Shown piece after piece: positions 1 to 62,504 of a stretch of DNA of 62,504 bases. Position numbers and translations under genes: made by a program. The stretch's first letter is position 1; every line of letters begins with the position of its first letter. The stretch is from a virus (taxonomy: Duplodnaviria > Caudoviricetes), in IMG/VR virus record IMGVR_UViG_3300032320_000789, positions 1-62,504 of that record. The stretch is one strand, 5' to 3'. The notes under the pieces were generated by a model, which saw only the letters and a list, made by a program, of their open reading frames with translations, had not been told where the DNA came from and did not search any database.

Positions 1-2520
1 ACTAGGACTAAGCGATACTACCAATAGATCTAGTCCGGTACAAGTTGGTGCGTTAAGTTTGTGGGTGCAAGTTCGCGCAGATAATCAAACACTAGCAATA
101 CAAAGTAATGGTACATTATGGGCATGGGGACTCAATGGTGAAGGTCAACTAGGATTAAGCGATACTACCAATAGATCTAGTCCAGTACAAGTTGGTGCTT
201 TAAGTGTATGGAGACAAATTACTGTTGGGCAGTTCTCTTCGCTAGCAATTCAAAGTAATGGTACATTATGGGCTTGGGGTCGCAATAGTTCAGGTCAACT
301 AGGACTAAGCGATACTACCAATAGATCTAGTCCGGTACAAGTTGGTGCGTTAAGTGTATGGACACAAATCGCCACTGGGCAGGCGCACTCTTTAGCAATA
401 CAAAGTAATGGTACATTATGGTCTTGGGGAAGTAATAATTCAGGTCAACTAGGATCATCTAATACAACTAATCGTTCTAGCCCAGTACAAGTTGGTGCGT
501 TAAGTGTATGGGCTAGAATAAGTGCGGGCGGCACTGCGCTTAGTGCTTCATATGCGATAACAAGTCAAGGTTTTCTTTGGGCGTGGGGAAATAATAGTCA
601 AGGTCAATTAGGTACGAATACTACGGTAGGAGTATCTAGTCCAGTACAAGTAGGACAACAATCCATTTGGACTAGTATTGCCGCAGGTTTTAATTTTTGT
701 TATGGTATTCAGAGTCCTGGTACGTTATGGAGCTGGGGATCTGATAGTACAGGTTCAGGTGGTTTAGGATACAACGCAACTTCTTATAGAAGTAGTGCTT
801 TACAAATAGGCGCATCGGGTGTATGGACAGGATTTCCGCAAGGATCACAGAATACTATCTGGGGTGTGGCGATAAATTCAAATAGAAATTTATATACTTG
901 GGGAGTCAACTCCAATAGATTATTGAATGCTAATTTTTACAACAATGATAACGCAGGCTTAACAGCAGGTGGAGCTGAAATAATTGTATCTCCACAGCCA
1001 CTGGATCCTACATTAGGCTCTCCTGTTAGGGTAGCTAGTATAGGTGATCAGTTTGGGGTATATATAGCAAATAATAGCACACTATGGGCGTGGGGCAATC
1101 TAAGTTGGGGTCAAGTGCCGGTGAATGTTGGCCGAATTCCAGCTCCAACTTATATGTCAGGTTGGGCCCAATCTTTTTCTAGTGGTGACGTTTTTTCAGC
1201 GGCAGTACAAAGTAATGGTACATTATGGTCATGGGGCAATAATAGTAGGGGACAATTAGGTTTAAATACTGCTACAAATTTGACATTTAGTAGTCCACAG
1301 CAAGTTGGTTCGTTAACAACTTGGGCCAGAGTTGTATGCGGGTATAATCAATTTTTGGCAGCCATACAAAGTAATGGCACATTGTGGACATGTGGATATA
1401 ATGCTCAAGGACAATTAGGACAAAACAATACCGCTAATCTTTCTAGTCTGGTTCAAGTAGGCGCTTTAAGTGTATGGACACAAGTAGCATGTGGTGGAAA
1501 TTCTATGTACGCAATACAAAGTAATGGTACACTATGGTCTTGGGGGTTCAATAATGTTGGACAATTAGGTTTAAATGATACTGCTACTCGTTCTAGTCCA
1601 GTACAAGTTGGTGCGTTAAGTGTGTGGACACAAATTAGTCCTGGATCACAATTTTGTCTAGCTATACGGAGTAATGGCACATTATGGTCTTGGGGAACTA
1701 ACGGGCTGGGCCAATTAGGACTTAATGATACTGCAAATCGTTCAAGCCCAGTACAAGTAGGTGCGTTAAGTGTATGGACTCGTATAGGGGCAGGCTCTAG
1801 TCATACTATAGCTATCCAAAGTAATGGAACACTATGGTCTTGGGGTAACAATGGCCTTGGTCAACTAGGACTATCTGATACTAATAATCGCTCTAGTCCA
1901 GTACAAGTAGGCACTTTGAATATATGGACTCGTGTAGCAGGCTCGAATAGTTCTAGTTATGCTATTACAACGCAGGGTGTGTTATGGGCGTGTGGATACA
2001 ACGGGTTTGGTCAATTGGGAAATAACACACTAACAAATTATTCAAGTCTAGTACAAGTAGGTACATTAAGTAATTGGGTAACACTAGTGAATTCCTTAGC
2101 TGCTACAACTATTCTTGCTACACAAAGTAATGGCACATTATGGTCTTGGGGCAGAAATAATTTTGGTCAATTAGGCTACTCAGCTATAGTTGCTCCTGTG
2201 CCAATTTCAACTGATGCCACTTGGTCTCAAGTGTGTTGCGGTGTAAATTACGCACTAGCAATTCAAAGTAATGGTACACTATGGGCCTGGGGTAATAACT
2301 CTTATGGCCAATTAGGCACTAGTAACTTAACACATCTTAGTAGTTTAACACAAGTGGGCGCAATTTCAAATTGGAGTCGTGTAGCTTGTGGATACACACA
2401 TACAGCAGCACTACAATCTAATGGCACATTATGGGCTTGGGGATTAAATAGTTTTGGACAACTAGGTCAAGGCAATTTTATCAGCACATCCTCGCCTGTA
2501 CAAGTAGGTACAATTAGCAC
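1..2520 (+). repeat. Intragenic ~150-bp tandem repeat units encoding RCC1 blades
   Basis: 1-58 and 298-355 are identical; caaagtaatggtacattatgg and ccagtacaagttggtgcgttaagtgt recur many times. Confidence 0.85.
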
Positions 2521-2572
2521 CTATGTAACAGTATATGCCATGAACAATACCACACTGGCAGAAATACAATGA
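2..2572 (+). CDS. RCC1/BLIP-II repeat beta-propeller protein (5'-truncated), probable virion/tail-associated protein
   Basis: Frame is open from base 2 (LGLSDTTNRSSPVQVGALSLW...), so the listed start at 59 is not the real start; many ~50-aa repeats of AIQSNGTLW(A/S)WGxNxxGQLG...SSPVQVG. Confidence 0.88.
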   Translation, partial: LGLSDTTNRSSPVQVGALSLWVQVRADNQTLAIQSNGTLWAWGLNGEGQLGLSDTTNRSSPVQVGALSVWRQITVGQFSSLAIQSNGTLWAWGRNSSGQLGLSDTTNRSSPVQVGALSVWTQIATGQAHSLAIQSNGTLWSWGSNNSGQLGSSNTTNRSSPVQVGALSVWARISAGGTALSASYAITSQGFLWAWGNNSQGQLGTNTTVGVSSPVQVGQQSIWTSIAAGFNFCYGIQSPGTLWSWGSDSTGSGGLGYNATSYRSSALQIGASGVWTGFPQGSQNTIWGVAINSNRNLYTWGVNSNRLLNANFYNNDNAGLTAGGAEIIVSPQPLDPTLGSPVRVASIGDQFGVYIANNSTLWAWGNLSWGQVPVNVGRIPAPTYMSGWAQSFSSGDVFSAAVQSNGTLWSWGNNSRGQLGLNTATNLTFSSPQQVGSLTTWARVVCGYNQFLAAIQSNGTLWTCGYNAQGQLGQNNTANLSSLVQVGALSVWTQVACGGNSMYAIQSNGTLWSWGFNNVGQLGLNDTATRSSPVQVGALSVWTQISPGSQFCLAIRSNGTLWSWGTNGLGQLGLNDTANRSSPVQVGALSVWTRIGAGSSHTIAIQSNGTLWSWGNNGLGQLGLSDTNNRSSPVQVGTLNIWTRVAGSNSSSYAITTQGVLWACGYNGFGQLGNNTLTNYSSLVQVGTLSNWVTLVNSLAATTILATQSNGTLWSWGRNNFGQLGYSAIVAPVPISTDATWSQVCCGVNYALAIQSNGTLWAWGNNSYGQLGTSNLTHLSSLTQVGAISNWSRVACGYTHTAALQSNGTLWAWGLNSFGQLGQGNFISTSSPVQVGTISTYVTVYAMNNTTLAEIQ

Positions 2573-3711
2573 CATATAATGTAATTTCTCAATATCTCAA
2601 TAATAGATATTTTAGTACAGCTGGTTTTTCTATCAACAACGCATTATATGCCTGGGGTAATAATAGTATTGGCGAATTAGCACAAGGTAATACTACTAAT
2701 AGAAGTAGTCCAGTACAAGTTGGCTCCTTAAATTACTGGACTCGAGTTAGTTGCGGATATAATCATTTTTCTCTAGGCATTCAAAGTCCAGGTACATTAT
2801 GGAGTTGGGGTAGTAATAGTTTTGGCCAGTTAGGTGTTAACACTGGCGGCACTAATAATACTTCTAGTCCAATACAAGTAGGCGCATTAAGTAACTGGAC
2901 ACAAATAGCTGCTGGTAATTCTCATTGGTTAGCTGTACAAACTCCTGGCACACTATGGGCGTGTGGATATAATGGATCTGGACAATTAGGTAATAATACC
3001 TCTAGCACTTCTATAGGAGCCTCGACTCCTATACAGATTGGATTATTAAACACTTGGTCACAAGTAGCAGGCGGCAATTTTGCTAGTTATGCTTTACAAA
3101 ATACTGGTACCCTTTGGGCGTGGGGCTATAACGTTCAAGGGCAACTAGGTCAAGGTAATACTATAAACTATTCCAGCCCAGTACAAGTAGGAGCATTAAC
3201 TGTATGGAGACAGATTGCTGTCAATTCTACATCTGCTACAGCCCTAGCATTACAAAGCGCAGGTACGCTTTGGGCATGGGGTTTTAATGGGTTTGGTCAG
3301 ATTGGTAATAGTAATAGTAATAATCAATCTAGCCCAGTACAAATAGGAGCATTAACTACTTGGACTCGGATTGCTAGTGGCGGATATTCAAGCTATGCTT
3401 TACAAAGTAATGGCACGCTATGGGCATGGGGATTAAACAGTCAAGGTCAATTAGGCCTTAATACTACTGTAGGTGCATCTAGTCCAGTACAAGTAGGCAC
3501 AGGTAGTACCTGGGTACAAGTAGGTGCTGGCGCATTACAGTTGGCGGCTATACAAAACAATGGAACACTATGGATGTGCGGTTATAATGCCCAAGGACAA
3601 TTAGGCAACAACAGTACCACTAACATTTCTTCACTAGTACAAGTTGGGTCACTAAATAAATGGAATTTTGCTACAGGTGCTCGTCAGATTTTGGCACAGC
3701 AAGTTCCTTAA
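2569..3711 (+). CDS. RCC1/BLIP-II repeat protein (about 7 blades)
   Basis: Seven GTLWxWGxNxxGQLG-type repeats; ATGA overlap with the upstream gene. Confidence 0.88.
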   Translation: MTYNVISQYLNNRYFSTAGFSINNALYAWGNNSIGELAQGNTTNRSSPVQVGSLNYWTRVSCGYNHFSLGIQSPGTLWSWGSNSFGQLGVNTGGTNNTSSPIQVGALSNWTQIAAGNSHWLAVQTPGTLWACGYNGSGQLGNNTSSTSIGASTPIQIGLLNTWSQVAGGNFASYALQNTGTLWAWGYNVQGQLGQGNTINYSSPVQVGALTVWRQIAVNSTSATALALQSAGTLWAWGFNGFGQIGNSNSNNQSSPVQIGALTTWTRIASGGYSSYALQSNGTLWAWGLNSQGQLGLNTTVGASSPVQVGTGSTWVQVGAGALQLAAIQNNGTLWMCGYNAQGQLGNNSTTNISSLVQVGSLNKWNFATGARQILAQQVP

Positions 3712-3727
3712 TTTATACAGGTGATTA

Positions 3728-4378
3728 ATGAAACAACTTATTATTGACAGTGGGTTCTACAACGACCCCGAGCAAATGAAAACGCTTTTTGTAAATCTAG
3801 ACTTTGTCAAAAATGAAAATATGTTACAAGGCAAAATTTGCCCAATGCCTTTTGCTAATAATGACATGTTGCGGCATATTGAAAACATTATTGGAGTGCC
3901 AGAAGATATTTCAGCATTTGAATTTGTTCCAGGATCTGGAACATTTATTAGTAATCAAGCAGACGAGCTACCCGCTAGATCGATATGTATCCAATATCCA
4001 GAACCTAACACACAATGGGTTGGTATTATATCATTAAACAAATCTGTTAATCCCCATTATTTAAAATTCTACAAACACAAACGCACTGGGTGGGATCATG
4101 TTCCAATGGATCCGGAAGAGTTATCCAAAGAAAAATTATATTCATATGAACATATAGAAGCTTTCATGGCTTTTGAAAATAATAATTGGGAAGATAAATG
4201 GGAAGAAACTTCTAAAGTTGAATTAAAACCCAATGAATTAGTATTATTTAGACCTTGGGTGTTTCATTCCTACAATGATGTTTTTGGTGACAGTCAGAAA
4301 ACGGCTAGACTGCTCCAATTTTTCTTCTTAAGACCTAAACAAGACTTGACAATCCTCCAAGAACCAAGTACAATTTAA
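3728..4378 (+). CDS. 2OG-Fe(II) oxygenase-fold protein (DUF6445-like), probably degenerate
   Basis: IIDxxFYxDP start, WVGIISL, FYKHKRTG, NELVLFRPWVFHS, FGD...RLLQFFF; no clear HxD motif. Confidence 0.55.
   Translation: MKQLIIDSGFYNDPEQMKTLFVNLDFVKNENMLQGKICPMPFANNDMLRHIENIIGVPEDISAFEFVPGSGTFISNQADELPARSICIQYPEPNTQWVGIISLNKSVNPHYLKFYKHKRTGWDHVPMDPEELSKEKLYSYEHIEAFMAFENNNWEDKWEETSKVELKPNELVLFRPWVFHSYNDVFGDSQKTARLLQFFFLRPKQDLTILQEPSTI
4346..4374 (+). promoter_or_regulatory. sigma70-like promoter for the sulfotransferase cluster
   Basis: TTGACA-17 nt-TACAAT. Confidence 0.6.
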
Positions 4379-4405
4379 TTAGCAATACCTAACCGGAAAA
4401 TTATT

Positions 4406-5185
4406 ATGGAAAATATTCATTTCATCTCTGGCCTTCCTCGGGCTGGCACAACATTATTATCATCGATCCTAAAACAAAATCCAAAATTTAGCAGTTCAAT
4501 TTCAGGACCATTGGCTCGTTTTTACAGAGCTATTATTGATGAATCACAATCACAAGGTGGATATCGTTTTCAATGTCCTGCTGAAAAGCGCAAAGAATTA
4601 ATTTACTCTATCACAGACACATACTATAAAGATAGTACGCCAACTGTGTTTGATACTAATCGTGGCTGGACTTATCTAACACCATTATTAGCTGATTTGT
4701 ATCCTAAAGCTAAAACAATCGTATGTATCCGTAGCATTCCTTGGATTATTGATAGTTTTGAAACATTGTTTGCCAAGAATCCATATGACGTTCCTTTAAT
4801 GTTCCCACAGGGTGCTGGTGTTAGTGTTTATAGTCGTGCCAAATATTTGACTGACTCAAACGCATTCGTTGGCTTTGCATATGATGGTGTCAAGCAAGCC
4901 ATGTTTGGTCCCAATAAAGAAAACATCATGGTTGTACAATACGATCAATTAGCTAAGAATCCTAAATTAGTAATGAAGAAAATTTATGAATTTATTGGCG
5001 AACCATGGTTTGAACATGACTTTGAAAATGTTGTTGGCGACTACGACGAGTTTGATGCTGACATGAACATTAATGGTTTACATCATGTACGCCAGAAAGT
5101 CCAATATAAGGAACGCCAGACTATTTTACCACTTGATTTGTTTAATCACCTCGAACAAATGGATTTCTGGAAACATCTAAAGTAG
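4406..5185 (+). CDS. Sulfotransferase family protein
   Basis: N-terminal PAPS-binding loop FISGLPRAGTTLL, R-S motif (CIRSIPWIIDSFE), VQYDQLAKNP...IYEFIG. Confidence 0.85.
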   Translation: MENIHFISGLPRAGTTLLSSILKQNPKFSSSISGPLARFYRAIIDESQSQGGYRFQCPAEKRKELIYSITDTYYKDSTPTVFDTNRGWTYLTPLLADLYPKAKTIVCIRSIPWIIDSFETLFAKNPYDVPLMFPQGAGVSVYSRAKYLTDSNAFVGFAYDGVKQAMFGPNKENIMVVQYDQLAKNPKLVMKKIYEFIGEPWFEHDFENVVGDYDEFDADMNINGLHHVRQKVQYKERQTILPLDLFNHLEQMDFWKHLK

Positions 5186-5191
5186 TATGTA

Positions 5192-5767
5192 ATGTCAACA
5201 GATATTAAATTAAACATTGGTAGCGGACCTTCTAAATTTGACGGATTTTTAAATGTTGATTATGACGATAATTTCAGCCCAGATTATATTTTAGATATTG
5301 GTCGGGATAGTTGGCCCTGGGCCGATAATTCAGTTTCCGAAGTTAAAGCACATCATGTGTTAGAGCATCTCGGAGATCCAGATTTTTTCCATTGTTTAAA
5401 AGAGTTATATCGAGTATGTAAAGCAGGCGCTGAAATCGAAGTATTAGTTCCGCACCACAGGCATGATGTTTTTCTAAACGATCCTACCCATAGACGGCCA
5501 ATTACTATTGACGGTATGAATTTATTCAGCAAAGAATACAATCGTCACTGTGATACTACTGGCGATCATGCTTCACAATTAGGTTATTATTATGGTGTAG
5601 ATTTTAAAATTGTAGATTTTAATTTTAACATAGATGCCGCTTATCAACCATTTATTCGACAAATAAAACCGGGCTCGCAAGAAGAAAAAGACTTTCAAAT
5701 GATGATCCGCGAAAAAAATAATATAGTAGTAGAAGTAAGATTTTTATGGAAAGTAATTAAATGCTAG
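5192..5767 (+). CDS. Class I SAM-dependent methyltransferase (type 11-like)
   Basis: LNIGSG, NVD, HVLEHL, ELYRVCK, DPTH. Confidence 0.8.
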   Translation: MSTDIKLNIGSGPSKFDGFLNVDYDDNFSPDYILDIGRDSWPWADNSVSEVKAHHVLEHLGDPDFFHCLKELYRVCKAGAEIEVLVPHHRHDVFLNDPTHRRPITIDGMNLFSKEYNRHCDTTGDHASQLGYYYGVDFKIVDFNFNIDAAYQPFIRQIKPGSQEEKDFQMMIREKNNIVVEVRFLWKVIKC

Positions 5768-6543
5768 GAAAACCCCGCAGGAATGTATTAGTGTCTGCCG
5801 AATGCGGTACCTTGTTGGTCAATAGATTTGATTATAATCCAGAAAATAATTTTGGAGTAGGTCAATTTATTTTAGACAAAGGAATAGATTGTATGGTTCC
5901 TGCTTATATTGTGTCAAGATATTTTACTGATATTGCTAATCCCGTTATTATAGATGTTGGTTCAAACATTGGTGTATTTGCTTTACAAGCGGCACAGCAT
6001 GTTGAACAATTTGGCGGATTTGTTTATGCCTTTGAACCACAAGAACAGCCATTCTATCTTAATTGTGCTAACTATGCGTTAAATAATATTGACAATGCTC
6101 GTGTAGAAAGACTAGCAGTAGGCGATACTACAACGCCAATTACGATTCCCAAATTAAATTATTATCAACCTTCTAGTTTTGGTAGTGTAGGGTTAACTAG
6201 TGAATATGACGGAGATGTAGGTCAGGATCTAGATTTTGGTAATGGCGATAAAGTACCACAAATCATTATTGATGAGTATTTTAAAAATATAGATAATATT
6301 GTATTTGTAAAAATAGATGTCGAAGGTATGGAGATGAATGTTTTAACAGGGTCAGTTGATACTATTAATAAACACCGACCTTTCTTGTTTGTGGAATATA
6401 CTAAACAACCAAATAACGGCAATGATTTAAAAGAATTTATCGAGGCAATGGATTATACAATATATATAAAACATCAAGATTTTATTTGTATTCCAAACGA
6501 AAGAATTGATTCAAAGATACAGGAAATTTTACAAGAACTATGA
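5761..6543 (+). CDS. FkbM-family methyltransferase
   Basis: IDVGSNIG, VYAFEP, KIDVEGME, RPFLFVE. Confidence 0.88.
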   Translation: MLGKPRRNVLVSAECGTLLVNRFDYNPENNFGVGQFILDKGIDCMVPAYIVSRYFTDIANPVIIDVGSNIGVFALQAAQHVEQFGGFVYAFEPQEQPFYLNCANYALNNIDNARVERLAVGDTTTPITIPKLNYYQPSSFGSVGLTSEYDGDVGQDLDFGNGDKVPQIIIDEYFKNIDNIVFVKIDVEGMEMNVLTGSVDTINKHRPFLFVEYTKQPNNGNDLKEFIEAMDYTIYIKHQDFICIPNERIDSKIQEILQEL

Positions 6544-7934
6544 TGACCGACCACGATGCCGTAAAACAAACTATAGAAATCTTTTCTCGGGCGGATTTAT
6601 TAGACGAATTAGTGACTTTACTGGAGACCTTTGAAAAACATAAAGTAGTACCAAACGATTTACTGGGCAATGATTTATATTGTTTTGGATATAACAAAGC
6701 CAAAAAATTCCTCAAATCTATTGAATATGGCGAGCGAGCATTAGAACAAGCAAAGTCCATTGAGGAAAAAATAGCGGTTTCAGCAAATTTAGCCAAAGTA
6801 TATTTGTCAGCTAACAAACCAACTAAAGCTGTAACAGCATTCAAATTTATGGCAAATAATATGAATATAGGTGCCGAAGGCATGTTAGATTTATCTGCGG
6901 CATTATTTGCTTGTAATAAAAAAGATGAGTCCTATGAAATATTAAAGAACATAGAAAAAGATCTATGGAAATATGATGGCACTATGGCTGATTCTATCTT
7001 GTTTAACATGGGGGTACACTATATAGCACAGGGCAATTTTAAAGCAGGTATGGAGCATCTTTCCATTGGCCGTAAATTAAAAGTATTTGGTTCATATTCT
7101 AAAGTTACAGATGGACTACCAGAATGGGATGGTAAACCACGCCCAGGCAAGCATTTATTATTTGTAGCAGAAGGCGGCATTGGAGATGAAATTATTAATG
7201 TTAGATTCGTTAAAAATATCTTGGCCATGGGCATGACTTGTTCTATAATGTCAGTACACGGTATTACCAATGTTTACAGTCATCTTGGGTTTACTAAAAT
7301 GATTAACACTAGTCAATATAACAAACGAGATTATGACTATTGGACTCCCATGATGGATCTACCAAAAACTTTAGATCTCGATTTTGACCAATTATGGACT
7401 GGTCCTTATTTAGAAGCCAAACCAGAATTTATCGAAAAATATAAAAATATAATTACCGGCGATTACAAAGTTGGATTACGCTGGGCAGGAAATGCCAGAT
7501 ATGATCACGAATTACATCGTACACTTAATTTACAAAGTATGTTAAATGCCATGCCAAAAGACAACAACTGGTCCTTGTATTCTATACAGCGTGATGTGGG
7601 TATGGAACAATTAAAACAGAATCCACGAGTAAAAGATCTCAGTTCGGAACTCAAAACATTTGACGATTTGTTGGGCATTATGTATAATCTAGACTTAATT
7701 ATAACAAGTTGTACATCTGTAGCCCATGCCGCTTGTGCTATGGGCAAAAAAACTATTATCTTAGTACCAATTATGGAATATTATACTTGGGCCGAGGGTA
7801 AACCTACAGCTAGTTGGTATGGCGACGATTTAAGATTGATTAGACAGGTAACTCCAGAAATTTGGAAAGAAGCATACGCAGAATTAAAAGAAGTACTCAA
7901 GGATTCTAAATGGAAAAAACTATTGGATTTGTAA
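6540..7934 (+). CDS. TPR-domain glycosyltransferase (GT-B, GT9/heptosyltransferase-like)
   Basis: Helical TPR-like N-terminus; WDG...EGGIGDEIINVRF; VGLRWAGN; LDLIITSCTSVAHAACAMGK. Confidence 0.8.
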   Translation: MMTDHDAVKQTIEIFSRADLLDELVTLLETFEKHKVVPNDLLGNDLYCFGYNKAKKFLKSIEYGERALEQAKSIEEKIAVSANLAKVYLSANKPTKAVTAFKFMANNMNIGAEGMLDLSAALFACNKKDESYEILKNIEKDLWKYDGTMADSILFNMGVHYIAQGNFKAGMEHLSIGRKLKVFGSYSKVTDGLPEWDGKPRPGKHLLFVAEGGIGDEIINVRFVKNILAMGMTCSIMSVHGITNVYSHLGFTKMINTSQYNKRDYDYWTPMMDLPKTLDLDFDQLWTGPYLEAKPEFIEKYKNIITGDYKVGLRWAGNARYDHELHRTLNLQSMLNAMPKDNNWSLYSIQRDVGMEQLKQNPRVKDLSSELKTFDDLLGIMYNLDLIITSCTSVAHAACAMGKKTIILVPIMEYYTWAEGKPTASWYGDDLRLIRQVTPEIWKEAYAELKEVLKDSKWKKLLDL

Positions 7935-10729
7935 CATCGGGATTAAAATTTAACGGGCATACTGTTAATGAAAAAGCATTGGGTGGATCAGAATCAGCAC
8001 TAATATACATGGCTAGAGAGATGTTTAAATTAGGCAATGATGTAGTTGTATATTGCGAGTGCGATGCTCCGGGTTGGTATGATGGCGTAGAATATCGTAA
8101 TGTAGACCAGTATACTAATGACAACAAATCACAGTTTGATACACTGATTGTAAGTAGATTTACAGATTTCCTAGCACTACCGGTTGATAGCAAGATGAAT
8201 ATTTTGTGGTGCCATGACATCGATACTAATAATTTTAGAGATGCGTTAGGTTGTACTGATAGAGTATTCTGTTTAAGTGATTTCCATAAATCTTTATTTG
8301 TAAAAAACTATGATGTTGACCCAACCAATTATGTATGGAAAACTTCTAACGGATATGATCAAGAGATTATTACAGAATATGTTCCCTATGAGCAAAAGAA
8401 AAACAATTATATCTATGCTAGTCGTCCCGAGCGTGGGTTGAAATTATTGCTTGAAAAGATTTGGCCCGAGATTATCGAGCGTAATCCTGATGCTACGCTA
8501 CATATTTGTACTTACGAACATCCATTATCACTGCCAGAAAATGTTAAACAAATACACAAAGAAGTAAAAGACTTGTTAGAATACAGTCGCAACATCAAAC
8601 AAATCGGTCATTTGCCCAAGCGTGAATTCTATGAATTGTTGTCCAACTGTGCTTACATGGTATATCCAACAAACTTTCCAGAGATATCTTGTATCAGTGC
8701 TATCGAAGCACAATATAACGGATGTTTGGTCATTACTACAGATGAATTTGCTATGTCAGAAACAGTGAAGACTGACACTAAAGTTAAAGTTACAGATGAT
8801 TATGGTTCGTCGGAATATGTTACAAAATTTTTAGAATATCTAGACAAATATCAAGATGACATATATGAAGCCGAAGTAGCCAAAGCTAAAAAGGCTATAT
8901 TACCATATGCTTGGGGAAGAGTAGCGAAATCTTGGAACTCCGAAATTGATTTCATGTTTAATAAACGGCATGAAAAATACAAAGATAAAATTATTGATCA
9001 ATTGATTTATAACTCTGATATCGTAGCCGCTTGGAAATTAACTGGCGATCAAAAATATCGTGATATGCTAGACCAAGCCGAAAAAGATAATTTAACTATT
9101 TCCGACTTTACTCCTGTAGCTAAAGACGAAGATGCTTATCTAAGCGGTAGAGGAATGCAACTAATTGAACTCGTTAAGAGTGAAATCGATAAGTTTCCTA
9201 ATAAGAAATTAAAAATTCTTGACTTAGGTAGCAACGATGGCATCCTTTCATTGCCTTTGATGAAACGATTTGCTGATAATATCGAAATATTAACGATGTA
9301 TGATTCGTCGCAAGCAGTATTAGACTATGTTAAATCTCAATATAAAACAAAATACCCACAGATAAATTATATCGTGGATGATGTAAGAAATGTGTTGACA
9401 TATGACTTACAGCCTGATATAGTTATTGTTGGGGAATTATTAGAACATATCGAGGATACACAGCAATTCCTTAATTTTTTAATGAAGTTAGCTACTAAGA
9501 ATACATTATTTTATTTTACAGTACCCATGGGCCCATGGGAACATATGGTCAAAAGGAAAAAAGTAGAAATACATCATGTACATCATTTTGAACTAAACGA
9601 TTTATATGCTATTTTCAAAAATATTAATTTATCTATCGGCAAAAATTTACATAATGCCAAAGGTCGCCGGGGTGAAATGTGTAGCAACTGGATGTTCTGG
9701 TTTACGGCAAGCAAAGATGATAACGTTGAATTCGGTCAAGTAGATTACCAAGATAAATGGATAAAAACTAGACCTTATAAACGCATATCGGCTTGCATGA
9801 TCGTATGTAACGAAGAAGATAATCTTAGCCGTTGTTTAAAAACTGTTACTAATTTTTCTGATGAGATTATAATCGTAGATACCGGCTCAACTGATGATAC
9901 TAAACAAATAGCAGCTAAATTTACAGATAAAATTTATGATTTAGTGTGGGAAGAAGAAGACGGGCTTGGAAACTTTTCTAGAGCTAGAAATTACTCCATT
10001 AGCCTCGCCACAGGGGATTATATTTTCTGGATCGATGCCGATGAACAACTTGAAAATAGCATGGCACTACACAAATATATAATCAGCGATTATTATGATG
10101 GTATTTTACTACGCCAAGTACAAGCCATGAGCAAAAAAGCACATGACAACGGCGTTAATGTAGATGTTATGCATGATAGATTTTTTAGAAATAATATTGG
10201 TATCCAGTTTACTGGTGTAATACACGAGTATCCTAGCAGAGATGATGAGCATTTTTTAGGTAATAAAATGTTCTGGCAAGATCACATCTATGTAACACAT
10301 TATGGATTAGCTAATCAGGAAACTTTAAAGCGTAAGGCCATAGGAAGAAACGCTAATCTGATATATAAGAATGTAAGAACATACCCTAACCGAGTATTCG
10401 CCAGACATTATATCATGGTAGATTATTGGAGTCAATTTATCACAGGACATCCTAATCCAGATATGACTTGGCTAGAAAAAGGTATGGATATTTGGCACAA
10501 TGATTTGAAAAAATGTGGTGACGATTGGACTACTAGATTATCGTTAGAGGTATTACAACATTTTTATAGTTATTGCGCCCAAAATGGTATTGCCTTTAAA
10601 GGTAAATTACCCGAAAAGGTAGCTTTCCAGAATGGGGAAAACAGCGAAACGATAAGTTTCTATGTAGTTAATCCCGAGGAAGAAAGTGATTTTTTCTTAA
10701 AATATCTTGCTAATTTTAAGAGACCGTAG
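7910..10729 (+). CDS. Multidomain GT4-like + SAM methyltransferase + GT2 glycosyltransferase
   Basis: LGGSE, YASRPERGL, FPEISCISAIEAQ (GT-B); ILDLGSNDG, ELLEHIED (MTase); ISACMIVCNEE, IVDTGSTDDT, FSRARN, WIDADE (GT2). Confidence 0.85.
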   Translation: MEKTIGFVTSGLKFNGHTVNEKALGGSESALIYMAREMFKLGNDVVVYCECDAPGWYDGVEYRNVDQYTNDNKSQFDTLIVSRFTDFLALPVDSKMNILWCHDIDTNNFRDALGCTDRVFCLSDFHKSLFVKNYDVDPTNYVWKTSNGYDQEIITEYVPYEQKKNNYIYASRPERGLKLLLEKIWPEIIERNPDATLHICTYEHPLSLPENVKQIHKEVKDLLEYSRNIKQIGHLPKREFYELLSNCAYMVYPTNFPEISCISAIEAQYNGCLVITTDEFAMSETVKTDTKVKVTDDYGSSEYVTKFLEYLDKYQDDIYEAEVAKAKKAILPYAWGRVAKSWNSEIDFMFNKRHEKYKDKIIDQLIYNSDIVAAWKLTGDQKYRDMLDQAEKDNLTISDFTPVAKDEDAYLSGRGMQLIELVKSEIDKFPNKKLKILDLGSNDGILSLPLMKRFADNIEILTMYDSSQAVLDYVKSQYKTKYPQINYIVDDVRNVLTYDLQPDIVIVGELLEHIEDTQQFLNFLMKLATKNTLFYFTVPMGPWEHMVKRKKVEIHHVHHFELNDLYAIFKNINLSIGKNLHNAKGRRGEMCSNWMFWFTASKDDNVEFGQVDYQDKWIKTRPYKRISACMIVCNEEDNLSRCLKTVTNFSDEIIIVDTGSTDDTKQIAAKFTDKIYDLVWEEEDGLGNFSRARNYSISLATGDYIFWIDADEQLENSMALHKYIISDYYDGILLRQVQAMSKKAHDNGVNVDVMHDRFFRNNIGIQFTGVIHEYPSRDDEHFLGNKMFWQDHIYVTHYGLANQETLKRKAIGRNANLIYKNVRTYPNRVFARHYIMVDYWSQFITGHPNPDMTWLEKGMDIWHNDLKKCGDDWTTRLSLEVLQHFYSYCAQNGIAFKGKLPEKVAFQNGENSETISFYVVNPEEESDFFLKYLANFKRP

Positions 10730-10755
10730 TAAAATAAAATAAAGGAAATAAAAAT

Positions 10756-11034
10756 ATGTATTATGGAAAAGCAGTTGATGGAAAATTTTTAGGGCGAGTA
10801 AATGTAGCCGACGAAGCACCAGGCGTACATTTTCCAAGTGCGCCTACCCCCGAAGAGTTAGCGCCTTACAATATAGTAATCGTTTATGATCCTATTTCAG
10901 TTCCTGAATATGATCCTACAACGCAAACTTTATCTGAAATTTATCCTATATTAGGCGAAGATGGTCGTTGGTATGCCAACTACGAAGTTGTTACACTACC
11001 ACCATCCCCACCTCCTCCTGGCGTACCTACGTAA
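10756..11034 (+). CDS. Small tail-fibre-associated protein (putative)
   Basis: AAGGA RBS; PEYDPTTQTLSE...W...V pattern typical of small genes next to tail fibre genes. Confidence 0.5.
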   Translation: MYYGKAVDGKFLGRVNVADEAPGVHFPSAPTPEELAPYNIVIVYDPISVPEYDPTTQTLSEIYPILGEDGRWYANYEVVTLPPSPPPPGVPT

Positions 11035-11056
11035 TAAATTAACTCAAAGGAAAACA

Positions 11057-11899
11057 ATGTCACAACGTATATTAATTATGGGCTTACCTGGTGCTGGAAA
11101 AACAACATTAGCAGGCGCTCTTAAACAGTATCTGGAAAAACACGGTACCCGTAGAGATTGGTCTTCGGCGGAAATGTTGCCTGTTAGCGGATTCAATGCC
11201 ACTGTAAATTGGTTTAACGCAGATGATATTCGTCGCAAGTATAACGACTGGGACTTTTCTAACGATGGCCGCATTCGTCAAAGTATTCGTATGTTCCAAT
11301 TTAGTATGGAGTCGGGCGGTGATTATGTGATTTGTGACTTTGTTGCTCCTTTAGTTGAAATGCGTAATAATTTTAAAGCAGATTGGACTATTTGGGTAGA
11401 TACTATCCGCGAAGGCCGGTATGCCGATACCAATGCGGCCTTTGTTGAACCTGAAGTGTATGACTTTAGAGTAACAGAACAAAACTCAGAAAAATGGGCA
11501 GAGTTTATCGGTCAACACATTATTGATAACCGACGCCGTCCTGTTTTTGACTGGAAAAAAGAAACGGTGCAGATGTTAGGCCGCTGGCAACCGTGGCATG
11601 ATGGGCATCGCGCACTATTTGAAAGATTAATTGCCCGCACCGGTCAAGTAGTTATCCAGATACGCGATGTACAAGGGTGGCAGGGTAGTAATCCGTTTGA
11701 AGTAGAAAAAGTCAAAGCATTTATTCGTCGAGATTTAGATCCTATCTATCAAGGACAATATGAAATACAAGTAGTTCCTAATATTGTACACATTGGGTGG
11801 GGTCGTGGAGTAGGCTATACATCCGGGGAAGAAACATTTGATGAAAGCATTACAGACATCAGTGCTACAAAGATTCGTCGAGAGTTAGGCCTTAAATAG
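11057..11899 (+). CDS. APS-kinase-like P-loop domain fused to an HxGH cytidylyl/adenylyltransferase-like domain
   Basis: Start reassigned to ATG 11057 (AAGGA RBS); GLPGAGKTT, NADDIR, DFVAP, FVEP; GRWQPWHDGH, ISATKIR. Confidence 0.8.
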   Translation: MSQRILIMGLPGAGKTTLAGALKQYLEKHGTRRDWSSAEMLPVSGFNATVNWFNADDIRRKYNDWDFSNDGRIRQSIRMFQFSMESGGDYVICDFVAPLVEMRNNFKADWTIWVDTIREGRYADTNAAFVEPEVYDFRVTEQNSEKWAEFIGQHIIDNRRRPVFDWKKETVQMLGRWQPWHDGHRALFERLIARTGQVVIQIRDVQGWQGSNPFEVEKVKAFIRRDLDPIYQGQYEIQVVPNIVHIGWGRGVGYTSGEETFDESITDISATKIRRELGLK

Positions 11900-12126
11900 T
11901 GCCTAAATTCCATATTAGATTTAATACTAAACACGGTGGCAACACTGCATTAGTATGGCGTATATTTGAGGATGGAGTGGAACACTTGGCGTCAGATGTA
12001 AAAATCTTCAGCCCATTGTACACAGAAACAACTACTGAGTACGGAGAAACTAAATGGAATGTAGCTTGCGATGGCCGGATTGTATGGGATGGCACAGTTG
12101 CTATAATAACTGATAATAAAGACTAA
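11899..12126 (+). CDS. Hypothetical phage protein
   Basis: 75-aa ORF coupled to the upstream stop. Confidence 0.6.
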   Translation: MPKFHIRFNTKHGGNTALVWRIFEDGVEHLASDVKIFSPLYTETTTEYGETKWNVACDGRIVWDGTVAIITDNKD

Positions 12127-12164
12127 ACTAATTAACTAGGTATATAATTAACTAAGTAAATTTA

Positions 12165-12194
12165 ACTCCTGACTTAATGGAGTATAAAATTAAG
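12165..12194 (+). other. Predicted H-type RNA pseudoknot in an intergenic region
   Basis: S1 ACTCC(12165-69)/GGAGT(12179-83); S2 CTTAAT(12173-78)/ATTAAG(12189-94). Confidence 0.4.
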
Positions 12195-12230
12195 CTGGTG
12201 GGTCGGTATCCTGGCGTAACAAAAACAATT

Positions 12231-12252
12231 AAGCACTTTTATGTGCTTTTTT
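12231..12252 (+). terminator. Rho-independent terminator
   Basis: AAGCAC-TTTTAT-GTGCTT followed by a T-run. Confidence 0.6.
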
Positions 12253-12270
12253 GTTGACTGTAATATTTTG

Positions 12271-12277
12271 CTAAATA
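12271..12277 (+). promoter_or_regulatory. Late-type promoter CTAAATA
   Basis: T4 late-promoter-like motif recurring before structural genes. Confidence 0.55.
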
Positions 12278-12302
12278 TACTATAAATCTATAGGATAACA
12301 AA

Positions 12303-13241
12303 ATGGGATTAGAAATTTCTGGAGTGACTTTTTCTGGCGGTACTAATATAGCATTTGATCCACCACCAATTACTGTACAATATCTAGTAGTAGCTGGCGG
12401 TGGTGGTGGAGGAACATCAGCCCCAGCACCCGGAGCAGGTGGTGGCGGTGGTGGTGCCGGTGGTGTTTTACAAGGATCGACATCTATGACTGCTGGTGTA
12501 AGTTATACTATTAATGTAGGCGGCGGCGGCAGCGGAGCCACAGTAGAAGGTACCCTTGGTCAAAGTGGAAAAAATAGTAATATTGCTGGAGCAGGATTTA
12601 GCACTCTTGATGCTGTTGGCGGCGGCGGCGGCGCTCCCTCAATAAATGGCAATGCTACCCAACTATCCGGAGGAACAGGCGGATCTGGTGGCGGTTCTAA
12701 TAATGCTAATGGTGCCACAGGTGGATTAGCTACAGGAAGTCCTGGAGTTAACATAGCAGGAACTCAAGGCTATCCTGGCGGAAGTCCAATTGGTGGATCA
12801 AACGGTAGCCCAGGCGGTGGTGGTGCCGGTGGTTCTGGGGCTAGTGTAAATGGTTGTCCTGGCGGAAACGGTGGTAACGGATATACATGGCCGTTTACAG
12901 GAGCAACTTATGGTGGTGGCGGTGGTGGTGGTGCTCAGGGTGGTCCCAAAGGTTTTGGCGGCCCTGGCGGCGGCGGAAATGGTGGCAGTTTCGTTCCTGC
13001 GCAGACCGCAACTTCGGGTACTAATGGTCTTGGCGGCGGTGGTGGTGGTGGGTCATATCCCGCAGGTACAGCCGGTGCCGGTGGGTCTGGTACAGTTATA
13101 TTAGCCGTGCCGACACCAAGTTATCCAGGTTCAGCTCCGGGTGCGACAGTAACAACTCCTCCTTCGGCTCCGGGCCGTACAGTATTAACTTATACAGCAG
13201 CAAGTCCATTAACTCCAAGTACATTTACATACACAGCATAG
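12303..13241 (+). CDS. Glycine-rich virion/tail-fibre-like protein (paralog of 53645..54817)
   Basis: VQYLVVAGGGGG...GGGGAGG; C-terminus GTVILAVPT..YPGSAPGATVTTPP..APG.TVLTYT. Confidence 0.75.
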   Translation: MGLEISGVTFSGGTNIAFDPPPITVQYLVVAGGGGGGTSAPAPGAGGGGGGAGGVLQGSTSMTAGVSYTINVGGGGSGATVEGTLGQSGKNSNIAGAGFSTLDAVGGGGGAPSINGNATQLSGGTGGSGGGSNNANGATGGLATGSPGVNIAGTQGYPGGSPIGGSNGSPGGGGAGGSGASVNGCPGGNGGNGYTWPFTGATYGGGGGGGAQGGPKGFGGPGGGGNGGSFVPAQTATSGTNGLGGGGGGGSYPAGTAGAGGSGTVILAVPTPSYPGSAPGATVTTPPSAPGRTVLTYTAASPLTPSTFTYTA

Positions 13242-13242
13242 T

Positions 13243-13905
13243 ATGGAAGCTAGATACAGAAAAGATTACCCGGGCGAATTTGTCATAAGTGAAACCAAGT
13301 GGGCCGGCGGAAAAAAACAAGAAACTCGCGTGTGGATTGACAATCCAGTTGTAAATCAACACTTGTCCGGCAGAGCCGCGGTTATAGGCAGTTCCGAAAG
13401 CAAAGATAGATTTGACTATACATTATTACAAGATCACCGAGGCGGTTTGCTAGGATCATTGGTATTACAAACTTATGGTGTCTCTGCTATTGCTAATGAA
13501 ATGAGATTAGATTTTACTGTGGATACCGATTTAAATAATCTAATACCACTTATTGAAAACAATTATACAAAAAATAATATTGTTTATACTAACAGTAAAA
13601 ATTGTGTTAAACGACCAGGCGAGTTTTATCTTATTCCTTATAATCCTTTGTTGTGTACCACTGTGCTTCCTATCTATCTTGCGGCATTCGATGGCCATAA
13701 AGAAATATTCATGATAGGATACGACAAGGAAACCAATGCCGGACAAAGTAATTGGATTTATCAAGTAACTAAAATAATCAAGGCTTATTCTGGAACTAAA
13801 TTTATAATGATAGGCAATGAATTAAATATGCCCGGCGAATGGTTAAGTTGTCCGAATACTAAATGTTTAACATTTAGAGATTTTGTTACTTATTGTGATG
13901 TTTGA
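13243..13905 (+). CDS. Hypothetical protein, MAF/DUF115-like (possible sugar transferase)
   Basis: AAVIGSSES and YLAAFDGHKEIFMIGYD resemble MAF-type motifs. Confidence 0.5.
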   Translation: MEARYRKDYPGEFVISETKWAGGKKQETRVWIDNPVVNQHLSGRAAVIGSSESKDRFDYTLLQDHRGGLLGSLVLQTYGVSAIANEMRLDFTVDTDLNNLIPLIENNYTKNNIVYTNSKNCVKRPGEFYLIPYNPLLCTTVLPIYLAAFDGHKEIFMIGYDKETNAGQSNWIYQVTKIIKAYSGTKFIMIGNELNMPGEWLSCPNTKCLTFRDFVTYCDV

Positions 13906-14339
13906 AGTTGTTTTTGTATAACAGAAATTTTACTTTTTACAGCTTCAAAATTTATAGTAGACCATAAACCTGGATGCAATGGCTTAGGCCAAGTTCCTGA
14001 ATCAATCCAAGCGTATCCCGAATGTTCATCATTTAATTGTGGACTAAATTCGTTAGCTACTACACAAAAAAATGTATTATAGGCAAACCCACCATCAGCA
14101 CTTGTAAATTTTTCCAAGGGCATAAGTTTAATATAGTTGGGCATACTGCCAATTTCTTCTTCACATTCGCGAACCATGGCCGCCATAATGCTCTCGCCCG
14201 ATTCTATTTTTCCCCCAGGTAATCCCCACGAATCTGGATGTTTTGGATCATTACGAACTAGATACAAATATCGATTTGTTGATTGCGAATAGAACCAAAT
14301 GCCAACCGCATTAACTACTTTTAGATTATTAGCGACCAT
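13890..14339 (-). CDS. NUDIX hydrolase
   Basis: Nudix box GGKIESGESIMAAMVRECEEEIG. Confidence 0.9.
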   Translation of the reverse strand: MVANNLKVVNAVGIWFYSQSTNRYLYLVRNDPKHPDSWGLPGGKIESGESIMAAMVRECEEEIGSMPNYIKLMPLEKFTSADGGFAYNTFFCVVANEFSPQLNDEHSGYAWIDSGTWPKPLHPGLWSTINFEAVKSKISVIQKQLQTSQ

Positions 14340-15721
14340 TGGCCACCTGGATAAAGGCCTTGATATGATTTAATCCAGGTTTCTCCATTCCATTTATATT
14401 GTATCTCTGTTGTGATATTTGTAACATATTGTGTATTTACAGGACTCGACTGAGCACTAAAAGAAACTATCCACTGGTTTCCATCGTACTGAATAATATC
14501 GTTTCGATGTGCTATTAATATTTGACCGCTAGTACCAGCCCATGCTACAGCGTAACCGTTATCGCTGCCAGTATCATCAGTTAACAAATAGCGTTGACCT
14601 GTAGTTGCCTGGGGTAAACCTTGCCCAGGTCCACTTGCCAACGGATTAATAACAGAATTTATAGGGGGCAATGTGTTGGGCGGAATAGATTCTTCTATAA
14701 CAGTAAACAATAAAAATTGATCATTTGTCGGATCAAAAGCCACAGTACCAAATACTTGTGTGCTATCTTCCTGTGTAAGAGCAATCATACTAATGCCTGG
14801 TCGTAATGTTCCATACATATCGACTACCGGAGTCCAATTTAAATTACTTGGTTCTACTGGATTTGGTGGTGGCAATTCGTCATTCGTTTCGTCTACGACA
14901 GCTGATCGAGCTAAAATTTGTAATTTATTTCCAATTAATACAACTTGATAACCGTATGGAGTAATATACTGTCTAGTGCCCAATAACAGGTCATTGTTGC
15001 GAATAGCATTAACCATGTCTCCCTTGCCATCGTATATACTTGCGATAATAGTTTCTACCACACCAAGTTTTTTAACTTTGGCAGGTAATGATAACCACAC
15101 AGGCAAAGCAAATTTAATTGTAGAAATATCAATAGGATCTTCAGTGCCTTGCGGGACACTACGACTACTCCATCCAGTAGATACTAATTCTACAATACTT
15201 AAACTGGTCCAATCCATAAAATTATCTGAACTTTGTATTTCTAGACTTGGGTTGAACAATGGTAATATTTGTTCTAACAACTGCATTTTTTGATTGGTGT
15301 TGCTAGTCCAAATGTCTAAATTAATAGATAATTTATAAGGAGCAGGCATATAACGCTCAATCGTAAAAGCGTTACCTTGTGTAGTTTCATAAGTTCCTGT
15401 TGCTTGATCATACTCTCTCTGCCGAATACTTTTGTTATCAACATAAGTTGGATTTTGCATACGAGGACGGTCAAAATCTAGCGCGGTAACATAAAAAGTC
15501 ATCAGCGGAGTTGATGGCATATTACTAGCACTATTTTCTTGTAGTATAGTTTGTGCCTGTCTACTAGCATCTCCATAGCGTACAGGCACACGATATAATG
15601 TATCGCCAGTTCCTGCCGCACCTGCTTCGTTGCGTCCAAACTCTACTTGGAAGCCTGAAAACATACGAGCAAATTGAATTAGATAGCGTCTTAGCTGCTC
15701 ATCATAGAAGAATGTTTGCAT
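14321..15721 (-). CDS. Tail sheath stabiliser/terminator (T4 gp15-like) with C-terminal extension
   Basis: FFYDEQLRRY, VPVRYG, PAPYKLSINLDIWT, QLLEQILPLFNP. Confidence 0.75.
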   Translation of the reverse strand: MQTFFYDEQLRRYLIQFARMFSGFQVEFGRNEAGAAGTGDTLYRVPVRYGDASRQAQTILQENSASNMPSTPLMTFYVTALDFDRPRMQNPTYVDNKSIRQREYDQATGTYETTQGNAFTIERYMPAPYKLSINLDIWTSNTNQKMQLLEQILPLFNPSLEIQSSDNFMDWTSLSIVELVSTGWSSRSVPQGTEDPIDISTIKFALPVWLSLPAKVKKLGVVETIIASIYDGKGDMVNAIRNNDLLLGTRQYITPYGYQVVLIGNKLQILARSAVVDETNDELPPPNPVEPSNLNWTPVVDMYGTLRPGISMIALTQEDSTQVFGTVAFDPTNDQFLLFTVIEESIPPNTLPPINSVINPLASGPGQGLPQATTGQRYLLTDDTGSDNGYAVAWAGTSGQILIAHRNDIIQYDGNQWIVSFSAQSSPVNTQYVTNITTEIQYKWNGETWIKSYQGLYPGGQWSLII

Positions 15722-17073
15722 TATCGTCCTGGAGGTCTTGGGTTAGGAGGTTTATTACCCCCTTGATTACCATTATCAGCTTCTGGTTTTAGTAATTCAG
15801 ATAATGATTGTCTGCTTGGTATATTACCTTGGTCTGATGTAGATACTGTATATGGATTGTTAACAAAAGAACTACGCTGAGTTTTATTATCAAAGCCCCA
15901 ATCTAACTCAGTACGAACATCATCGGATATAGCTACCCACATCGCGCCGTTATAACGGAATAAACGATTTGGAAAATAATCTAGTCGCAAACAATAATCT
16001 CCTGTGGACGGGCCCATTGGAAAACTAACACCCGGAGTGACTGGTAATCCGTTTGGTGCCATCTTATCGCCAGTTAAGTACCCCATAGTGTATCCAAAAC
16101 TCTTGGGTGTCTCGCCTTCGCCTTGTTGAGTTCCATCTACTGTAATATTTGTATTGCCCGCCATTAATCCTTCACCGCTAGGTTGTCCCGATGGTGTAGT
16201 TGGCAATATATAAAAACTAACATTATCATAACCTGATAAAGGGACATCAGCATTTGCTTGTATAATTAAAGCATCATTAATGGCTAAATCTTTATTACGA
16301 GTACTATCGGCGTCACCTAATGTAGTTGGGTTTTCAATAAGTGCCCAATAGTTAGGATCAGTAATAGGAGTTCCGGGCGGGACATTAGCTTTAGCTTCAT
16401 AGTATTTTCCGCCATCATTGACGATATCGCCCCGAGGATAAAAATTACCGTTATCCCAAATATTATCGGGCATAAATGGCTGATCGATAATTTGTTTATA
16501 TTCTTGAGCATTAACCATTGGTGTGGCTTTAACTCGCCATAAGTGAGGCAACCAAGTTTGACTAAAACCTTCCGAAGCATAACTAGCGTCTTGAATTACA
16601 TAATATTTAGGTAATGCTCTAGTAATATTACTGTTCAATGGATTATAATCTTTTAGATTAGGTAGCTCGAGCACATCACCTGACATTAATTTACGGCCAA
16701 AAGTATCAATCATATCATTGTAGTGAAATGTGATATACAATGTATCGTTGTTTAAAAATAATCCAAATTGTGTTAAATCAAAATTAATATCGTTTTGCGT
16801 ATAAACGCCACGCATGATATAAATGTTAGGATCGTACGCACGATCTCTATTTTCTAACAATAGTAAATCTTCGATAAACAATGGATTTTCCGAAGTATAA
16901 ACCGGTAAAGTAGCATCCTTATTTCCAGGATTATCTGTAGTGTCTACAATTGGACCCATATATTTGTGGGCAAATATATCTAGTCCGCCCACAGTATAGC
17001 GTTCGGAAATCGTGCGATCCAAAAACTGATAATCTGAGGTTCTATTAGGTCTATAAAGTGACAATCGTGGCAT
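15721..17073 (-). CDS. Neck/head-closure protein (T4 gp14-like) with extra domains
   Basis: LTQFGLFL..D.LYITFH, GDVLELP, W.PHLWRVK; adjacent to the gp15-like gene. Confidence 0.65.
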   Translation of the reverse strand: MPRLSLYRPNRTSDYQFLDRTISERYTVGGLDIFAHKYMGPIVDTTDNPGNKDATLPVYTSENPLFIEDLLLLENRDRAYDPNIYIMRGVYTQNDINFDLTQFGLFLNNDTLYITFHYNDMIDTFGRKLMSGDVLELPNLKDYNPLNSNITRALPKYYVIQDASYASEGFSQTWLPHLWRVKATPMVNAQEYKQIIDQPFMPDNIWDNGNFYPRGDIVNDGGKYYEAKANVPPGTPITDPNYWALIENPTTLGDADSTRNKDLAINDALIIQANADVPLSGYDNVSFYILPTTPSGQPSGEGLMAGNTNITVDGTQQGEGETPKSFGYTMGYLTGDKMAPNGLPVTPGVSFPMGPSTGDYCLRLDYFPNRLFRYNGAMWVAISDDVRTELDWGFDNKTQRSSFVNNPYTVSTSDQGNIPSRQSLSELLKPEADNGNQGGNKPPNPRPPGR

Positions 17074-17079
17074 AACTAG

Positions 17080-17086
17080 TATTTAG
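17080..17086 (-). promoter_or_regulatory. Late-type promoter CTAAATA (minus strand)
   Basis: TATTTAG on +, 6 nt before the ATG at 17073. Confidence 0.55.
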
Positions 17087-17097
17087 TTCGCCAAAGG

Positions 17098-17126
17098 TTG
17101 ACTAATAATTCCAAATAACATATAAT
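17098..17126 (+). promoter_or_regulatory. sigma70-like promoter
   Basis: TTGACT-17-TATAAT, 7 nt before ATG 17134. Confidence 0.65.
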
Positions 17127-17133
17127 TACTGTT

Positions 17134-17385
17134 ATGGATGAGATTTTAGATAGGGTAAATCACGCAGAAAAGCAAATATCTGCTGTAAAAAGCAAGGTAG
17201 CATATCGTGATTTACGAAAAATGTTATCTAATATCGATCGAGTAATTACAGTCTTAAGTCAAGAATCTGTGGAGTGTCGTAGACTTAAAAAAGACACATC
17301 AAAGTTTATTGAATTGAAAAATGAAGTAAATCAGTTATTAGATAATTTGGAACAACATATCACTTTTGCGGCACTGATAGGTTGA
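17134..17385 (+). CDS. Hypothetical helical protein
   Basis: 83-aa ORF directly after a promoter. Confidence 0.6.
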   Translation: MDEILDRVNHAEKQISAVKSKVAYRDLRKMLSNIDRVITVLSQESVECRRLKKDTSKFIELKNEVNQLLDNLEQHITFAALIG

Positions 17386-17410
17386 CATTAACTAACTTAT
17401 ATATTAAACT
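17382..17410 (+). promoter_or_regulatory. sigma70-like promoter
   Basis: TTGACA-17-TAAACT. Confidence 0.55.
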
Positions 17411-17419
17411 ACTAAAACT

Positions 17420-18565
17420 ATGGCAAAACACGAAACTACAATTAAGCGATTAAACCCCAAAGGGGCTGAAACAAAATATGTTGGATTCGAACCAGAGTGG
17501 CGAATCCAACCAGACGAATCTAATCGGATTAGTTCGTTCGCTAATGCTTTTCAATGGTATAATTATCACTATGGCAAAAAAGATGCCAAGGATATGGTTG
17601 CCCAATATTTAGAAATTAATAATCGTAAAGCTGATGCCAAACTAATTCGCGGAATCTCCGACAGTCAAATTCGCTTAACACCAGGCTGGGTGTGTCGAAT
17701 GAGTGTAATGGGATTAATGCTTAACGAACATGAACAATGTATTTTGGATGAGCAAATTTCGTTGATGCTCAAATCTAAACAAGAAGTTAAAAAGGCGGCG
17801 GCCACCGAAGAAGAAACGGTACAAGTAAAACTTACTATCCAGGACCATCTTCGCGAAAAAGCATCCGAGTGTGCTGGCGAGCTCGAAGGAATGTTTGACG
17901 ATTTTATTGTAGCAGGCGCCAAAATGTCAGCAGATTTTAAACCTATTGCTCTAATCCGCGGTATGAATATAAGCCCACAAATGATTCCTAACATTACTCG
18001 TGTCTGGGATTTACGCTTACACGAACTTAATGAAGTATTAGAGGGCAGTGACGAACAATTGACAGAAGGTTATAGTCATTTATCAAAAGCACAATTAAAA
18101 CAATGTGTTAAATTTTGTGAAACTGTATTGTCAGATTGTGCGTCTTACATTAGTATCAAGAAAGTAGAACGCAAACCTCGTGCTAAAAAAGCAGTAAGTC
18201 CAGAAACACAAGCCCGTAAATTTAAGTATCTAAAAGAATTTACTGAGCTTAATCTTAAGTCTGAAAACCCAGCAAAACTTGTCAACGCAAGTGAAGCTTG
18301 GTTGTATGATACTGCAAAACGCAAACTAATACATGTAATGGCTGACACACACTTGGGCTCATTTACTATCAAAGGTTCTACTATTATTGCTTTTGATGCT
18401 ATGACAACTGTGCAGAAAACTTTACGCAAGCCAGCTGAACAAATTAAAGCAGTTATGTCGGGCGGAAAGCCAGCCATGCGTAAATCATTTGGGGATATTA
18501 AATCAACTGAAACTAAGTTTACAGGGCGTGGTAACGAGAATATAATCATTCTAAAAGCCTGGTAA
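17420..18565 (+). CDS. Hypothetical phage protein
   Basis: 381-aa ORF; C-terminal WLYDTAKRKL...KTLRKP...GRGNENIIILK pattern reminiscent of T4-like phage conserved proteins. Confidence 0.7.
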   Translation: MAKHETTIKRLNPKGAETKYVGFEPEWRIQPDESNRISSFANAFQWYNYHYGKKDAKDMVAQYLEINNRKADAKLIRGISDSQIRLTPGWVCRMSVMGLMLNEHEQCILDEQISLMLKSKQEVKKAAATEEETVQVKLTIQDHLREKASECAGELEGMFDDFIVAGAKMSADFKPIALIRGMNISPQMIPNITRVWDLRLHELNEVLEGSDEQLTEGYSHLSKAQLKQCVKFCETVLSDCASYISIKKVERKPRAKKAVSPETQARKFKYLKEFTELNLKSENPAKLVNASEAWLYDTAKRKLIHVMADTHLGSFTIKGSTIIAFDAMTTVQKTLRKPAEQIKAVMSGGKPAMRKSFGDIKSTETKFTGRGNENIIILKAW

Positions 18566-18595
18566 TAATGCTAAATATATGGACATGGAGTCCAT

Positions 18596-19366
18596 ATGGC
18601 ATTGCAATCTGAATCTACATTAGAAACATTAAAACAAAATTTAATTGAATATGTTCGGCTTCAGCTAGCCGACGAAATCATTGATATTGAGCTAGATGCT
18701 AGCCATTTTGAAGCAGCTTATAGGGCTACGATAGGGACATATCGTCAAAGAGCACAAAATGCCTATGAAGAATCTTATAGCTTTATGGAGCTCGTAACTA
18801 ATGTAAACATCTACGATTTACCCGAAGAAGTTATTCAAGTCCGTCAAATTTTCCGTAGAACTTTTGGCGACTCGACCGGCCCTTATGCTAGTAATTTTGA
18901 CCCTTTTTCCCAAGCAACATTAAATGTATATTTGATGAATTTTAATGTGGCGGGTGGACTTGCTACCTATGATTTCTACTCACAATATGTAGAACTTGCC
19001 GGCCGTATGTTTGGTGCTTACATGAACTATACTTGGAATCCAGTTACTAAAAAATTACAACTAATTCGCGACCCAAAAGGTGTGGGCGAAAATGTTTTAT
19101 TGTGGACATATAATTTAAAACCAGAAGTAAATTTACTTTCAGATTTCCAAATTCGTCAATGGATTCGCGAATATATGTACGGAAATTGTAAAGTAATTAT
19201 CGGCGAAGCTCGAGAAAAGTTTGGCACCATAGCCGGCCCACAAGGCGGCACAACCTTAAATGGTGCCGCTATGAAATCTGAAGGCATGGCAGTTATGGCA
19301 AAATGTATCGAAGATTTGAAAAATTATGTGGATGGTTCACAACCATTAACTTGGGTAATCGGTTAA
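18596..19366 (+). CDS. Neck protein / head-tail adaptor (T4 gp13-like)
   Basis: YVRLQL...IDIELD, GEAREKF..I.GPQGGTTLNG; CTAAATA at 18571 and GGAG RBS. Confidence 0.8.
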   Translation: MALQSESTLETLKQNLIEYVRLQLADEIIDIELDASHFEAAYRATIGTYRQRAQNAYEESYSFMELVTNVNIYDLPEEVIQVRQIFRRTFGDSTGPYASNFDPFSQATLNVYLMNFNVAGGLATYDFYSQYVELAGRMFGAYMNYTWNPVTKKLQLIRDPKGVGENVLLWTYNLKPEVNLLSDFQIRQWIREYMYGNCKVIIGEAREKFGTIAGPQGGTTLNGAAMKSEGMAVMAKCIEDLKNYVDGSQPLTWVIG

Positions 19367-19373
19367 AAATTAC

Positions 19374-19402
19374 TTGTAATTAGTTACAAATCATGCTATA
19401 CT
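19374..19402 (+). promoter_or_regulatory. sigma70-like promoter (extended -10)
   Basis: TTGTAA-17-TATACT with TG, 6 nt before ATG 19409. Confidence 0.6.
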
Positions 19403-19408
19403 TACAGT

Positions 19409-19933
19409 ATGGCACAACATATAATGATCGATATTGAGGGGTTAGCTACTACCCCAAATGCTACTATTCTAACAATAGCGGCACAATCTTTTGATCCATT
19501 TGGCCAAGGCTACGGCTCTAATAGTTTTTATGCTAAACTTACTTTAGAAAGCCAAGAAGGCCGTGCTATCACCGACGATACTATAAATTGGTGGGCCACC
19601 CAACCCGAAGCATCCGCTGAAGCATTTTCCGAAGAAGGTAGAATTCCACTGGGTGATGCCCTTGATGGCTTACATAAAATCACCTGGCACGCCGATTTTG
19701 TATGGGCCAACGGCCCAACTTACGACATGAATATTCTCGAAGATGCTTATAAATCTTTGGGCAGGGTTCAGCCTTGGCAATTCTACAAAGTGCGTGATGC
19801 CCGTACAGTATATTCGTTATGGCCAGACTGTCCCCGCCCACCCACATCACATCATGCCTTAGAGGATTGTCGTAGACAAATAGATATGTTACAGCAAACA
19901 TTAAAACATCTCGGCATCAAAGCAATAAAATAA
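19409..19933 (+). CDS. DEDDh 3'-5' exonuclease/exoribonuclease
   Basis: MIDIEGL, WANGPTYD, HHALEDC. Confidence 0.85.
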   Translation: MAQHIMIDIEGLATTPNATILTIAAQSFDPFGQGYGSNSFYAKLTLESQEGRAITDDTINWWATQPEASAEAFSEEGRIPLGDALDGLHKITWHADFVWANGPTYDMNILEDAYKSLGRVQPWQFYKVRDARTVYSLWPDCPRPPTSHHALEDCRRQIDMLQQTLKHLGIKAIK

Positions 19934-19951
19934 TTTCGAAAAGGACATAAA

Positions 19952-20617
19952 ATGATTATTGGAATTTGTGGATTAATCGGGTCAGGAAAAGATACTATTG
20001 CTGACTACTTACAAAATATTCATCAATTTCGACGAGAATCATTTGCCCACACACTTAAAGATGCGGTCTCTAATATATTTGGATGGGATCGTGAATTATT
20101 AGAAGGTCGTACAAGAGAAAGTAGAGAATGGCGTGAACAAGTAGATCCGTGGTGGGCTGAGCGATTAGATATGCCTAATCTTACACCCCGCTATGTATTG
20201 CAGTACTGGGGCACAGAAGTAGCTAGAAAATCATTCCATGACGACATTTGGATTGCTAGTTTAGAAAATAAACTACGCAAGACACATGACGACGTTGTAA
20301 TCTCAGATTGTAGATTCCCCAACGAAATTCAAGCAATAAAACGTGCCGGTGGCATTGTAATTAGAGTCGTTCGCGGCCCGGAACCCGTGTGGTTTGAGCT
20401 GGCTCAAAGTGTAAATGCTGGCCCTTCTAATATCAATTGGAGTCTTGCTAAAACTGAGCTAGAAAAATACAAAATTCATGCTAGTGAAACTGCTTGGATT
20501 GGCACTAAATTTGATTATGTAGTAGATAATAATGCAGACGGCTTGGACAATTTATATGCCCAAGTTAAGCATCTGGTTCTAAATCTCCAGCCTTCCACGG
20601 AAGATCTGCTTTCTTAA
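19952..20617 (+). CDS. Deoxynucleoside monophosphate kinase (T4 gp1-like)
   Basis: IIGICGLIGSGKDT, TPRYVLQYWGTE, VISDCRFPNE. Confidence 0.9.
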   Translation: MIIGICGLIGSGKDTIADYLQNIHQFRRESFAHTLKDAVSNIFGWDRELLEGRTRESREWREQVDPWWAERLDMPNLTPRYVLQYWGTEVARKSFHDDIWIASLENKLRKTHDDVVISDCRFPNEIQAIKRAGGIVIRVVRGPEPVWFELAQSVNAGPSNINWSLAKTELEKYKIHASETAWIGTKFDYVVDNNADGLDNLYAQVKHLVLNLQPSTEDLLS

Positions 20618-20909
20618 CATCTATAACACAGTTTTGGCATATAGTTTTTAAATTTCGTACACCGTTGTTATTTAGATTTCCGTCTATGTGAAATACCAGT
20701 AGTTGAGCGGCCCACCTAGATCTGAAACCGCAACGATCACAAACTGTTTTCTTTTTGTAGCCCTTTAATTCCCACAGCGGTGTTTGGGGTTTTTCTTTTC
20801 TTTTCTTGCGAATACACATGGTACATCTAGAACGATAATAAATTTTATTGTTTTTATGATAGGCTATAGCCCTAGGGCGTTGATTGCAGGCAGAACAAAT
20901 GGGGCGCAT
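20565..20909 (-). CDS. Zn-binding HNH endonuclease-like protein
   Basis: CxxC pairs; HIDGNLNNN...NLKTICQNC; reverse CTAAATA at 20915-20921. Confidence 0.7.
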   Translation of the reverse strand: MRPICSACNQRPRAIAYHKNNKIYYRSRCTMCIRKKRKEKPQTPLWELKGYKKKTVCDRCGFRSRWAAQLLVFHIDGNLNNNGVRNLKTICQNCVIDVKKADLPWKAGDLEPDA

Positions 20910-20914
20910 ATGGG

Positions 20915-20982
20915 TATTTAGCTGGGCGGGCCTACTATATAGGCCGCGGTTATTGGAGTCTTTTTGATTAAAATGCTAAATA
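20915..20982. promoter_or_regulatory. Divergent pair of late-type promoters separated by a GC hairpin
   Basis: TATTTAG 20915-21 (minus), GGCCTA/TAGGCC 20929-20945, CTAAATA 20976-82 (plus). Confidence 0.5.
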
Positions 20983-21010
20983 TTAGTAATTAATAAAAAG
21001 GATTTTTGCT

Positions 21011-24000
21011 ATGGCAAACACATTAGTATCTCCAGGCGTACAAGTTACAGTAGTTGACGAAAGTCAATACTTACCAGCCGCTACAAATTCAGTACCACTT
21101 ATAGTTATAGCTACAGCTAGCAATAAACTATCAGCAGCAGGTACAGGAATTGCCCCAGGCACATTAAATGCCAATGCAGATCAATTATTTTTGGCGACAA
21201 GCCAAAGAGCGTTGCTTGCTCAGTATGGCAATCCATTCTTTTATACTACCACAAATGGTACTCCGATCAATGGTTACGAATTAAACGAATACGGGTTATT
21301 AGCCGCTTATTCAGCATTAGGTATTACTAATCAGTGCTATGTACTCCGTGCTAATATTGATTTAGCAGCGTTATCAGCTTCATTAACACGCCCAACAGGA
21401 AATCCTAACAATGGCACATATTGGTTAGATACTAATAACACACAATGGGGATTATTCCAATGGAATCAAACTACTGGGGCATTTACTAACCAACAGCCAC
21501 TAGTTATTATTAATTCCGAGTATTTAAATGTAAGCAGTAGTGTTCCATTACAAAGTTATGGTAGCATTGGGCAGTATGCCGTTGTAGCTACATATACAAG
21601 TAATCCAACTTATTTCAAAGCTGGCGGAGCAACAACAGGTCAAACTACTGATACAACTTTACTTGATAATTATAATACTTGGGTACAAGTTGGAAGTACA
21701 GAATGGCAATTAGCCTGGCCTACAGTCGAGGGTACTTTTACTCCTGTAAATTTAGTTGCAGGAAATTCATTTACTATCAATGGAACTTTAATCACAGTTC
21801 CAGCAAGTCCTAATAATACAGTAACAGGAGTGGTAAATGCTATAACAACTGCTGCTATTACTGGTGTTCATGCCGCTAATATTGGTGGATCATTATATCT
21901 TTATATCGACGCTACATCAAGAAGTAACGGTACAGTAGCAGACGGAAAGGTACTACTTGCTGTTAACGGTAGTGGAGGAACACCATTAACAACCTTGGGT
22001 ATAACTCCTGGAACATACTATGCTCCAGCATATCAAAATAGTCCAAGTTTCACAGTACCACAATGGAACACATTTAGTCCTAATCCAGCAGCCACTGGAT
22101 CTGTTTGGCAGAAATCTAACAGTACTAATCTTGGCACAGCATTGATAATGAAACAATTTAATTCTACATTAGGTGCTTATGTTATCAAATCTGTTCCAGT
22201 ATATACTAGTGATGCTACAGCAATTTATGGTTATGATCCAAGTACCGGCGGATTAGCTATCCCAGCTGGTTCTTTATACGCACAAAGTTACCCATTCAAC
22301 GATGGCAAAGCCGGTTATTTGATTCTAAGTCGTTATACAACAGGCCCTACCGTGGTTACAGGTACAACTACTTCACAGACTTTTGTAAATGGTAACCAGT
22401 TTACTATTGGCGCTACACAGCCAGGAACATCAACTGTTAGCTCTACTACAGTAACTATTAACGGTACATCAGCTACAGCATTTGTAGAAGCGGTAAGTAG
22501 TGCCAATATTCCTAATGTAAGTGCTAGCATAGCAAGTACTGGTGCGATTGTGATGACACATGCCGCAGGTGGCGATATCAATTTGACCAATGTCACTGGT
22601 ACTCCTCTTACAGCAGCTGGCTTTATCGCAGGTACTACTTTCCTAGTCCGTACTAATTATGTAAATGGCGCTGCTACAGGTGTTATTTTAAGTAATTGGG
22701 TTGGTAGTCCAACATTTACCTACACAGCCGATGACACTACACCTGGTGAAAATCCAACAAGTGGAACTTATTGGTATTACAGTGATCCTACACAAGTAGA
22801 CATTATGATTCAAAATAATGGTGTATGGATGGGTTATCAAAATTGTGACCTTGATAGTCGTGGCTATGATTTAACTTTAACAAATGCTACTGGTCCTATT
22901 ATTAGTGCTACAGCGCCTTTAACACAAACTGACGCAGCAAGTAGTCCATTAGTTTATGGTGATTTATGGGTCAATACTAGTGATTTAGAAAATTATCCTT
23001 TACTGTATCGTTGGCAAGCTGTTGACGGAGTTGATCAGTGGGTACAAATTGTAAACTCAGATCAAACACAGTCGAGTGGAATTATTTTTGCTGATGCTCG
23101 TTGGGCACCAAATGGCACCACAGATCCTGTTGCCGATGCTTTACCAACGATTGAAAGTTTATTGACAAGCAATTATCTAGACCAAGATGCTCCTAACGCA
23201 GAACTATATCCAACAGGTATATTGTTATGGAATACACGCCGTTCAGGCTTTAATGTTAAACAGTTTGAGTTAGATTATTTTAATAATCAAACTTTCCCAA
23301 CATACGAATGGACTTCTAGTACAGCATATACTATTGGTGAATATGTACAGGACAATGGCGCGGTATATGCTTGTATTTTAAATGGTGGCGTTGGAGTTGC
23401 TCCTACAGATCCTACAGGCGGAACATATTGGTCTCCACAAGATGTAACTAATACATGGGTAAGTGCTACTGGCAGTCGTCCAGATGGTAGTCCATATATG
23501 GGTCGTCAATCTCAGCGTCAACTTATTGTTGAAGCTTTAAGAGTTGCCATTGATACCAATACACAGATTCGTGAAGAGCAAAATGTTTACAATTTAATTG
23601 CAGTAACTGGCTATCCAGAATTGGCTCCTAACATGGAAGCATTAAACAACGAAATTAATAATGTAGCGTTTAGTGTTATTGATACACCATTGCGTTTAAC
23701 TCCAGAAAATGTGGCTAACTGGGCCAGTAACAATAACGGATTAGGATTGCCAACAGCAGATGGTAATTTAGCGGCCGGCGATCCATACGCAGCAACATTC
23801 TATCCAAGCTGTCGCACAACAGATCTTAGTGGTAATTTCTGTGTAACTTACCCAAGTCACATGATGATTCGTACTATTATCCGCAGTGACGAAGTCGCTT
23901 TCCCTTGGTTAGCACCAGCTGGCACACGCCGTGGATTGGTTGATAACGCACAACAATTAGGTTACCTTAACGGCATTACTGGTATATTTGAAACATTAAG

Positions 24001-24448
24001 TGTTGGACAATCATTGCGTGATGTATTATATCAAAATCAGATTAATCCAATTACATATATCCCAGGTGTAGGCATCACCAACTTTGGTAATAAGACTTTA
24101 CAAGCAACAGCAACAGCATTGGATCGTATTAATGTAGCTCGTTTAGTGTGTTTCATCCGTTCTAGACTGGAAGCAATTGGCAAGCAATATTTGTTTGAAC
24201 CAAACGATCAAATTACCCGTACAGAAATTGGCAATTCAGTCACAAGTTTAATGATTGACTTAGTAGCCAAACGCGGTATCTACGATTATTTGGTAGTGTG
24301 TGACAGTTCAAATAATACACCAACAACAATCGATCAGAATCAGTTATGGGTTGATATTGCCATTGAACCAGTAAAAGCTGTGGAATTTGTTTATATTCCA
24401 TTGCGTATTGAAAATACTGGAGCGATTGCGGCGCAGGCTGCTGCCTAA
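21011..24448 (+). CDS. Tail sheath protein (T4 gp18-like) with a large insertion
   Basis: LVSPGVQVTVVDES N-terminus; PWLAPAGTRRG, LYQNQINPI, LDRINVARL, FEPND, IEPVKAVEFVYI. Confidence 0.93.
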   Translation: MANTLVSPGVQVTVVDESQYLPAATNSVPLIVIATASNKLSAAGTGIAPGTLNANADQLFLATSQRALLAQYGNPFFYTTTNGTPINGYELNEYGLLAAYSALGITNQCYVLRANIDLAALSASLTRPTGNPNNGTYWLDTNNTQWGLFQWNQTTGAFTNQQPLVIINSEYLNVSSSVPLQSYGSIGQYAVVATYTSNPTYFKAGGATTGQTTDTTLLDNYNTWVQVGSTEWQLAWPTVEGTFTPVNLVAGNSFTINGTLITVPASPNNTVTGVVNAITTAAITGVHAANIGGSLYLYIDATSRSNGTVADGKVLLAVNGSGGTPLTTLGITPGTYYAPAYQNSPSFTVPQWNTFSPNPAATGSVWQKSNSTNLGTALIMKQFNSTLGAYVIKSVPVYTSDATAIYGYDPSTGGLAIPAGSLYAQSYPFNDGKAGYLILSRYTTGPTVVTGTTTSQTFVNGNQFTIGATQPGTSTVSSTTVTINGTSATAFVEAVSSANIPNVSASIASTGAIVMTHAAGGDINLTNVTGTPLTAAGFIAGTTFLVRTNYVNGAATGVILSNWVGSPTFTYTADDTTPGENPTSGTYWYYSDPTQVDIMIQNNGVWMGYQNCDLDSRGYDLTLTNATGPIISATAPLTQTDAASSPLVYGDLWVNTSDLENYPLLYRWQAVDGVDQWVQIVNSDQTQSSGIIFADARWAPNGTTDPVADALPTIESLLTSNYLDQDAPNAELYPTGILLWNTRRSGFNVKQFELDYFNNQTFPTYEWTSSTAYTIGEYVQDNGAVYACILNGGVGVAPTDPTGGTYWSPQDVTNTWVSATGSRPDGSPYMGRQSQRQLIVEALRVAIDTNTQIREEQNVYNLIAVTGYPELAPNMEALNNEINNVAFSVIDTPLRLTPENVANWASNNNGLGLPTADGNLAAGDPYAATFYPSCRTTDLSGNFCVTYPSHMMIRTIIRSDEVAFPWLAPAGTRRGLVDNAQQLGYLNGITGIFETLSVGQSLRDVLYQNQINPITYIPGVGITNFGNKTLQATATALDRINVARLVCFIRSRLEAIGKQYLFEPNDQITRTEIGNSVTSLMIDLVAKRGIYDYLVVCDSSNNTPTTIDQNQLWVDIAIEPVKAVEFVYIPLRIENTGAIAAQAAA

Positions 24449-24450
24449 AG

Positions 24451-24477
24451 AAAGTTGGGTAATTTTTACCCAACTTT
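24451..24477 (+). terminator. Perfect 12-bp hairpin between sheath and tube genes
   Basis: AAAGTTGGGTAA-TTT-TTACCCAACTTT, followed by CTAAATA at 24483. Confidence 0.55.
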
Positions 24478-24510
24478 ATTAACTAAATAAAGTATATCGG
24501 AGATTAACAA

Positions 24511-25170
24511 ATGGCAACATCCTCATTAACTAACATGACAGTCCCACTAGGGGCAGACGGACAAAGCGCATCAACACAAGGCTTATTAATGCCTAAGTTG
24601 TCTTATCGCTTTCGAGTTTTCTTTTCTAATTTTGGGGTAAGCACACCTACCACAGAGTTAACAAAACAAGTTATGAAATTCGACCGTCCGCATGTACAGT
24701 TCGAAGAAATTAAATTACCAATTTATAACAGTACTGTTAAACTTGCTGGCAAACATACTTGGAATGATATTACTTGTGATTTGCGTGACGATGCCCAGGG
24801 TAATGTAAGTAGATTAGTTGGTGAACAGTTACAGAAACAATTAGATTTCATGGAACAAAGTTCTGCGGCTGCCGGAATTGATTATAAATTTACAATTCAA
24901 TTCCAGATTCTCGATGGTGGTAACGGTAATAACGAACCTACAGTTTTAGAAGAATGGCAAATTCTTGGTGCGTATTTGAAAGATGTTAATTATAATTCCA
25001 TGGATTATAACACCTCGGAAGCTGTTAAAATCGGTCTAACAATTACATTTGACAATGCAATACAAGTCAATGAAGCTGGCACACCAACAGGCGTAGGTCA
25101 GGCTATAGCTTACGCAGGCGGCCAAACCTTAGGTCAAGCCACTGGCGTAGCTACAGTACCTAACGTTTAA
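24511..25170 (+). CDS. Tail tube protein (T4 gp19-like)
   Basis: Follows sheath; PKLSYRFRV, LAGKHTW, YKF..., LTITFDNA. Confidence 0.85.
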   Translation: MATSSLTNMTVPLGADGQSASTQGLLMPKLSYRFRVFFSNFGVSTPTTELTKQVMKFDRPHVQFEEIKLPIYNSTVKLAGKHTWNDITCDLRDDAQGNVSRLVGEQLQKQLDFMEQSSAAAGIDYKFTIQFQILDGGNGNNEPTVLEEWQILGAYLKDVNYNSMDYNTSEAVKIGLTITFDNAIQVNEAGTPTGVGQAIAYAGGQTLGQATGVATVPNV

Positions 25171-25175
25171 TTAAT

Positions 25176-26354
25176 ATGGGCACCGGCTTCTTCGGCCAGG
25201 GCGGCGATCTATTACAAGCATTTGGGCAGGGATTTTTTTCTACTCCTGACCTAAAAGATTACGAACACGCTGCCAAAACTTTTGAGACAAATGGTTATCA
25301 ACTAAGTCCCCGTCTTAAGTTTTTATATCATGTTTTCTTTAATATTAATACTGGACAAATTCCACAGCTACAAGCAGCATATGGGTCAGGAACAGTAGAA
25401 ACAATTGGCATGATGGTTAAAAGTATTGACCTGCCTAAGTATAAAATTGATACCACAGTAATGAATCAGTATAACCGTAAAAGAGTTATACAAAGTAAAA
25501 TTCGTTACGAGCCAAGTCGCATTGAATTACACGACGACCAATCCGACTTAATTCGTAATATGTGGTATAACTACTATACCTATTACTATAAGGATCCCAG
25601 TCAGAAGTATCAAAGTGTACCTAATACTTCTGGTACATTGGGTATGTTACAATCAATGAGCAATGGTTTTAATTACAATGCGAATGACATTTATAGTCAA
25701 ACATTACAAAGTGCTGACTGGGGTTTCATAGGTGAAAGTTATTCTGATGGTACTAATACTGGCACTAACAGTTCAGGAAAACCTCCTTTCTTCCGTGATA
25801 TAACTATCTACGGGTTCAGTCAGAAAAAATATGCCTCATATGTATTAATTAATCCTATTATTAGTCAATGGAACAGCGATCGTTATGATTATTCAGAAGG
25901 TGGCGGCACAATGAAAAATGATGTTACTATAGAATATGAAACTGTAAAATATTATTCAGGTGCTATTGGTAGTCAAAAACCATCGAGTAAAGTTGCTGGA
26001 TTTGCTGACCCGGCTCACTATGATATTGTACCTTCGGGTATTAGTCGTCCTGGTAGCACACAATCTGTGTTCGGCCAAGGTGGATTGTTAGATGCTATCG
26101 GCGGCACAGTTCAAGATTTAGAAGCTCTTGCTAGCGGCCAAGGCGGCTTACAAAATGTCATCGGGGCAGTACAGGCCGCTAACGGAGCTTATAAAATATT
26201 AAATAATAAAAATTTCAATCAAGGTTTACAAGCAGAGTTGAAAAAAGGCGGAGTACAAGTAGCGCGACAACTAACAGGGGCAGGAATAAATGCTGTTAAC
26301 GGAAAAGTGTTTCCAAGAGCTCCTTCGGTTCCAGCAAATACTCCTATTAGATAA
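25176..26354 (+). CDS. Tail-tube-like/baseplate tube-initiator protein
   Basis: VKSIDLPKY, NQYNRKR, I.YEP..I.LHDD, LINPII, VTIEYE (tube fold). Confidence 0.6.
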   Translation: MGTGFFGQGGDLLQAFGQGFFSTPDLKDYEHAAKTFETNGYQLSPRLKFLYHVFFNINTGQIPQLQAAYGSGTVETIGMMVKSIDLPKYKIDTTVMNQYNRKRVIQSKIRYEPSRIELHDDQSDLIRNMWYNYYTYYYKDPSQKYQSVPNTSGTLGMLQSMSNGFNYNANDIYSQTLQSADWGFIGESYSDGTNTGTNSSGKPPFFRDITIYGFSQKKYASYVLINPIISQWNSDRYDYSEGGGTMKNDVTIEYETVKYYSGAIGSQKPSSKVAGFADPAHYDIVPSGISRPGSTQSVFGQGGLLDAIGGTVQDLEALASGQGGLQNVIGAVQAANGAYKILNNKNFNQGLQAELKKGGVQVARQLTGAGINAVNGKVFPRAPSVPANTPIR

Positions 26355-26360
26355 TAAATT

Positions 26361-26720
26361 ATGGCTAACATCAATAATTTTAATCCTAATACTGACTTAA
26401 CTGTGCAGATCTTTGATAATTTTTATGATTATCAGCAATCAGTATCGGCCCCCGAGTATGATGCTGTACATAGTTATCTTTTAAATGTTTTTAAAAATGA
26501 ATCTCAAGCTGGAAATTTTACAGTAACAATGTTTCGTATGGCAGATGCTTCTGGGATTCCAGTTACAGAATTATTGCAAAGTCTCCAAGGATTAGCCAAA
26601 CCACAGATTACTTTAACATTTGCTTATTATCTAAATACATTACAAAGTGCTAGTACTATGTTAGGTATTCAACAGCCAGTGATTCCTAATTACTATGTTG
26701 CTCACAATATCAAGCAGTAA
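26361..26720 (+). CDS. Hypothetical virion-associated protein
   Basis: 119-aa ORF in the structural operon. Confidence 0.6.
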   Translation: MANINNFNPNTDLTVQIFDNFYDYQQSVSAPEYDAVHSYLLNVFKNESQAGNFTVTMFRMADASGIPVTELLQSLQGLAKPQITLTFAYYLNTLQSASTMLGIQQPVIPNYYVAHNIKQ

Positions 26721-26725
26721 ACACC

Positions 26726-27157
26726 ATGGCTAACTTTCGCCAAGGCTTCTACGAAGTAAAAAATTCTGAAAAATATGTAGGTAATGGAAAACCTAAGTTT
26801 CGCTCTGGCTGGGAAATGACATTTATGATGTTTCTAGACTCTAATGATAATGTAATAAATTGGGCTAGTGAGCCCGTAAGGATCCCTTATCGCAATCCTT
26901 TAACTGGCAAAATGACTATGTATGTTCCAGATTTTATTGTAACTTACCGTGGTCCAAAAGAAACTGTAAGAGCCGAATTGATTGAAATTAAACCTAAAAA
27001 ACAAAGTTTAATAGAAAACAAAATGAAGGATCGAGACAGAGCTGTGGTAGCTGTTAACTATGCCAAATGGCATGCTGCTACACTATGGGCTAAACAAAAT
27101 GGGCTAATGTTTAGAGTTATCACAGAAGAAGATATTTTTAGACAGGGCAAGAAGTAA
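26726..27157 (+). CDS. Head completion nuclease (T4 gp4-like, TnsA-like)
   Basis: KYVG, RSGWE, WASE, YVPDF, LIEIKPKKQ, NYAKW, FRVITE. Confidence 0.9.
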   Translation: MANFRQGFYEVKNSEKYVGNGKPKFRSGWEMTFMMFLDSNDNVINWASEPVRIPYRNPLTGKMTMYVPDFIVTYRGPKETVRAELIEIKPKKQSLIENKMKDRDRAVVAVNYAKWHAATLWAKQNGLMFRVITEEDIFRQGKK

Positions 27158-27189
27158 TTTACCCCTCCCAAAATACTGTAAATAACAGT

Positions 27190-27690
27190 ATGACTAAAAA
27201 ATTAGAAACGCTCTTTGGTTTTGATCAACTTGAAGACACACAGGATATTCCTGTTGTCGAAAATATGACACAAGAAGAAACTCGCCATGCTATTGCGGAA
27301 ATAGATCAAACAATAGATAAAATTGATCAAGCCTTGCCTGCTATTCGTGACTTGGCTGCATCTGACAAAGAACTAGACGAAATAGCTGATTTAGCCAAAC
27401 AAAGTTATCAAGATTTATCAGATTTAGGTATGAATGTAGATAGTAGATTTTCGGCAGAATTGTTTGCTGTAGCTGGCAATATGCTGGGACATGCCTTAAC
27501 TGCCAAGACTACTAAACTGAATAAAAAATTAAAAATGATTGACTTACAACTTAAAAAGTTAAAGTTAGATCAGGATGCTGCTAAAAAAGCTGGGGATTTA
27601 AACAGTATTCCAACCGCGGAAGGACAGGTACTAACTCGTAATGATCTCTTAGAACGCTTACTTAGCGATAGAGCACAAAAAGACAATTAG
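27190..27690 (+). CDS. Putative terminase small subunit
   Basis: Helical protein ending in TRNDLLERL, near gp4 and TerL; family call is inferred. Confidence 0.45.
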   Translation: MTKKLETLFGFDQLEDTQDIPVVENMTQEETRHAIAEIDQTIDKIDQALPAIRDLAASDKELDEIADLAKQSYQDLSDLGMNVDSRFSAELFAVAGNMLGHALTAKTTKLNKKLKMIDLQLKKLKLDQDAAKKAGDLNSIPTAEGQVLTRNDLLERLLSDRAQKDN

Positions 27691-27698
27691 TATAAATA
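27691..27698 (+). promoter_or_regulatory. Canonical T4 late promoter TATAAATA
   Basis: Exact T4 consensus 17 nt upstream of ATG 27716. Confidence 0.65.
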
Positions 27699-27715
27699 TA
27701 ATATAGGAAACAATC

Positions 27716-28333
27716 ATGAAAAATTTTAAAGATTACTTAGCAGAAAGTGAAAGAACTTACAACTATCGTATTAAAATAGTTGGTGATTTGCCCCAAGGAT
27801 TTTATGATTCCCTTAAGGGCAAATTAGATCAGTTTGATCCATTAAAAATTGGCGCTGCGAAAAGCACTCCCATTCAGGCCAAGCCAGCTGATTTTCCAGC
27901 CTTTGAAAACGAAAAAGTTACTAGTGTAGATGTTGAATTACGCTATCCGGCTATCGAACCGCAGATTAAACAAATTGCTCGTTTACTTGGATTAGATGAA
28001 AATAAAATTATCATTCAAACATCCGTTTACGGCGATGATGAAGCCGATTATAAATCAAAACTTGAAGCACAAGCAGATCCAGTTTTAACAGCACCATATC
28101 CAGCAGATGATGCTAAACAAAAAGAATTAATTAAAGATTATTCAGCTGATCCATATGACCATGCTGTATTAAAAAATTCTTATCGTAGTAACTTTACTAT
28201 TGCTGGCGGTAGCCCAAAGCCTGCTGAAACAACAAACGATTTGCCAATGGGCGATGATAGCCCAATGACACACGCAGAGAAGCGTCCGCGCAAGCCAGCA
28301 ACTGGCGCACAACCATCAGGAAATTACAAATGA
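27716..28333 (+). CDS. Putative internal head protein
   Basis: N-terminus MKNFKDYLAE resembles a T4 capsid-targeting/cleavage leader. Confidence 0.6.
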   Translation: MKNFKDYLAESERTYNYRIKIVGDLPQGFYDSLKGKLDQFDPLKIGAAKSTPIQAKPADFPAFENEKVTSVDVELRYPAIEPQIKQIARLLGLDENKIIIQTSVYGDDEADYKSKLEAQADPVLTAPYPADDAKQKELIKDYSADPYDHAVLKNSYRSNFTIAGGSPKPAETTNDLPMGDDSPMTHAEKRPRKPATGAQPSGNYK

Positions 28334-30768
28334 GCTTTTTTTACGACCTTAACAAAAAATTAAACGGCATAGGTGCCGAAGAAAAAAAATTAGTAGAGAG
28401 TAAACAAGCTCCACAAACTCCTGCTCGTCAAACATTAGAACAAGCATTACGCTCTGATTTAAAGACCTTAATGGAAGATGGTACAGGCGGAATAAATTTT
28501 AGTGGCTCAGGTAGCTTGGAAGAAAAAGTTGGTTACTCTGCTAAAAAGGCCGCCGCAGGTAAAGACATTGGTAAGCCTGGAAAAAATTTTGCTAAGATTG
28601 AAAAGTCCGCGGGCGGTGGTGAAAAAGGCAAGCGTATTGCTGGAGCAGTATTAAATAAATTGCGTCACGCTAATGAAGAAATCGCCGACGAAGGCAATGA
28701 ATTTTCTGGCGCACTAGCCAATGCCAAAAAAGATCACAAAACTGAATTCACCGTGGGTGGCAAAACATTTCCAGTACAAGAAAACGGCATGGAAGAAAGC
28801 GCATTGCAAGCCTATTTAGGAAACAAAAAGTATGGCAAACAAGGCATGGATGCTTTACGAAAAGCAGGCCGTGAACATGCTAGCAAAGAAAAAATGGATA
28901 AAATCCGTAATCAATATGACAAGATGGATGAAGCCGAAATGGAATGTGATACTCCTACACCATCAAAAGGTATTCCTGGAAATGTCCCACTTAAAGATAA
29001 AATGAAGCGTCTTAACAAAGGTCGCGATTATTATGAAGCTGACGAAAACGAAGAGGATATTATGGATTATCTAAATCGCAAACTAGCTCCATTTGACAAA
29101 AAACAAGCTAAAGAAGACGCTGTATCTAAACCCTATAACGGCTCTGCCGGTGATGCCGACGCATACAATGGTATGGAGTTTGAAGGCAATGCTTTCACTG
29201 GTAAACTTAAATCAACACCCAAAGGTGAAAAATTTAGTGTAGGCGGCAAAGAGTATACAGACACAAGTGAACTAGACGAAACAATGACTCGCCAACATTT
29301 TCAACATACAGCAGACTTGTTAAAGCACATTGAAGATCCGGCCAAGCGTATGGAACTTGCTAAACATCACGCTGGTATTTTTAAAGCATCTAATCCACGA
29401 TTTGATCATGGAAAATTTATGAAGGCGTGCAATTGTGACGAAGGTTTAGTTGGAGCTGCTTTAGGCGGCGCGGCTGGCGCATTAGTAGGCGGCCCAGTTG
29501 GGGCAGTTCGCGGGGCAATCGCTGGCAATACAATTGGCAACGCAATTAGTTCTAATCAATCCGAAACAGAAGTTGAAGAAGGTTGGGATGACATGGATAA
29601 ATGGTTAGCCCAGCGCGAAAAAGAAAAAGGAACTGGCAAATTTGATAAGCGTCAAGTAAGCACAGGTACTGTATATACACGCAGATTTGATGACGAGCCA
29701 GAAGATGACGATGCAGATGCTCCAGCAAGTAAAGGTGGCAAGCCAGTAGTTAAGCGTGGTCGTGGCCGGCCAGCAGGTACTAAAGGTGCTACTGGTGCTC
29801 GTGGTCCTACAGGTAAAAGTAAATTAATGGCTAAAGATGCTATGCGTGAAGAAGATGTTGCTGAAGTTTGCGACCATTGCGGCCAGCCAATTCAAGAAAA
29901 AGCAGTTAGCAAAAAGCAACAAAAATTTATGGGAATGGTTCACGCAGCACAAAAAGGCGAAAAACCAGCTAGCAAAGAAGTTGCTAAAGTTGCTAAAGGT
30001 ATGAAGAAAAAAGATGCTGAAGATTTTGCTAGCACCAAGCACAAAGGTTTACCAGAAAAAGTTAAAGCTAAAACAACTGAAGAAGGTAAAGGCGATGGCA
30101 ATTTAGCTAATAATGCTAAACCATACGACAAAGTTACCCGCGGTGACGTTATTGCTGGCCGTTTAGGTAAAGACGAAGAAGGTGGTAAAAAGAAATTCAA
30201 GAAAGAAGAAAAAGTTGACGAAACAACAACTTCTGGTTCTGTAGCTACTGCTTCTGAAGCTCCTAAATCTAGTAAAGGCGGTATGAAATTTGGTGGCGGA
30301 ATTTATGATTCATGGAATCGCGACATTGAAAATATGATTAGCGAAAATGTTAATGTTAATACAACAGCAACAAAAAACGATGACGGCGGCCAAGATCACG
30401 AAAGTATTACAATTACTGTAGATGGCGATGATGTTAGTCGTTTTAAACAGTTGTTACATTCAATGGGTGTCACACAAAGCCCTAGTACTAGCAGCGAAGA
30501 AGCGCCATGCGGTTCATGTGGTGGCGTTCCTTGCCAATGTGACGAATTAGCCGAAGCCGACGCTCCAGTTTCGCAAAATGATCCAGACTATCCTACAAAT
30601 CAAGAAGAAAGCGATGACGCATTGCAATATAGCGGTGGCTTAGATGGTCCTAAGTCGACCGGACAAACCACTGTTCCAGTAGTAGCTTCGCAAGAAGAGC
30701 GTTTACACACTATGGAAGAGTCAGTTGATTCTTTCTTGAATCTATATAAAGCATTTAAAACAAAATAA
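28330..30768 (+). CDS. Large low-complexity modular putative head protein
   Basis: Charged modules separated by xxE motifs; includes EKAVSKKQQKFMGMVHA...FASTKHKGLPEKV (DUF3008-like). Confidence 0.65.
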   Translation: MSFFYDLNKKLNGIGAEEKKLVESKQAPQTPARQTLEQALRSDLKTLMEDGTGGINFSGSGSLEEKVGYSAKKAAAGKDIGKPGKNFAKIEKSAGGGEKGKRIAGAVLNKLRHANEEIADEGNEFSGALANAKKDHKTEFTVGGKTFPVQENGMEESALQAYLGNKKYGKQGMDALRKAGREHASKEKMDKIRNQYDKMDEAEMECDTPTPSKGIPGNVPLKDKMKRLNKGRDYYEADENEEDIMDYLNRKLAPFDKKQAKEDAVSKPYNGSAGDADAYNGMEFEGNAFTGKLKSTPKGEKFSVGGKEYTDTSELDETMTRQHFQHTADLLKHIEDPAKRMELAKHHAGIFKASNPRFDHGKFMKACNCDEGLVGAALGGAAGALVGGPVGAVRGAIAGNTIGNAISSNQSETEVEEGWDDMDKWLAQREKEKGTGKFDKRQVSTGTVYTRRFDDEPEDDDADAPASKGGKPVVKRGRGRPAGTKGATGARGPTGKSKLMAKDAMREEDVAEVCDHCGQPIQEKAVSKKQQKFMGMVHAAQKGEKPASKEVAKVAKGMKKKDAEDFASTKHKGLPEKVKAKTTEEGKGDGNLANNAKPYDKVTRGDVIAGRLGKDEEGGKKKFKKEEKVDETTTSGSVATASEAPKSSKGGMKFGGGIYDSWNRDIENMISENVNVNTTATKNDDGGQDHESITITVDGDDVSRFKQLLHSMGVTQSPSTSSEEAPCGSCGGVPCQCDELAEADAPVSQNDPDYPTNQEESDDALQYSGGLDGPKSTGQTTVPVVASQEERLHTMEESVDSFLNLYKAFKTK

Positions 30769-30780
30769 GGATTAAAGTAA

Positions 30781-31278
30781 ATGAGTCAAGCCAACGTCAC
30801 AGCAGGAGCATTTAGTAATACTACTTGGTACACGGATAAAGCAGAAATTGTAACAGGAACTAATTCGATTACATATAATGTCTACGCAGTAGCATTACCT
30901 CCATTGAGTTTTACTACTACAGTAACAACAGCCAATGCTAGCAATATTGTTACAACAGAGGGCACTATTAATGTTCCTATTGGTGCTGGCATTACTGGTA
31001 CCGGTATTCCTGGTGGCACAACTGTAACAGCATACAGTCCTGGAGTAAGTATTACTTTAAGTGCTAATGCTACAGCTAATGGCACAGTAACAGCAACTAT
31101 CACTCCAGCTGCGGTAGGTAACTTATATTCAGCTAATCCACAAATTCCTGCCAACAGTCGCGAACAGATTTATGTTGGCGCCGGTAATAAACTTACTATT
31201 ATTGGTGGGAATTCAACAGCGCAAGAAATTGGCACAGCAAGTTCAGCACTGGCGGGTGTTAACGCACTGAATGCCTAA
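30781..31278 (+). CDS. Thr/Ala-rich beta-strand virion protein
   Basis: AAGGA RBS; GTGIPGGTTVTA...ITLSANATA motif. Confidence 0.6.
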   Translation: MSQANVTAGAFSNTTWYTDKAEIVTGTNSITYNVYAVALPPLSFTTTVTTANASNIVTTEGTINVPIGAGITGTGIPGGTTVTAYSPGVSITLSANATANGTVTATITPAAVGNLYSANPQIPANSREQIYVGAGNKLTIIGGNSTAQEIGTASSALAGVNALNA

Positions 31279-31280
31279 TC

Positions 31281-31646
31281 ATGCGAGCTAAAGAGTTTGT
31301 TGTTGAAACTCATTCAACATTTCCCGAAGAACATTCTGGTCCTATGACTGGAATGAAGCGGTATGATAAATTAGATAATTCTAATCCTTATCAAATGTGG
31401 CGTTTTATGGTAGCGGCCGCCGGGCAACCGTTAGACAAAGACGGCCATGTGATGAGCAAGGCAAGTCCAACAGGTCAAAAAATGACATCATTAGCGTATA
31501 CACAAGCTGACGCAGATATACTTGACGCTACAGCACGTGCTATGGGTGAAGTTGGAACAGGAATTAGCGACCAAAAATCATCTGAACCTTCATTTGTAAA
31601 TAAAAATAGTCCTGTAGCAGGATTCAAAGGTTATAAAAGAAAATGA
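31281..31646 (+). CDS. Hypothetical head protein (paralog A)
   Basis: MRAKEFVVE leader; similar to the next ORF. Confidence 0.65.
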   Translation: MRAKEFVVETHSTFPEEHSGPMTGMKRYDKLDNSNPYQMWRFMVAAAGQPLDKDGHVMSKASPTGQKMTSLAYTQADADILDATARAMGEVGTGISDQKSSEPSFVNKNSPVAGFKGYKRK

Positions 31647-32020
31647 GAGCTAACGAATTTATATCCGAAAGCAGTTCTGGAAAAGTTAATACTGAACTAT
31701 CAGACACCTTACCAGCATCATTCAAATTACCAGGATTTCCAAATCAGGATGCTTACATGCAATATCGGTTTGGTGTAAGCATGGCCGCAGCAAAACATAA
31801 CAAGGCATCAGTCGGTCCTAACGAATTTGATCCTGAATCAGCATTTGGGAGAGACTTGACAGTAGTTTGTTACACAACGGCAGACGAAGAAGCTCTTGAC
31901 GCTGGGCTTGCTTTGATGCATCGTGGCGGCAAAGTAGCAATTAGTACACCAAAAAGCGAAGAACCAAAAAATATTGGAAAACATAGTCCAGTAAAAGCAT
32001 TTAAAGGCTACGCTAAATGA
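31643..32020 (+). CDS. Hypothetical head protein (paralog B)
   Basis: MRANEFISE leader; shares Y..RF.V..A.A, YT.AD, S.EP, SPV..FKGY with paralog A. Confidence 0.65.
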   Translation: MRANEFISESSSGKVNTELSDTLPASFKLPGFPNQDAYMQYRFGVSMAAAKHNKASVGPNEFDPESAFGRDLTVVCYTTADEEALDAGLALMHRGGKVAISTPKSEEPKNIGKHSPVKAFKGYAK

Positions 32021-32718
32021 AAAAATTACTTGTAATATTATTCTTTGTTCCACTGTCTGTTTTAGCACAGATTGCCAAGGAGTGTCCGCAGTTTACAGCA
32101 AATGGCACTCCGCTATATCCGGCTAAGTTAGGCGATCAGGAAATATGTCATTTGAATTATGCCCTTATACACAAGTGTGATGTTAAGGGTCCTATTGCTG
32201 TATTCGAACACCTAACAAAAGACAAAATTGTTGGTGGGTTCAAACGAAAAGATGATTTTAGGCCCGATCCTAAAGTATTTCCGCAATGCCAAGCACAACT
32301 TAAAGATTATGCTGGTCAACCTTATGATCGAGGCCACATGAGCCCTGCTGGTAATAACACGCAGTCGGCTGAGATTATGTCAGAATCATTCTTCTTATCT
32401 AATATGTTGCCGCAAGTACCTAACAATAACCGTGGTATTTGGAAACAATTAGAAACTTGGGTACGAGACTGGGTTCTGGCCGGAGGTGATTTTTATATTA
32501 TTTCTGGCCCTGTGTTTATGCCCGCTCACAAAGTCATTGGTAACGGCGTAGGTGTTCCTGATGGGTTGTATAAGATTATTATTGAGCGAACATCAGGTAA
32601 GGTTATGGCATACATGATGCCTAATGCGCCACTTCCTGTGTCCGATTTACCAAAATACCAAACAACTATAACAGCCATTGAGCAAGCAACTGGCATACAG
32701 TTTAATCTAGGCCAATAA
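32017..32718 (+). CDS. DNA/RNA non-specific endonuclease (NucA/EndoG family) with signal peptide
   Basis: MKKLLVILFFVPLSVLA signal; DRGH, SFFLSNMLPQ, NRGIWKQLE. Confidence 0.9.
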   Translation: MKKLLVILFFVPLSVLAQIAKECPQFTANGTPLYPAKLGDQEICHLNYALIHKCDVKGPIAVFEHLTKDKIVGGFKRKDDFRPDPKVFPQCQAQLKDYAGQPYDRGHMSPAGNNTQSAEIMSESFFLSNMLPQVPNNNRGIWKQLETWVRDWVLAGGDFYIISGPVFMPAHKVIGNGVGVPDGLYKIIIERTSGKVMAYMMPNAPLPVSDLPKYQTTITAIEQATGIQFNLGQ

Positions 32719-32755
32719 AAGTAGCCCAGCATGGGCTATCCAATTAAATACAATT

Positions 32756-34318
32756 ATGGCCTTTGATCAAAGCTCGCTAGCTAAAACTCCCTATAAAAAA
32801 CAAGTTTGGACTAAACAACAGCTCGAAGAATTCGCTTTGTGCGCTGATCCGATAACTGGTCCTTCATATTTTATGAATAACTTTTTCTTTATTCAGCATC
32901 CAGTTAGAGGAAAAATGCAGTACCATCCATATGAGTATCAGACACGTTTAATAACAACATACCATAATTATCGATTTAATATTTCGATGATGCCACGACA
33001 AACAGGTAAGTCAACTAGTGCGGCAGGATATTTGTTATGGTATGCGATGTTTGTGCCAGATTCTACAGTTTTAATTGCCGCTCACAAGTATGACGGGTCA
33101 CAAGAGATTATGACTCGTGTTCGCTATGCTTACGAAATGTGTCCCGATCATATTCGCGCCGGAGCAACAAATTACAACAAAGGTTCGATAGAATTTGAAA
33201 ACGGTTCCCGTATTATGTCGGCTACAACAACAGAAAACACAGGTCGTGGTATGTCTATATCACTATTATATTGTGATGAGTTTGCGTTTGTTCGACCCTC
33301 TGTAGCTCAAGAATTCTGGACTTCTATCTCGCCAACATTGGCAACTGGTGGTAAATGTATTATTACCTCCACTCCTAACTCGGACGAAGATCAATTTGCG
33401 TTATTGTGGAAAGGCGCAAATAAAATGGAAGATTCACATGGTAATCCGCAAGAAGTAGGTATAAACGGTTTCCGTGCTTTCCGTTCTTTTTGGCGTGAAC
33501 ATCCTGATCGAGATGACGCATGGGCCGCTGCGCAACGAGCACAATTAGGCGAAGATCGTTTTCGTCGTGAAATGGATTGCGAATTTATTATTAACGATGA
33601 GACGCTGATCGCGCCGGCTAAACTCATAGACTTAGAGGGCATCGAGCCAGTATATAGAACTGCTCAAGTACGCTGGTATAAACAGCCTGAACCAGGCAAG
33701 ATGTATTGTGTTGGCTTAGATCCTAGTTTAGGAACAGGCGGTGACCCGGCCGCTATACAAATTTTTGAAGCTAATACTACTGAACAAATAGGTGAGTGGA
33801 AGCACAATCGTACCCCTATTCCTGAGCAAATTCGCATACTAGCTGACATTGTAAAATACATTTACAGTTTTGTAAAAGACGAGCAATCAATTTACTTTTC
33901 TGTCGAAAATAACACCATTGGGGAAGCTGCTCTTATCTCAATAGAGCAGTTTGGTGAAGAGAATATCAAGGGGTATTTCTTGTCGGACCCTACTCGAGGA
34001 GCCGGCCGGTATCGGAAAGGTTTCAATACTAGCCCTAAAAATAAGCTAACTGCTTGTGCTAAAATGAAAACCCTTATCGAATCAGGTAAAATGAAATTGC
34101 GTAGTCGGCCACTAATTTCTGAATTAAAAACTTTTGTAGCTAACGGGGTAAGTTATGCGGCAAAACCAGGTAGTACAGATGACTTAGTTATGGCGGCTTT
34201 GTTAGTTACTCGTATGATGATACTATTGCAAACATACCACCCAGAAATGGACACACAAATGCGGGACTTTGGGGAAAGTATTACCCCGCCATTGCCCTTT
34301 ATTTCGACAATGTATTAA
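32756..34318 (+). CDS. terL: Terminase large subunit (T4 gp17-like)
   Basis: PRQTGKS Walker A, YCDEFAF Walker B, STPN, GLDPSLG, DDLVMA. Confidence 0.95.
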   Translation: MAFDQSSLAKTPYKKQVWTKQQLEEFALCADPITGPSYFMNNFFFIQHPVRGKMQYHPYEYQTRLITTYHNYRFNISMMPRQTGKSTSAAGYLLWYAMFVPDSTVLIAAHKYDGSQEIMTRVRYAYEMCPDHIRAGATNYNKGSIEFENGSRIMSATTTENTGRGMSISLLYCDEFAFVRPSVAQEFWTSISPTLATGGKCIITSTPNSDEDQFALLWKGANKMEDSHGNPQEVGINGFRAFRSFWREHPDRDDAWAAAQRAQLGEDRFRREMDCEFIINDETLIAPAKLIDLEGIEPVYRTAQVRWYKQPEPGKMYCVGLDPSLGTGGDPAAIQIFEANTTEQIGEWKHNRTPIPEQIRILADIVKYIYSFVKDEQSIYFSVENNTIGEAALISIEQFGEENIKGYFLSDPTRGAGRYRKGFNTSPKNKLTACAKMKTLIESGKMKLRSRPLISELKTFVANGVSYAAKPGSTDDLVMAALLVTRMMILLQTYHPEMDTQMRDFGESITPPLPFISTMY

Positions 34319-34343
34319 ATTAAAAATAGCTAAATAATATACT

Positions 34344-36713
34344 ATGGCACAAAACAACGCTAATCAGAAGTTGAATGACTTGCTTATCAGCAAGAATTTC
34401 GACCCACAATCATTAAACAATCATGGCAAACCAGCTGAATCACCCGAAGAAGCAGATTTATTTTCTTTTAATTATAAAGGTGAATCAGGACAAGATTACG
34501 GCACAGTCGTTATTATGCTCAATGATGAAAATGACTTAAATGTTTATTTTGGCGATAATATTGGCAAAAGCATGGAAGGCGACGATAAAAAAGGTTGGTT
34601 TAATTTCTTATATCAACTCCGGATGTTTGCCAAGCGGAATTTATTCAGTTTTACATTACAAAATTTAAACAAATTAAAATATAGTATGCAAGGTCAAGCC
34701 GCTATTAACGAAGGACTATTTGAATCTTGGCAAGGTAAAAAAGATGTATCTTGGAATGCCGATACTACCCAAGCTCGTTTGATGATTAAACATAAACGCA
34801 ACATAGGAGAAGGTGAAGCTCGCTTTCGCAATATACAATCGTTGTTTATTGAAACTGCAGACGGTGAAAGATTCAAACTTCCATTTACAAAATTATCTGC
34901 TGGTCGCGCTATGTTAGAACATGTACGACAGGGTGGAAAACCTTATGATGCTCGGGGCAATCATATTGTTACTATTGTCGAGGAAATGAATTTATTAAGT
35001 CGTTTCCGCCGTGCTAATCAAGGCAAAATTTTTGAAGGCGAAACACAACAGTTAGTAGAACAAGCTACACATTATTACGAAACACTTCAAAGTAATTTGA
35101 AAAGTTTAAGTACAAAAATTGGATATACAAAATATTTTGAATCGTGGAATCCAGCAGCGTTAACAGACGAAGATGTGATTATAGAAGATTTGCGTCATAT
35201 GTTTATAGAACAAAATATTGACTCGCGAATTGAACAAGCATTACCGTTATTAGCAAAATTACAACAGGAACATAACATGAAAGAAGCTAACATATTTGAA
35301 AATTGGACCAACCTTATTCTTGAAGGTACTTGGGCAATTCCCGATACTAAAGAAAAACAAACTGCTTTAGTAACATTGCTTAGTCAAGAATTACCAGTCG
35401 GAGCTGATGCTACTAATGCTACAGAATTATTATATGATTTACTTGGTGATGATGAATTGTTTGACCGTTTACAAGAATTGGCAGATCAAGATGCTAATGC
35501 TGATGCTCGCGAAATTATTCTTACTCGTTTAGAAGAATTAAAAAATAATCCAGATATTGCTCAAGTTATTGGGCAATTAAAAACTCCAGAGCCTGACCAA
35601 AAAGAATTAGATGAATACAGTGGCGCCGGTGCTCAACGAGAATTTAAAAATGGTCAATGGGTGCCTGTTACAAAACAAGCATCGCCCCCAGTAAAAGAAA
35701 CTTTCGATACAGATGACGCAAGTCCAGTAGAGTCTGCTATTATTAATCGTATTATGATGGCTCATCCAGATTTATTAGCTAAGTTTGGTCCAGAAGCTGT
35801 TATGAATGCTGCTCGTGACCAAGCTGAGTGGATAGGTGATGTAGATGAAATTGGTAGTAGTGATGTAAGCGGTTGGATTAAAAATGTTGTTAGTGATTTG
35901 GAAAGTGCTGGCCATGGTACAGAAACATTAGATGAATTAAGTCCAGACACATTAAAAAATTATGTTAAAAAAGCAAGTAATGATGTTCATTATTCAGGAA
36001 TGAAACGCGGCATGGATGCAATTACAGGTATAGACAAAACTGAAAAAGATAAGGATCAAAAGAAATTTATAAAACGTAATCTAGGTATTGATCGCGCTGT
36101 TGATCGTTTAGAAGAATCTGCTATGAGTGAAGTTGATATGTTATTACAAGATATTGCTCGAGACAGCGTTGACATTTATGATGTGTATGCTAATCCAAAA
36201 TCTAATATTGAAAAATTTGTTTCACAACAGATACACGACAAAATCGAGGAAATTACATTCGAAACAGGACTACATCCTAAAGATGATATCGAAAAAATTC
36301 TACAAATGATCTATGATGATTTACAAAAAGATTATGGAGTTTCTGAAACAGTCGGTGGGGGGAATTGGTTGGAAGAAAATGGCAGTATCGTTGACCAAAT
36401 GACTAAAATACAAGATGAAATTGAAAAAATTGTTCGTTCAGGTGGCCGCGTGGCATTAAATGATCCATTAAGTAGAAAGTTAAAAATGCTCAAAAATAAA
36501 TTACATAAATCTAAAGGAGTTAACGAAAATACAGCGTTAACAGGCCCATATGGACATTCCGGTAAATTAGAACCAGTGGAAGGTACTGACGAAGATATGA
36601 TGGCTAGAATTAAATTCTTGGCTGGTATTAGAGAAAACGATACCCCTACAAATGGACAAGAAGATTCAAATTTAACCGCTATGAAATCTGTTAGTTCTAT
36701 CTTCCTTAGATAA
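34344..36713 (+). CDS. Large putative head protein with modular acidic C-terminal half
   Basis: CTAAATA at 34330; xxE-delimited modules such as LDELSPDTLKNYVKKA. Confidence 0.65.
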   Translation: MAQNNANQKLNDLLISKNFDPQSLNNHGKPAESPEEADLFSFNYKGESGQDYGTVVIMLNDENDLNVYFGDNIGKSMEGDDKKGWFNFLYQLRMFAKRNLFSFTLQNLNKLKYSMQGQAAINEGLFESWQGKKDVSWNADTTQARLMIKHKRNIGEGEARFRNIQSLFIETADGERFKLPFTKLSAGRAMLEHVRQGGKPYDARGNHIVTIVEEMNLLSRFRRANQGKIFEGETQQLVEQATHYYETLQSNLKSLSTKIGYTKYFESWNPAALTDEDVIIEDLRHMFIEQNIDSRIEQALPLLAKLQQEHNMKEANIFENWTNLILEGTWAIPDTKEKQTALVTLLSQELPVGADATNATELLYDLLGDDELFDRLQELADQDANADAREIILTRLEELKNNPDIAQVIGQLKTPEPDQKELDEYSGAGAQREFKNGQWVPVTKQASPPVKETFDTDDASPVESAIINRIMMAHPDLLAKFGPEAVMNAARDQAEWIGDVDEIGSSDVSGWIKNVVSDLESAGHGTETLDELSPDTLKNYVKKASNDVHYSGMKRGMDAITGIDKTEKDKDQKKFIKRNLGIDRAVDRLEESAMSEVDMLLQDIARDSVDIYDVYANPKSNIEKFVSQQIHDKIEEITFETGLHPKDDIEKILQMIYDDLQKDYGVSETVGGGNWLEENGSIVDQMTKIQDEIEKIVRSGGRVALNDPLSRKLKMLKNKLHKSKGVNENTALTGPYGHSGKLEPVEGTDEDMMARIKFLAGIRENDTPTNGQEDSNLTAMKSVSSIFLR

Positions 36714-36736
36714 ATAAGTGTTAGAAAGCAATAATC

Positions 36737-36870
36737 GGCAACATTAGTAAGGCAACTTAACCAGTTTAGTAGTAAACACAGACAGTCCTGTGTATAATAA
36801 GACTGTAGGCAACTTTAATCTAGTAACATAGATAGGCATCACATTTTATAAACTTGAAAGGCAACTTAAA
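36737..36870 (+). promoter_or_regulatory. Structured gp32 leader: H-type pseudoknot plus GGCAAC repeats (putative translational operator)
   Basis: ACACAG(36776-81)/CTGTGT(36788-93) and ACAGTC(36782-87)/GACTGT(36801-06); GGCAAC at 36737, 36751, 36808, 36860 and GGCATC at 36835. Confidence 0.6.
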
Positions 36871-37860
36871 ATGGCATCATTAGCAGAAATCAGAGCCCGC
36901 TTACAAGCGGCAGAAGGTAACAAACAAGGCGGTCAATCACAAGGCGACTCGGCGATTTATCCACATTGGTCAATCGAAGAAGGTCAAAACGCCACACTCC
37001 GTTTCCTCCCAGACGGTAATACAAAAAACACATTCTTTTGGCAAGAACGAGCAATGATTCGTTTACCATTTAATGGTGTTAAAGGGGAACTAGAATCTAA
37101 ACAAGTACAAGTCCGTGTTCCATGCGTGGAAATGTGGGGCGAAACTTGTCCAATCTTGTCAGAAGTGCGTACATGGTTTAAAGATCCGGCATTAGAAGAT
37201 ATGGGCCGTAAGTATTGGAAAAAACGCGATTATATATTCCAAGGTTTTGTTCGCGAAAACCCATTAACTGATGACAAGACTCCAGAAAATCCAATTCGTC
37301 GTTTTATTATTGGTCCACAAATCTTCACACTAATCAAAGGTGCGTTAATGGATCCAGAATTGGAAGAGCTTCCAACAGACTATCTCAAAGGTTTAGACTT
37401 CCGTATTAGTAAAGGCTCCAAAGGTGGCTTTGCTGATTATAGCGGTTCTAAATGGTCTCGAAAAGAATCAGCTCTTACTGAAGCCGAGCAAGCGGCTGTT
37501 GAACAGTATGGTTTATTTGATTTATCAACATTCTTGCCAAAGAAACCAGGCGATGTTGAACTCAAAGTTATCAAAGAAATGTTCGAAGCATCGGTTGATG
37601 GTCAGAGTTATGACACAGAGCGTTGGGGACAATATTTCCGTCCAGCGGGTGTTAACGCACCGGCAGGATCCGGTGCTCCAGCAACTCAAGTAGAAGATGC
37701 GCCTGCTCCAGTAGCCAAAGCAGTACCGGCACCTGTAGCAAGTAATTTTGATGACGAAGATGATGTTCCTTCAGCAAGTGCTCCTGTAGCTACTCCTGCG
37801 GCAACGTCAGATAAGGCACAAGACATTCTTGCGATGATTCGTGCTCGTCAAAAAGCCTAA
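36871..37860 (+). CDS. Single-stranded DNA-binding protein (T4 gp32-like)
   Basis: LRFLPDG, CVEMWGETCPI, DFRISK, YSGSKW; Ala/Pro/Asp-rich tail. Confidence 0.85.
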   Translation: MASLAEIRARLQAAEGNKQGGQSQGDSAIYPHWSIEEGQNATLRFLPDGNTKNTFFWQERAMIRLPFNGVKGELESKQVQVRVPCVEMWGETCPILSEVRTWFKDPALEDMGRKYWKKRDYIFQGFVRENPLTDDKTPENPIRRFIIGPQIFTLIKGALMDPELEELPTDYLKGLDFRISKGSKGGFADYSGSKWSRKESALTEAEQAAVEQYGLFDLSTFLPKKPGDVELKVIKEMFEASVDGQSYDTERWGQYFRPAGVNAPAGSGAPATQVEDAPAPVAKAVPAPVASNFDDEDDVPSASAPVATPAATSDKAQDILAMIRARQKA

Positions 37861-37873
37861 GCATTAAGCCAAA

Positions 37874-37907
37874 ATAATAGCATAAGAGGCAACTCTTATG
37901 CTATTAT
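37874..37907 (+). terminator. Perfect 15-bp hairpin with GCAA tetraloop after the ssb gene
   Basis: ATAATAGCATAAGAG-GCAA-CTCTTATGCTATTAT. Confidence 0.6.
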
Positions 37908-37933
37908 ATCTACTATAACTCAAAGGAATAATA

Positions 37934-38992
37934 ATGGCCAAGCCATACGACTTCAGTAAGTTCAGAAAGGACATTACTAAATCAATTGACGGAATGTCAA
38001 TTGGATTTAATGATCCCACAGATTGGATTAGCACAGGCAACTTTGCTTTAAACTATTTGATCTCGGGAGATTTTAATAAAGGTATTCCGCTAGGCAAAGT
38101 AACTGTATTTGCTGGCGAATCCGGCGCAGGAAAGTCTTATATCTGTTCTGGAAATATTGTAAAAAACGCACAAGATCAAGGTATTTTTGTTGTATTAATT
38201 GATACAGAAAATGCGCTCGATGAACTATGGCTACACAATCTTGGTGTTGACACAAGCGAAAGTAAATTGCTTAAACTCAATATGGCTATGATTGATGATG
38301 TAGCAAAAACCATTTCAACATTTATGCAAGATTACAAATCTTTACCCGACGGCGAGCGTCCAAAGGTATTGTTTGTAGTTGATTCGCTGGGTATGTTATT
38401 AACACCAACAGACATGAACCAGTTCGAAGCAGGTGATTTAAAAGGCGACATGGGTCGTAAACCTAAAGCACTTACAGCATTAGTAAGAAATTGTGTAAAC
38501 TTTTTCGGTAGTTATAATGTTGGAATGGTTTGTACTAATCATACATATGCTTCGCAAGACATGTTTGATCCAGATGACAAGATCTCGGGTGGCCAAGGCT
38601 TTATATATGCGTCAAGTATTGTTGTTGCCATGAAGAAAATGAAGTTAAAAGAAGATGAAGATGGCAACAAGATTAGCGATGTTATGGGTATTCGAGCTGG
38701 TTGTAAAGTTATGAAAACTCGTTATGCTAAACCGTTTGAAGGAATGCAAATTAAGATCCCTTATGAAACAGGTATGAACCCATATAGCGGTATGGTGGAT
38801 TTGGCTGAAAAGCGTGGCTTGCTTAAAAAAGAAGGTAATAGTTTAGTATTTGTAAGCAGTGATGGCGAAATAATCAAACAGTTCCGTAAAAAATGGGAAG
38901 CTAACGAAGAAGGCTGTCTTGATAAAATCATGTTAGACTTCGGAAAACAGCCAGAAACAGTAAGTACTGATGACACACCAACGGAGGATTAA
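37934..38992 (+). CDS. uvsX: RecA-like recombinase UvsX
   Basis: AGESGAGKS, IDTENA, VVDSLG, TNHTY, SGGQG. Confidence 0.92.
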   Translation: MAKPYDFSKFRKDITKSIDGMSIGFNDPTDWISTGNFALNYLISGDFNKGIPLGKVTVFAGESGAGKSYICSGNIVKNAQDQGIFVVLIDTENALDELWLHNLGVDTSESKLLKLNMAMIDDVAKTISTFMQDYKSLPDGERPKVLFVVDSLGMLLTPTDMNQFEAGDLKGDMGRKPKALTALVRNCVNFFGSYNVGMVCTNHTYASQDMFDPDDKISGGQGFIYASSIVVAMKKMKLKEDEDGNKISDVMGIRAGCKVMKTRYAKPFEGMQIKIPYETGMNPYSGMVDLAEKRGLLKKEGNSLVFVSSDGEIIKQFRKKWEANEEGCLDKIMLDFGKQPETVSTDDTPTED

Positions 38993-38994
38993 GA

Positions 38995-39255
38995 ATGTCA
39001 GTAGATTTAGCAAGAGAACTTTATAACGAACTAAAGCGTTTTATCAATACAGTAGATAAGGACGAAGCTGCCGAAACACTGGTATCAGTTTTAATCGACA
39101 ATGATATTGATGCAGATGATATTAAAAATATTTTTAAATCAGAATCAGAAGTTAAACGAGCACTTACAAGTTATCTTAAGGATCACGAAGATGCAGATGC
39201 TGACGAAGATGAAGAATATGAAGACCAAGATGATTACGAGGACGACGACTATTAA
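38995..39255 (+). CDS. Small acidic hypothetical protein
   Basis: GGAGG RBS; D/E-rich C-terminus. Confidence 0.7.
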   Translation: MSVDLARELYNELKRFINTVDKDEAAETLVSVLIDNDIDADDIKNIFKSESEVKRALTSYLKDHEDADADEDEEYEDQDDYEDDDY

Positions 39256-39707
39256 TGTGGTATAGCCGTGTAACAGCCGATTTGAGTGCGATACCAGATT
39301 TTATCGCACACTATGAAACTGAACTCGAAAATGCTAAATTGGAATGCCGGGTAGGTGGCATGGTTGAAAAAAATATTACCAAACTGCCTGGCATTACCGA
39401 ACACAGATTTAATCAACTACAAGAAATTGAAGCTGTCCTAAATTATCTTAATATTCAATTACGAAAAATTCGCCGTAAACACTTCCAAAAATATCTCGAA
39501 GGTTACGCTCGTGCTTTAACTAGCCGCGATGCAGAAAAATATGTCGACGGCGAAGATGAAGTTATTGACTTCGAAACACTTATTAATGAAGTAGCATTGT
39601 TACGCAATCGTTACTTAGGTATTATGAAAGCAATGGAATCTAAAAATTTTATGCTAGGACATATAGTTAGACTTAGAGCCGCCGGAATGGAAGATATACA
39701 GGTATAA
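39255..39707 (+). CDS. uvsY: Recombination mediator UvsY-like
   Basis: YLEGYARALTSRDAEKYVDGE, LRAAGMED; near uvsX. Confidence 0.75.
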   Translation: MWYSRVTADLSAIPDFIAHYETELENAKLECRVGGMVEKNITKLPGITEHRFNQLQEIEAVLNYLNIQLRKIRRKHFQKYLEGYARALTSRDAEKYVDGEDEVIDFETLINEVALLRNRYLGIMKAMESKNFMLGHIVRLRAAGMEDIQV

Positions 39708-39708
39708 T

Positions 39709-40461
39709 ATGTTTAAAAATCATGACGAATCACACCAACACAGTTTAGAAGTATTAAATGCTCTAGGTCAATACGAAGATTTTATGTTGTCTATTAAAAC
39801 TTTAGCCGACATTGGATGCGGAGCAGGAAAAGATTTAGTATGGTGGGCTACTCGCACCACAAACGATGAATATGCAACTCCACTTAATATACAATGTCAA
39901 GGTATAGATATCTTAGATAATCTTGCAATCGCTAAAGATTATCAAAATATCACTTATCAAAAAGTAGATTTTGAATCAAATATCTATCCACCGCACGATA
40001 AATTTGATGTATTGTGGTGCCACAATTCTTTCCAATATGCAGTAGATCCAATTAAAACATTATCAAATTGGAGAAATATTACCAGCGATGGTGCTATGCT
40101 GGCTATAATGATCCAACAAACTACTAATATGCATCATAAAGATCTAGATTTTAGTCAGCAGGACGGTTGCTATTATCACCATACCATAGTAAGTCTTATC
40201 CATATGCTAGCTGTGACCGGGTGGGACTGTAAATCTGGATTTTTTAAAATAGATCCAGTGAACAATTGGATCTATGCTATAGTATATAAAAGCAATCAAG
40301 AACCTAAAGACCTAAAAACTGTTCGTTGGTATGATTTAGTTGAGGCTAAACTACTCCCTGACTCGGCTGACAAATCAGTGCTAGCTAGAGGATTTTTACA
40401 TCAGCGAGATCTAGTATTACCCTGGTTGGATAAGAGCCTACAGTGGCTTGGTGCCCAATAA
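39709..40461 (+). CDS. Class I SAM-dependent methyltransferase
   Basis: ADIGCGAG, FDVLWCHNSFQY. Confidence 0.75.
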   Translation: MFKNHDESHQHSLEVLNALGQYEDFMLSIKTLADIGCGAGKDLVWWATRTTNDEYATPLNIQCQGIDILDNLAIAKDYQNITYQKVDFESNIYPPHDKFDVLWCHNSFQYAVDPIKTLSNWRNITSDGAMLAIMIQQTTNMHHKDLDFSQQDGCYYHHTIVSLIHMLAVTGWDCKSGFFKIDPVNNWIYAIVYKSNQEPKDLKTVRWYDLVEAKLLPDSADKSVLARGFLHQRDLVLPWLDKSLQWLGAQ

Positions 40462-40477
40462 GTTAGTGCCCACTTAC

Positions 40478-40505
40478 AAACCCCTATTTTTAGGGGTTTT
40501 ATTTT
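40478..40505 (+). terminator. Rho-independent terminator
   Basis: AAACCCCTA-TTTT-TAGGGGTTT followed by T-rich tail. Confidence 0.7.
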
Positions 40506-40507
40506 GG

Positions 40508-40536
40508 TTGACAATTAATTCCCATTTTGCTATACT
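40508..40536 (+). promoter_or_regulatory. sigma70-like early promoter
   Basis: TTGACA-17-TATACT with TG extension. Confidence 0.75.
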
Positions 40537-40564
40537 ATTATTATAGTAACAAAACGGAGTTGAA

Positions 40565-40735
40565 ATGAACGAAACTTATAACGTAACTTATTCAGCATAT
40601 CACCCAGGTAGTACCGAAGTAATTAGCGAAGGTACTATGCCAATTCATACTACTTCGTTTTATCTAGCTGAAGAAACAGTTAAGGCTATGTTTTCAGGCG
40701 CAGAAGTTATTATTCGTTATACAAACAAAGCCTAG
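40565..40735 (+). CDS. 56-aa hypothetical early protein (missing from the ORF track)
   Basis: GGAG RBS; MNETYNVTYSAYHPGSTEVISEGTMPIHTTSFYLAEETVKAMFSGAEVIIRYTNKA; own promoter. Confidence 0.7.
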   Translation: MNETYNVTYSAYHPGSTEVISEGTMPIHTTSFYLAEETVKAMFSGAEVIIRYTNKA

Positions 40736-40764
40736 TTGACAAATAATTAATTTAATATTATAAT
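40736..40764 (+). promoter_or_regulatory. Consensus sigma70 promoter
   Basis: TTGACA-17-TATAAT. Confidence 0.8.
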
Positions 40765-40798
40765 AATCTTATTAACAATATAGTTAAGGAGCTAAAAG

Positions 40799-41827
40799 AT
40801 GTCTACAATTTTGATTAAAAATGGGTCGTATCGCAATCAACCTGTAAGCGGTATGATTTTTAATTTAGTAAAAGGTTATCAAACTGGAGCCAAAGGAGGC
40901 TATGTGACAGTAAAAGCAGATGGCTATTTTGGCCCCGATGTACCTGAAGTAGTTCGTATCAAAGTAAGTTCAATTGAAGATTTAGAATTTACTAACGAAT
41001 CAATGCCGGCTAACGATTTTGTTGCGCCAATCGTAACTAAGCCTGTAGTTGAGTCAGACGACGAAATTATGGACCGTATTGAACAACGATTTGAAATTTT
41101 ACACCAAATGACTCGTGCTACAATTTCAGGCGATGTTCGCGCTATGATTGTAGTTGGTCCCCCGGGTGTTGGTAAGTCATACGGTGTTGAGTTTGAACTT
41201 GAGAAGGCAGGGTTATTTGATAAAATCTCGGGTAAGAAAGTCAAGTATGAAGTAGTCAAAGGTGCGATGACTCCGATTGGTTTATACTGTACCTTATATC
41301 GTCATTCCGATGCTAACAACGTTTTAGTATTTGACGATTGCGACTCGGTATTCCAAGACGAATTGGCGCTTAACATTCTTAAAGCCGCATTAGACTCTGG
41401 TAAGAAGCGTAAAATCCACTGGAACTCTGATAGTGCTATGTTACGCCGCGAGGGTGTTCCGGATATGTTTGACTTTAAAGGTGGCTGTATTTTTATTACC
41501 AACTTGAAGTTTGATAATCTTAAATCTAAGAAAATGCAGGATCACTTAGAAGCATTACAGAGTCGATGCCACTTTTTGGATTTAACTTTGAACACAATGC
41601 GTGACAAATTCTTGCGTATTAAACAAATTTTCCGTCAAGGTCAATTGTTCAAAGACTATGATTTTAGTCCGGAACAAGGTGAAGAAATCCTAGCATTTAT
41701 GGATTCGAACAAAGATCGATTGCGTGAAATGTCTTTGCGTATGGCGCTTAAATTAGCCGACTTAACCAAAGTATCACAAAGTAATTGGAAGGCTTTGGCG
41801 GCTAGTACTTGTATGAAGAATAGCTAA
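40799..41827 (+). CDS. AAA+-type P-loop ATPase
   Basis: GPPGVGKS, VLVFDDCD, IFITN, ALQSRC; AAGGAG RBS. Confidence 0.8.
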   Translation: MSTILIKNGSYRNQPVSGMIFNLVKGYQTGAKGGYVTVKADGYFGPDVPEVVRIKVSSIEDLEFTNESMPANDFVAPIVTKPVVESDDEIMDRIEQRFEILHQMTRATISGDVRAMIVVGPPGVGKSYGVEFELEKAGLFDKISGKKVKYEVVKGAMTPIGLYCTLYRHSDANNVLVFDDCDSVFQDELALNILKAALDSGKKRKIHWNSDSAMLRREGVPDMFDFKGGCIFITNLKFDNLKSKKMQDHLEALQSRCHFLDLTLNTMRDKFLRIKQIFRQGQLFKDYDFSPEQGEEILAFMDSNKDRLREMSLRMALKLADLTKVSQSNWKALAASTCMKNS

Positions 41828-41897
41828 AAATTTTACTTACCTTAGATTATAAGGTAAGTACAAGGTAGCTCCTGGGCTGTTTTACAGCTCATTTTAC

Positions 41898-41928
41898 CAG
41901 GCACCCATAAAACGGTGCCTGTTTTTTT
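41898..41928 (+). terminator. Rho-independent terminator
   Basis: CAGGCACC-8 nt-GGTGCCTG-T7. Confidence 0.8.
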
Positions 41929-41956
41929 GACATTAATCAATTAAATATGCTACAAT
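41927..41956 (+). promoter_or_regulatory. sigma70-like promoter
   Basis: TTGACA-18-TACAAT with TG extension. Confidence 0.6.
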
Positions 41957-41964
41957 AAGCAATA

Positions 41965-43422
41965 ATGCGAACAGCTATAATTACAATCCGTGATGAAGTT
42001 AATATCAAAATAGAAGGCCTTGAATTGGATGCTAGGCGCAAATTAGTAAACACATTCAAATATGATGTGCCGGGTGCCAGATATTTACCCGCGGTTAAAC
42101 TTGGTCGATGGGATGGCAAAGTAAGCTATTTTCAGTTAGGCGGTAGTACTTTTGTAAATTTACTTCCTGAAATTATTCCTATACTAGAAAGTTACAATTA
42201 TGACATCGAGCTTAACGATCTTCGTGACTATAGTACTAATTTTACTTTCGATAGAGTAACTGAAGAAACGTTTTCTCATATCAATTGGGGCAAGGGTCAT
42301 CCTATGGAAGACCAACCTATTAAATTACGAGATTATCAAGTTGAAATTATTAATAATTTTTTAGAAAATCCGCAAAGTATACAGGAAATTGCCACAGGTG
42401 CTGGTAAGACTATCATGACCGCGGCACTTAGTCAACGATGCGAAGCCCATGGTAGGACGATTGTAATCGTACCTAACAAGAGTTTAGTTACTCAAACAGA
42501 AAAAGATTATCGTGGGTTAGGATTAGATGTTGGAGTATATTTTGGAGACAGGAAAGAGTGGGGTAAAAAACATACAATCTGTACTTGGCAATCTCTGAAC
42601 ATACTTCTTAAGAATACTAAAAACGGATCAGATATTACAATTCATGACTTCATTGAAGATGTGGTTTGTATTATGGTCGACGAAGTACACATGGCTAAAG
42701 CCGATGCGTTAAAAACATTACTTACAGGAGTAATGGGTCGTATTCCTATTCGATGGGGCCTAACCGGTACTGTACCTAAAGAACCATACGAGTTTCAAGC
42801 ATTGAAATGCAGTCTAGGCCCAGTTATTAATCAACTGTCGGCTAGCGAACTACAAGGTCGTGGAGTACTAGCTAGATGTCATGTAAATATTGTACAATTA
42901 ATTGACCATGCTGAGTTTTCTAATTATCAATCTGAACTTAAATTTTTATTAGAAGAACCAGATAGACTTGATACAATATCACAATTAATAGGAAAAGTTA
43001 AAGCCACCGGTAATACATTAGTTCTAGTGGATCGAGTTGCTGCTGGTCACGCACTAGTAGAACGATTAGGCGACCGTGCTGTATTTGTATCGGGCGCAAC
43101 AAAAGGAACAAAACGAGATGAAGAATATGCCGAAGTGGCCGAAGTTGATGATAAAATTATTGTGGCGACTTATGGCGTTGCCGCTGTGGGTATTAATATT
43201 CCTCGTATTTTTAATCTGGTACTTGTGGAACCCGGAAAGAGCTTTGTTCGTGTTATACAAAGTATTGGGCGAGGTATACGCAAAGCTGAAGACAAAGATT
43301 TTGTACAAATCTGGGACATAACTAGTACTTGTAAATTTGCCAAAAGACATTTGACCAAACGTAAACAGTTTTATAAAGATGCTAACTACCCATTTACTCA
43401 AGAAAAATTAGAGTGGAAATAG
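41965..43422 (+). CDS. uvsW: SF2 DNA helicase UvsW
   Basis: LRDYQ, ATGAGKT, VDEVH, GLTGT, QSIGRGIR. Confidence 0.92.
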   Translation: MRTAIITIRDEVNIKIEGLELDARRKLVNTFKYDVPGARYLPAVKLGRWDGKVSYFQLGGSTFVNLLPEIIPILESYNYDIELNDLRDYSTNFTFDRVTEETFSHINWGKGHPMEDQPIKLRDYQVEIINNFLENPQSIQEIATGAGKTIMTAALSQRCEAHGRTIVIVPNKSLVTQTEKDYRGLGLDVGVYFGDRKEWGKKHTICTWQSLNILLKNTKNGSDITIHDFIEDVVCIMVDEVHMAKADALKTLLTGVMGRIPIRWGLTGTVPKEPYEFQALKCSLGPVINQLSASELQGRGVLARCHVNIVQLIDHAEFSNYQSELKFLLEEPDRLDTISQLIGKVKATGNTLVLVDRVAAGHALVERLGDRAVFVSGATKGTKRDEEYAEVAEVDDKIIVATYGVAAVGINIPRIFNLVLVEPGKSFVRVIQSIGRGIRKAEDKDFVQIWDITSTCKFAKRHLTKRKQFYKDANYPFTQEKLEWK

Positions 43423-43450
43423 TTGACAAAATTAAATGTGATGTTACAAT
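43423..43450 (+). promoter_or_regulatory. sigma70-like promoter
   Basis: TTGACA-16-TACAAT, 6 nt before ATG 43457. Confidence 0.55.
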
Positions 43451-43456
43451 AACAAT

Positions 43457-43957
43457 ATGAGAATACTAACTTTAGACAACGAACCATACGATTTAGATCA
43501 TCTTCCTGAAGAAGTAGATGATATGCGTTTTAGTATTTTGGATAACTCCAATCCACAAGATCCGGACTATCACTACATTCCATTAATTTTTTTAGAAAAT
43601 TTTAATGCTCCTGCGTTAGTATTAAAAATTGGTGAACATAAAATCCGTATGCCTGTTGACTGGCAACTATTAATCGGTGAGCCAGATTTCGGTGACTTAG
43701 AAGTTATACCATTGTCGGCACTTAATGATCGTGGATTCAAAGCATTTCAGTTTAATCCAATATCTAGTTTTAGACCAAGTTTTCTTGATGTAGAAATTTT
43801 AGATGTCTATCAGGATGTAGCATGGTATGCTCCTAAACTTAAAAATGGACAAATGCTATGCGTTCCAATAAGTGACGGTAAAGAACCAGAATGTGTATAT
43901 TTTGTCAAAGATATCAGTCGCACTTGTGAAGTAGTAGATTATAATAAGGCATTTTAA
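43457..43957 (+). CDS. Hypothetical all-beta protein, possibly a degenerate Hint fold
   Basis: VLKIGEHKIRMPVDWQLLIG, VIPLSALNDRG pattern reminiscent of Hint blocks; inference only. Confidence 0.55.
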   Translation: MRILTLDNEPYDLDHLPEEVDDMRFSILDNSNPQDPDYHYIPLIFLENFNAPALVLKIGEHKIRMPVDWQLLIGEPDFGDLEVIPLSALNDRGFKAFQFNPISSFRPSFLDVEILDVYQDVAWYAPKLKNGQMLCVPISDGKEPECVYFVKDISRTCEVVDYNKAF

Positions 43958-43960
43958 TTT

Positions 43961-44407
43961 GTGGATAAGCTAAGTATTAATAACGAAATGACGCAATTTG
44001 ATCGTAAAAATCGTGATTTTTACGACAGTTTAACTGACGAGGAGCGTAAAAAATTCTCTACATTTTTAATGATTAGATATGGTAGTAGTGTAAACGGCAG
44101 TAGAGATTTACAAGAATTTTATCTTATTTCTACAAATGAACGACTTAACAAAAATTTTTTCCCCTTACATAAACATCCTAAATTGCAATGGCTATTGGCA
44201 ACTACTGTCAGTCCAGGCATGGGAACCTTTAGACACAATTGGATTGCTACAAAAAAGAAAGAACCAGGCGCTGGTAGTATTAAAAAACAAATTGCTGAAC
44301 TATATCCACATTTAAAAGATGACGAAATAGATTTAATGTCAAAAATTAATACTAAAAAAGATATAGATGCATACATGAAAAAATTAGGACAGGAGAGTAA
44401 AAAATGA
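43961..44407 (+). CDS. Clamp-loader small subunit (T4 gp62-like)
   Basis: FSTFLMIRYGSSV, NERLN, HPKLQWLL, HNWI.TKKK. Confidence 0.6.
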   Translation: MDKLSINNEMTQFDRKNRDFYDSLTDEERKKFSTFLMIRYGSSVNGSRDLQEFYLISTNERLNKNFFPLHKHPKLQWLLATTVSPGMGTFRHNWIATKKKEPGAGSIKKQIAELYPHLKDDEIDLMSKINTKKDIDAYMKKLGQESKK

Positions 44408-44631
44408 TTTGGTTTTTTTCAAAAAAATCGGAACCAGGCTATAAGCAAGTAGAATTTGTTGACAAGGACGGTACTGTATTTAGATACAAGCCTGTAAAAA
44501 ATATTACAGCCAACGAAGTTGCTAGACTTTTGCCGTTGTTTTTAAATCCAAATGCTACCCCAGCAGATTCGATTGCTTATATTAAAAAAGAAAAATTAGA
44601 ACGAAACTTTGCTATTAATCCAGAAGAATGA
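44404..44631 (+). CDS. Hypothetical protein
   Basis: ATGA overlaps on both sides; AGGAG RBS. Confidence 0.55.
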   Translation: MIWFFSKKSEPGYKQVEFVDKDGTVFRYKPVKNITANEVARLLPLFLNPNATPADSIAYIKKEKLERNFAINPEE

Positions 44632-45302
44632 GTCATACATGCCAGTATTGTAAGAAGAATTTTATCAAAGAATCTTCTTTGGCAATTCATTCTTGTGAGC
44701 CTAGAAGACGAAGACAAGAAAAAGATGAAGCTGGTGTTAGATTGGGATTCAATTCTTATTTAAAATTCTATGAGCTAACACAAGGATCAGCTAAACTAAA
44801 AACATATGATGATTTTTGCGAAAGCCCTTATTACAAAGCCTTTGTAAAATTTGGTAGATATTGTGTAAGTACAAAAGTTATCAACCCAGCTCGCTTTACA
44901 GAATGGGTGTTAAAACAAAATAAAAAATTAGACTATTGGTGTAGTGACAAACTTTATGAAGAATATTTACTATTCTATCTTAAAGTAGAGCGTATGGAAG
45001 ATGCGTTGGCTCGTGGCATAGAACACGCCTTAACTTGGGCCGAGGAAAAAGAGGCACCGTCCCAAGATTATCTGCGTTATGGCAATCATAATGTAATTAC
45101 TAGTGCCATAGTCAACGGTCGTATAAGTCCGTGGATATTATATAATTGCGAATCTGGTCAAAAATTTTTAGCTGAAATGAATACTGAACATCAAACAATG
45201 GTATGGTCATATATAGATCCTGATGTATGGACTAAAAAATTAAAAGACGATCCAGCAAATCGTATAGAAGCACAAGAACTATTGCAAAAGGCCGGTTGGT
45301 AA
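44628..45302 (+). CDS. Zn-finger-containing hypothetical protein
   Basis: CQYCKKNFIKESSLAIHSC. Confidence 0.7.
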   Translation: MSHTCQYCKKNFIKESSLAIHSCEPRRRRQEKDEAGVRLGFNSYLKFYELTQGSAKLKTYDDFCESPYYKAFVKFGRYCVSTKVINPARFTEWVLKQNKKLDYWCSDKLYEEYLLFYLKVERMEDALARGIEHALTWAEEKEAPSQDYLRYGNHNVITSAIVNGRISPWILYNCESGQKFLAEMNTEHQTMVWSYIDPDVWTKKLKDDPANRIEAQELLQKAGW

Positions 45303-45889
45303 TGTCAGCAGATATCGATATTGATTTAGCAGACCGAGAACAAGTTTTAAGACTTATTCAATCGATACCAGCACGACAATTGCATCAAGGTCAAATTCGA
45401 AAACATAATTCAGGAGTATATGTTACTGATATTCCGTATGATCCAGTCAATCAATGTGCGGCTATTACTTACGAAGAAGCGGAAACTCGTGGATATTTTA
45501 AAATTGATTTACTAAACATGTCAGTTTATCAGCTAATTAAAAGCCCGGAACATTATGAGGAAATGCTAAAAAAAGAACCACCCTGGGGAAGACTATGGAC
45601 TGACATCGAGTGGTCAAAACAACTAGCTCATGTAGGAAATTACACTGACTTAATAGTAAAAATGAAACCCGATTCAATTCCAAGAATGGCGGCTTTTATC
45701 GCAATTATTCGACCAGGTAAAGCACACTTACAGAACAAACCTTGGAATGAAATATTTGAATCTGTGTGGGATGGAGACGATAGTAAAGGGTTTGTCTTTA
45801 AAAAGTCGCATAGTCTTAGCTACGCAATGTTAGTTGCACTACATATGAATTTACTGGATGAAATCAATCCATCCGGCGCACTAAAGTAA
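45302..45889 (+). CDS. Miniature family C (DnaE/Pol III alpha-like) polymerase catalytic core
   Basis: Start reassigned to the TAATG overlap; DIDID, KHNSGVY, GYFKIDLL, AIIRPG, FKKSHSLSYA in DnaE order. Confidence 0.75.
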   Translation: MSADIDIDLADREQVLRLIQSIPARQLHQGQIRKHNSGVYVTDIPYDPVNQCAAITYEEAETRGYFKIDLLNMSVYQLIKSPEHYEEMLKKEPPWGRLWTDIEWSKQLAHVGNYTDLIVKMKPDSIPRMAAFIAIIRPGKAHLQNKPWNEIFESVWDGDDSKGFVFKKSHSLSYAMLVALHMNLLDEINPSGALK

Positions 45890-46241
45890 TACTTTTCCTT
45901 TTGGATTTTTTGCGTCCTATTTCAGCTAGACTACACACTGGGCCGTGTAGGATTTCAAGATCTTTATTAATAAATGTACGCAGATAAACTCTAAACGGGT
46001 CCCATTCTTGTTTTAAATAGATATTAATGGGTATTGATCTGTTACTTTCCCACCACCAAACATTAGCTAATTCTAAGAATAATTTTTTTACTTCTAAATC
46101 TGCTATACTACCAAAATCATAGATAGTAGTAACAACATCGTCTCGATTCTGTATTATCCCTACATATTCTTGGGAGGAGTAGAGACACAGCGTTATAAAC
46201 GGGTATTTGTCAGTTAATTTTTTAAAGATTTCTGCGTTCAT
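45864..46241 (-). CDS. Hypothetical phage protein
   Basis: 125 aa; WWWESNRSIPINIYL; reverse ATAAATA at 46265-71. Confidence 0.7.
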   Translation of the reverse strand: MNAEIFKKLTDKYPFITLCLYSSQEYVGIIQNRDDVVTTIYDFGSIADLEVKKLFLELANVWWWESNRSIPINIYLKQEWDPFRVYLRTFINKDLEILHGPVCSLAEIGRKKSKRKSITLVRRMD

Positions 46242-46311
46242 CTATTAATAATTATCATTTGGAATATTTATGGTATAAAAATATATGATTAAATATCGCT
46301 AAATAATATGT

Positions 46312-47460
46312 ATGTATTCAACCACCGCTTACCTTTATCAGCAACGAACACAGGTATTATTGCTCGACAGCAGTGGGCAATACTTTTCAGCGAGGTACGA
46401 CCCAGTGTACGCTAAACGATTAACTCTAAATTTAGGAGTAGACAATGTCCTCCTTTTTTCCTTTATTAATCAGGACGAAAAACCTGTTAATGTAAACGGT
46501 TGTACCTTTACTTTTCGTATTACAAACACAGCAGGAACTGTGCTATTGTTGCAGGCACCTATGACAATTCTTAATGCGGCTACTGGGCAAGTTAAAGTGA
46601 CTATCCTCGGGGAGGATACATTAGAATTAATTGCTCAACCAGCATCGTATTCTATTAGTGTACAAAGCGGAAATTTGAATCAAGCAGTATTTACAAATGC
46701 TCAGGCTGGTGCCCGGGCCCCAATTGATTTAGTAAATTCAGTATTTCCGCAATTCGTACCAAGTATTCCACTTACAATTCCAACTACAAGTCTAAGCTCG
46801 CAGACAAGTTTTGACGGGGCAAGTTACGAACAATATCCAGGATGGGCTGGTAATTGGTATTACGGGGGCAACGGTAGTTGGTATAATAATAATTATCAAA
46901 ATACAGAATTTTATTCAAGTTTTATTGAACCAAGAAATTATGTTACCACAATCCAAATGGATTTAATAGGATACACCGGAACAATTAAAGCTCAGTTTGC
47001 TCAAAATTATCAAAGCATTTTTTATAATATCACTGAATCAACAACTTATTATGACGAGACAAAAACAATTTATATGAATATAATTGGTTGGTATCCGTTA
47101 TTAAGATTATGTTTTAACAATAGTCTTTTTTCAACACCAAATCCTCCTGGTGTGCCAGCATCTGCTTATGCGGTATGCAATGACGGAGTGCTTACAGATA
47201 TTGTTATACAAAATGGTGGTTACGGATATTTGGCTCCACCAAAAGTTGACATTATAGGTAATGGATCGGGTGCCGAAGTTACTGCTAATATCGATGCTAA
47301 CGGGACAGTTACTGGATTTAATATTATTAACGGCGGATCTGGCTATTGGCCTATACCATCAGGGAGTGTTAATCCAGCTGCTAATCCTGTTCCGCCAGCA
47401 CAACAAGGCGCTTTCCCAATCATCTCAACTGGTTATATTACCAATTTACTCTACCGTTAA
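46312..47460 (+). CDS. Virion structural protein (baseplate-upper/BppU-like N-terminus)
   Basis: GVDNVLLFSFINQDEKPVN; I.NGGYGY..PP.V.I.G.GSGA repeat; CTAAATA at 46299. Confidence 0.6.
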   Translation: MYSTTAYLYQQRTQVLLLDSSGQYFSARYDPVYAKRLTLNLGVDNVLLFSFINQDEKPVNVNGCTFTFRITNTAGTVLLLQAPMTILNAATGQVKVTILGEDTLELIAQPASYSISVQSGNLNQAVFTNAQAGARAPIDLVNSVFPQFVPSIPLTIPTTSLSSQTSFDGASYEQYPGWAGNWYYGGNGSWYNNNYQNTEFYSSFIEPRNYVTTIQMDLIGYTGTIKAQFAQNYQSIFYNITESTTYYDETKTIYMNIIGWYPLLRLCFNNSLFSTPNPPGVPASAYAVCNDGVLTDIVIQNGGYGYLAPPKVDIIGNGSGAEVTANIDANGTVTGFNIINGGSGYWPIPSGSVNPAANPVPPAQQGAFPIISTGYITNLLYR

Positions 47461-47463
47461 ACG

Positions 47464-47492
47464 TTGATTTTACAGGTTAAATCTGCTATAAT
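47464..47492 (+). promoter_or_regulatory. sigma70-like promoter
   Basis: TTGATT-17-TATAAT with TG extension, 6 nt before ATG 47499. Confidence 0.6.
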
Positions 47493-47498
47493 TGTAGC

Positions 47499-48479
47499 AT
47501 GATTGATGTGATTTCTTTTCTTCCAAGTAAACGAAAACATACTAGCTCTGGCTGGATATCATTCAATGCTCCTTGTTGTATTCACAGAGGCGACAATCAA
47601 GATAAAAGACAACGCGGTGGCCTTAAACCCAACATAGAAAACGGATGGAGTTATCATTGTTTTAATTGTGGATATACAGCTAGTTTTATTTTAGGGCGCA
47701 ACTTATCATTTAAAGCTCGCAACTTATTAAAATGGTTAGGCGTAGATCAGCAAAGCATTGAACAAATTAATATTGAAAGTCTAAGACATCGAACTATGAA
47801 TGGTTTGATTGAAAATCAAAAGACGCAGATTAAAGCAGTTGAATTTGAAGAGCGTGATTTGCCTCCTAATTTGGAACTTATAAACATTGACAATCCCGCT
47901 CATTTCCCGTATATTGAATACTTAGAAAGTAGATGTATTGATTGTTTGAATTATCCGTATATGGTAAGCCCAAACGATGAAGGAAGATTAAGTAAACGTA
48001 TCGTAATACCGTTCACTCACAAAGGTGTAATGGTAGGGAATACATCTAGATTTATCGATGGCAGGCAACCTAAATTTATATCGGACACACAGCAAGGTTA
48101 TGTATTTGGGGTTGATTTACAAAAAGATAATTGGCAACATTTGATTGTAGTAGAAGGAGTATTTGACGCACTTGCCATTAATGGATTGGCGGTATTACAC
48201 AACGATATTAATAATACACAAGTTCAGGTAATTAAAAGTTTAGGTAAGAATATTACCGTGGTCCCGGATCAGGATCAAGCTGGAATGGCATTAGTAAATA
48301 AAGCAATAGAATTAGGGTGGGGTGTAAGTATTCCTGAATGGCCCGCTGGCATCAAAGATGTAAATGATGCTGTAATTTTTATGGGTAAGGTTGCGACTTT
48401 GCTAACTATATTAAATGCCAGAGAAACTAACAAATATAAAATTGAAATAAAAAGGAAGCAACTTGTTAAAAGACTATAG
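47499..48479 (+). CDS. DNA primase (Zn finger + TOPRIM, gp61-like)
   Basis: PCC...YHCFNCG; VVEGVFDA; PDQDQAG; KDVNDA. Confidence 0.88.
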   Translation: MIDVISFLPSKRKHTSSGWISFNAPCCIHRGDNQDKRQRGGLKPNIENGWSYHCFNCGYTASFILGRNLSFKARNLLKWLGVDQQSIEQINIESLRHRTMNGLIENQKTQIKAVEFEERDLPPNLELINIDNPAHFPYIEYLESRCIDCLNYPYMVSPNDEGRLSKRIVIPFTHKGVMVGNTSRFIDGRQPKFISDTQQGYVFGVDLQKDNWQHLIVVEGVFDALAINGLAVLHNDINNTQVQVIKSLGKNITVVPDQDQAGMALVNKAIELGWGVSIPEWPAGIKDVNDAVIFMGKVATLLTILNARETNKYKIEIKRKQLVKRL

Positions 48480-49866
48480 TGTTGAAGTACAAAAATTATT
48501 TTTAGAAATGATGCTCAGCGATGCTGAATCATTTGTTCGGGTTCAAAATATCTATAACCCAGAAAACTTTGACCGAAGTATCCGTACGGCGGCGCAATTT
48601 GTTAAAACTCATTATGAAGAGCACGGCTCACTACCTATATTAGAGCAAATTAATGCGGCTACTGGTTCTAAGTTAGAACCATTGCCAGATCTTCCAGACG
48701 GTAATTTAGATTGGTTTATGGAAGAATTTGAAGGTTTTACTAAAAAGGAAGAACTTAGTAGAGCTATTCTTAAATCGTATGATATGTTGGACAAGGGTGA
48801 GTTTGCCCCAGTAGAAAAACTAATTAAAGATGCGGTTCAAATTAGTTTACAAAAAGATATGGGTACAGATTATTTTGCGGACCCAAGAGGTCGCAATGAC
48901 AAATACTTTAATTCTGGCGGACAAGTAAGTACTGGCTGGCCATCCTTGGATAAAATCCTATATGGCGGATTTAGTCGTGGAGAATTGAATATTTTTGCTG
49001 GCGGCTCTGGGTCTGGTAAATCGTTAGTTATGATGAATATTGCTATTAGTTGGCTAGAGCAAGGACTTAGCGGCGCATATATTAGTTTAGAACTTTCAGA
49101 AGAATTAGTTGGGTTGCGTACCGATGCTATGTTGTCCAGTATGTCAACTAAAGATATTCGTAAAGATTTGGAAACAGCTGAATTAAAAATTAAGATGTTT
49201 GGTAAAAAAGCTGGACAATATCGTGTTAAAGCATTACCAGCACAAAGCAATATTAATGATGTACGCAGTTATTTAAAAGAAGTACAAGTTCAAACAGGTA
49301 TTAAAATTGATTTTGTAATGGTCGATTACTTGGATTTGTTAATGCCAGTTTCAGCTAAAGTTAGCCCAAATGATTTGTTTGTCAAAGACAAATATGTTTC
49401 GGAAGAATTACGCAATTTAGCAAAAGAACTTAATATATTATTAGTAACAGCTTCACAATTAAATCGTGCGGCCGTAGAAGAAATTGAATTTGACCATAGC
49501 CATATTTCGGGTGGTATTTCTAAGATTAATACCGCAGATAATGTATTTGGTATCTTTACAAGTCGTGCTATGAAAGAGCGTGGCCGCTATCAATTACAAT
49601 GTATGAAAACTCGCACAAGTAACGGCACAGGGCAAAAGGTAGAATTAGACTATAATGTCGAAACAATGCGTATTACTGATTTACCCGAAGATGCTACCCC
49701 AGTAAATTCATTCAAAAAATCTAGCATTTATGACAGTATAAAAACGCAAAGTAGGGTTAACAATGGGGAAACTATTGATGCTGATACCGGCGAAGTTAGT
49801 AAAATTACAGCCGAAGTGCAAAGCAGTAAATTAAAGGCATTGTTGGGGCAAATTAAACAAAATTAA
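48463..49866 (+). CDS. Replicative DnaB-like helicase (gp41-like)
   Basis: GGSGSGKS, ISLELSE, VDYLDL, TASQLNR. Confidence 0.92.
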   Translation: MLKDYSVEVQKLFLEMMLSDAESFVRVQNIYNPENFDRSIRTAAQFVKTHYEEHGSLPILEQINAATGSKLEPLPDLPDGNLDWFMEEFEGFTKKEELSRAILKSYDMLDKGEFAPVEKLIKDAVQISLQKDMGTDYFADPRGRNDKYFNSGGQVSTGWPSLDKILYGGFSRGELNIFAGGSGSGKSLVMMNIAISWLEQGLSGAYISLELSEELVGLRTDAMLSSMSTKDIRKDLETAELKIKMFGKKAGQYRVKALPAQSNINDVRSYLKEVQVQTGIKIDFVMVDYLDLLMPVSAKVSPNDLFVKDKYVSEELRNLAKELNILLVTASQLNRAAVEEIEFDHSHISGGISKINTADNVFGIFTSRAMKERGRYQLQCMKTRTSNGTGQKVELDYNVETMRITDLPEDATPVNSFKKSSIYDSIKTQSRVNNGETIDADTGEVSKITAEVQSSKLKALLGQIKQN

Positions 49867-49918
49867 AAGCCAGCCTATAAGTTAAATTGTAATAAATAAT
49901 AAAAAGGTTCTGGCAATT

Positions 49919-50167
49919 ATGCAAAAGAAAACCCGTAGTTTATTGGAAGAATTAGACAGCATGTATATTGAGCGCGATCGGCGCCATATAATTGAAAATC
50001 GTGCCTCTAATATTATTGCGTCCGCCATTAGTTTATTAGAACAAATTGATGAAAACTACACACCAGATCAAGCAGAGAACCTTACACGTAAACTAATTAA
50101 TGCTATTAAACTTCGCGACCCGGGCAAGTTTACTCGCACCGTAAGGAAAACTGATGCAAATTCATGA
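49919..50167 (+). CDS. Hypothetical protein
   Basis: 82 aa; ATAAATA at 49892. Confidence 0.7.
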   Translation: MQKKTRSLLEELDSMYIERDRRHIIENRASNIIASAISLLEQIDENYTPDQAENLTRKLINAIKLRDPGKFTRTVRKTDANS

Positions 50168-51083
50168 AATAACCAAGCGCCAGCGTACCGACGAAGGTTT
50201 GCTAGATAAAGTCAAAAGCACAATCAGCGCGGCCAAAACAAAATATAATGATGTAAAAAATAAAGTTGTTGCGGTTGGCGATCGCTATCAAGAAAAACAA
50301 TGGGACAAAACTCAAGATAAAAGAAACAAACAAGCGGCCGACGCTGCCAAAGTATTAGCAAGAAAAGGGTTTAATGTTAATACTACAACTCCAGCCGCAC
50401 AAGCCCAAACACCAACTAGAGTAAAACAACAGCAACAACAAAAAATTGCTCAACTACAACAAGCATTTGACCAAGAATTTGATATTGGATATGAAGTTAC
50501 CCCTAACGCGGCGCAAATATATGCTCAGCAACAAGCGGCCAAGCCGCCACAGTCAAAATTACAGCAAACTATAGCGGCACAAAATAAACAAATGAGCCCA
50601 CAATCAGGGATTAGAGAAGATAATGTAACTATGAGTCCAGGCGGTATAGCCATACCTGCCGGAGCAAAAACTGCCAACCGCATTTCAAAAAAAGATATTG
50701 CTACTGAATTTCCTAATTGGATAAAACAAAAAATACCGGGATTAGACAACACCTCCCCCGAAGTTCAAGCAAAATTAAATGGTATTTTTTCACAAATGAA
50801 AACGCTTAAAGGAAAAAATCCCAAAGCTGTTGATACAGCATTCCAGCAATACGCTGATTTAGCATTATCTTCTGTAGCTAAGGCAAATCAAGGTCAGCAA
50901 GCCCGGGATGGAGTATCGGCCAGCGCAGCATATACCAGAAATGGTATTGCTAGATCGCTAGGTCTTGAACCAGAGGCTCTTGCGACTTTACAACAACGTA
51001 TCGCACAAAATAAAGAACAAATTACTAATCCAAATACTGGTTCTAAAACTATAGACACGTTAATACGAGCGGTGGCTAACTAA
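50154..51083 (+). CDS. Gln/Lys-rich putative head protein
   Basis: MQIHEIT...TDEGLLD leader; AAGGA RBS. Confidence 0.6.
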   Translation: MQIHEITKRQRTDEGLLDKVKSTISAAKTKYNDVKNKVVAVGDRYQEKQWDKTQDKRNKQAADAAKVLARKGFNVNTTTPAAQAQTPTRVKQQQQQKIAQLQQAFDQEFDIGYEVTPNAAQIYAQQQAAKPPQSKLQQTIAAQNKQMSPQSGIREDNVTMSPGGIAIPAGAKTANRISKKDIATEFPNWIKQKIPGLDNTSPEVQAKLNGIFSQMKTLKGKNPKAVDTAFQQYADLALSSVAKANQGQQARDGVSASAAYTRNGIARSLGLEPEALATLQQRIAQNKEQITNPNTGSKTIDTLIRAVAN

Positions 51084-53002
51084 TGATAACATTAAAAGAA
51101 GGCGGCAATGTTTTTAAAAACAACGACGGCCAAATAACAACACAGCGTATCAATCAAACGGATGTCAAGCCAACATTGCAATGGCTCGAGCAAATGGTCG
51201 ACCTTGATTTAATAAACAACACACTGGGTAGTACGGGACTTAAACCTACATCTGGAGATTTAGATGTGGCGGTGGACGCTAGTCAAATAACACCTGAACA
51301 ATTAGTAGCAGAACTTACACAATGGTGTGTAAGTCAAAAATTAAATCCACAGGAATACATTAAAAAAGGTGGAAATCAAGTGCATTTTAAAACCCCCATA
51401 ATTGGTAATCCCAATAACGGATATGTACAAACTGATTTTATGTTTATGAAAGATGTGGGGATTGGTAAATTCTTTTTGTCTGCTCCTGGAAACTCAGAAT
51501 ACAAAGGCGCAGATAGAAATATATTAATTAATTCTCTTGCCAAAGCACTAGGTTATAAATTAGATCAACGCCGCGGCATCATTAATCGTGCCAACGAAGA
51601 AGTTATTGAAACGGATCCTGACAAGATCGCTAAACTTTTACTCAACCCCGGTGCTACCAAGGATAACTTGTACTCGGTGGAAACTATTGTCCAGGCATTA
51701 CAAAAAGATCCTAAAAAAGATGAAAAATTAGCAGATGCTAGAGCACATTTCCAAAGAGTTGGAGTTCCATTTTTTGAAAATACAAGTACAGAACTTTATA
51801 CAGAAGTACATTTCCTAGCCCGCTTGCGTGACCGTATTGTTAATCAAGGCATGGAAAAATTAATTGAAAATACAGAAGTACAAGGTGGCAAAGCCAAAGG
51901 TATAGAACATATAGAAGACTTAGTATTCAGGAAAGGAACCGCAGGTATTAAAGAAGCACTTGCGGTTATCGAACATCTTAAAGATAACACAAAAACATCC
52001 GTTACAGTTAAGTGGGATGGCAAACCAGCTGTGGTGTTTGGCCGCGAACCCAACGGTACTTTTGTACTAACTGATGTAGCCGGATTTGGCGCTGTGGGTT
52101 ATAATGGTATGTTTACAAGCCCACGACAAATCACACAGCATTTAGCTAATCGCGATGCCGAAGCAAAAGCACAAGGTAAGTCAGCTAATCGTGTGGCTCA
52201 ACTAGCGCCAATCTATCAAACGCTATGGCCCATGCTGGAAGCAGCAACTCCAAAAGATTTTAAAGGTTATATTCAAGGAGATTTATTGTATATTTCGACC
52301 CCGCCAGAAGTATCGGGTGCTTTTGTGTTCAAACCAAATACTGTGCTATACAATATTCCTGCTAGTTCTAAACTAGGACAAGAAATAGCAAGTAGTCAAG
52401 TAGGTATCGCTATACACACTTATTACAAAGAACAAGGTGCTAATAAAGAACCATTGGGCAAAGTTAATCTAAATCCAGTTCCAGGTTTATTATTGATTGA
52501 ACCTATCGCCCCACAAGAAAATGTCAGACCTACAGATAGCAATTTAATTAAACAATTAAAAAGTTTAGTAAGTGCCAGCGGTAATTCTATCAATACGCTG
52601 TTTAATCCAGCTGAACTAAGACAATTACAAATTAGTGATTTACCAAGATTATGTGTTGACTATATTAATAGTTTAGTTAAAGATGACACAGTAGCTAATT
52701 TTGACCCGTCAACTTTATTGCCAGGGTTTGGCAAATGGTTACAAACTAAAGTGACTCCACGAAAATACAACAATATTGTAGAATACTTACAAAGCCCAAG
52801 AAGTAATATGGAGGGAATGAGTGCGGCATTTACAGCATTTGTATTGCTACACAATATCAAAATGGACATGCTACAACAATTAGATCGTCAGCACCCTGGG
52901 CAAGAAGGCTGGGTAATTGCTCACCCAGGGGGCATTACCAAATTTGTCAATAGATTTGATTTTTCTCGGGCAAATGCGGCCCAAAATGCCCCACAATCCT
53001 AA
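51083..53002 (+). CDS. Pol-beta-type nucleotidyltransferase fused to an ATP-dependent ligase-like domain; putative virion protein
   Basis: LGSTG...SGDLDVAVD and VQTDFM; VTVKWDGKP, IQGDLLY, EGWVI, KFVNR; MITLKE leader. Confidence 0.65.
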   Translation: MITLKEGGNVFKNNDGQITTQRINQTDVKPTLQWLEQMVDLDLINNTLGSTGLKPTSGDLDVAVDASQITPEQLVAELTQWCVSQKLNPQEYIKKGGNQVHFKTPIIGNPNNGYVQTDFMFMKDVGIGKFFLSAPGNSEYKGADRNILINSLAKALGYKLDQRRGIINRANEEVIETDPDKIAKLLLNPGATKDNLYSVETIVQALQKDPKKDEKLADARAHFQRVGVPFFENTSTELYTEVHFLARLRDRIVNQGMEKLIENTEVQGGKAKGIEHIEDLVFRKGTAGIKEALAVIEHLKDNTKTSVTVKWDGKPAVVFGREPNGTFVLTDVAGFGAVGYNGMFTSPRQITQHLANRDAEAKAQGKSANRVAQLAPIYQTLWPMLEAATPKDFKGYIQGDLLYISTPPEVSGAFVFKPNTVLYNIPASSKLGQEIASSQVGIAIHTYYKEQGANKEPLGKVNLNPVPGLLLIEPIAPQENVRPTDSNLIKQLKSLVSASGNSINTLFNPAELRQLQISDLPRLCVDYINSLVKDDTVANFDPSTLLPGFGKWLQTKVTPRKYNNIVEYLQSPRSNMEGMSAAFTAFVLLHNIKMDMLQQLDRQHPGQEGWVIAHPGGITKFVNRFDFSRANAAQNAPQS

Positions 53003-53078
53003 TCCAACTCCTTAATTTTTTGCCATTTGGCTAAATACAATTAGGACCTTTGAGTCCACATATATAAGGAGATTTAAA

Positions 53079-53525
53079 ATGGCACAGATTCCATTAGTAT
53101 CAGGCGGTTCACAACCAGTATTTTCCATTGACACACGCAATGGCCCACAAGAAGCAGCTAACGTTGCGTATACACCAGCAGCTACACCTACAAACTTTGC
53201 AGGTCCAGCTCTTGAGTTTTATCAAATCGGTAACTTGGTAGGCATTCAAAACCAAGCTCAAGTAAACGGTGCTGTTCAGCAGATCAACCAAGCATTACAA
53301 CAGTTCTGCACAATCGCTATCGAGCAAGTTAACGCAAACTCTATTAGCGTAGCAACATACCCATTAGCCGCTTTTGGTGGCAATGCTAGTGTTTCCGCTG
53401 CAGCTGTTCAAGCTATTGTTGTTGGTTTGGGCAACATCCAAATTACTAACGGCGGTGTAACAACTGGCTTTAGTGCTACAGGCGCTGCAGTAACAAATTT
53501 AGGCTTCAAGTTAGCAGCATCTTAA
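53079..53525 (+). CDS. Putative abundant virion protein (decoration-like)
   Basis: CTAAATA at 53031, AAGGAG RBS, own terminator; Ala/Gln/Asn-rich. Confidence 0.6.
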   Translation: MAQIPLVSGGSQPVFSIDTRNGPQEAANVAYTPAATPTNFAGPALEFYQIGNLVGIQNQAQVNGAVQQINQALQQFCTIAIEQVNANSISVATYPLAAFGGNASVSAAAVQAIVVGLGNIQITNGGVTTGFSATGAAVTNLGFKLAAS

Positions 53526-53552
53526 TTTTAAAATTTATTTTAAAATGTCAAG

Positions 53553-53575
53553 AAAGCGCCGCGAGGCGCTTTTTT
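53553..53575 (+). terminator. Rho-independent terminator
   Basis: AAAGCGCC-GCGA-GGCGCTTTTTT. Confidence 0.85.
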
Positions 53576-53610
53576 GTTGAGATTATAATGTAAATTTTAT
53601 CGAGAAATAT

Positions 53611-53618
53611 TATAAATA
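53611..53618 (+). promoter_or_regulatory. Canonical T4 late promoter TATAAATA
   Basis: Exact consensus upstream of 53645. Confidence 0.6.
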
Positions 53619-53644
53619 AGCTATTATACCAAAAAAGGTAAACA

Positions 53645-54817
53645 ATGTCATTAACTATTGGATCAGGATTTAATGTAGGTGCTGGATTTAGTATTTCAGT
53701 GGCCCCAACAGCCGTAGCAGGAGCTACATCAACGGTATCGGCAACTCAAAACACAGCTATCACTAGTTTTAATCCATTTAGTAGTGTTACTGGTGGAATT
53801 GCCCCATATACATATTATGTTAGTTCAGGCACACTACCTACTGGCATAGCTATCAATCCTAGTACCGGATTAGTATCGGGTACTCCCACAGTTCTTCAAT
53901 CGTCTGCCAATGTTGTATTTTCTGTACGCGATGCCGCCAATTCTGTAGCTACAACAACTTCTACCGTTAGCTTTGCTGTAACAACTCCTCCTATTAGCGT
54001 ACAATATCTAGTAGTAGCTGGAGGGGGCGGAGCTGGCACAGCTGGTGGTATCACTGGCGAAGGCGGAGCAGGTGGAGCTGGCGGAGTTGTACGAGGTTCA
54101 ATTACAACTAGCAGTGGCACACCATTTACTTTACTTATTGGCGCCGGCGGTGCTGGTGGTACCGGGTGGTCGCCTGGCAGTAATGGCGCCAATAGTACTA
54201 TAAGTTCTCCGATTGTAACAACAATCACGGCCGCAGGCGGTGGTAGCGGCAGTTGGGGCGGCAAATGTGGTCAAGGGGGGCTTTTTCCTTATAATGGAGG
54301 CAACGGTGGCTCGGGTGGCGGCGGCTGTATTGCTGGTACAGGAACACAGCCTACTTTAAATCCTGGAAATCCAACAGTAGTACAACAATACGGAAACCCA
54401 GGCGGAGCCGGTCTTGGTCCAGCAAACGGCGCTGGCGGCGGCGGCGCTGGCGGAGCCGGCACACAAGGCACTGGATCCGGTGGTGGTGGCGGAGCCGGAT
54501 ATACTTATCCTTATACAGGAGGCACTTACGGGGCAGGCGGCCCTACTAACCCCGTCACCTGGGGCACCAACTCAAACGGTACAAACGGCAATTTAGGTAG
54601 TGGTAATGGAGGGCAGACCAGCACTGGCATTAACGGTTCTAGCATAGCTGGTTCCGGAGGTCCTGGCACAATTATACTAGCTGTGCCGACTCCTAATTAT
54701 CCAGGGTCAGCACCTGGTGCTACTGTAACTACTCCACCAGCAGCACCAGGAATGACAGTATTGACTTACACAACACCAAGTCCTGGTACTCCAGCGTCAT
54801 TTACTTACACAGCATAA
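53645..54817 (+). CDS. Ig-like (He_PIG) + glycine-rich virion protein (paralog of 12303..13241)
   Basis: GGIAPYTY.VSSGTLPTGIAINPSTGLVSGTPT; VQYLVVAGGGG; shared C-terminus. Confidence 0.75.
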   Translation: MSLTIGSGFNVGAGFSISVAPTAVAGATSTVSATQNTAITSFNPFSSVTGGIAPYTYYVSSGTLPTGIAINPSTGLVSGTPTVLQSSANVVFSVRDAANSVATTTSTVSFAVTTPPISVQYLVVAGGGGAGTAGGITGEGGAGGAGGVVRGSITTSSGTPFTLLIGAGGAGGTGWSPGSNGANSTISSPIVTTITAAGGGSGSWGGKCGQGGLFPYNGGNGGSGGGGCIAGTGTQPTLNPGNPTVVQQYGNPGGAGLGPANGAGGGGAGGAGTQGTGSGGGGGAGYTYPYTGGTYGAGGPTNPVTWGTNSNGTNGNLGSGNGGQTSTGINGSSIAGSGGPGTIILAVPTPNYPGSAPGATVTTPPAAPGMTVLTYTTPSPGTPASFTYTA

Positions 54818-54823
54818 GCCACA

Positions 54824-54849
54824 AAAAAAGCACCGCAAGGGGCTTTTTT
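54824..54849 (+). terminator. Rho-independent terminator
   Basis: AAAAAAGCACC-GCAA-GGGGCTTTTTT. Confidence 0.7.
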
Positions 54850-54886
54850 ATTGACCCGTTTAATATAGGTTAAATATACCTATATT

Positions 54887-55141
54887 ATGATGATAGATAA
54901 AATTACCGAAGTTACTATATTTGAAAGTCCCGATGGCGGCAAAACAGTTTATGCCCGCCACCCCGGCAGTCATGTTAGAGAACTTTACAGTCGCGATCCT
55001 AAACTAGTTGAGCAAGAAAAAGAACTCAAGCAACAGGAACGGTGGCAATATATTTTAGCGGCTAGACAAACCAATTCAGCAATAAATGAACTTTGCGAAC
55101 AAGCGGAAATTTTATACGAATTGTCTAAAAAGGCATCGTGA
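54887..55141 (+). CDS. Hypothetical protein
   Basis: IFESPDGGKTVYAR motif; TTAAATA upstream. Confidence 0.7.
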   Translation: MMIDKITEVTIFESPDGGKTVYARHPGSHVRELYSRDPKLVEQEKELKQQERWQYILAARQTNSAINELCEQAEILYELSKKAS

Positions 55142-55548
55142 AATTTATTTGTAAAACCCTCTTTGATATTACAGCTACAGGTGTAACAGGACATTATAAA
55201 TCTTCCCGGGTTCCATTTCAAGATTTAACTGGTACTGATATTACAAATGAAATAACATGGAACCGAGCTAGAAATCAGCAAAGAAATTGGGAAACTATTA
55301 CCCAACTGATAAGTCTACGAACACAAATTTCAGAATTACAAACTCCCAAAAAAGACAAAAATATCTGGCAGTTTGAATTTGAATCCGAAACACCGTATGC
55401 GTTTGGGTCCGAAGCTAACCCTACAGAACTGCTTTTATCTGACTCGGCCGGTGTTCCCATGCTGGTGGGATTGGGAAATATTAAAAACTTAGCCCCATTA
55501 TTAATTGTATCGGGCCCAGATCAAAATATATGGTTTGACATATTATAA
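55138..55548 (+). CDS. Hypothetical protein
   Basis: TLFDITATG...RNQQRNWETITQLISLR. Confidence 0.7.
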   Translation: MKFICKTLFDITATGVTGHYKSSRVPFQDLTGTDITNEITWNRARNQQRNWETITQLISLRTQISELQTPKKDKNIWQFEFESETPYAFGSEANPTELLLSDSAGVPMLVGLGNIKNLAPLLIVSGPDQNIWFDIL

Positions 55549-55579
55549 TAAATATATGATAATTAATTTAGGATAAAAC

Positions 55580-55846
55580 ATGTCTGTAGAAGCTACTGAT
55601 ATTGAAAAGAAAAGTCTGGAGGCTCACGTAGAGCTTTGTGCTGAACGATATAATGCTTTAGAAGACAAAATGTCTGTAATGAGCGAAAGTATAGCTCATC
55701 TTTGTACTATGGTCCAAGATGTTAAAGCTTCTGTTAGTAAATTAAATGAAAAAAATACTGATAGACTTATTGCTTGGGGAGTTGGAATTATTAGTTTTTT
55801 AACCGGGTCAATTATCTACCTCCTATCTACATACGTTATTAAATGA
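55580..55846 (+). CDS. Coiled-coil protein with C-terminal transmembrane helix
   Basis: LEAHVELCAERY; LIAWGVGIISFLTGSIIYLL. Confidence 0.65.
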   Translation: MSVEATDIEKKSLEAHVELCAERYNALEDKMSVMSESIAHLCTMVQDVKASVSKLNEKNTDRLIAWGVGIISFLTGSIIYLLSTYVIK

Positions 55847-56343
55847 TTAAAAAAACTCCCGAGCTCGATAAATTATTTCGTAAAGAATTTCCAGACTTGT
55901 TTGCCAATCTTATATGGCAAAATGATGATGGAGAATACGAAGTATTTGACCGCTATTTAATTACCCCAGAAAAGCATGGATTTAGAGTTTATTGTTCAGC
56001 TACAGATATAGGCCTGTTTAGTAGTACAAAAACAGCACTGAGTTGGTGTATAGCTGACAAATATGCCCATTATAACCTAGCTAGAGACATCCTAACACTA
56101 GACAATAAATTAAGCTCATTAACTTCAGATATATCCATAAGAGCTATCCTAGCGGACCGCAGTAAACAACTTTTATTTCGCGAAACAATAGAAACTAAGC
56201 TAGAAACCAAGATTATACATAAAAAACAGGTAGAGCAAGAATTAACTAAATGTGTCAATTTTGCTAAATACTGTCAACAACGAGGATTTAATAATGAAAC
56301 TGTTCGAACTGGCCGCACCCAAGCCATCAAAGCAAGCCGCTAA
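55843..56343 (+). CDS. Hypothetical protein
   Basis: 166-aa ORF, ATGA overlap. Confidence 0.65.
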   Translation: MIKKTPELDKLFRKEFPDLFANLIWQNDDGEYEVFDRYLITPEKHGFRVYCSATDIGLFSSTKTALSWCIADKYAHYNLARDILTLDNKLSSLTSDISIRAILADRSKQLLFRETIETKLETKIIHKKQVEQELTKCVNFAKYCQQRGFNNETVRTGRTQAIKASR

Positions 56344-57253
56344 GGTATTTGAGAGTTATTTTGGTGACTCTATTAATGTAGACGTGATGTCCGCAAAACA
56401 AGCCCGTATGATGTTGAATAAAGTACGCAAGCTCGTAAATGAACATCGTCAAACATCAGCTTTTCATCATAGCGAAAAGAACCCAACTTATCTAAAGTTA
56501 ATGATGATGGAGAGAGTATTGGCTACCAAAGTCAATGAAACTCCCACAGTTGCAGTTGGATCAACTGCCGGTGCTGATCAAAATCAAAATAAATCAACTT
56601 CGGGTATGCCACCAGTTAATCCTACAGTAGCCGCAGGTGATGCGCTTAAAAAACAGCAACAGCAAGCTCAAGTTAATAATATTAGTGATCCTAAACTTAA
56701 GGCCGCTATGCAAAAAGCAACCAAAGGTCAATCATTAAATCCAGATGATCAACAACTAGTGGCACAGGCCGCTCTACAAACAGAAAGCAAACAATTGAGA
56801 CATAGTTTATATAAAATTCTTCGTGAATCAGAAGTACAACAAGCACAAGTAGTCTTAGCCGCACAAGACATGGTAGATAATGTACAAAAAATGAGCGAAG
56901 AAATTTCCAGCATGCAGTTTAAAGATTTGCCAGCCTTGTGCGACCAAATCAAAAATCAAATTGGTGTTGACCAGGCTATGCAGTTTAATACAGATGCTAC
57001 ATCTGCTCTTGCTGGATTGTTACAAAATTTACAAGGTGCTAAACAACAACTAGATCAAGCTCTTGGTGTTGTTACCGGTCAAGCTGCTCCTAGTATTCCT
57101 GGCCAAGATGAAGTAGATGCTGAATTAGGTGCTGAGATGGGTGCTGATGTTGGTGCTGAATTAGGTGCTGAGATGGGCGCCGAAGAACTTCCGCCAGAAG
57201 AACCAGAAGCTCCTGAAATGGGTGGCGCAGGCTTAGGTCGCGCTAAACGCTAA
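56294..57253 (+). CDS. Putative prohead core/internal head protein
   Basis: Start reassigned to ATG 56294 (GAGGA RBS, CTAAATA at 56264); MKLFE leader; acidic tail. Confidence 0.6.
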   Translation: MKLFELAAPKPSKQAAKVFESYFGDSINVDVMSAKQARMMLNKVRKLVNEHRQTSAFHHSEKNPTYLKLMMMERVLATKVNETPTVAVGSTAGADQNQNKSTSGMPPVNPTVAAGDALKKQQQQAQVNNISDPKLKAAMQKATKGQSLNPDDQQLVAQAALQTESKQLRHSLYKILRESEVQQAQVVLAAQDMVDNVQKMSEEISSMQFKDLPALCDQIKNQIGVDQAMQFNTDATSALAGLLQNLQGAKQQLDQALGVVTGQAAPSIPGQDEVDAELGAEMGADVGAELGAEMGAEELPPEEPEAPEMGGAGLGRAKR

Positions 57254-57607
57254 ATGTTAATTTTTGAAGTAGAAAATCCGGAAGCCGTTAACTCTGGTAA
57301 GCTGATGGCGTTGACTCAATTTCTTGCTGGTCGTGCTGGAGATACTGATTCAAAAAAACAAATTTCTGCCCAAGCATTTATTGATTTGGCGCAAAGCCTC
57401 GGAGTTAATGTTACTGCCGATACATTAGGCGACTTAATTGCCAAAGATCCTCTCAGTAATGTATTACTTCCATACGAACCAAATTCGGGTGTAGTCAAAT
57501 TCAAAGGTAATGATGACCCCGGGAAACAGCCAATGGATACCGATAAAGCAGAAAAAGTAGTAAGTTCCAATGCCAAAGCCGCTATGAAGCGGGGATTATC
57601 TAAATAA
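57254..57607 (+). CDS. Hypothetical head protein
   Basis: MLIFEV leader; adjacent to the upstream stop. Confidence 0.6.
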   Translation: MLIFEVENPEAVNSGKLMALTQFLAGRAGDTDSKKQISAQAFIDLAQSLGVNVTADTLGDLIAKDPLSNVLLPYEPNSGVVKFKGNDDPGKQPMDTDKAEKVVSSNAKAAMKRGLSK

Positions 57608-57626
57608 ATCAATACTGAAAAAGTAG

Positions 57627-57655
57627 TTGACAATTAATTCAAAAATAAGTACAAT
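57627..57655 (+). promoter_or_regulatory. sigma70-like promoter for the isc cassette
   Basis: TTGACA-17-TACAAT. Confidence 0.7.
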
Positions 57656-57678
57656 TAATAGGGTAGGATAAAAAAGCA

Positions 57679-58062
57679 ATGGCATATTCAGACAAAGTAA
57701 TTGATCACTACGAAAATCCTAGAAATGTTGGCCGCATGGATGCTGGAGACATCAATGTAGGAACTGGCATGGTAGGCGCTCCAGCTTGCGGTGATGTTAT
57801 GAAACTACAAATAAGGGTAGAAGATGGAATTATACGAGATGCGAAGTTTAAGACTTACGGTTGCGGATCGGCTATTGCGTCGAGCTCGCTCGTTACCGAG
57901 TGGGTCAAGGGTAAAACGCTGGAGCAGGCAGGATCAATTAAGAATGCTGAAATTGCAGAGGAACTCAGTCTCCCGCCGGTTAAGATTCATTGTTCGATCC
58001 TTGCGGAAGACGCTATTAAGGCGGCAATAGAAGACTACAAGAGAAAATTTAAAGGAGAGTAA
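57679..58062 (+). CDS. iscU: Fe-S cluster scaffold protein IscU
   Basis: MAYSDKVIDHYENPRNVG, GAPACGDVM, FKTYGCGSAIASSS, LPPVKIHCS. Confidence 0.96.
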   Translation: MAYSDKVIDHYENPRNVGRMDAGDINVGTGMVGAPACGDVMKLQIRVEDGIIRDAKFKTYGCGSAIASSSLVTEWVKGKTLEQAGSIKNAEIAEELSLPPVKIHCSILAEDAIKAAIEDYKRKFKGE

Positions 58063-58063
58063 T

Positions 58064-58759
58064 ATGTTTGGCGCGAATTATATATCTAATGATGCGATTA
58101 ACTATCGTTCAGCAGAACAAATTAACTCAGCAATGGGCCGAGTTTATGGACACATGGGATTAGCAATTATTACATCAATGGTTGTTAGCTTATTGGTTGC
58201 TAGTAGTCCTGGATTAATGGCATTTTTATTTACAGGTGCTTTAAAGTGGGTAATAATGTTTGCTCCATTAGTGGCTATTCTAGCAGTTAGTTTTGCCATG
58301 GAAAAGATGAGTAAATCTACTTTACAAATTTTCCTACACGGCTTTGCCGCATTAATGGGTTTAAGTTTCTCCACTATCTTCATTGTTTATCAACTAGGTA
58401 GTATTGTGTCAGCATTTATGAGTGCGGCAATATTATTTGGTGTGATGAGTTTTTATGGCTATTTTACAAAGAAAGACCTAAGTAGTTTTGGTAGTTTGCT
58501 ATTTGTAGGATTAATTGCTATAATCATTGCTTCAATTGTTAATATCTTTCTGCAAAATTCTGTTTTTCAAATGGTTATTAGTGCCATAGCAGTTTTAGTG
58601 TTCCTAGGACTTACAGCCTATGATACTCAAAAAATTAGAGAAATGGTTAGTGTTGACAACGATGGCAAAGCCGAAGTTATGGGTGCCTTAAGCCTATATT
58701 TAGATTTTATTAACTTGTTTATTAGCCTACTTCAATTATTTGGCAGCCGAAAAGAATGA
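58064..58759 (+). CDS. Bax inhibitor-1/YccA family membrane protein
   Basis: About 7 hydrophobic helices; YDTQKIR, ALSLYLDFINLF. Confidence 0.92.
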   Translation: MFGANYISNDAINYRSAEQINSAMGRVYGHMGLAIITSMVVSLLVASSPGLMAFLFTGALKWVIMFAPLVAILAVSFAMEKMSKSTLQIFLHGFAALMGLSFSTIFIVYQLGSIVSAFMSAAILFGVMSFYGYFTKKDLSSFGSLLFVGLIAIIIASIVNIFLQNSVFQMVISAIAVLVFLGLTAYDTQKIREMVSVDNDGKAEVMGALSLYLDFINLFISLLQLFGSRKE

Positions 58760-59076
58760 TTACCATTACGGATACAGCCGCTAAAAAAATTGAGGACAAT
58801 TTAAAAAAACGAGGCAAAGGCATAGCTATCCGTATAGGTATTAAAACCACAGGATGTTCAGGTCTTGCTTACATAATGGAATATGTAGACAACCTCACAA
58901 TTGACGATATATTACTTTCTGATAATAATACAGTTATTGTGACTGACCCTACATCCTTACCAATGGTAGCTGGTATTACTGTTGACTATGTACGCCAAGG
59001 TCTGAATGAAGGATTCGAATTTATCAACCCATTAGAAAAAGACCGTTGTGGATGCGGCCAATCCTTTCGGATATAA
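58756..59076 (+). CDS. iscA: Fe-S A-type carrier IscA/HesB
   Basis: ITITDTAA, GCSGLAY, F.NP...RCGCGQSF. Confidence 0.93.
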   Translation: MITITDTAAKKIEDNLKKRGKGIAIRIGIKTTGCSGLAYIMEYVDNLTIDDILLSDNNTVIVTDPTSLPMVAGITVDYVRQGLNEGFEFINPLEKDRCGCGQSFRI

Positions 59077-59081
59077 TAAAG

Positions 59082-59110
59082 TTGACAATTTCTCTGTAGG
59101 TTGCTATACT
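59082..59110 (+). promoter_or_regulatory. sigma70-like promoter
   Basis: TTGACA-17-TATACT, 7 nt before ATG 59118. Confidence 0.7.
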
Positions 59111-59117
59111 AGATACA

Positions 59118-59831
59118 ATGTATAATCCAAAATTTGCGTATCACGAATTATCCCGCACAAGCGAAGAAGGTCGGCGCTTGTATCTTACACCCGACGGTAA
59201 AAAGGTTCCCAGTGTAACCACAATTCTTAGTGCTACTGAACCACAAGAAAAAAAAGAAGCACTACAAAACTGGCGTAAACGAGTAGGTGTTGAGAAAGCT
59301 CAAGCAATTACTACAGAAGCTGCTAATCGTGGTACTAGAATGCACACCTATCTAGAACGCTATATAAAAGACGGAGCCATGCCTGACCGTGGGTCAAATC
59401 CTTTTGGGTGGGCTAGTCATGCCATGGCACAAACTGTTATTGACAATGGTTTAAAAAATGTTAACGAACTTTGGGGTGTAGAAATCCCGTTATTTTTCCC
59501 CAGTTTATATGCTGGTACAACTGACGGTTGCGGGATTCACATGGGCAACGAAAGTATTATAGATTATAAGCAAACAAATAAACCTAAAAAACAAGAATGG
59601 ATCAAGGACTATTATCTACAACTGGTAGCCTACGCCCTAGCACACAACGAAGTTTATAAAACAAATATTCGTAAAGGTGTTGTGCTAATGTGTGTAAAAC
59701 CTGAAACTGATGAGCTAGGGAATTTACTTACAGAACCCCAATACCAGGAATTTACGCTGGAACCTAGCGATTTTGATTACTGGGAACAAGAATGGTGGAA
59801 ACGATTAGAGCTCTACTACACGATTAGCTAA
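59118..59831 (+). CDS. PD-(D/E)xK exonuclease
   Basis: PSVTTIL, RGTRMH, YAGTTD, IIDYKQ, QLVAYA. Confidence 0.85.
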   Translation: MYNPKFAYHELSRTSEEGRRLYLTPDGKKVPSVTTILSATEPQEKKEALQNWRKRVGVEKAQAITTEAANRGTRMHTYLERYIKDGAMPDRGSNPFGWASHAMAQTVIDNGLKNVNELWGVEIPLFFPSLYAGTTDGCGIHMGNESIIDYKQTNKPKKQEWIKDYYLQLVAYALAHNEVYKTNIRKGVVLMCVKPETDELGNLLTEPQYQEFTLEPSDFDYWEQEWWKRLELYYTIS

Positions 59832-59857
59832 ATACTGTATAACAAGGAATACAGTAA

Positions 59858-61465
59858 ATGGCAATAGTGCAAATCTCCCAGATTACTAACCGCTTAGGTT
59901 TAAACATAGATTTACCCCAATTAGCGGGTGCTGAATTAGGTTGGTCCACAGATACTCGTCAACTTTATATTGGCAACGGTACTTTGGAACAAGGTGCTCC
60001 GGTTATTGGCAATACTGAAATTTTAACAGAATTTTCAGATATTATAAGTTTAGCGGCTGCCTATACTTACAAAGGAACTGCCGCAGGTTATATAGTACAA
60101 ACTGGACCAACTCCCAGTAGCCCAATTACATTAAGTCTACAGACTTGGCTAGATCAATTTGCCACTGTAAAAGATTTTGGCGCTAAAGGAGATGGATTAA
60201 CAGACGATACCGCAGCCATTAATCGTGCATTAGATCAATTATATTGTCAACAAAATAATGTACAGATACGCAGAGCTTTATTTTTTCCTGCTGGAAAATA
60301 TATTATAAGCGGCCCAATTAATATTCCGCCTTTTGCGACTTTATATGGAGAAGGTCCACAAAACTCAATCATTCAGATGAAGCTTTCGGGCGGGACAGGA
60401 ACCTGTGTAGCTCAAACTGCCGACAATAGACAACAAACCGGCATTAATATTGGTAACGGCGGAGCAACTACTCCTACAGATATCAATATTATAAACATGG
60501 CATTTCAAACATTAGATGCTACTAAAAATATATTTTTAGTTAACTCTGCTACTAATTGTATATTCCGCGCTGTAAGTTTTATAGGTGCTAGTACAACAAG
60601 TACCTTAATCGATGATTTAGCAGATACAGCTGGAGCGGTATTAGTGAGTGATGTTGTTACTACACGCGATATCGTATTTGATAGTTGTAGATTTACCGGA
60701 GCAACTTATGGTGTCAACGCCAATGAAGCAACTAAGGGTGTAACTATTAATAATTCTTATTTTAATGTTTTATTCCGTGGTGTGTCTCTAAGCACAAGCG
60801 GGCCTACTGGAATCCGTGTAACAAACAATGTATTTGATAATATATATAGTTGCGGTGTCATATTTAACGGAGCAAGTCTCAATGCTACCGGCTATAATAT
60901 TTTTTATGATGTAGGAAATCATTTCCAAGGTGCTGCTAATCCATCGGTGCCTGTAATTATATTCCAAAGCGATAACAATGTTAGTATTGGCGATATGTTT
61001 GAACGAACAGATGTGTATGCCCAAGGATATCCTAGAATCTATATAGGTACTACGCTGAGTATTTCAACTACCAATGGATCACAATTACAGTTAGGTACAA
61101 AAGTTATCACGTCGGGCCAAGATGCTATACTTCAAGATAATATTCTTCCTGGAAATCCTGCTACAATATTCACTCTTGATACTACCCACACAAGTTCCAG
61201 CTTTAAGATAGATTATTCTACTACTAGAATTGGTAATTTAATAGGTACCGGAACTGTTTCTGGTTTTAGAACTGGTACACTATGGGTAACAAGCAATATT
61301 AATGGCAATGTTCAATACATGGATGACTATACTGAAAATTATCCCATTGGTGTGGATTTATTAGCTGTCCAAACTGCTAACACATCTTTTGTTAGGATAG
61401 AATATACTTCTTCGGTTGGCAATTCGTCTACTTTTAATTACTCTACTTCTTATTTCGGCTCTTAA
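59858..61465 (+). CDS. Tail protein with Mtd-N-like N-terminus and pectate-lyase-like beta-helix
   Basis: LPQLAGAELGWSTDTRQLYIGNG; VKDFGAKGDGLTDDTAAINRA; CTAAATA at 59828. Confidence 0.8.
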   Translation: MAIVQISQITNRLGLNIDLPQLAGAELGWSTDTRQLYIGNGTLEQGAPVIGNTEILTEFSDIISLAAAYTYKGTAAGYIVQTGPTPSSPITLSLQTWLDQFATVKDFGAKGDGLTDDTAAINRALDQLYCQQNNVQIRRALFFPAGKYIISGPINIPPFATLYGEGPQNSIIQMKLSGGTGTCVAQTADNRQQTGINIGNGGATTPTDINIINMAFQTLDATKNIFLVNSATNCIFRAVSFIGASTTSTLIDDLADTAGAVLVSDVVTTRDIVFDSCRFTGATYGVNANEATKGVTINNSYFNVLFRGVSLSTSGPTGIRVTNNVFDNIYSCGVIFNGASLNATGYNIFYDVGNHFQGAANPSVPVIIFQSDNNVSIGDMFERTDVYAQGYPRIYIGTTLSISTTNGSQLQLGTKVITSGQDAILQDNILPGNPATIFTLDTTHTSSSFKIDYSTTRIGNLIGTGTVSGFRTGTLWVTSNINGNVQYMDDYTENYPIGVDLLAVQTANTSFVRIEYTSSVGNSSTFNYSTSYFGS

Positions 61466-61875
61466 TGTGGCATAAAGACTTTGCTAACAGGTTAGAGTCC
61501 TGGGCTGAACTTCGCACTCAAAATCGTGAACTTCCGTTAGAAAAAGCCCTTCAAAATATAAATGATTATTGGCAAGAATCACCCTGGCAACCTTATTATC
61601 TACATTGGGACGATCAGCCAAATTGGCCCGACCCATGGCAGCTTTTGAGCGATAATATTTTTTGCGATCTTGCTCGCGGGCTTGGAATCCTGTATACTTT
61701 AAGTATGTTAGAACATAAAGATTTAATATCGTATGAGTTGATTTTGGCAGAAGATGATCGCAATTTAGTCTTAGTTAATAAATCAAAATATACACTTAAT
61801 TGGGACGGTTCAGTCTTAGTAAATACTCCACTAGTTGGTAAAGCAAAAAGACGATTTATCAACACCACCATTTAA
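61465..61875 (+). CDS. Hypothetical protein, transglutaminase/BTLCP-like features
   Basis: WPDPWQLLSDNIFCDLARGLGILYTL. Confidence 0.55.
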   Translation: MWHKDFANRLESWAELRTQNRELPLEKALQNINDYWQESPWQPYYLHWDDQPNWPDPWQLLSDNIFCDLARGLGILYTLSMLEHKDLISYELILAEDDRNLVLVNKSKYTLNWDGSVLVNTPLVGKAKRRFINTTI

Positions 61876-61916
61876 TAGAAGTATAAGTAGTAAACAAATA
61901 ATAAAACGAGAGTTAG

Positions 61917-62504
61917 ATGACGCAAATTACAGTAGTTAAGAGAAGCGGTGTAAAAGAACCACTACATATTGATAAATGGCAGGCACAAGTTGCTAAAGTT
62001 TGCAAAGGCATTGCTGATGTAAGTCAGTCGATGATCGAAATTAAAGCGCAGTTACATTTTTATGATGGTATTACAACAAAAGAAATTGACGGGATCACTT
62101 TAAGAGCTATTGTAGATCTTATCGATGTAGAATCTAATCCGGATGTCGGCCATACAAATTATCAATATGTAGCCGGCAAACATCGATTATCCATGTTACG
62201 CAAAGACGTTTATGGTTCTTATGAAGTCCCGCATCTTTATGAAATCGTAAAGAAAAATGTAGCCACTGGCTTATACACAGCAGAGCTTCTTGAGTGGTAC
62301 ACCGAAGAAGATTGGAACAAGATGAATGATATGCTTGACCATGATAAGGATGAAGGATATAGTTATGCAGCAATTGAACAGCTTATTGAGAAGTATCTTG
62401 TACGCAATCGCGCTACGAAGGAGATCTATGAGACTCCACAAGTTAGGTATATGGTCGCGGCCGCTACGGTCTTTCATAAGGAAGAACCTCAATCAGCACG
62501 TATG
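61917..62504 (+). CDS. nrdA: Ribonucleoside-diphosphate reductase alpha subunit (3'-truncated; missing from ORF track)
   Basis: MTQITVVKRSGVKEPL ATP-cone, NYQYVAG, KYLVRNRATKEIYETPQ; frame open to the window end. Confidence 0.92.
   Translation, partial: MTQITVVKRSGVKEPLHIDKWQAQVAKVCKGIADVSQSMIEIKAQLHFYDGITTKEIDGITLRAIVDLIDVESNPDVGHTNYQYVAGKHRLSMLRKDVYGSYEVPHLYEIVKKNVATGLYTAELLEWYTEEDWNKMNDMLDHDKDEGYSYAAIEQLIEKYLVRNRATKEIYETPQVRYMVAAATVFHKEEPQSARM

Follow-up and report, generated by a model that had tools for sequence, protein, structure and literature searches.

A short DnaE-like gene of an uncultivated tailed phage, very probably the C-terminal half of a split family C enzyme

A gene for 195 amino acids in an uncultivated tailed phage (Duplodnaviria; Caudoviricetes) raises the question of what a protein one sixth as long as DnaE, the alpha subunit of DNA polymerase III (Pol III), can do with the catalytic motifs of that enzyme. 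From the letters alone it had been predicted to be a miniature family C polymerase core, either minimal or split, whose missing functions come from co-transcribed proteins, or else a repurposed nucleotidyltransferase. We followed up this prediction in the window (the whole stretch of DNA analysed, 62,504 nucleotides, IMG/VR record IMGVR_UViG_3300032320_000789). The features of the locus, in window positions, are:

43423..43450, + strand: sigma-70-like promoter (TTGACA, 16 nt, TACAAT, with TG; 11 of 12 positions), in the sole intergenic gap, between uvsW and the gene at 43457
43457..43957, + strand: standalone protein of predicted Hint fold (AF2 and Foldseek), 166 aa, first gene past the promoter-like site
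43961..44407, + strand: conserved 148-aa protein with a GTG start (phrog_11758, unknown function)
44404..44631, + strand: short ORF (75 aa) following 43961 and preceding 44628, doubtful or accessory (no Pfam or PHROG match)
44628..45302, + strand: 224-aa protein, C2HC zinc finger at the N-terminus and otherwise helical (phrog_11058, unknown function)
45302..45889, + strand: very probable C-terminal subunit gene of a split minimal DnaE-like (Pol III alpha) enzyme, 195 aa
45864..46241, - strand: conserved convergent 125-aa gene (phrog_11637), its 3' end overlapping the polymerase 3' end by 26 nt

Motifs, selection and fold of the 195-residue protein

The frame at 45302..45889 is open, and its ATG (45302-45304) overlaps the TAA stop (45300-45302) of the gene at 44628..45302 by one base (TAATG); in related loci the frame was without exception free of stops across 90% or more of the protein (159/159). 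The intact, overlapping frame of the original prediction is thus real, and so is the order of DnaE motifs that it had listed: D4-I-D6-I-D8, K34-H-N-S-G-V, K67-I-D69-L-L, R137-P-G and F165-K-K-S-H...S-Y-A. When 84 family sequences were aligned, D4, D6, K67, D69 and P138 were invariant (84/84), the three Asp positions among them, and D8, H35, G38, R137, K140, K167 and H170 were conserved in at least 90% of sequences. The protein, referred to below as the C-half, is compressed between these motifs. Its DxD and KxD strands are ~45 residues apart versus ~135 in E. coli DnaE (residues 406-540), and its finger region is strongly reduced, with the RPG and FKKSH motifs retained. It begins three residues ahead of the DxD strand ('M-x-x-DIDID'), and the GRGS loop is not on this polypeptide.

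The polymerase gene evolves under purifying selection. For the 60 closest pairs of relatives, the comparison that the original prediction had named gave a median pN/pS of 0.188 and a maximum of 0.234, with synonymous sites saturated (dS finite in only 12/60 pairs).

Homology to DnaE emerged from profiles. The 197-position PHROG profile phrog_11778 ('DNA polymerase') matched C-half residues 3-188 (E 9.4e-56), and a profile built from the 84 family members and searched against PDB sequences returned Pol III alpha in all nine distinct matches at E <= 10 (best E 3.8e-6). Positions 54-139 of this profile align with E. coli DnaE 539-641 and positions 150-179 with 739-769; K67 and D69 thereby pair with K553 and D555, and the RPG and FKKSH motifs with 636-641 and 739-769. 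Direct comparison by hhalign gave residues 541-642 of E. coli DnaE (E 6.6e-5). Both alignments start at about residue 54, and the equivalence of DIDID with D401/D403/D405 comes from the motif and from a fused form described below. Pfam returned a sub-threshold DNA_pol3_finger match only (E 0.14), and a single-sequence search of the C-half against the PDB returned chance-level matches only.

An AF2 model of the C-half was compact and confident (pLDDT 94.9, pTM 0.88). Its 14 best Foldseek matches in the PDB were all DnaE, with PolC among the lower ranks, at values that are modest (E 3e-3 and above, TM 0.43-0.54 on query); nucleotidyltransferase toxins and terminal transferases (MenT, TUTase) came far down the list at E > 1. 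Structure and profile searches alike therefore returned DnaE or Pol III alpha as the best matches, in agreement with the predicted fold.

The N-terminal half and the split point

The part of the palm that is missing from this ORF is encoded elsewhere in related phages. In Atu_ph07 it is gp316, which ends '...GVGRGS...FSEFLE', and all of the N-half relatives found carry PF07733 (33/33). The N-half profile matched E. coli DnaE at residues 268-394 (probability 95%, E 3.4e-8). Since E. coli DnaE runs on from the end of this match as PERVSMPDFDVDF (residues 394-406), the N-half and the C-half adjoin without overlap. The same junction is bridged in a natural fusion, P0185 (375 aa), in which an N-half part (E 2e-18 to gp316) is followed by the C-half at residues 190-373. 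Fused forms are rare, with one among the 150 representatives listed, and a word-based search for longer relatives of the C-half, a weak test, found none. The split point falls in a short linker between '...FLR' and 'DIDID', and neither half carries an intein fragment.

Of the options in the original prediction, that of a split family C enzyme accords with the separate N-half gene in relatives and with the fusion. A miniature core does not describe the ORF, which lacks the N-terminal palm half bearing the GRGS nucleotide-binding loop and is not complete.

An N-half gene was found in four of nine related viral records, those four being the only ones with a completeness of 43% or more, at 95-108 kb from the C-half gene; in the named phages checked the distance is 34-44 kb. 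Within the 62.5-kb window, from a record that is 18% complete, PF07733 gave no candidate, tblastn gave E >= 0.4 and hmmsearch with all filters off gave a best E of 0.48. As the partner gene is absent from the window, we infer from the relatives that the present phage has it.

We conclude with high confidence that the 45302..45889 product is the C-half of a split enzyme. That enzyme would be a minimal DnaE-type nucleotidyltransferase made of two subunits (family C, with a Pol-beta-like palm), typical of the RaK2 / PA5oct / Atu_ph07 jumbo-phage lineage (group 2.2), with the 45302..45889 product as its C-terminal subunit. The C-subunit would supply the metal-binding strand with D4 and D6 (E. coli D401 and D403), then K67 and the third Asp, D69 (E. 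coli K553 and D555), and a reduced finger with RPG and FKKSH. The other subunit, of ~170-180 aa and encoded by a distant gene outside the window, would supply the first part of the palm and the GRGS nucleotide-binding loop (E. coli 268-394). Because the junction leaves no room for intein pieces, the two subunits would be expected to assemble non-covalently into one active site. The pair is likely to be catalytically active.

Proposed activity of the pair and the possible part of the neighbours

Around the polymerase gene the window holds a replication and recombination module with T4-like SSB, UvsX, UvsY, UvsW, primase and DnaB. No family B polymerase (PolB) was found in the 62.5-kb window; one is present in two of nine related records, the 99%-complete record included, and also in Atu_ph07. 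A family C enzyme standing in for the family B polymerase, as the original prediction had hinted, is not what the relatives show, which carry both.

On balance we favour a two-subunit minimal DnaE-type enzyme that acts as a small templated polymerase beside a family B replicase. Once assembled, it may be a low-processivity, template-directed DNA polymerase that takes dNTPs. Within the module of UvsW/UvsX/UvsY, primase and helicase it would operate alongside the T4-like family B replicase, for instance to fill gaps, in repair or in recombination-dependent synthesis. In crystal structures of DnaE, primer-template DNA is held by the thumb, the beta-clamp-binding region, the helix-hairpin-helix and the OB parts, so that templated synthesis by a ~365-residue enzyme without these parts is not assured; taken by itself, we put it only a little above even.

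The strongest alternative keeps the same two-piece assembly and makes it a repurposed Pol-beta-like nucleotidyltransferase, one that might add untemplated nucleotides to DNA or RNA ends, nucleotidylate proteins or make a nucleotide signal, instead of a templated DNA polymerase. Such a role would fit the loss of every DnaE domain that grips the clamp or primer-template DNA: PHP (PF02811) gave nothing at E <= 1 in the 99%-complete relative and HHH_6 (PF14579, helix-hairpin-helix) gave no match there, the C-half ORF is itself too short to hold a PHP domain, and only ~45 residues stand in place of E. coli 406-540. It would fit, too, a phage that already has a family B replicase, and MenT and TUTase do occur in the Foldseek list, but at its far end. 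The finger motifs RPG and FKKSH, however, are specific to DnaE and PolC and are conserved at 90-100%, the best matches in structure and in sequence are to DnaE only, and the setting is the replication and recombination module. We regard repurposing as possible but doubtful.

The genes upstream of the C-half were proposed to supply what it lacks. Sites like the promoter-like one ahead of them are no more numerous in the region than chance predicts (11 observed vs 13.5 expected); a strict form of the pattern lies upstream of the 43457 homologue in 52/115 related loci. For the first gene past it, the Hint-like label was borne out by the predicted fold. The AF2 model is all-beta (pLDDT 86.8), and every one of its PDB ranks 1-38 in Foldseek is an intein, a BIL domain or Hedgehog (E 8.2e-4 at best, TM 0.5-0.6, probability 0.80-1.00), with intein-bearing terminases, RNR and DnaB among its BFVD matches. 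The cyanobacterial DnaE intein structures 1ZD7 and 4KL5 matched the fold of this product, not the polymerase. A profile of the 43457 family against PDB sequences returned nothing meaningful. Hint self-processing depends on an N-terminal Cys/Ser, a block-B His and a C-terminal Asn. The 43457 product starts M-R/K-I-L-T and stands alone, with no host protein around the Hint fold, and across 21 family sequences from three clades neither an invariant His nor a Cys/Ser at position 2 was seen.

The assignment of 43961 as a clamp-loader subunit went unsupported: its family gave a probability of 1.3% (E 0.04) against T4 gp62 by hhalign, and its profile gave a single chance-level match in the PDB (tRNA ligase, E 0.35) and no match to the T4 clamp loader; Pfam likewise gave no match for the 43961 product. 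The zinc finger assigned to 44628 was confirmed, with C5, C8, H21 and C23 invariant in 32/32 sequences and profile matches of residues 2-24 to C2H2 fingers (E 3.1e-4 at best). For the 44628 and 43457 products, the ESM Atlas yielded nothing but hypothetical clusters confined to viruses. The small ORF at 44404..44631 has a homologue in only five of the gene orders tallied. Downstream, the convergent gene holds the same position in RaK2, Phosso and Paride, with an overlap of -26 nt in 69/155 loci and of -17 to -30 nt in 50 more.

Were the 195-aa protein a self-contained mini polymerase core, DNA binding, clamp contact and assembly would come from the 43457, 43961 and 44628 products. The order uvsW-43457-43961-44628-C-half-convergent gene recurs across 159 related loci, as it does in RaK2, Phosso and Paride, and the families of the block occur in practically one set of phage records (96, 94, 92, 89), although shared ancestry of core genes would give identical phyletic spread too. 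The 44628 zinc finger could bind nucleic acid, and the stop/start overlap ties its gene to the polymerase gene in the window; across related loci, however, the two adjoin in 65/151 and are separated by an insertion of at least 0.3 kb in 86/151. The catalytic piece that the C-half lacks has been traced to a gene far away in relatives, and the 43457, 43961 and 44628 family profiles did not resemble DnaE, the N-half or the C-half (probabilities 0.6% or less). A complex prediction combining the N-half from a relative with the window's C-half and the 44628 product scored 0.09 (mark 0.32), a value that speaks neither for nor against an association. The co-transcribed neighbours, then, are not where the missing palm half lies, and we consider a self-contained core very improbable.

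The 44628 family did give one hit to the GRGS-to-DxD stretch of E. coli DnaE (residues 344-410; hhalign probability 0.55%, E 0.11). We rejected it as chance because it was gone once the family was compared, profile against profile, with those of the N-half and the C-half.

The block might still serve the split enzyme as an accessory set, with 43457 as a domesticated intein relic that docks or assembles the halves and the 44628 finger in place of the thumb/HhH grip, giving a modular family C polymerase of four or five small proteins. This is a long shot; if true, the conserved block around the C-half would be more than mere synteny.

A pseudogene fragment left by the decay of a full-length dnaE, or a scaffold that has lost catalysis, as the length of one sixth of DnaE and the Pfam match below threshold might suggest, is close to refuted by the frame that is open in 159/159 loci, pN/pS of ~0.19, the 363 representative clusters that an exhaustive search gave at E <= 1e-3, the three invariant Asp and the compact, confident model.

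Earlier descriptions and comparison with known systems

The enzyme type preferred here, a split minimal DnaE, has been described computationally. Iyer, Anantharaman, Krishnan, Burroughs and Aravind (Iyer et al. 2021, Viruses 13:63, PMC7824862) reported that group 2.2 jumbo phages have a split minimal Pol III alpha; they give it a ~190-aa C-terminal unit with the Mg2+- and template-binding parts and a separate NTP-binding N-terminal unit from a distant gene of the genome, and note that the split minimal version co-occurs with a family B enzyme. GenBank entries for RaK2, PA5oct-like phages, Atu_ph07 and Phosso label the protein 'DNA polymerase', 'DnaE-like DNA polymerase III alpha' or 'hypothetical protein'. 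The finding is thus real and not new, having been described computationally in 2021 and annotated already in several phage genomes. In the literature searched, no experimental paper on a split minimal Pol III alpha was found.

At the level of DNA, a near-identity search among phage genomes gave no match for the window. Identity to the IMG/VR loci retrieved is at most 84%, and a 99%-identical protein cluster exists; identity of the C-half to the RaK2, PA5oct and Atu_ph07 proteins is 35-45%. The C-half family is very abundant in environmental jumbo phages: its protein clusters number 7,981 or more at 90% identity and 363 at 50% identity. To our knowledge, the phage split enzyme is the smallest version of the catalytic module of the bacterial replicase. 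If the two halves reconstitute a working polymerase, they would define the minimal family C active site, and would make a simple model for studying the path from a Pol-beta-like palm to a replicase and the role of a second polymerase beside a T4-type replisome. The questions that remain about the split enzyme are biochemical, not genomic.

PolC of Firmicutes (3F2B) has family C membership and the palm in common with the phage enzyme, and its fold match to the C-half is weaker (E 0.35 vs 3e-3 for DnaE). The domains of PolC are arranged in another order, and an exonuclease is inserted among them.

In cyanobacterial split DnaE, the halves end and begin with intein fragments and are spliced into full-length DnaE. 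The phage system resembles that of Synechocystis and Nostoc (1ZD7, 4KL5) in having a dnaE-type gene as two distant genes, whereas the phage halves have no intein fragment and a different break point.

With bacterial DnaE (E. coli 2HNH; Thermus aquaticus 2HPI/3E0D/4IQJ; M. tuberculosis 5LEW/7PU7) the phage protein shares the Pol-beta-like palm, the three Asp, a KxD of the K553/D555 type and the RPG and FNKSH finger motifs. Both phage halves together come to ~365 residues, in contrast to ~1160 in bacterial DnaE. The phage catalytic domain is divided between two polypeptides and goes without the PHP, thumb, beta-binding/HhH, OB and tau-binding parts.

The closest system is the split Pol III alpha of group 2.2 itself. 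From this nothing essential differs, the window coming from an uncultivated phage as an 18%-complete fragment: the C-half is of the same family (phrog_11778; 35-45% identity) in the same gene neighbourhood, and relatives of the window phage likewise have a separate N-unit and a family B polymerase. The two halves lie ~100 kb apart in close relatives of the window phage and only 34-44 kb apart in those named phages that were checked.

A probable DnaE-like catalytic subunit

We re-read the sequence at 45302..45889 and found the open frame, the TAATG coupling and the order of DnaE-like motifs to be as the original prediction described them. The start codon (ATG, 45302-45304) overlaps the TAA of ORF 44628..45302 by a single base, and the product, hereafter the C-half, carries DIDID (residues 4-8), KHNSGV (34-39), KIDLL (67-71), RPG (137-139) and FKKSH..SYA (165-176).

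Features at and around the C-half gene (window coordinates)
40799-41827, AAA+ ATPase (phrog_1250), unknown function
43457-43957, + strand, predicted Hint-fold protein gene, always the first after uvsW
44404-44631, + strand, small ORF of 75 aa between 43961 and 44628, overlapping both at start/stop
45302..45889, + strand, C-half polymerase gene (DnaE-like), open frame of 195 aa
45864-46241, - strand, convergent gene of 125 aa (phrog_11637), conserved, unknown function

A match to phrog_11778 ('DNA polymerase', 197-position profile; E 9.4e-56, residues 3-188) indicates that this motif series is more than a chance pattern; in Pfam, DNA_pol3_finger was matched below threshold only (E 0.14). An exhaustive search covering 1.84 billion representatives returned 233 clusters of homologues at E ≤ 1e-10, rising to 363 at E ≤ 1e-3; in a word-indexed search the proteins scored numbered at least 7,981. 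Alignment of the C-half with 83 full-length representatives (27-61% identity) revealed invariant metal ligands as well as finger motifs. D4, D6, K67, D69 and P138 are invariant, including all three Asp residues originally predicted to be catalytic (D4, D6 and D69), and D8, H35, G38, R137, K140, K167 and H170 are conserved in at least 90% of sequences.

Searched against the PDB, the family profile matched nine distinct sequences at E ≤ 10 (best E 3.8e-6), and 9/9 were Pol III alpha, from E. coli, Thermus aquaticus or M. tuberculosis. The E. coli segment that includes K553-F-D555 and the RPG turn (539-641) is covered by profile positions 54-139, and the segment with FNKSH (739-769) by positions 150-179; in agreement, hhalign placed the profile on DnaE residues 541-642 (E 6.6e-5). 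An AlphaFold2 model (pLDDT 94.9, pTM 0.88) yielded DnaE for all of its best 14 Foldseek PDB matches (E 3.2e-3 to 0.23; TM on query 0.42-0.54), with PolC at lower ranks. Model and profiles alike support the DnaE fold read from the motifs; neither its absence, nor unconserved Asp residues, nor decay was observed.

A split module and its partner gene

Since the C-half starts 3 residues ahead of the DxD strand, the opening portion of the Pol-beta-like palm is missing from it, and with that portion the Gly-Ser nucleotide-binding loop. It is half of a catalytic module rather than a complete miniature core. The other half (N-half) is a separate protein with a GRGS nucleotide-binding loop, represented in Agrobacterium phage Atu_ph07 by gp316, which the available text of its genome report names 'DNA polymerase III alpha subunit' (PMC6102473). 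The gp316 gene lies at 241 kb and the C-half homologue at 58 kb, making them different genes. At 177 aa, gp316 terminates ...GVGRGSCVSSYILYIIGVHKVNSIKYDLDFSEFLE; its relatives share a common C-terminal end point, and 33/33 carry a precomputed Pfam PF07733 match. From the N-half end, E. coli DnaE continues ...FLNPERVSMPDFDVDF (394-406). Because the N-half profile aligns to E. coli residues 268-394 (probability 95%, E 3.4e-8) and the E. coli sequence runs on to D401, the phage halves meet within the six-residue linker that precedes D401. Judging from these alignments, the junction has no overlap and no space for intein fragments.

Both parts also occur in a single natural chain, P0185 (375 aa), in which an N-half part (E 2e-18 against gp316) is followed by 'ADFDIDTKNRE...' and residues 190-373 match the window C-half. 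Of the 150 representatives listed, P0185 alone is fused; looking for longer (fused) C-half relatives by a word-based search gave none, which is weak evidence. Of the 'minimal or split family C enzyme' originally suggested, the split is borne out by the N-half gene and the P0185 fusion, and the supply of the missing half by operon genes is not.

In the window, a PF07733 scan gave no N-half candidate at E ≤ 10, tblastn with gp316 gave nothing better than E 0.4, and an N-half hmmsearch with all filters off against every open frame of at least 30 residues gave a best E of 0.48. The window is an entire IMG/VR viral record, with a CheckV completeness of 18%. Nine related IMG/VR records, with C-halves 68-79% identical to the window's, were then compared: the N-half was present in 4/9, exactly the four most complete (99, 61, 51 and 43%), and missing in 5/9 (25-42%). 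These four have both genes on one strand with 95-108 kb between them, and the N-half is downstream in the one orientation checked; the window keeps only 16.6 kb downstream. The gap is smaller in named phages (the two genes at 144.0 and 187.5 kb in PA5oct, 236.9 and 271.7 kb in Muenster, and 210.1 and 243.9 kb in pEa_SNUABM_49).

An upstream neighbour of the N-half gene, encoding ~185-200 aa, was seen in the close relative G001 (L085:915-1514), where the two genes overlap, and in Atu_ph07 (gp317; L004:46378-46932), with a '...FIDS..' stretch common to both by eye. This neighbour could be a further partner.

Possible function and alternatives

We propose that the N-half and C-half would come together without a covalent link to form a single Pol-beta-like active site, and that the pair would serve as a small auxiliary polymerase that copies DNA templates beside a family B replicase. 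A family B polymerase ORF is present in the 99%-complete relative (886 aa) and in the 51%-complete relative, and Atu_ph07 encodes a family B polymerase by two genes. From sequence, the pair is probably an active nucleotidyltransferase, and we lean slightly toward its copying DNA templates as an auxiliary polymerase. The main alternative, which we consider rather unlikely, is a repurposed transferase, possibly untemplated. It draws on the absence of all DnaE parts that hold primer-template DNA or the clamp, domain roles established by crystal structures in 2006-2008. Within the 99%-complete relative, PHP and HHH_6 had no match at E ≤ 1, and the single PF07733 match was the N-half.

That the products of the upstream + strand ORFs 43457, 43961 and 44628 provide the missing functions appears very improbable: their profiles resemble neither DnaE nor either half, and the N-half is a distant gene in relatives. 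The order uvsW, 43457, 43961, 44628, C-half, convergent gene, structural gene, primase, DnaB is conserved in the 159 retrieved IMG/VR loci, wherever the contig extends far enough, and with insertions in RaK2, Phosso and Paride. The C-half and neighbour families have a near-equal spread (96, 94, 92 and 89 phage records), which fits functional linkage and an inherited core block equally well. A single transcription unit from 43457 to 45889 would fit a sigma-70-like site (11/12 positions) just upstream of 43457 in the only intergenic gap.

The Hint-like label of 43457 proved right. Neither Pfam nor the PDB gave a sequence match for its product, which has a confident all-beta model (pLDDT 86.8); inteins, bacterial intein-like domains and Hedgehog account for every one of the first 38 Foldseek PDB matches listed (best E 8.2e-4, TM 0.5-0.6), and two BFVD proteins have the same fold (TM 0.85-0.89). 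Since the N-terminal Cys/Ser, the invariant His (by alignment) and a surrounding host protein are all absent, the product is predicted to be a standalone, splicing-incompetent Hint-fold protein. Its family exceeds the polymerase in conservation, with 10 clusters at 80% identity vs 40 for the C-half. The Zn-finger label of 44628 also holds, as C5, C8, H21 and C23 are invariant and the family profile hits C2H2 fingers (best E 3.1e-4); the other 200 residues match nothing. A clamp-loader subunit at 43961 is unsupported, with no similarity to T4 gp62 (probability 1.3%) or to solved structures.

The 44628 gene adjoins the C-half gene in 65/151 loci and is separated from it in 86/151 by an insertion of at least 0.3 kb, in places above 0.5 kb; this junction, which holds a 121-aa 'virion structural protein' in RaK2 and three small genes in Phosso, seems to be a gene-insertion hot spot. 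The 75-aa ORF has a homologue in only 5 of the tallied locus gene orders, its flanking genes abutting in most relatives. In most related loci, as well as in RaK2, Phosso and Paride, the convergent gene runs 17-30 nt into the 3' end of the C-half gene.

Decay of the C-half gene into a remnant is practically excluded, as in 159/159 related loci its frame runs without a stop across at least 90% of the protein, and pN/pS in the 60 closest pairs (median 0.188, maximum 0.234) gives no sign of it. Saturation of synonymous sites (median pS 0.80) limited dN/dS to 12 pairs, for which the median was 0.080. The C-half is under purifying selection, and the three neighbour genes have similar values (median pN/pS 0.13-0.27).

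Genomic setting and relation to described phage polymerases

Translated searches located the C-half in 96 phage-genome records, all below 60% identity; among the matches listed these are jumbo phages of 284-490 kb, with one exception (85.7 kb). Identity is 45% to PA5oct-like Pseudomonas phages, 41% to Sinorhizobium phage Phosso, 39% to Atu_ph07 and about 35% to RaK2-like Klebsiella, Escherichia and Erwinia phages, under the annotations 'DNA polymerase', 'DNA polymerase III alpha', 'DnaE-like DNA polymerase III alpha' or 'hypothetical protein'. In the window it lies in a T4-like replication and recombination module (large terminase, gp32-like SSB, UvsX, UvsY, AAA+ ATPase, UvsW, C-half block, DnaG-type primase, DnaB-type helicase). 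The ATPase may be a divergent clamp-loader-like protein by sequence. In a single comparison with T4 gp44, its 'LQSRC' stretch fell on the SRC motif region (E 0.004); the protein also matches a clamp-loader PHROG weakly (E 0.0084) and has no similarity to the annotated Atu_ph07 clamp loader.

Elsewhere in the window, the 250-aa protein at 39709-40461 has a weak methyltransferase PHROG match (E 1.3e-6); the C-half profile also hits it marginally (E 0.012), which we attribute to chance. A motif scan revealed long glycine-rich runs after a common '...VQYLVVAGGGG...' in the proteins at 12303-13241 and 53645-54817, and 'NGLGQLGLNDT.NRSSPVQVG'-type repeats, RCC1-like in look, in a large N-terminally truncated protein at 2-2572.

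Iyer et al., 2021 (PMC7824862) describe group 2.2 jumbo phages that have a split minimal Pol III alpha, co-occurring with a family B enzyme, and no other Pol III domains, and the window C-half gene is the gene described there. The family is already described computationally and annotated in public phage genomes; in literature on jumbo-phage, RaK2 and PA5oct DNA polymerase III we found no experimental study of it. A term search of the available main text of Iyer et al., 2021 returned no mention of a 43457-type Hint protein. The original prediction had correctly spotted a real feature and interpreted it only half correctly. Added here to the known system are the precise position of the break on E. 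coli DnaE, the natural fused form, the ~100-kb separation of the halves in the window's sub-lineage, the selection figures and the predicted fold assignment of the standalone Hint protein.
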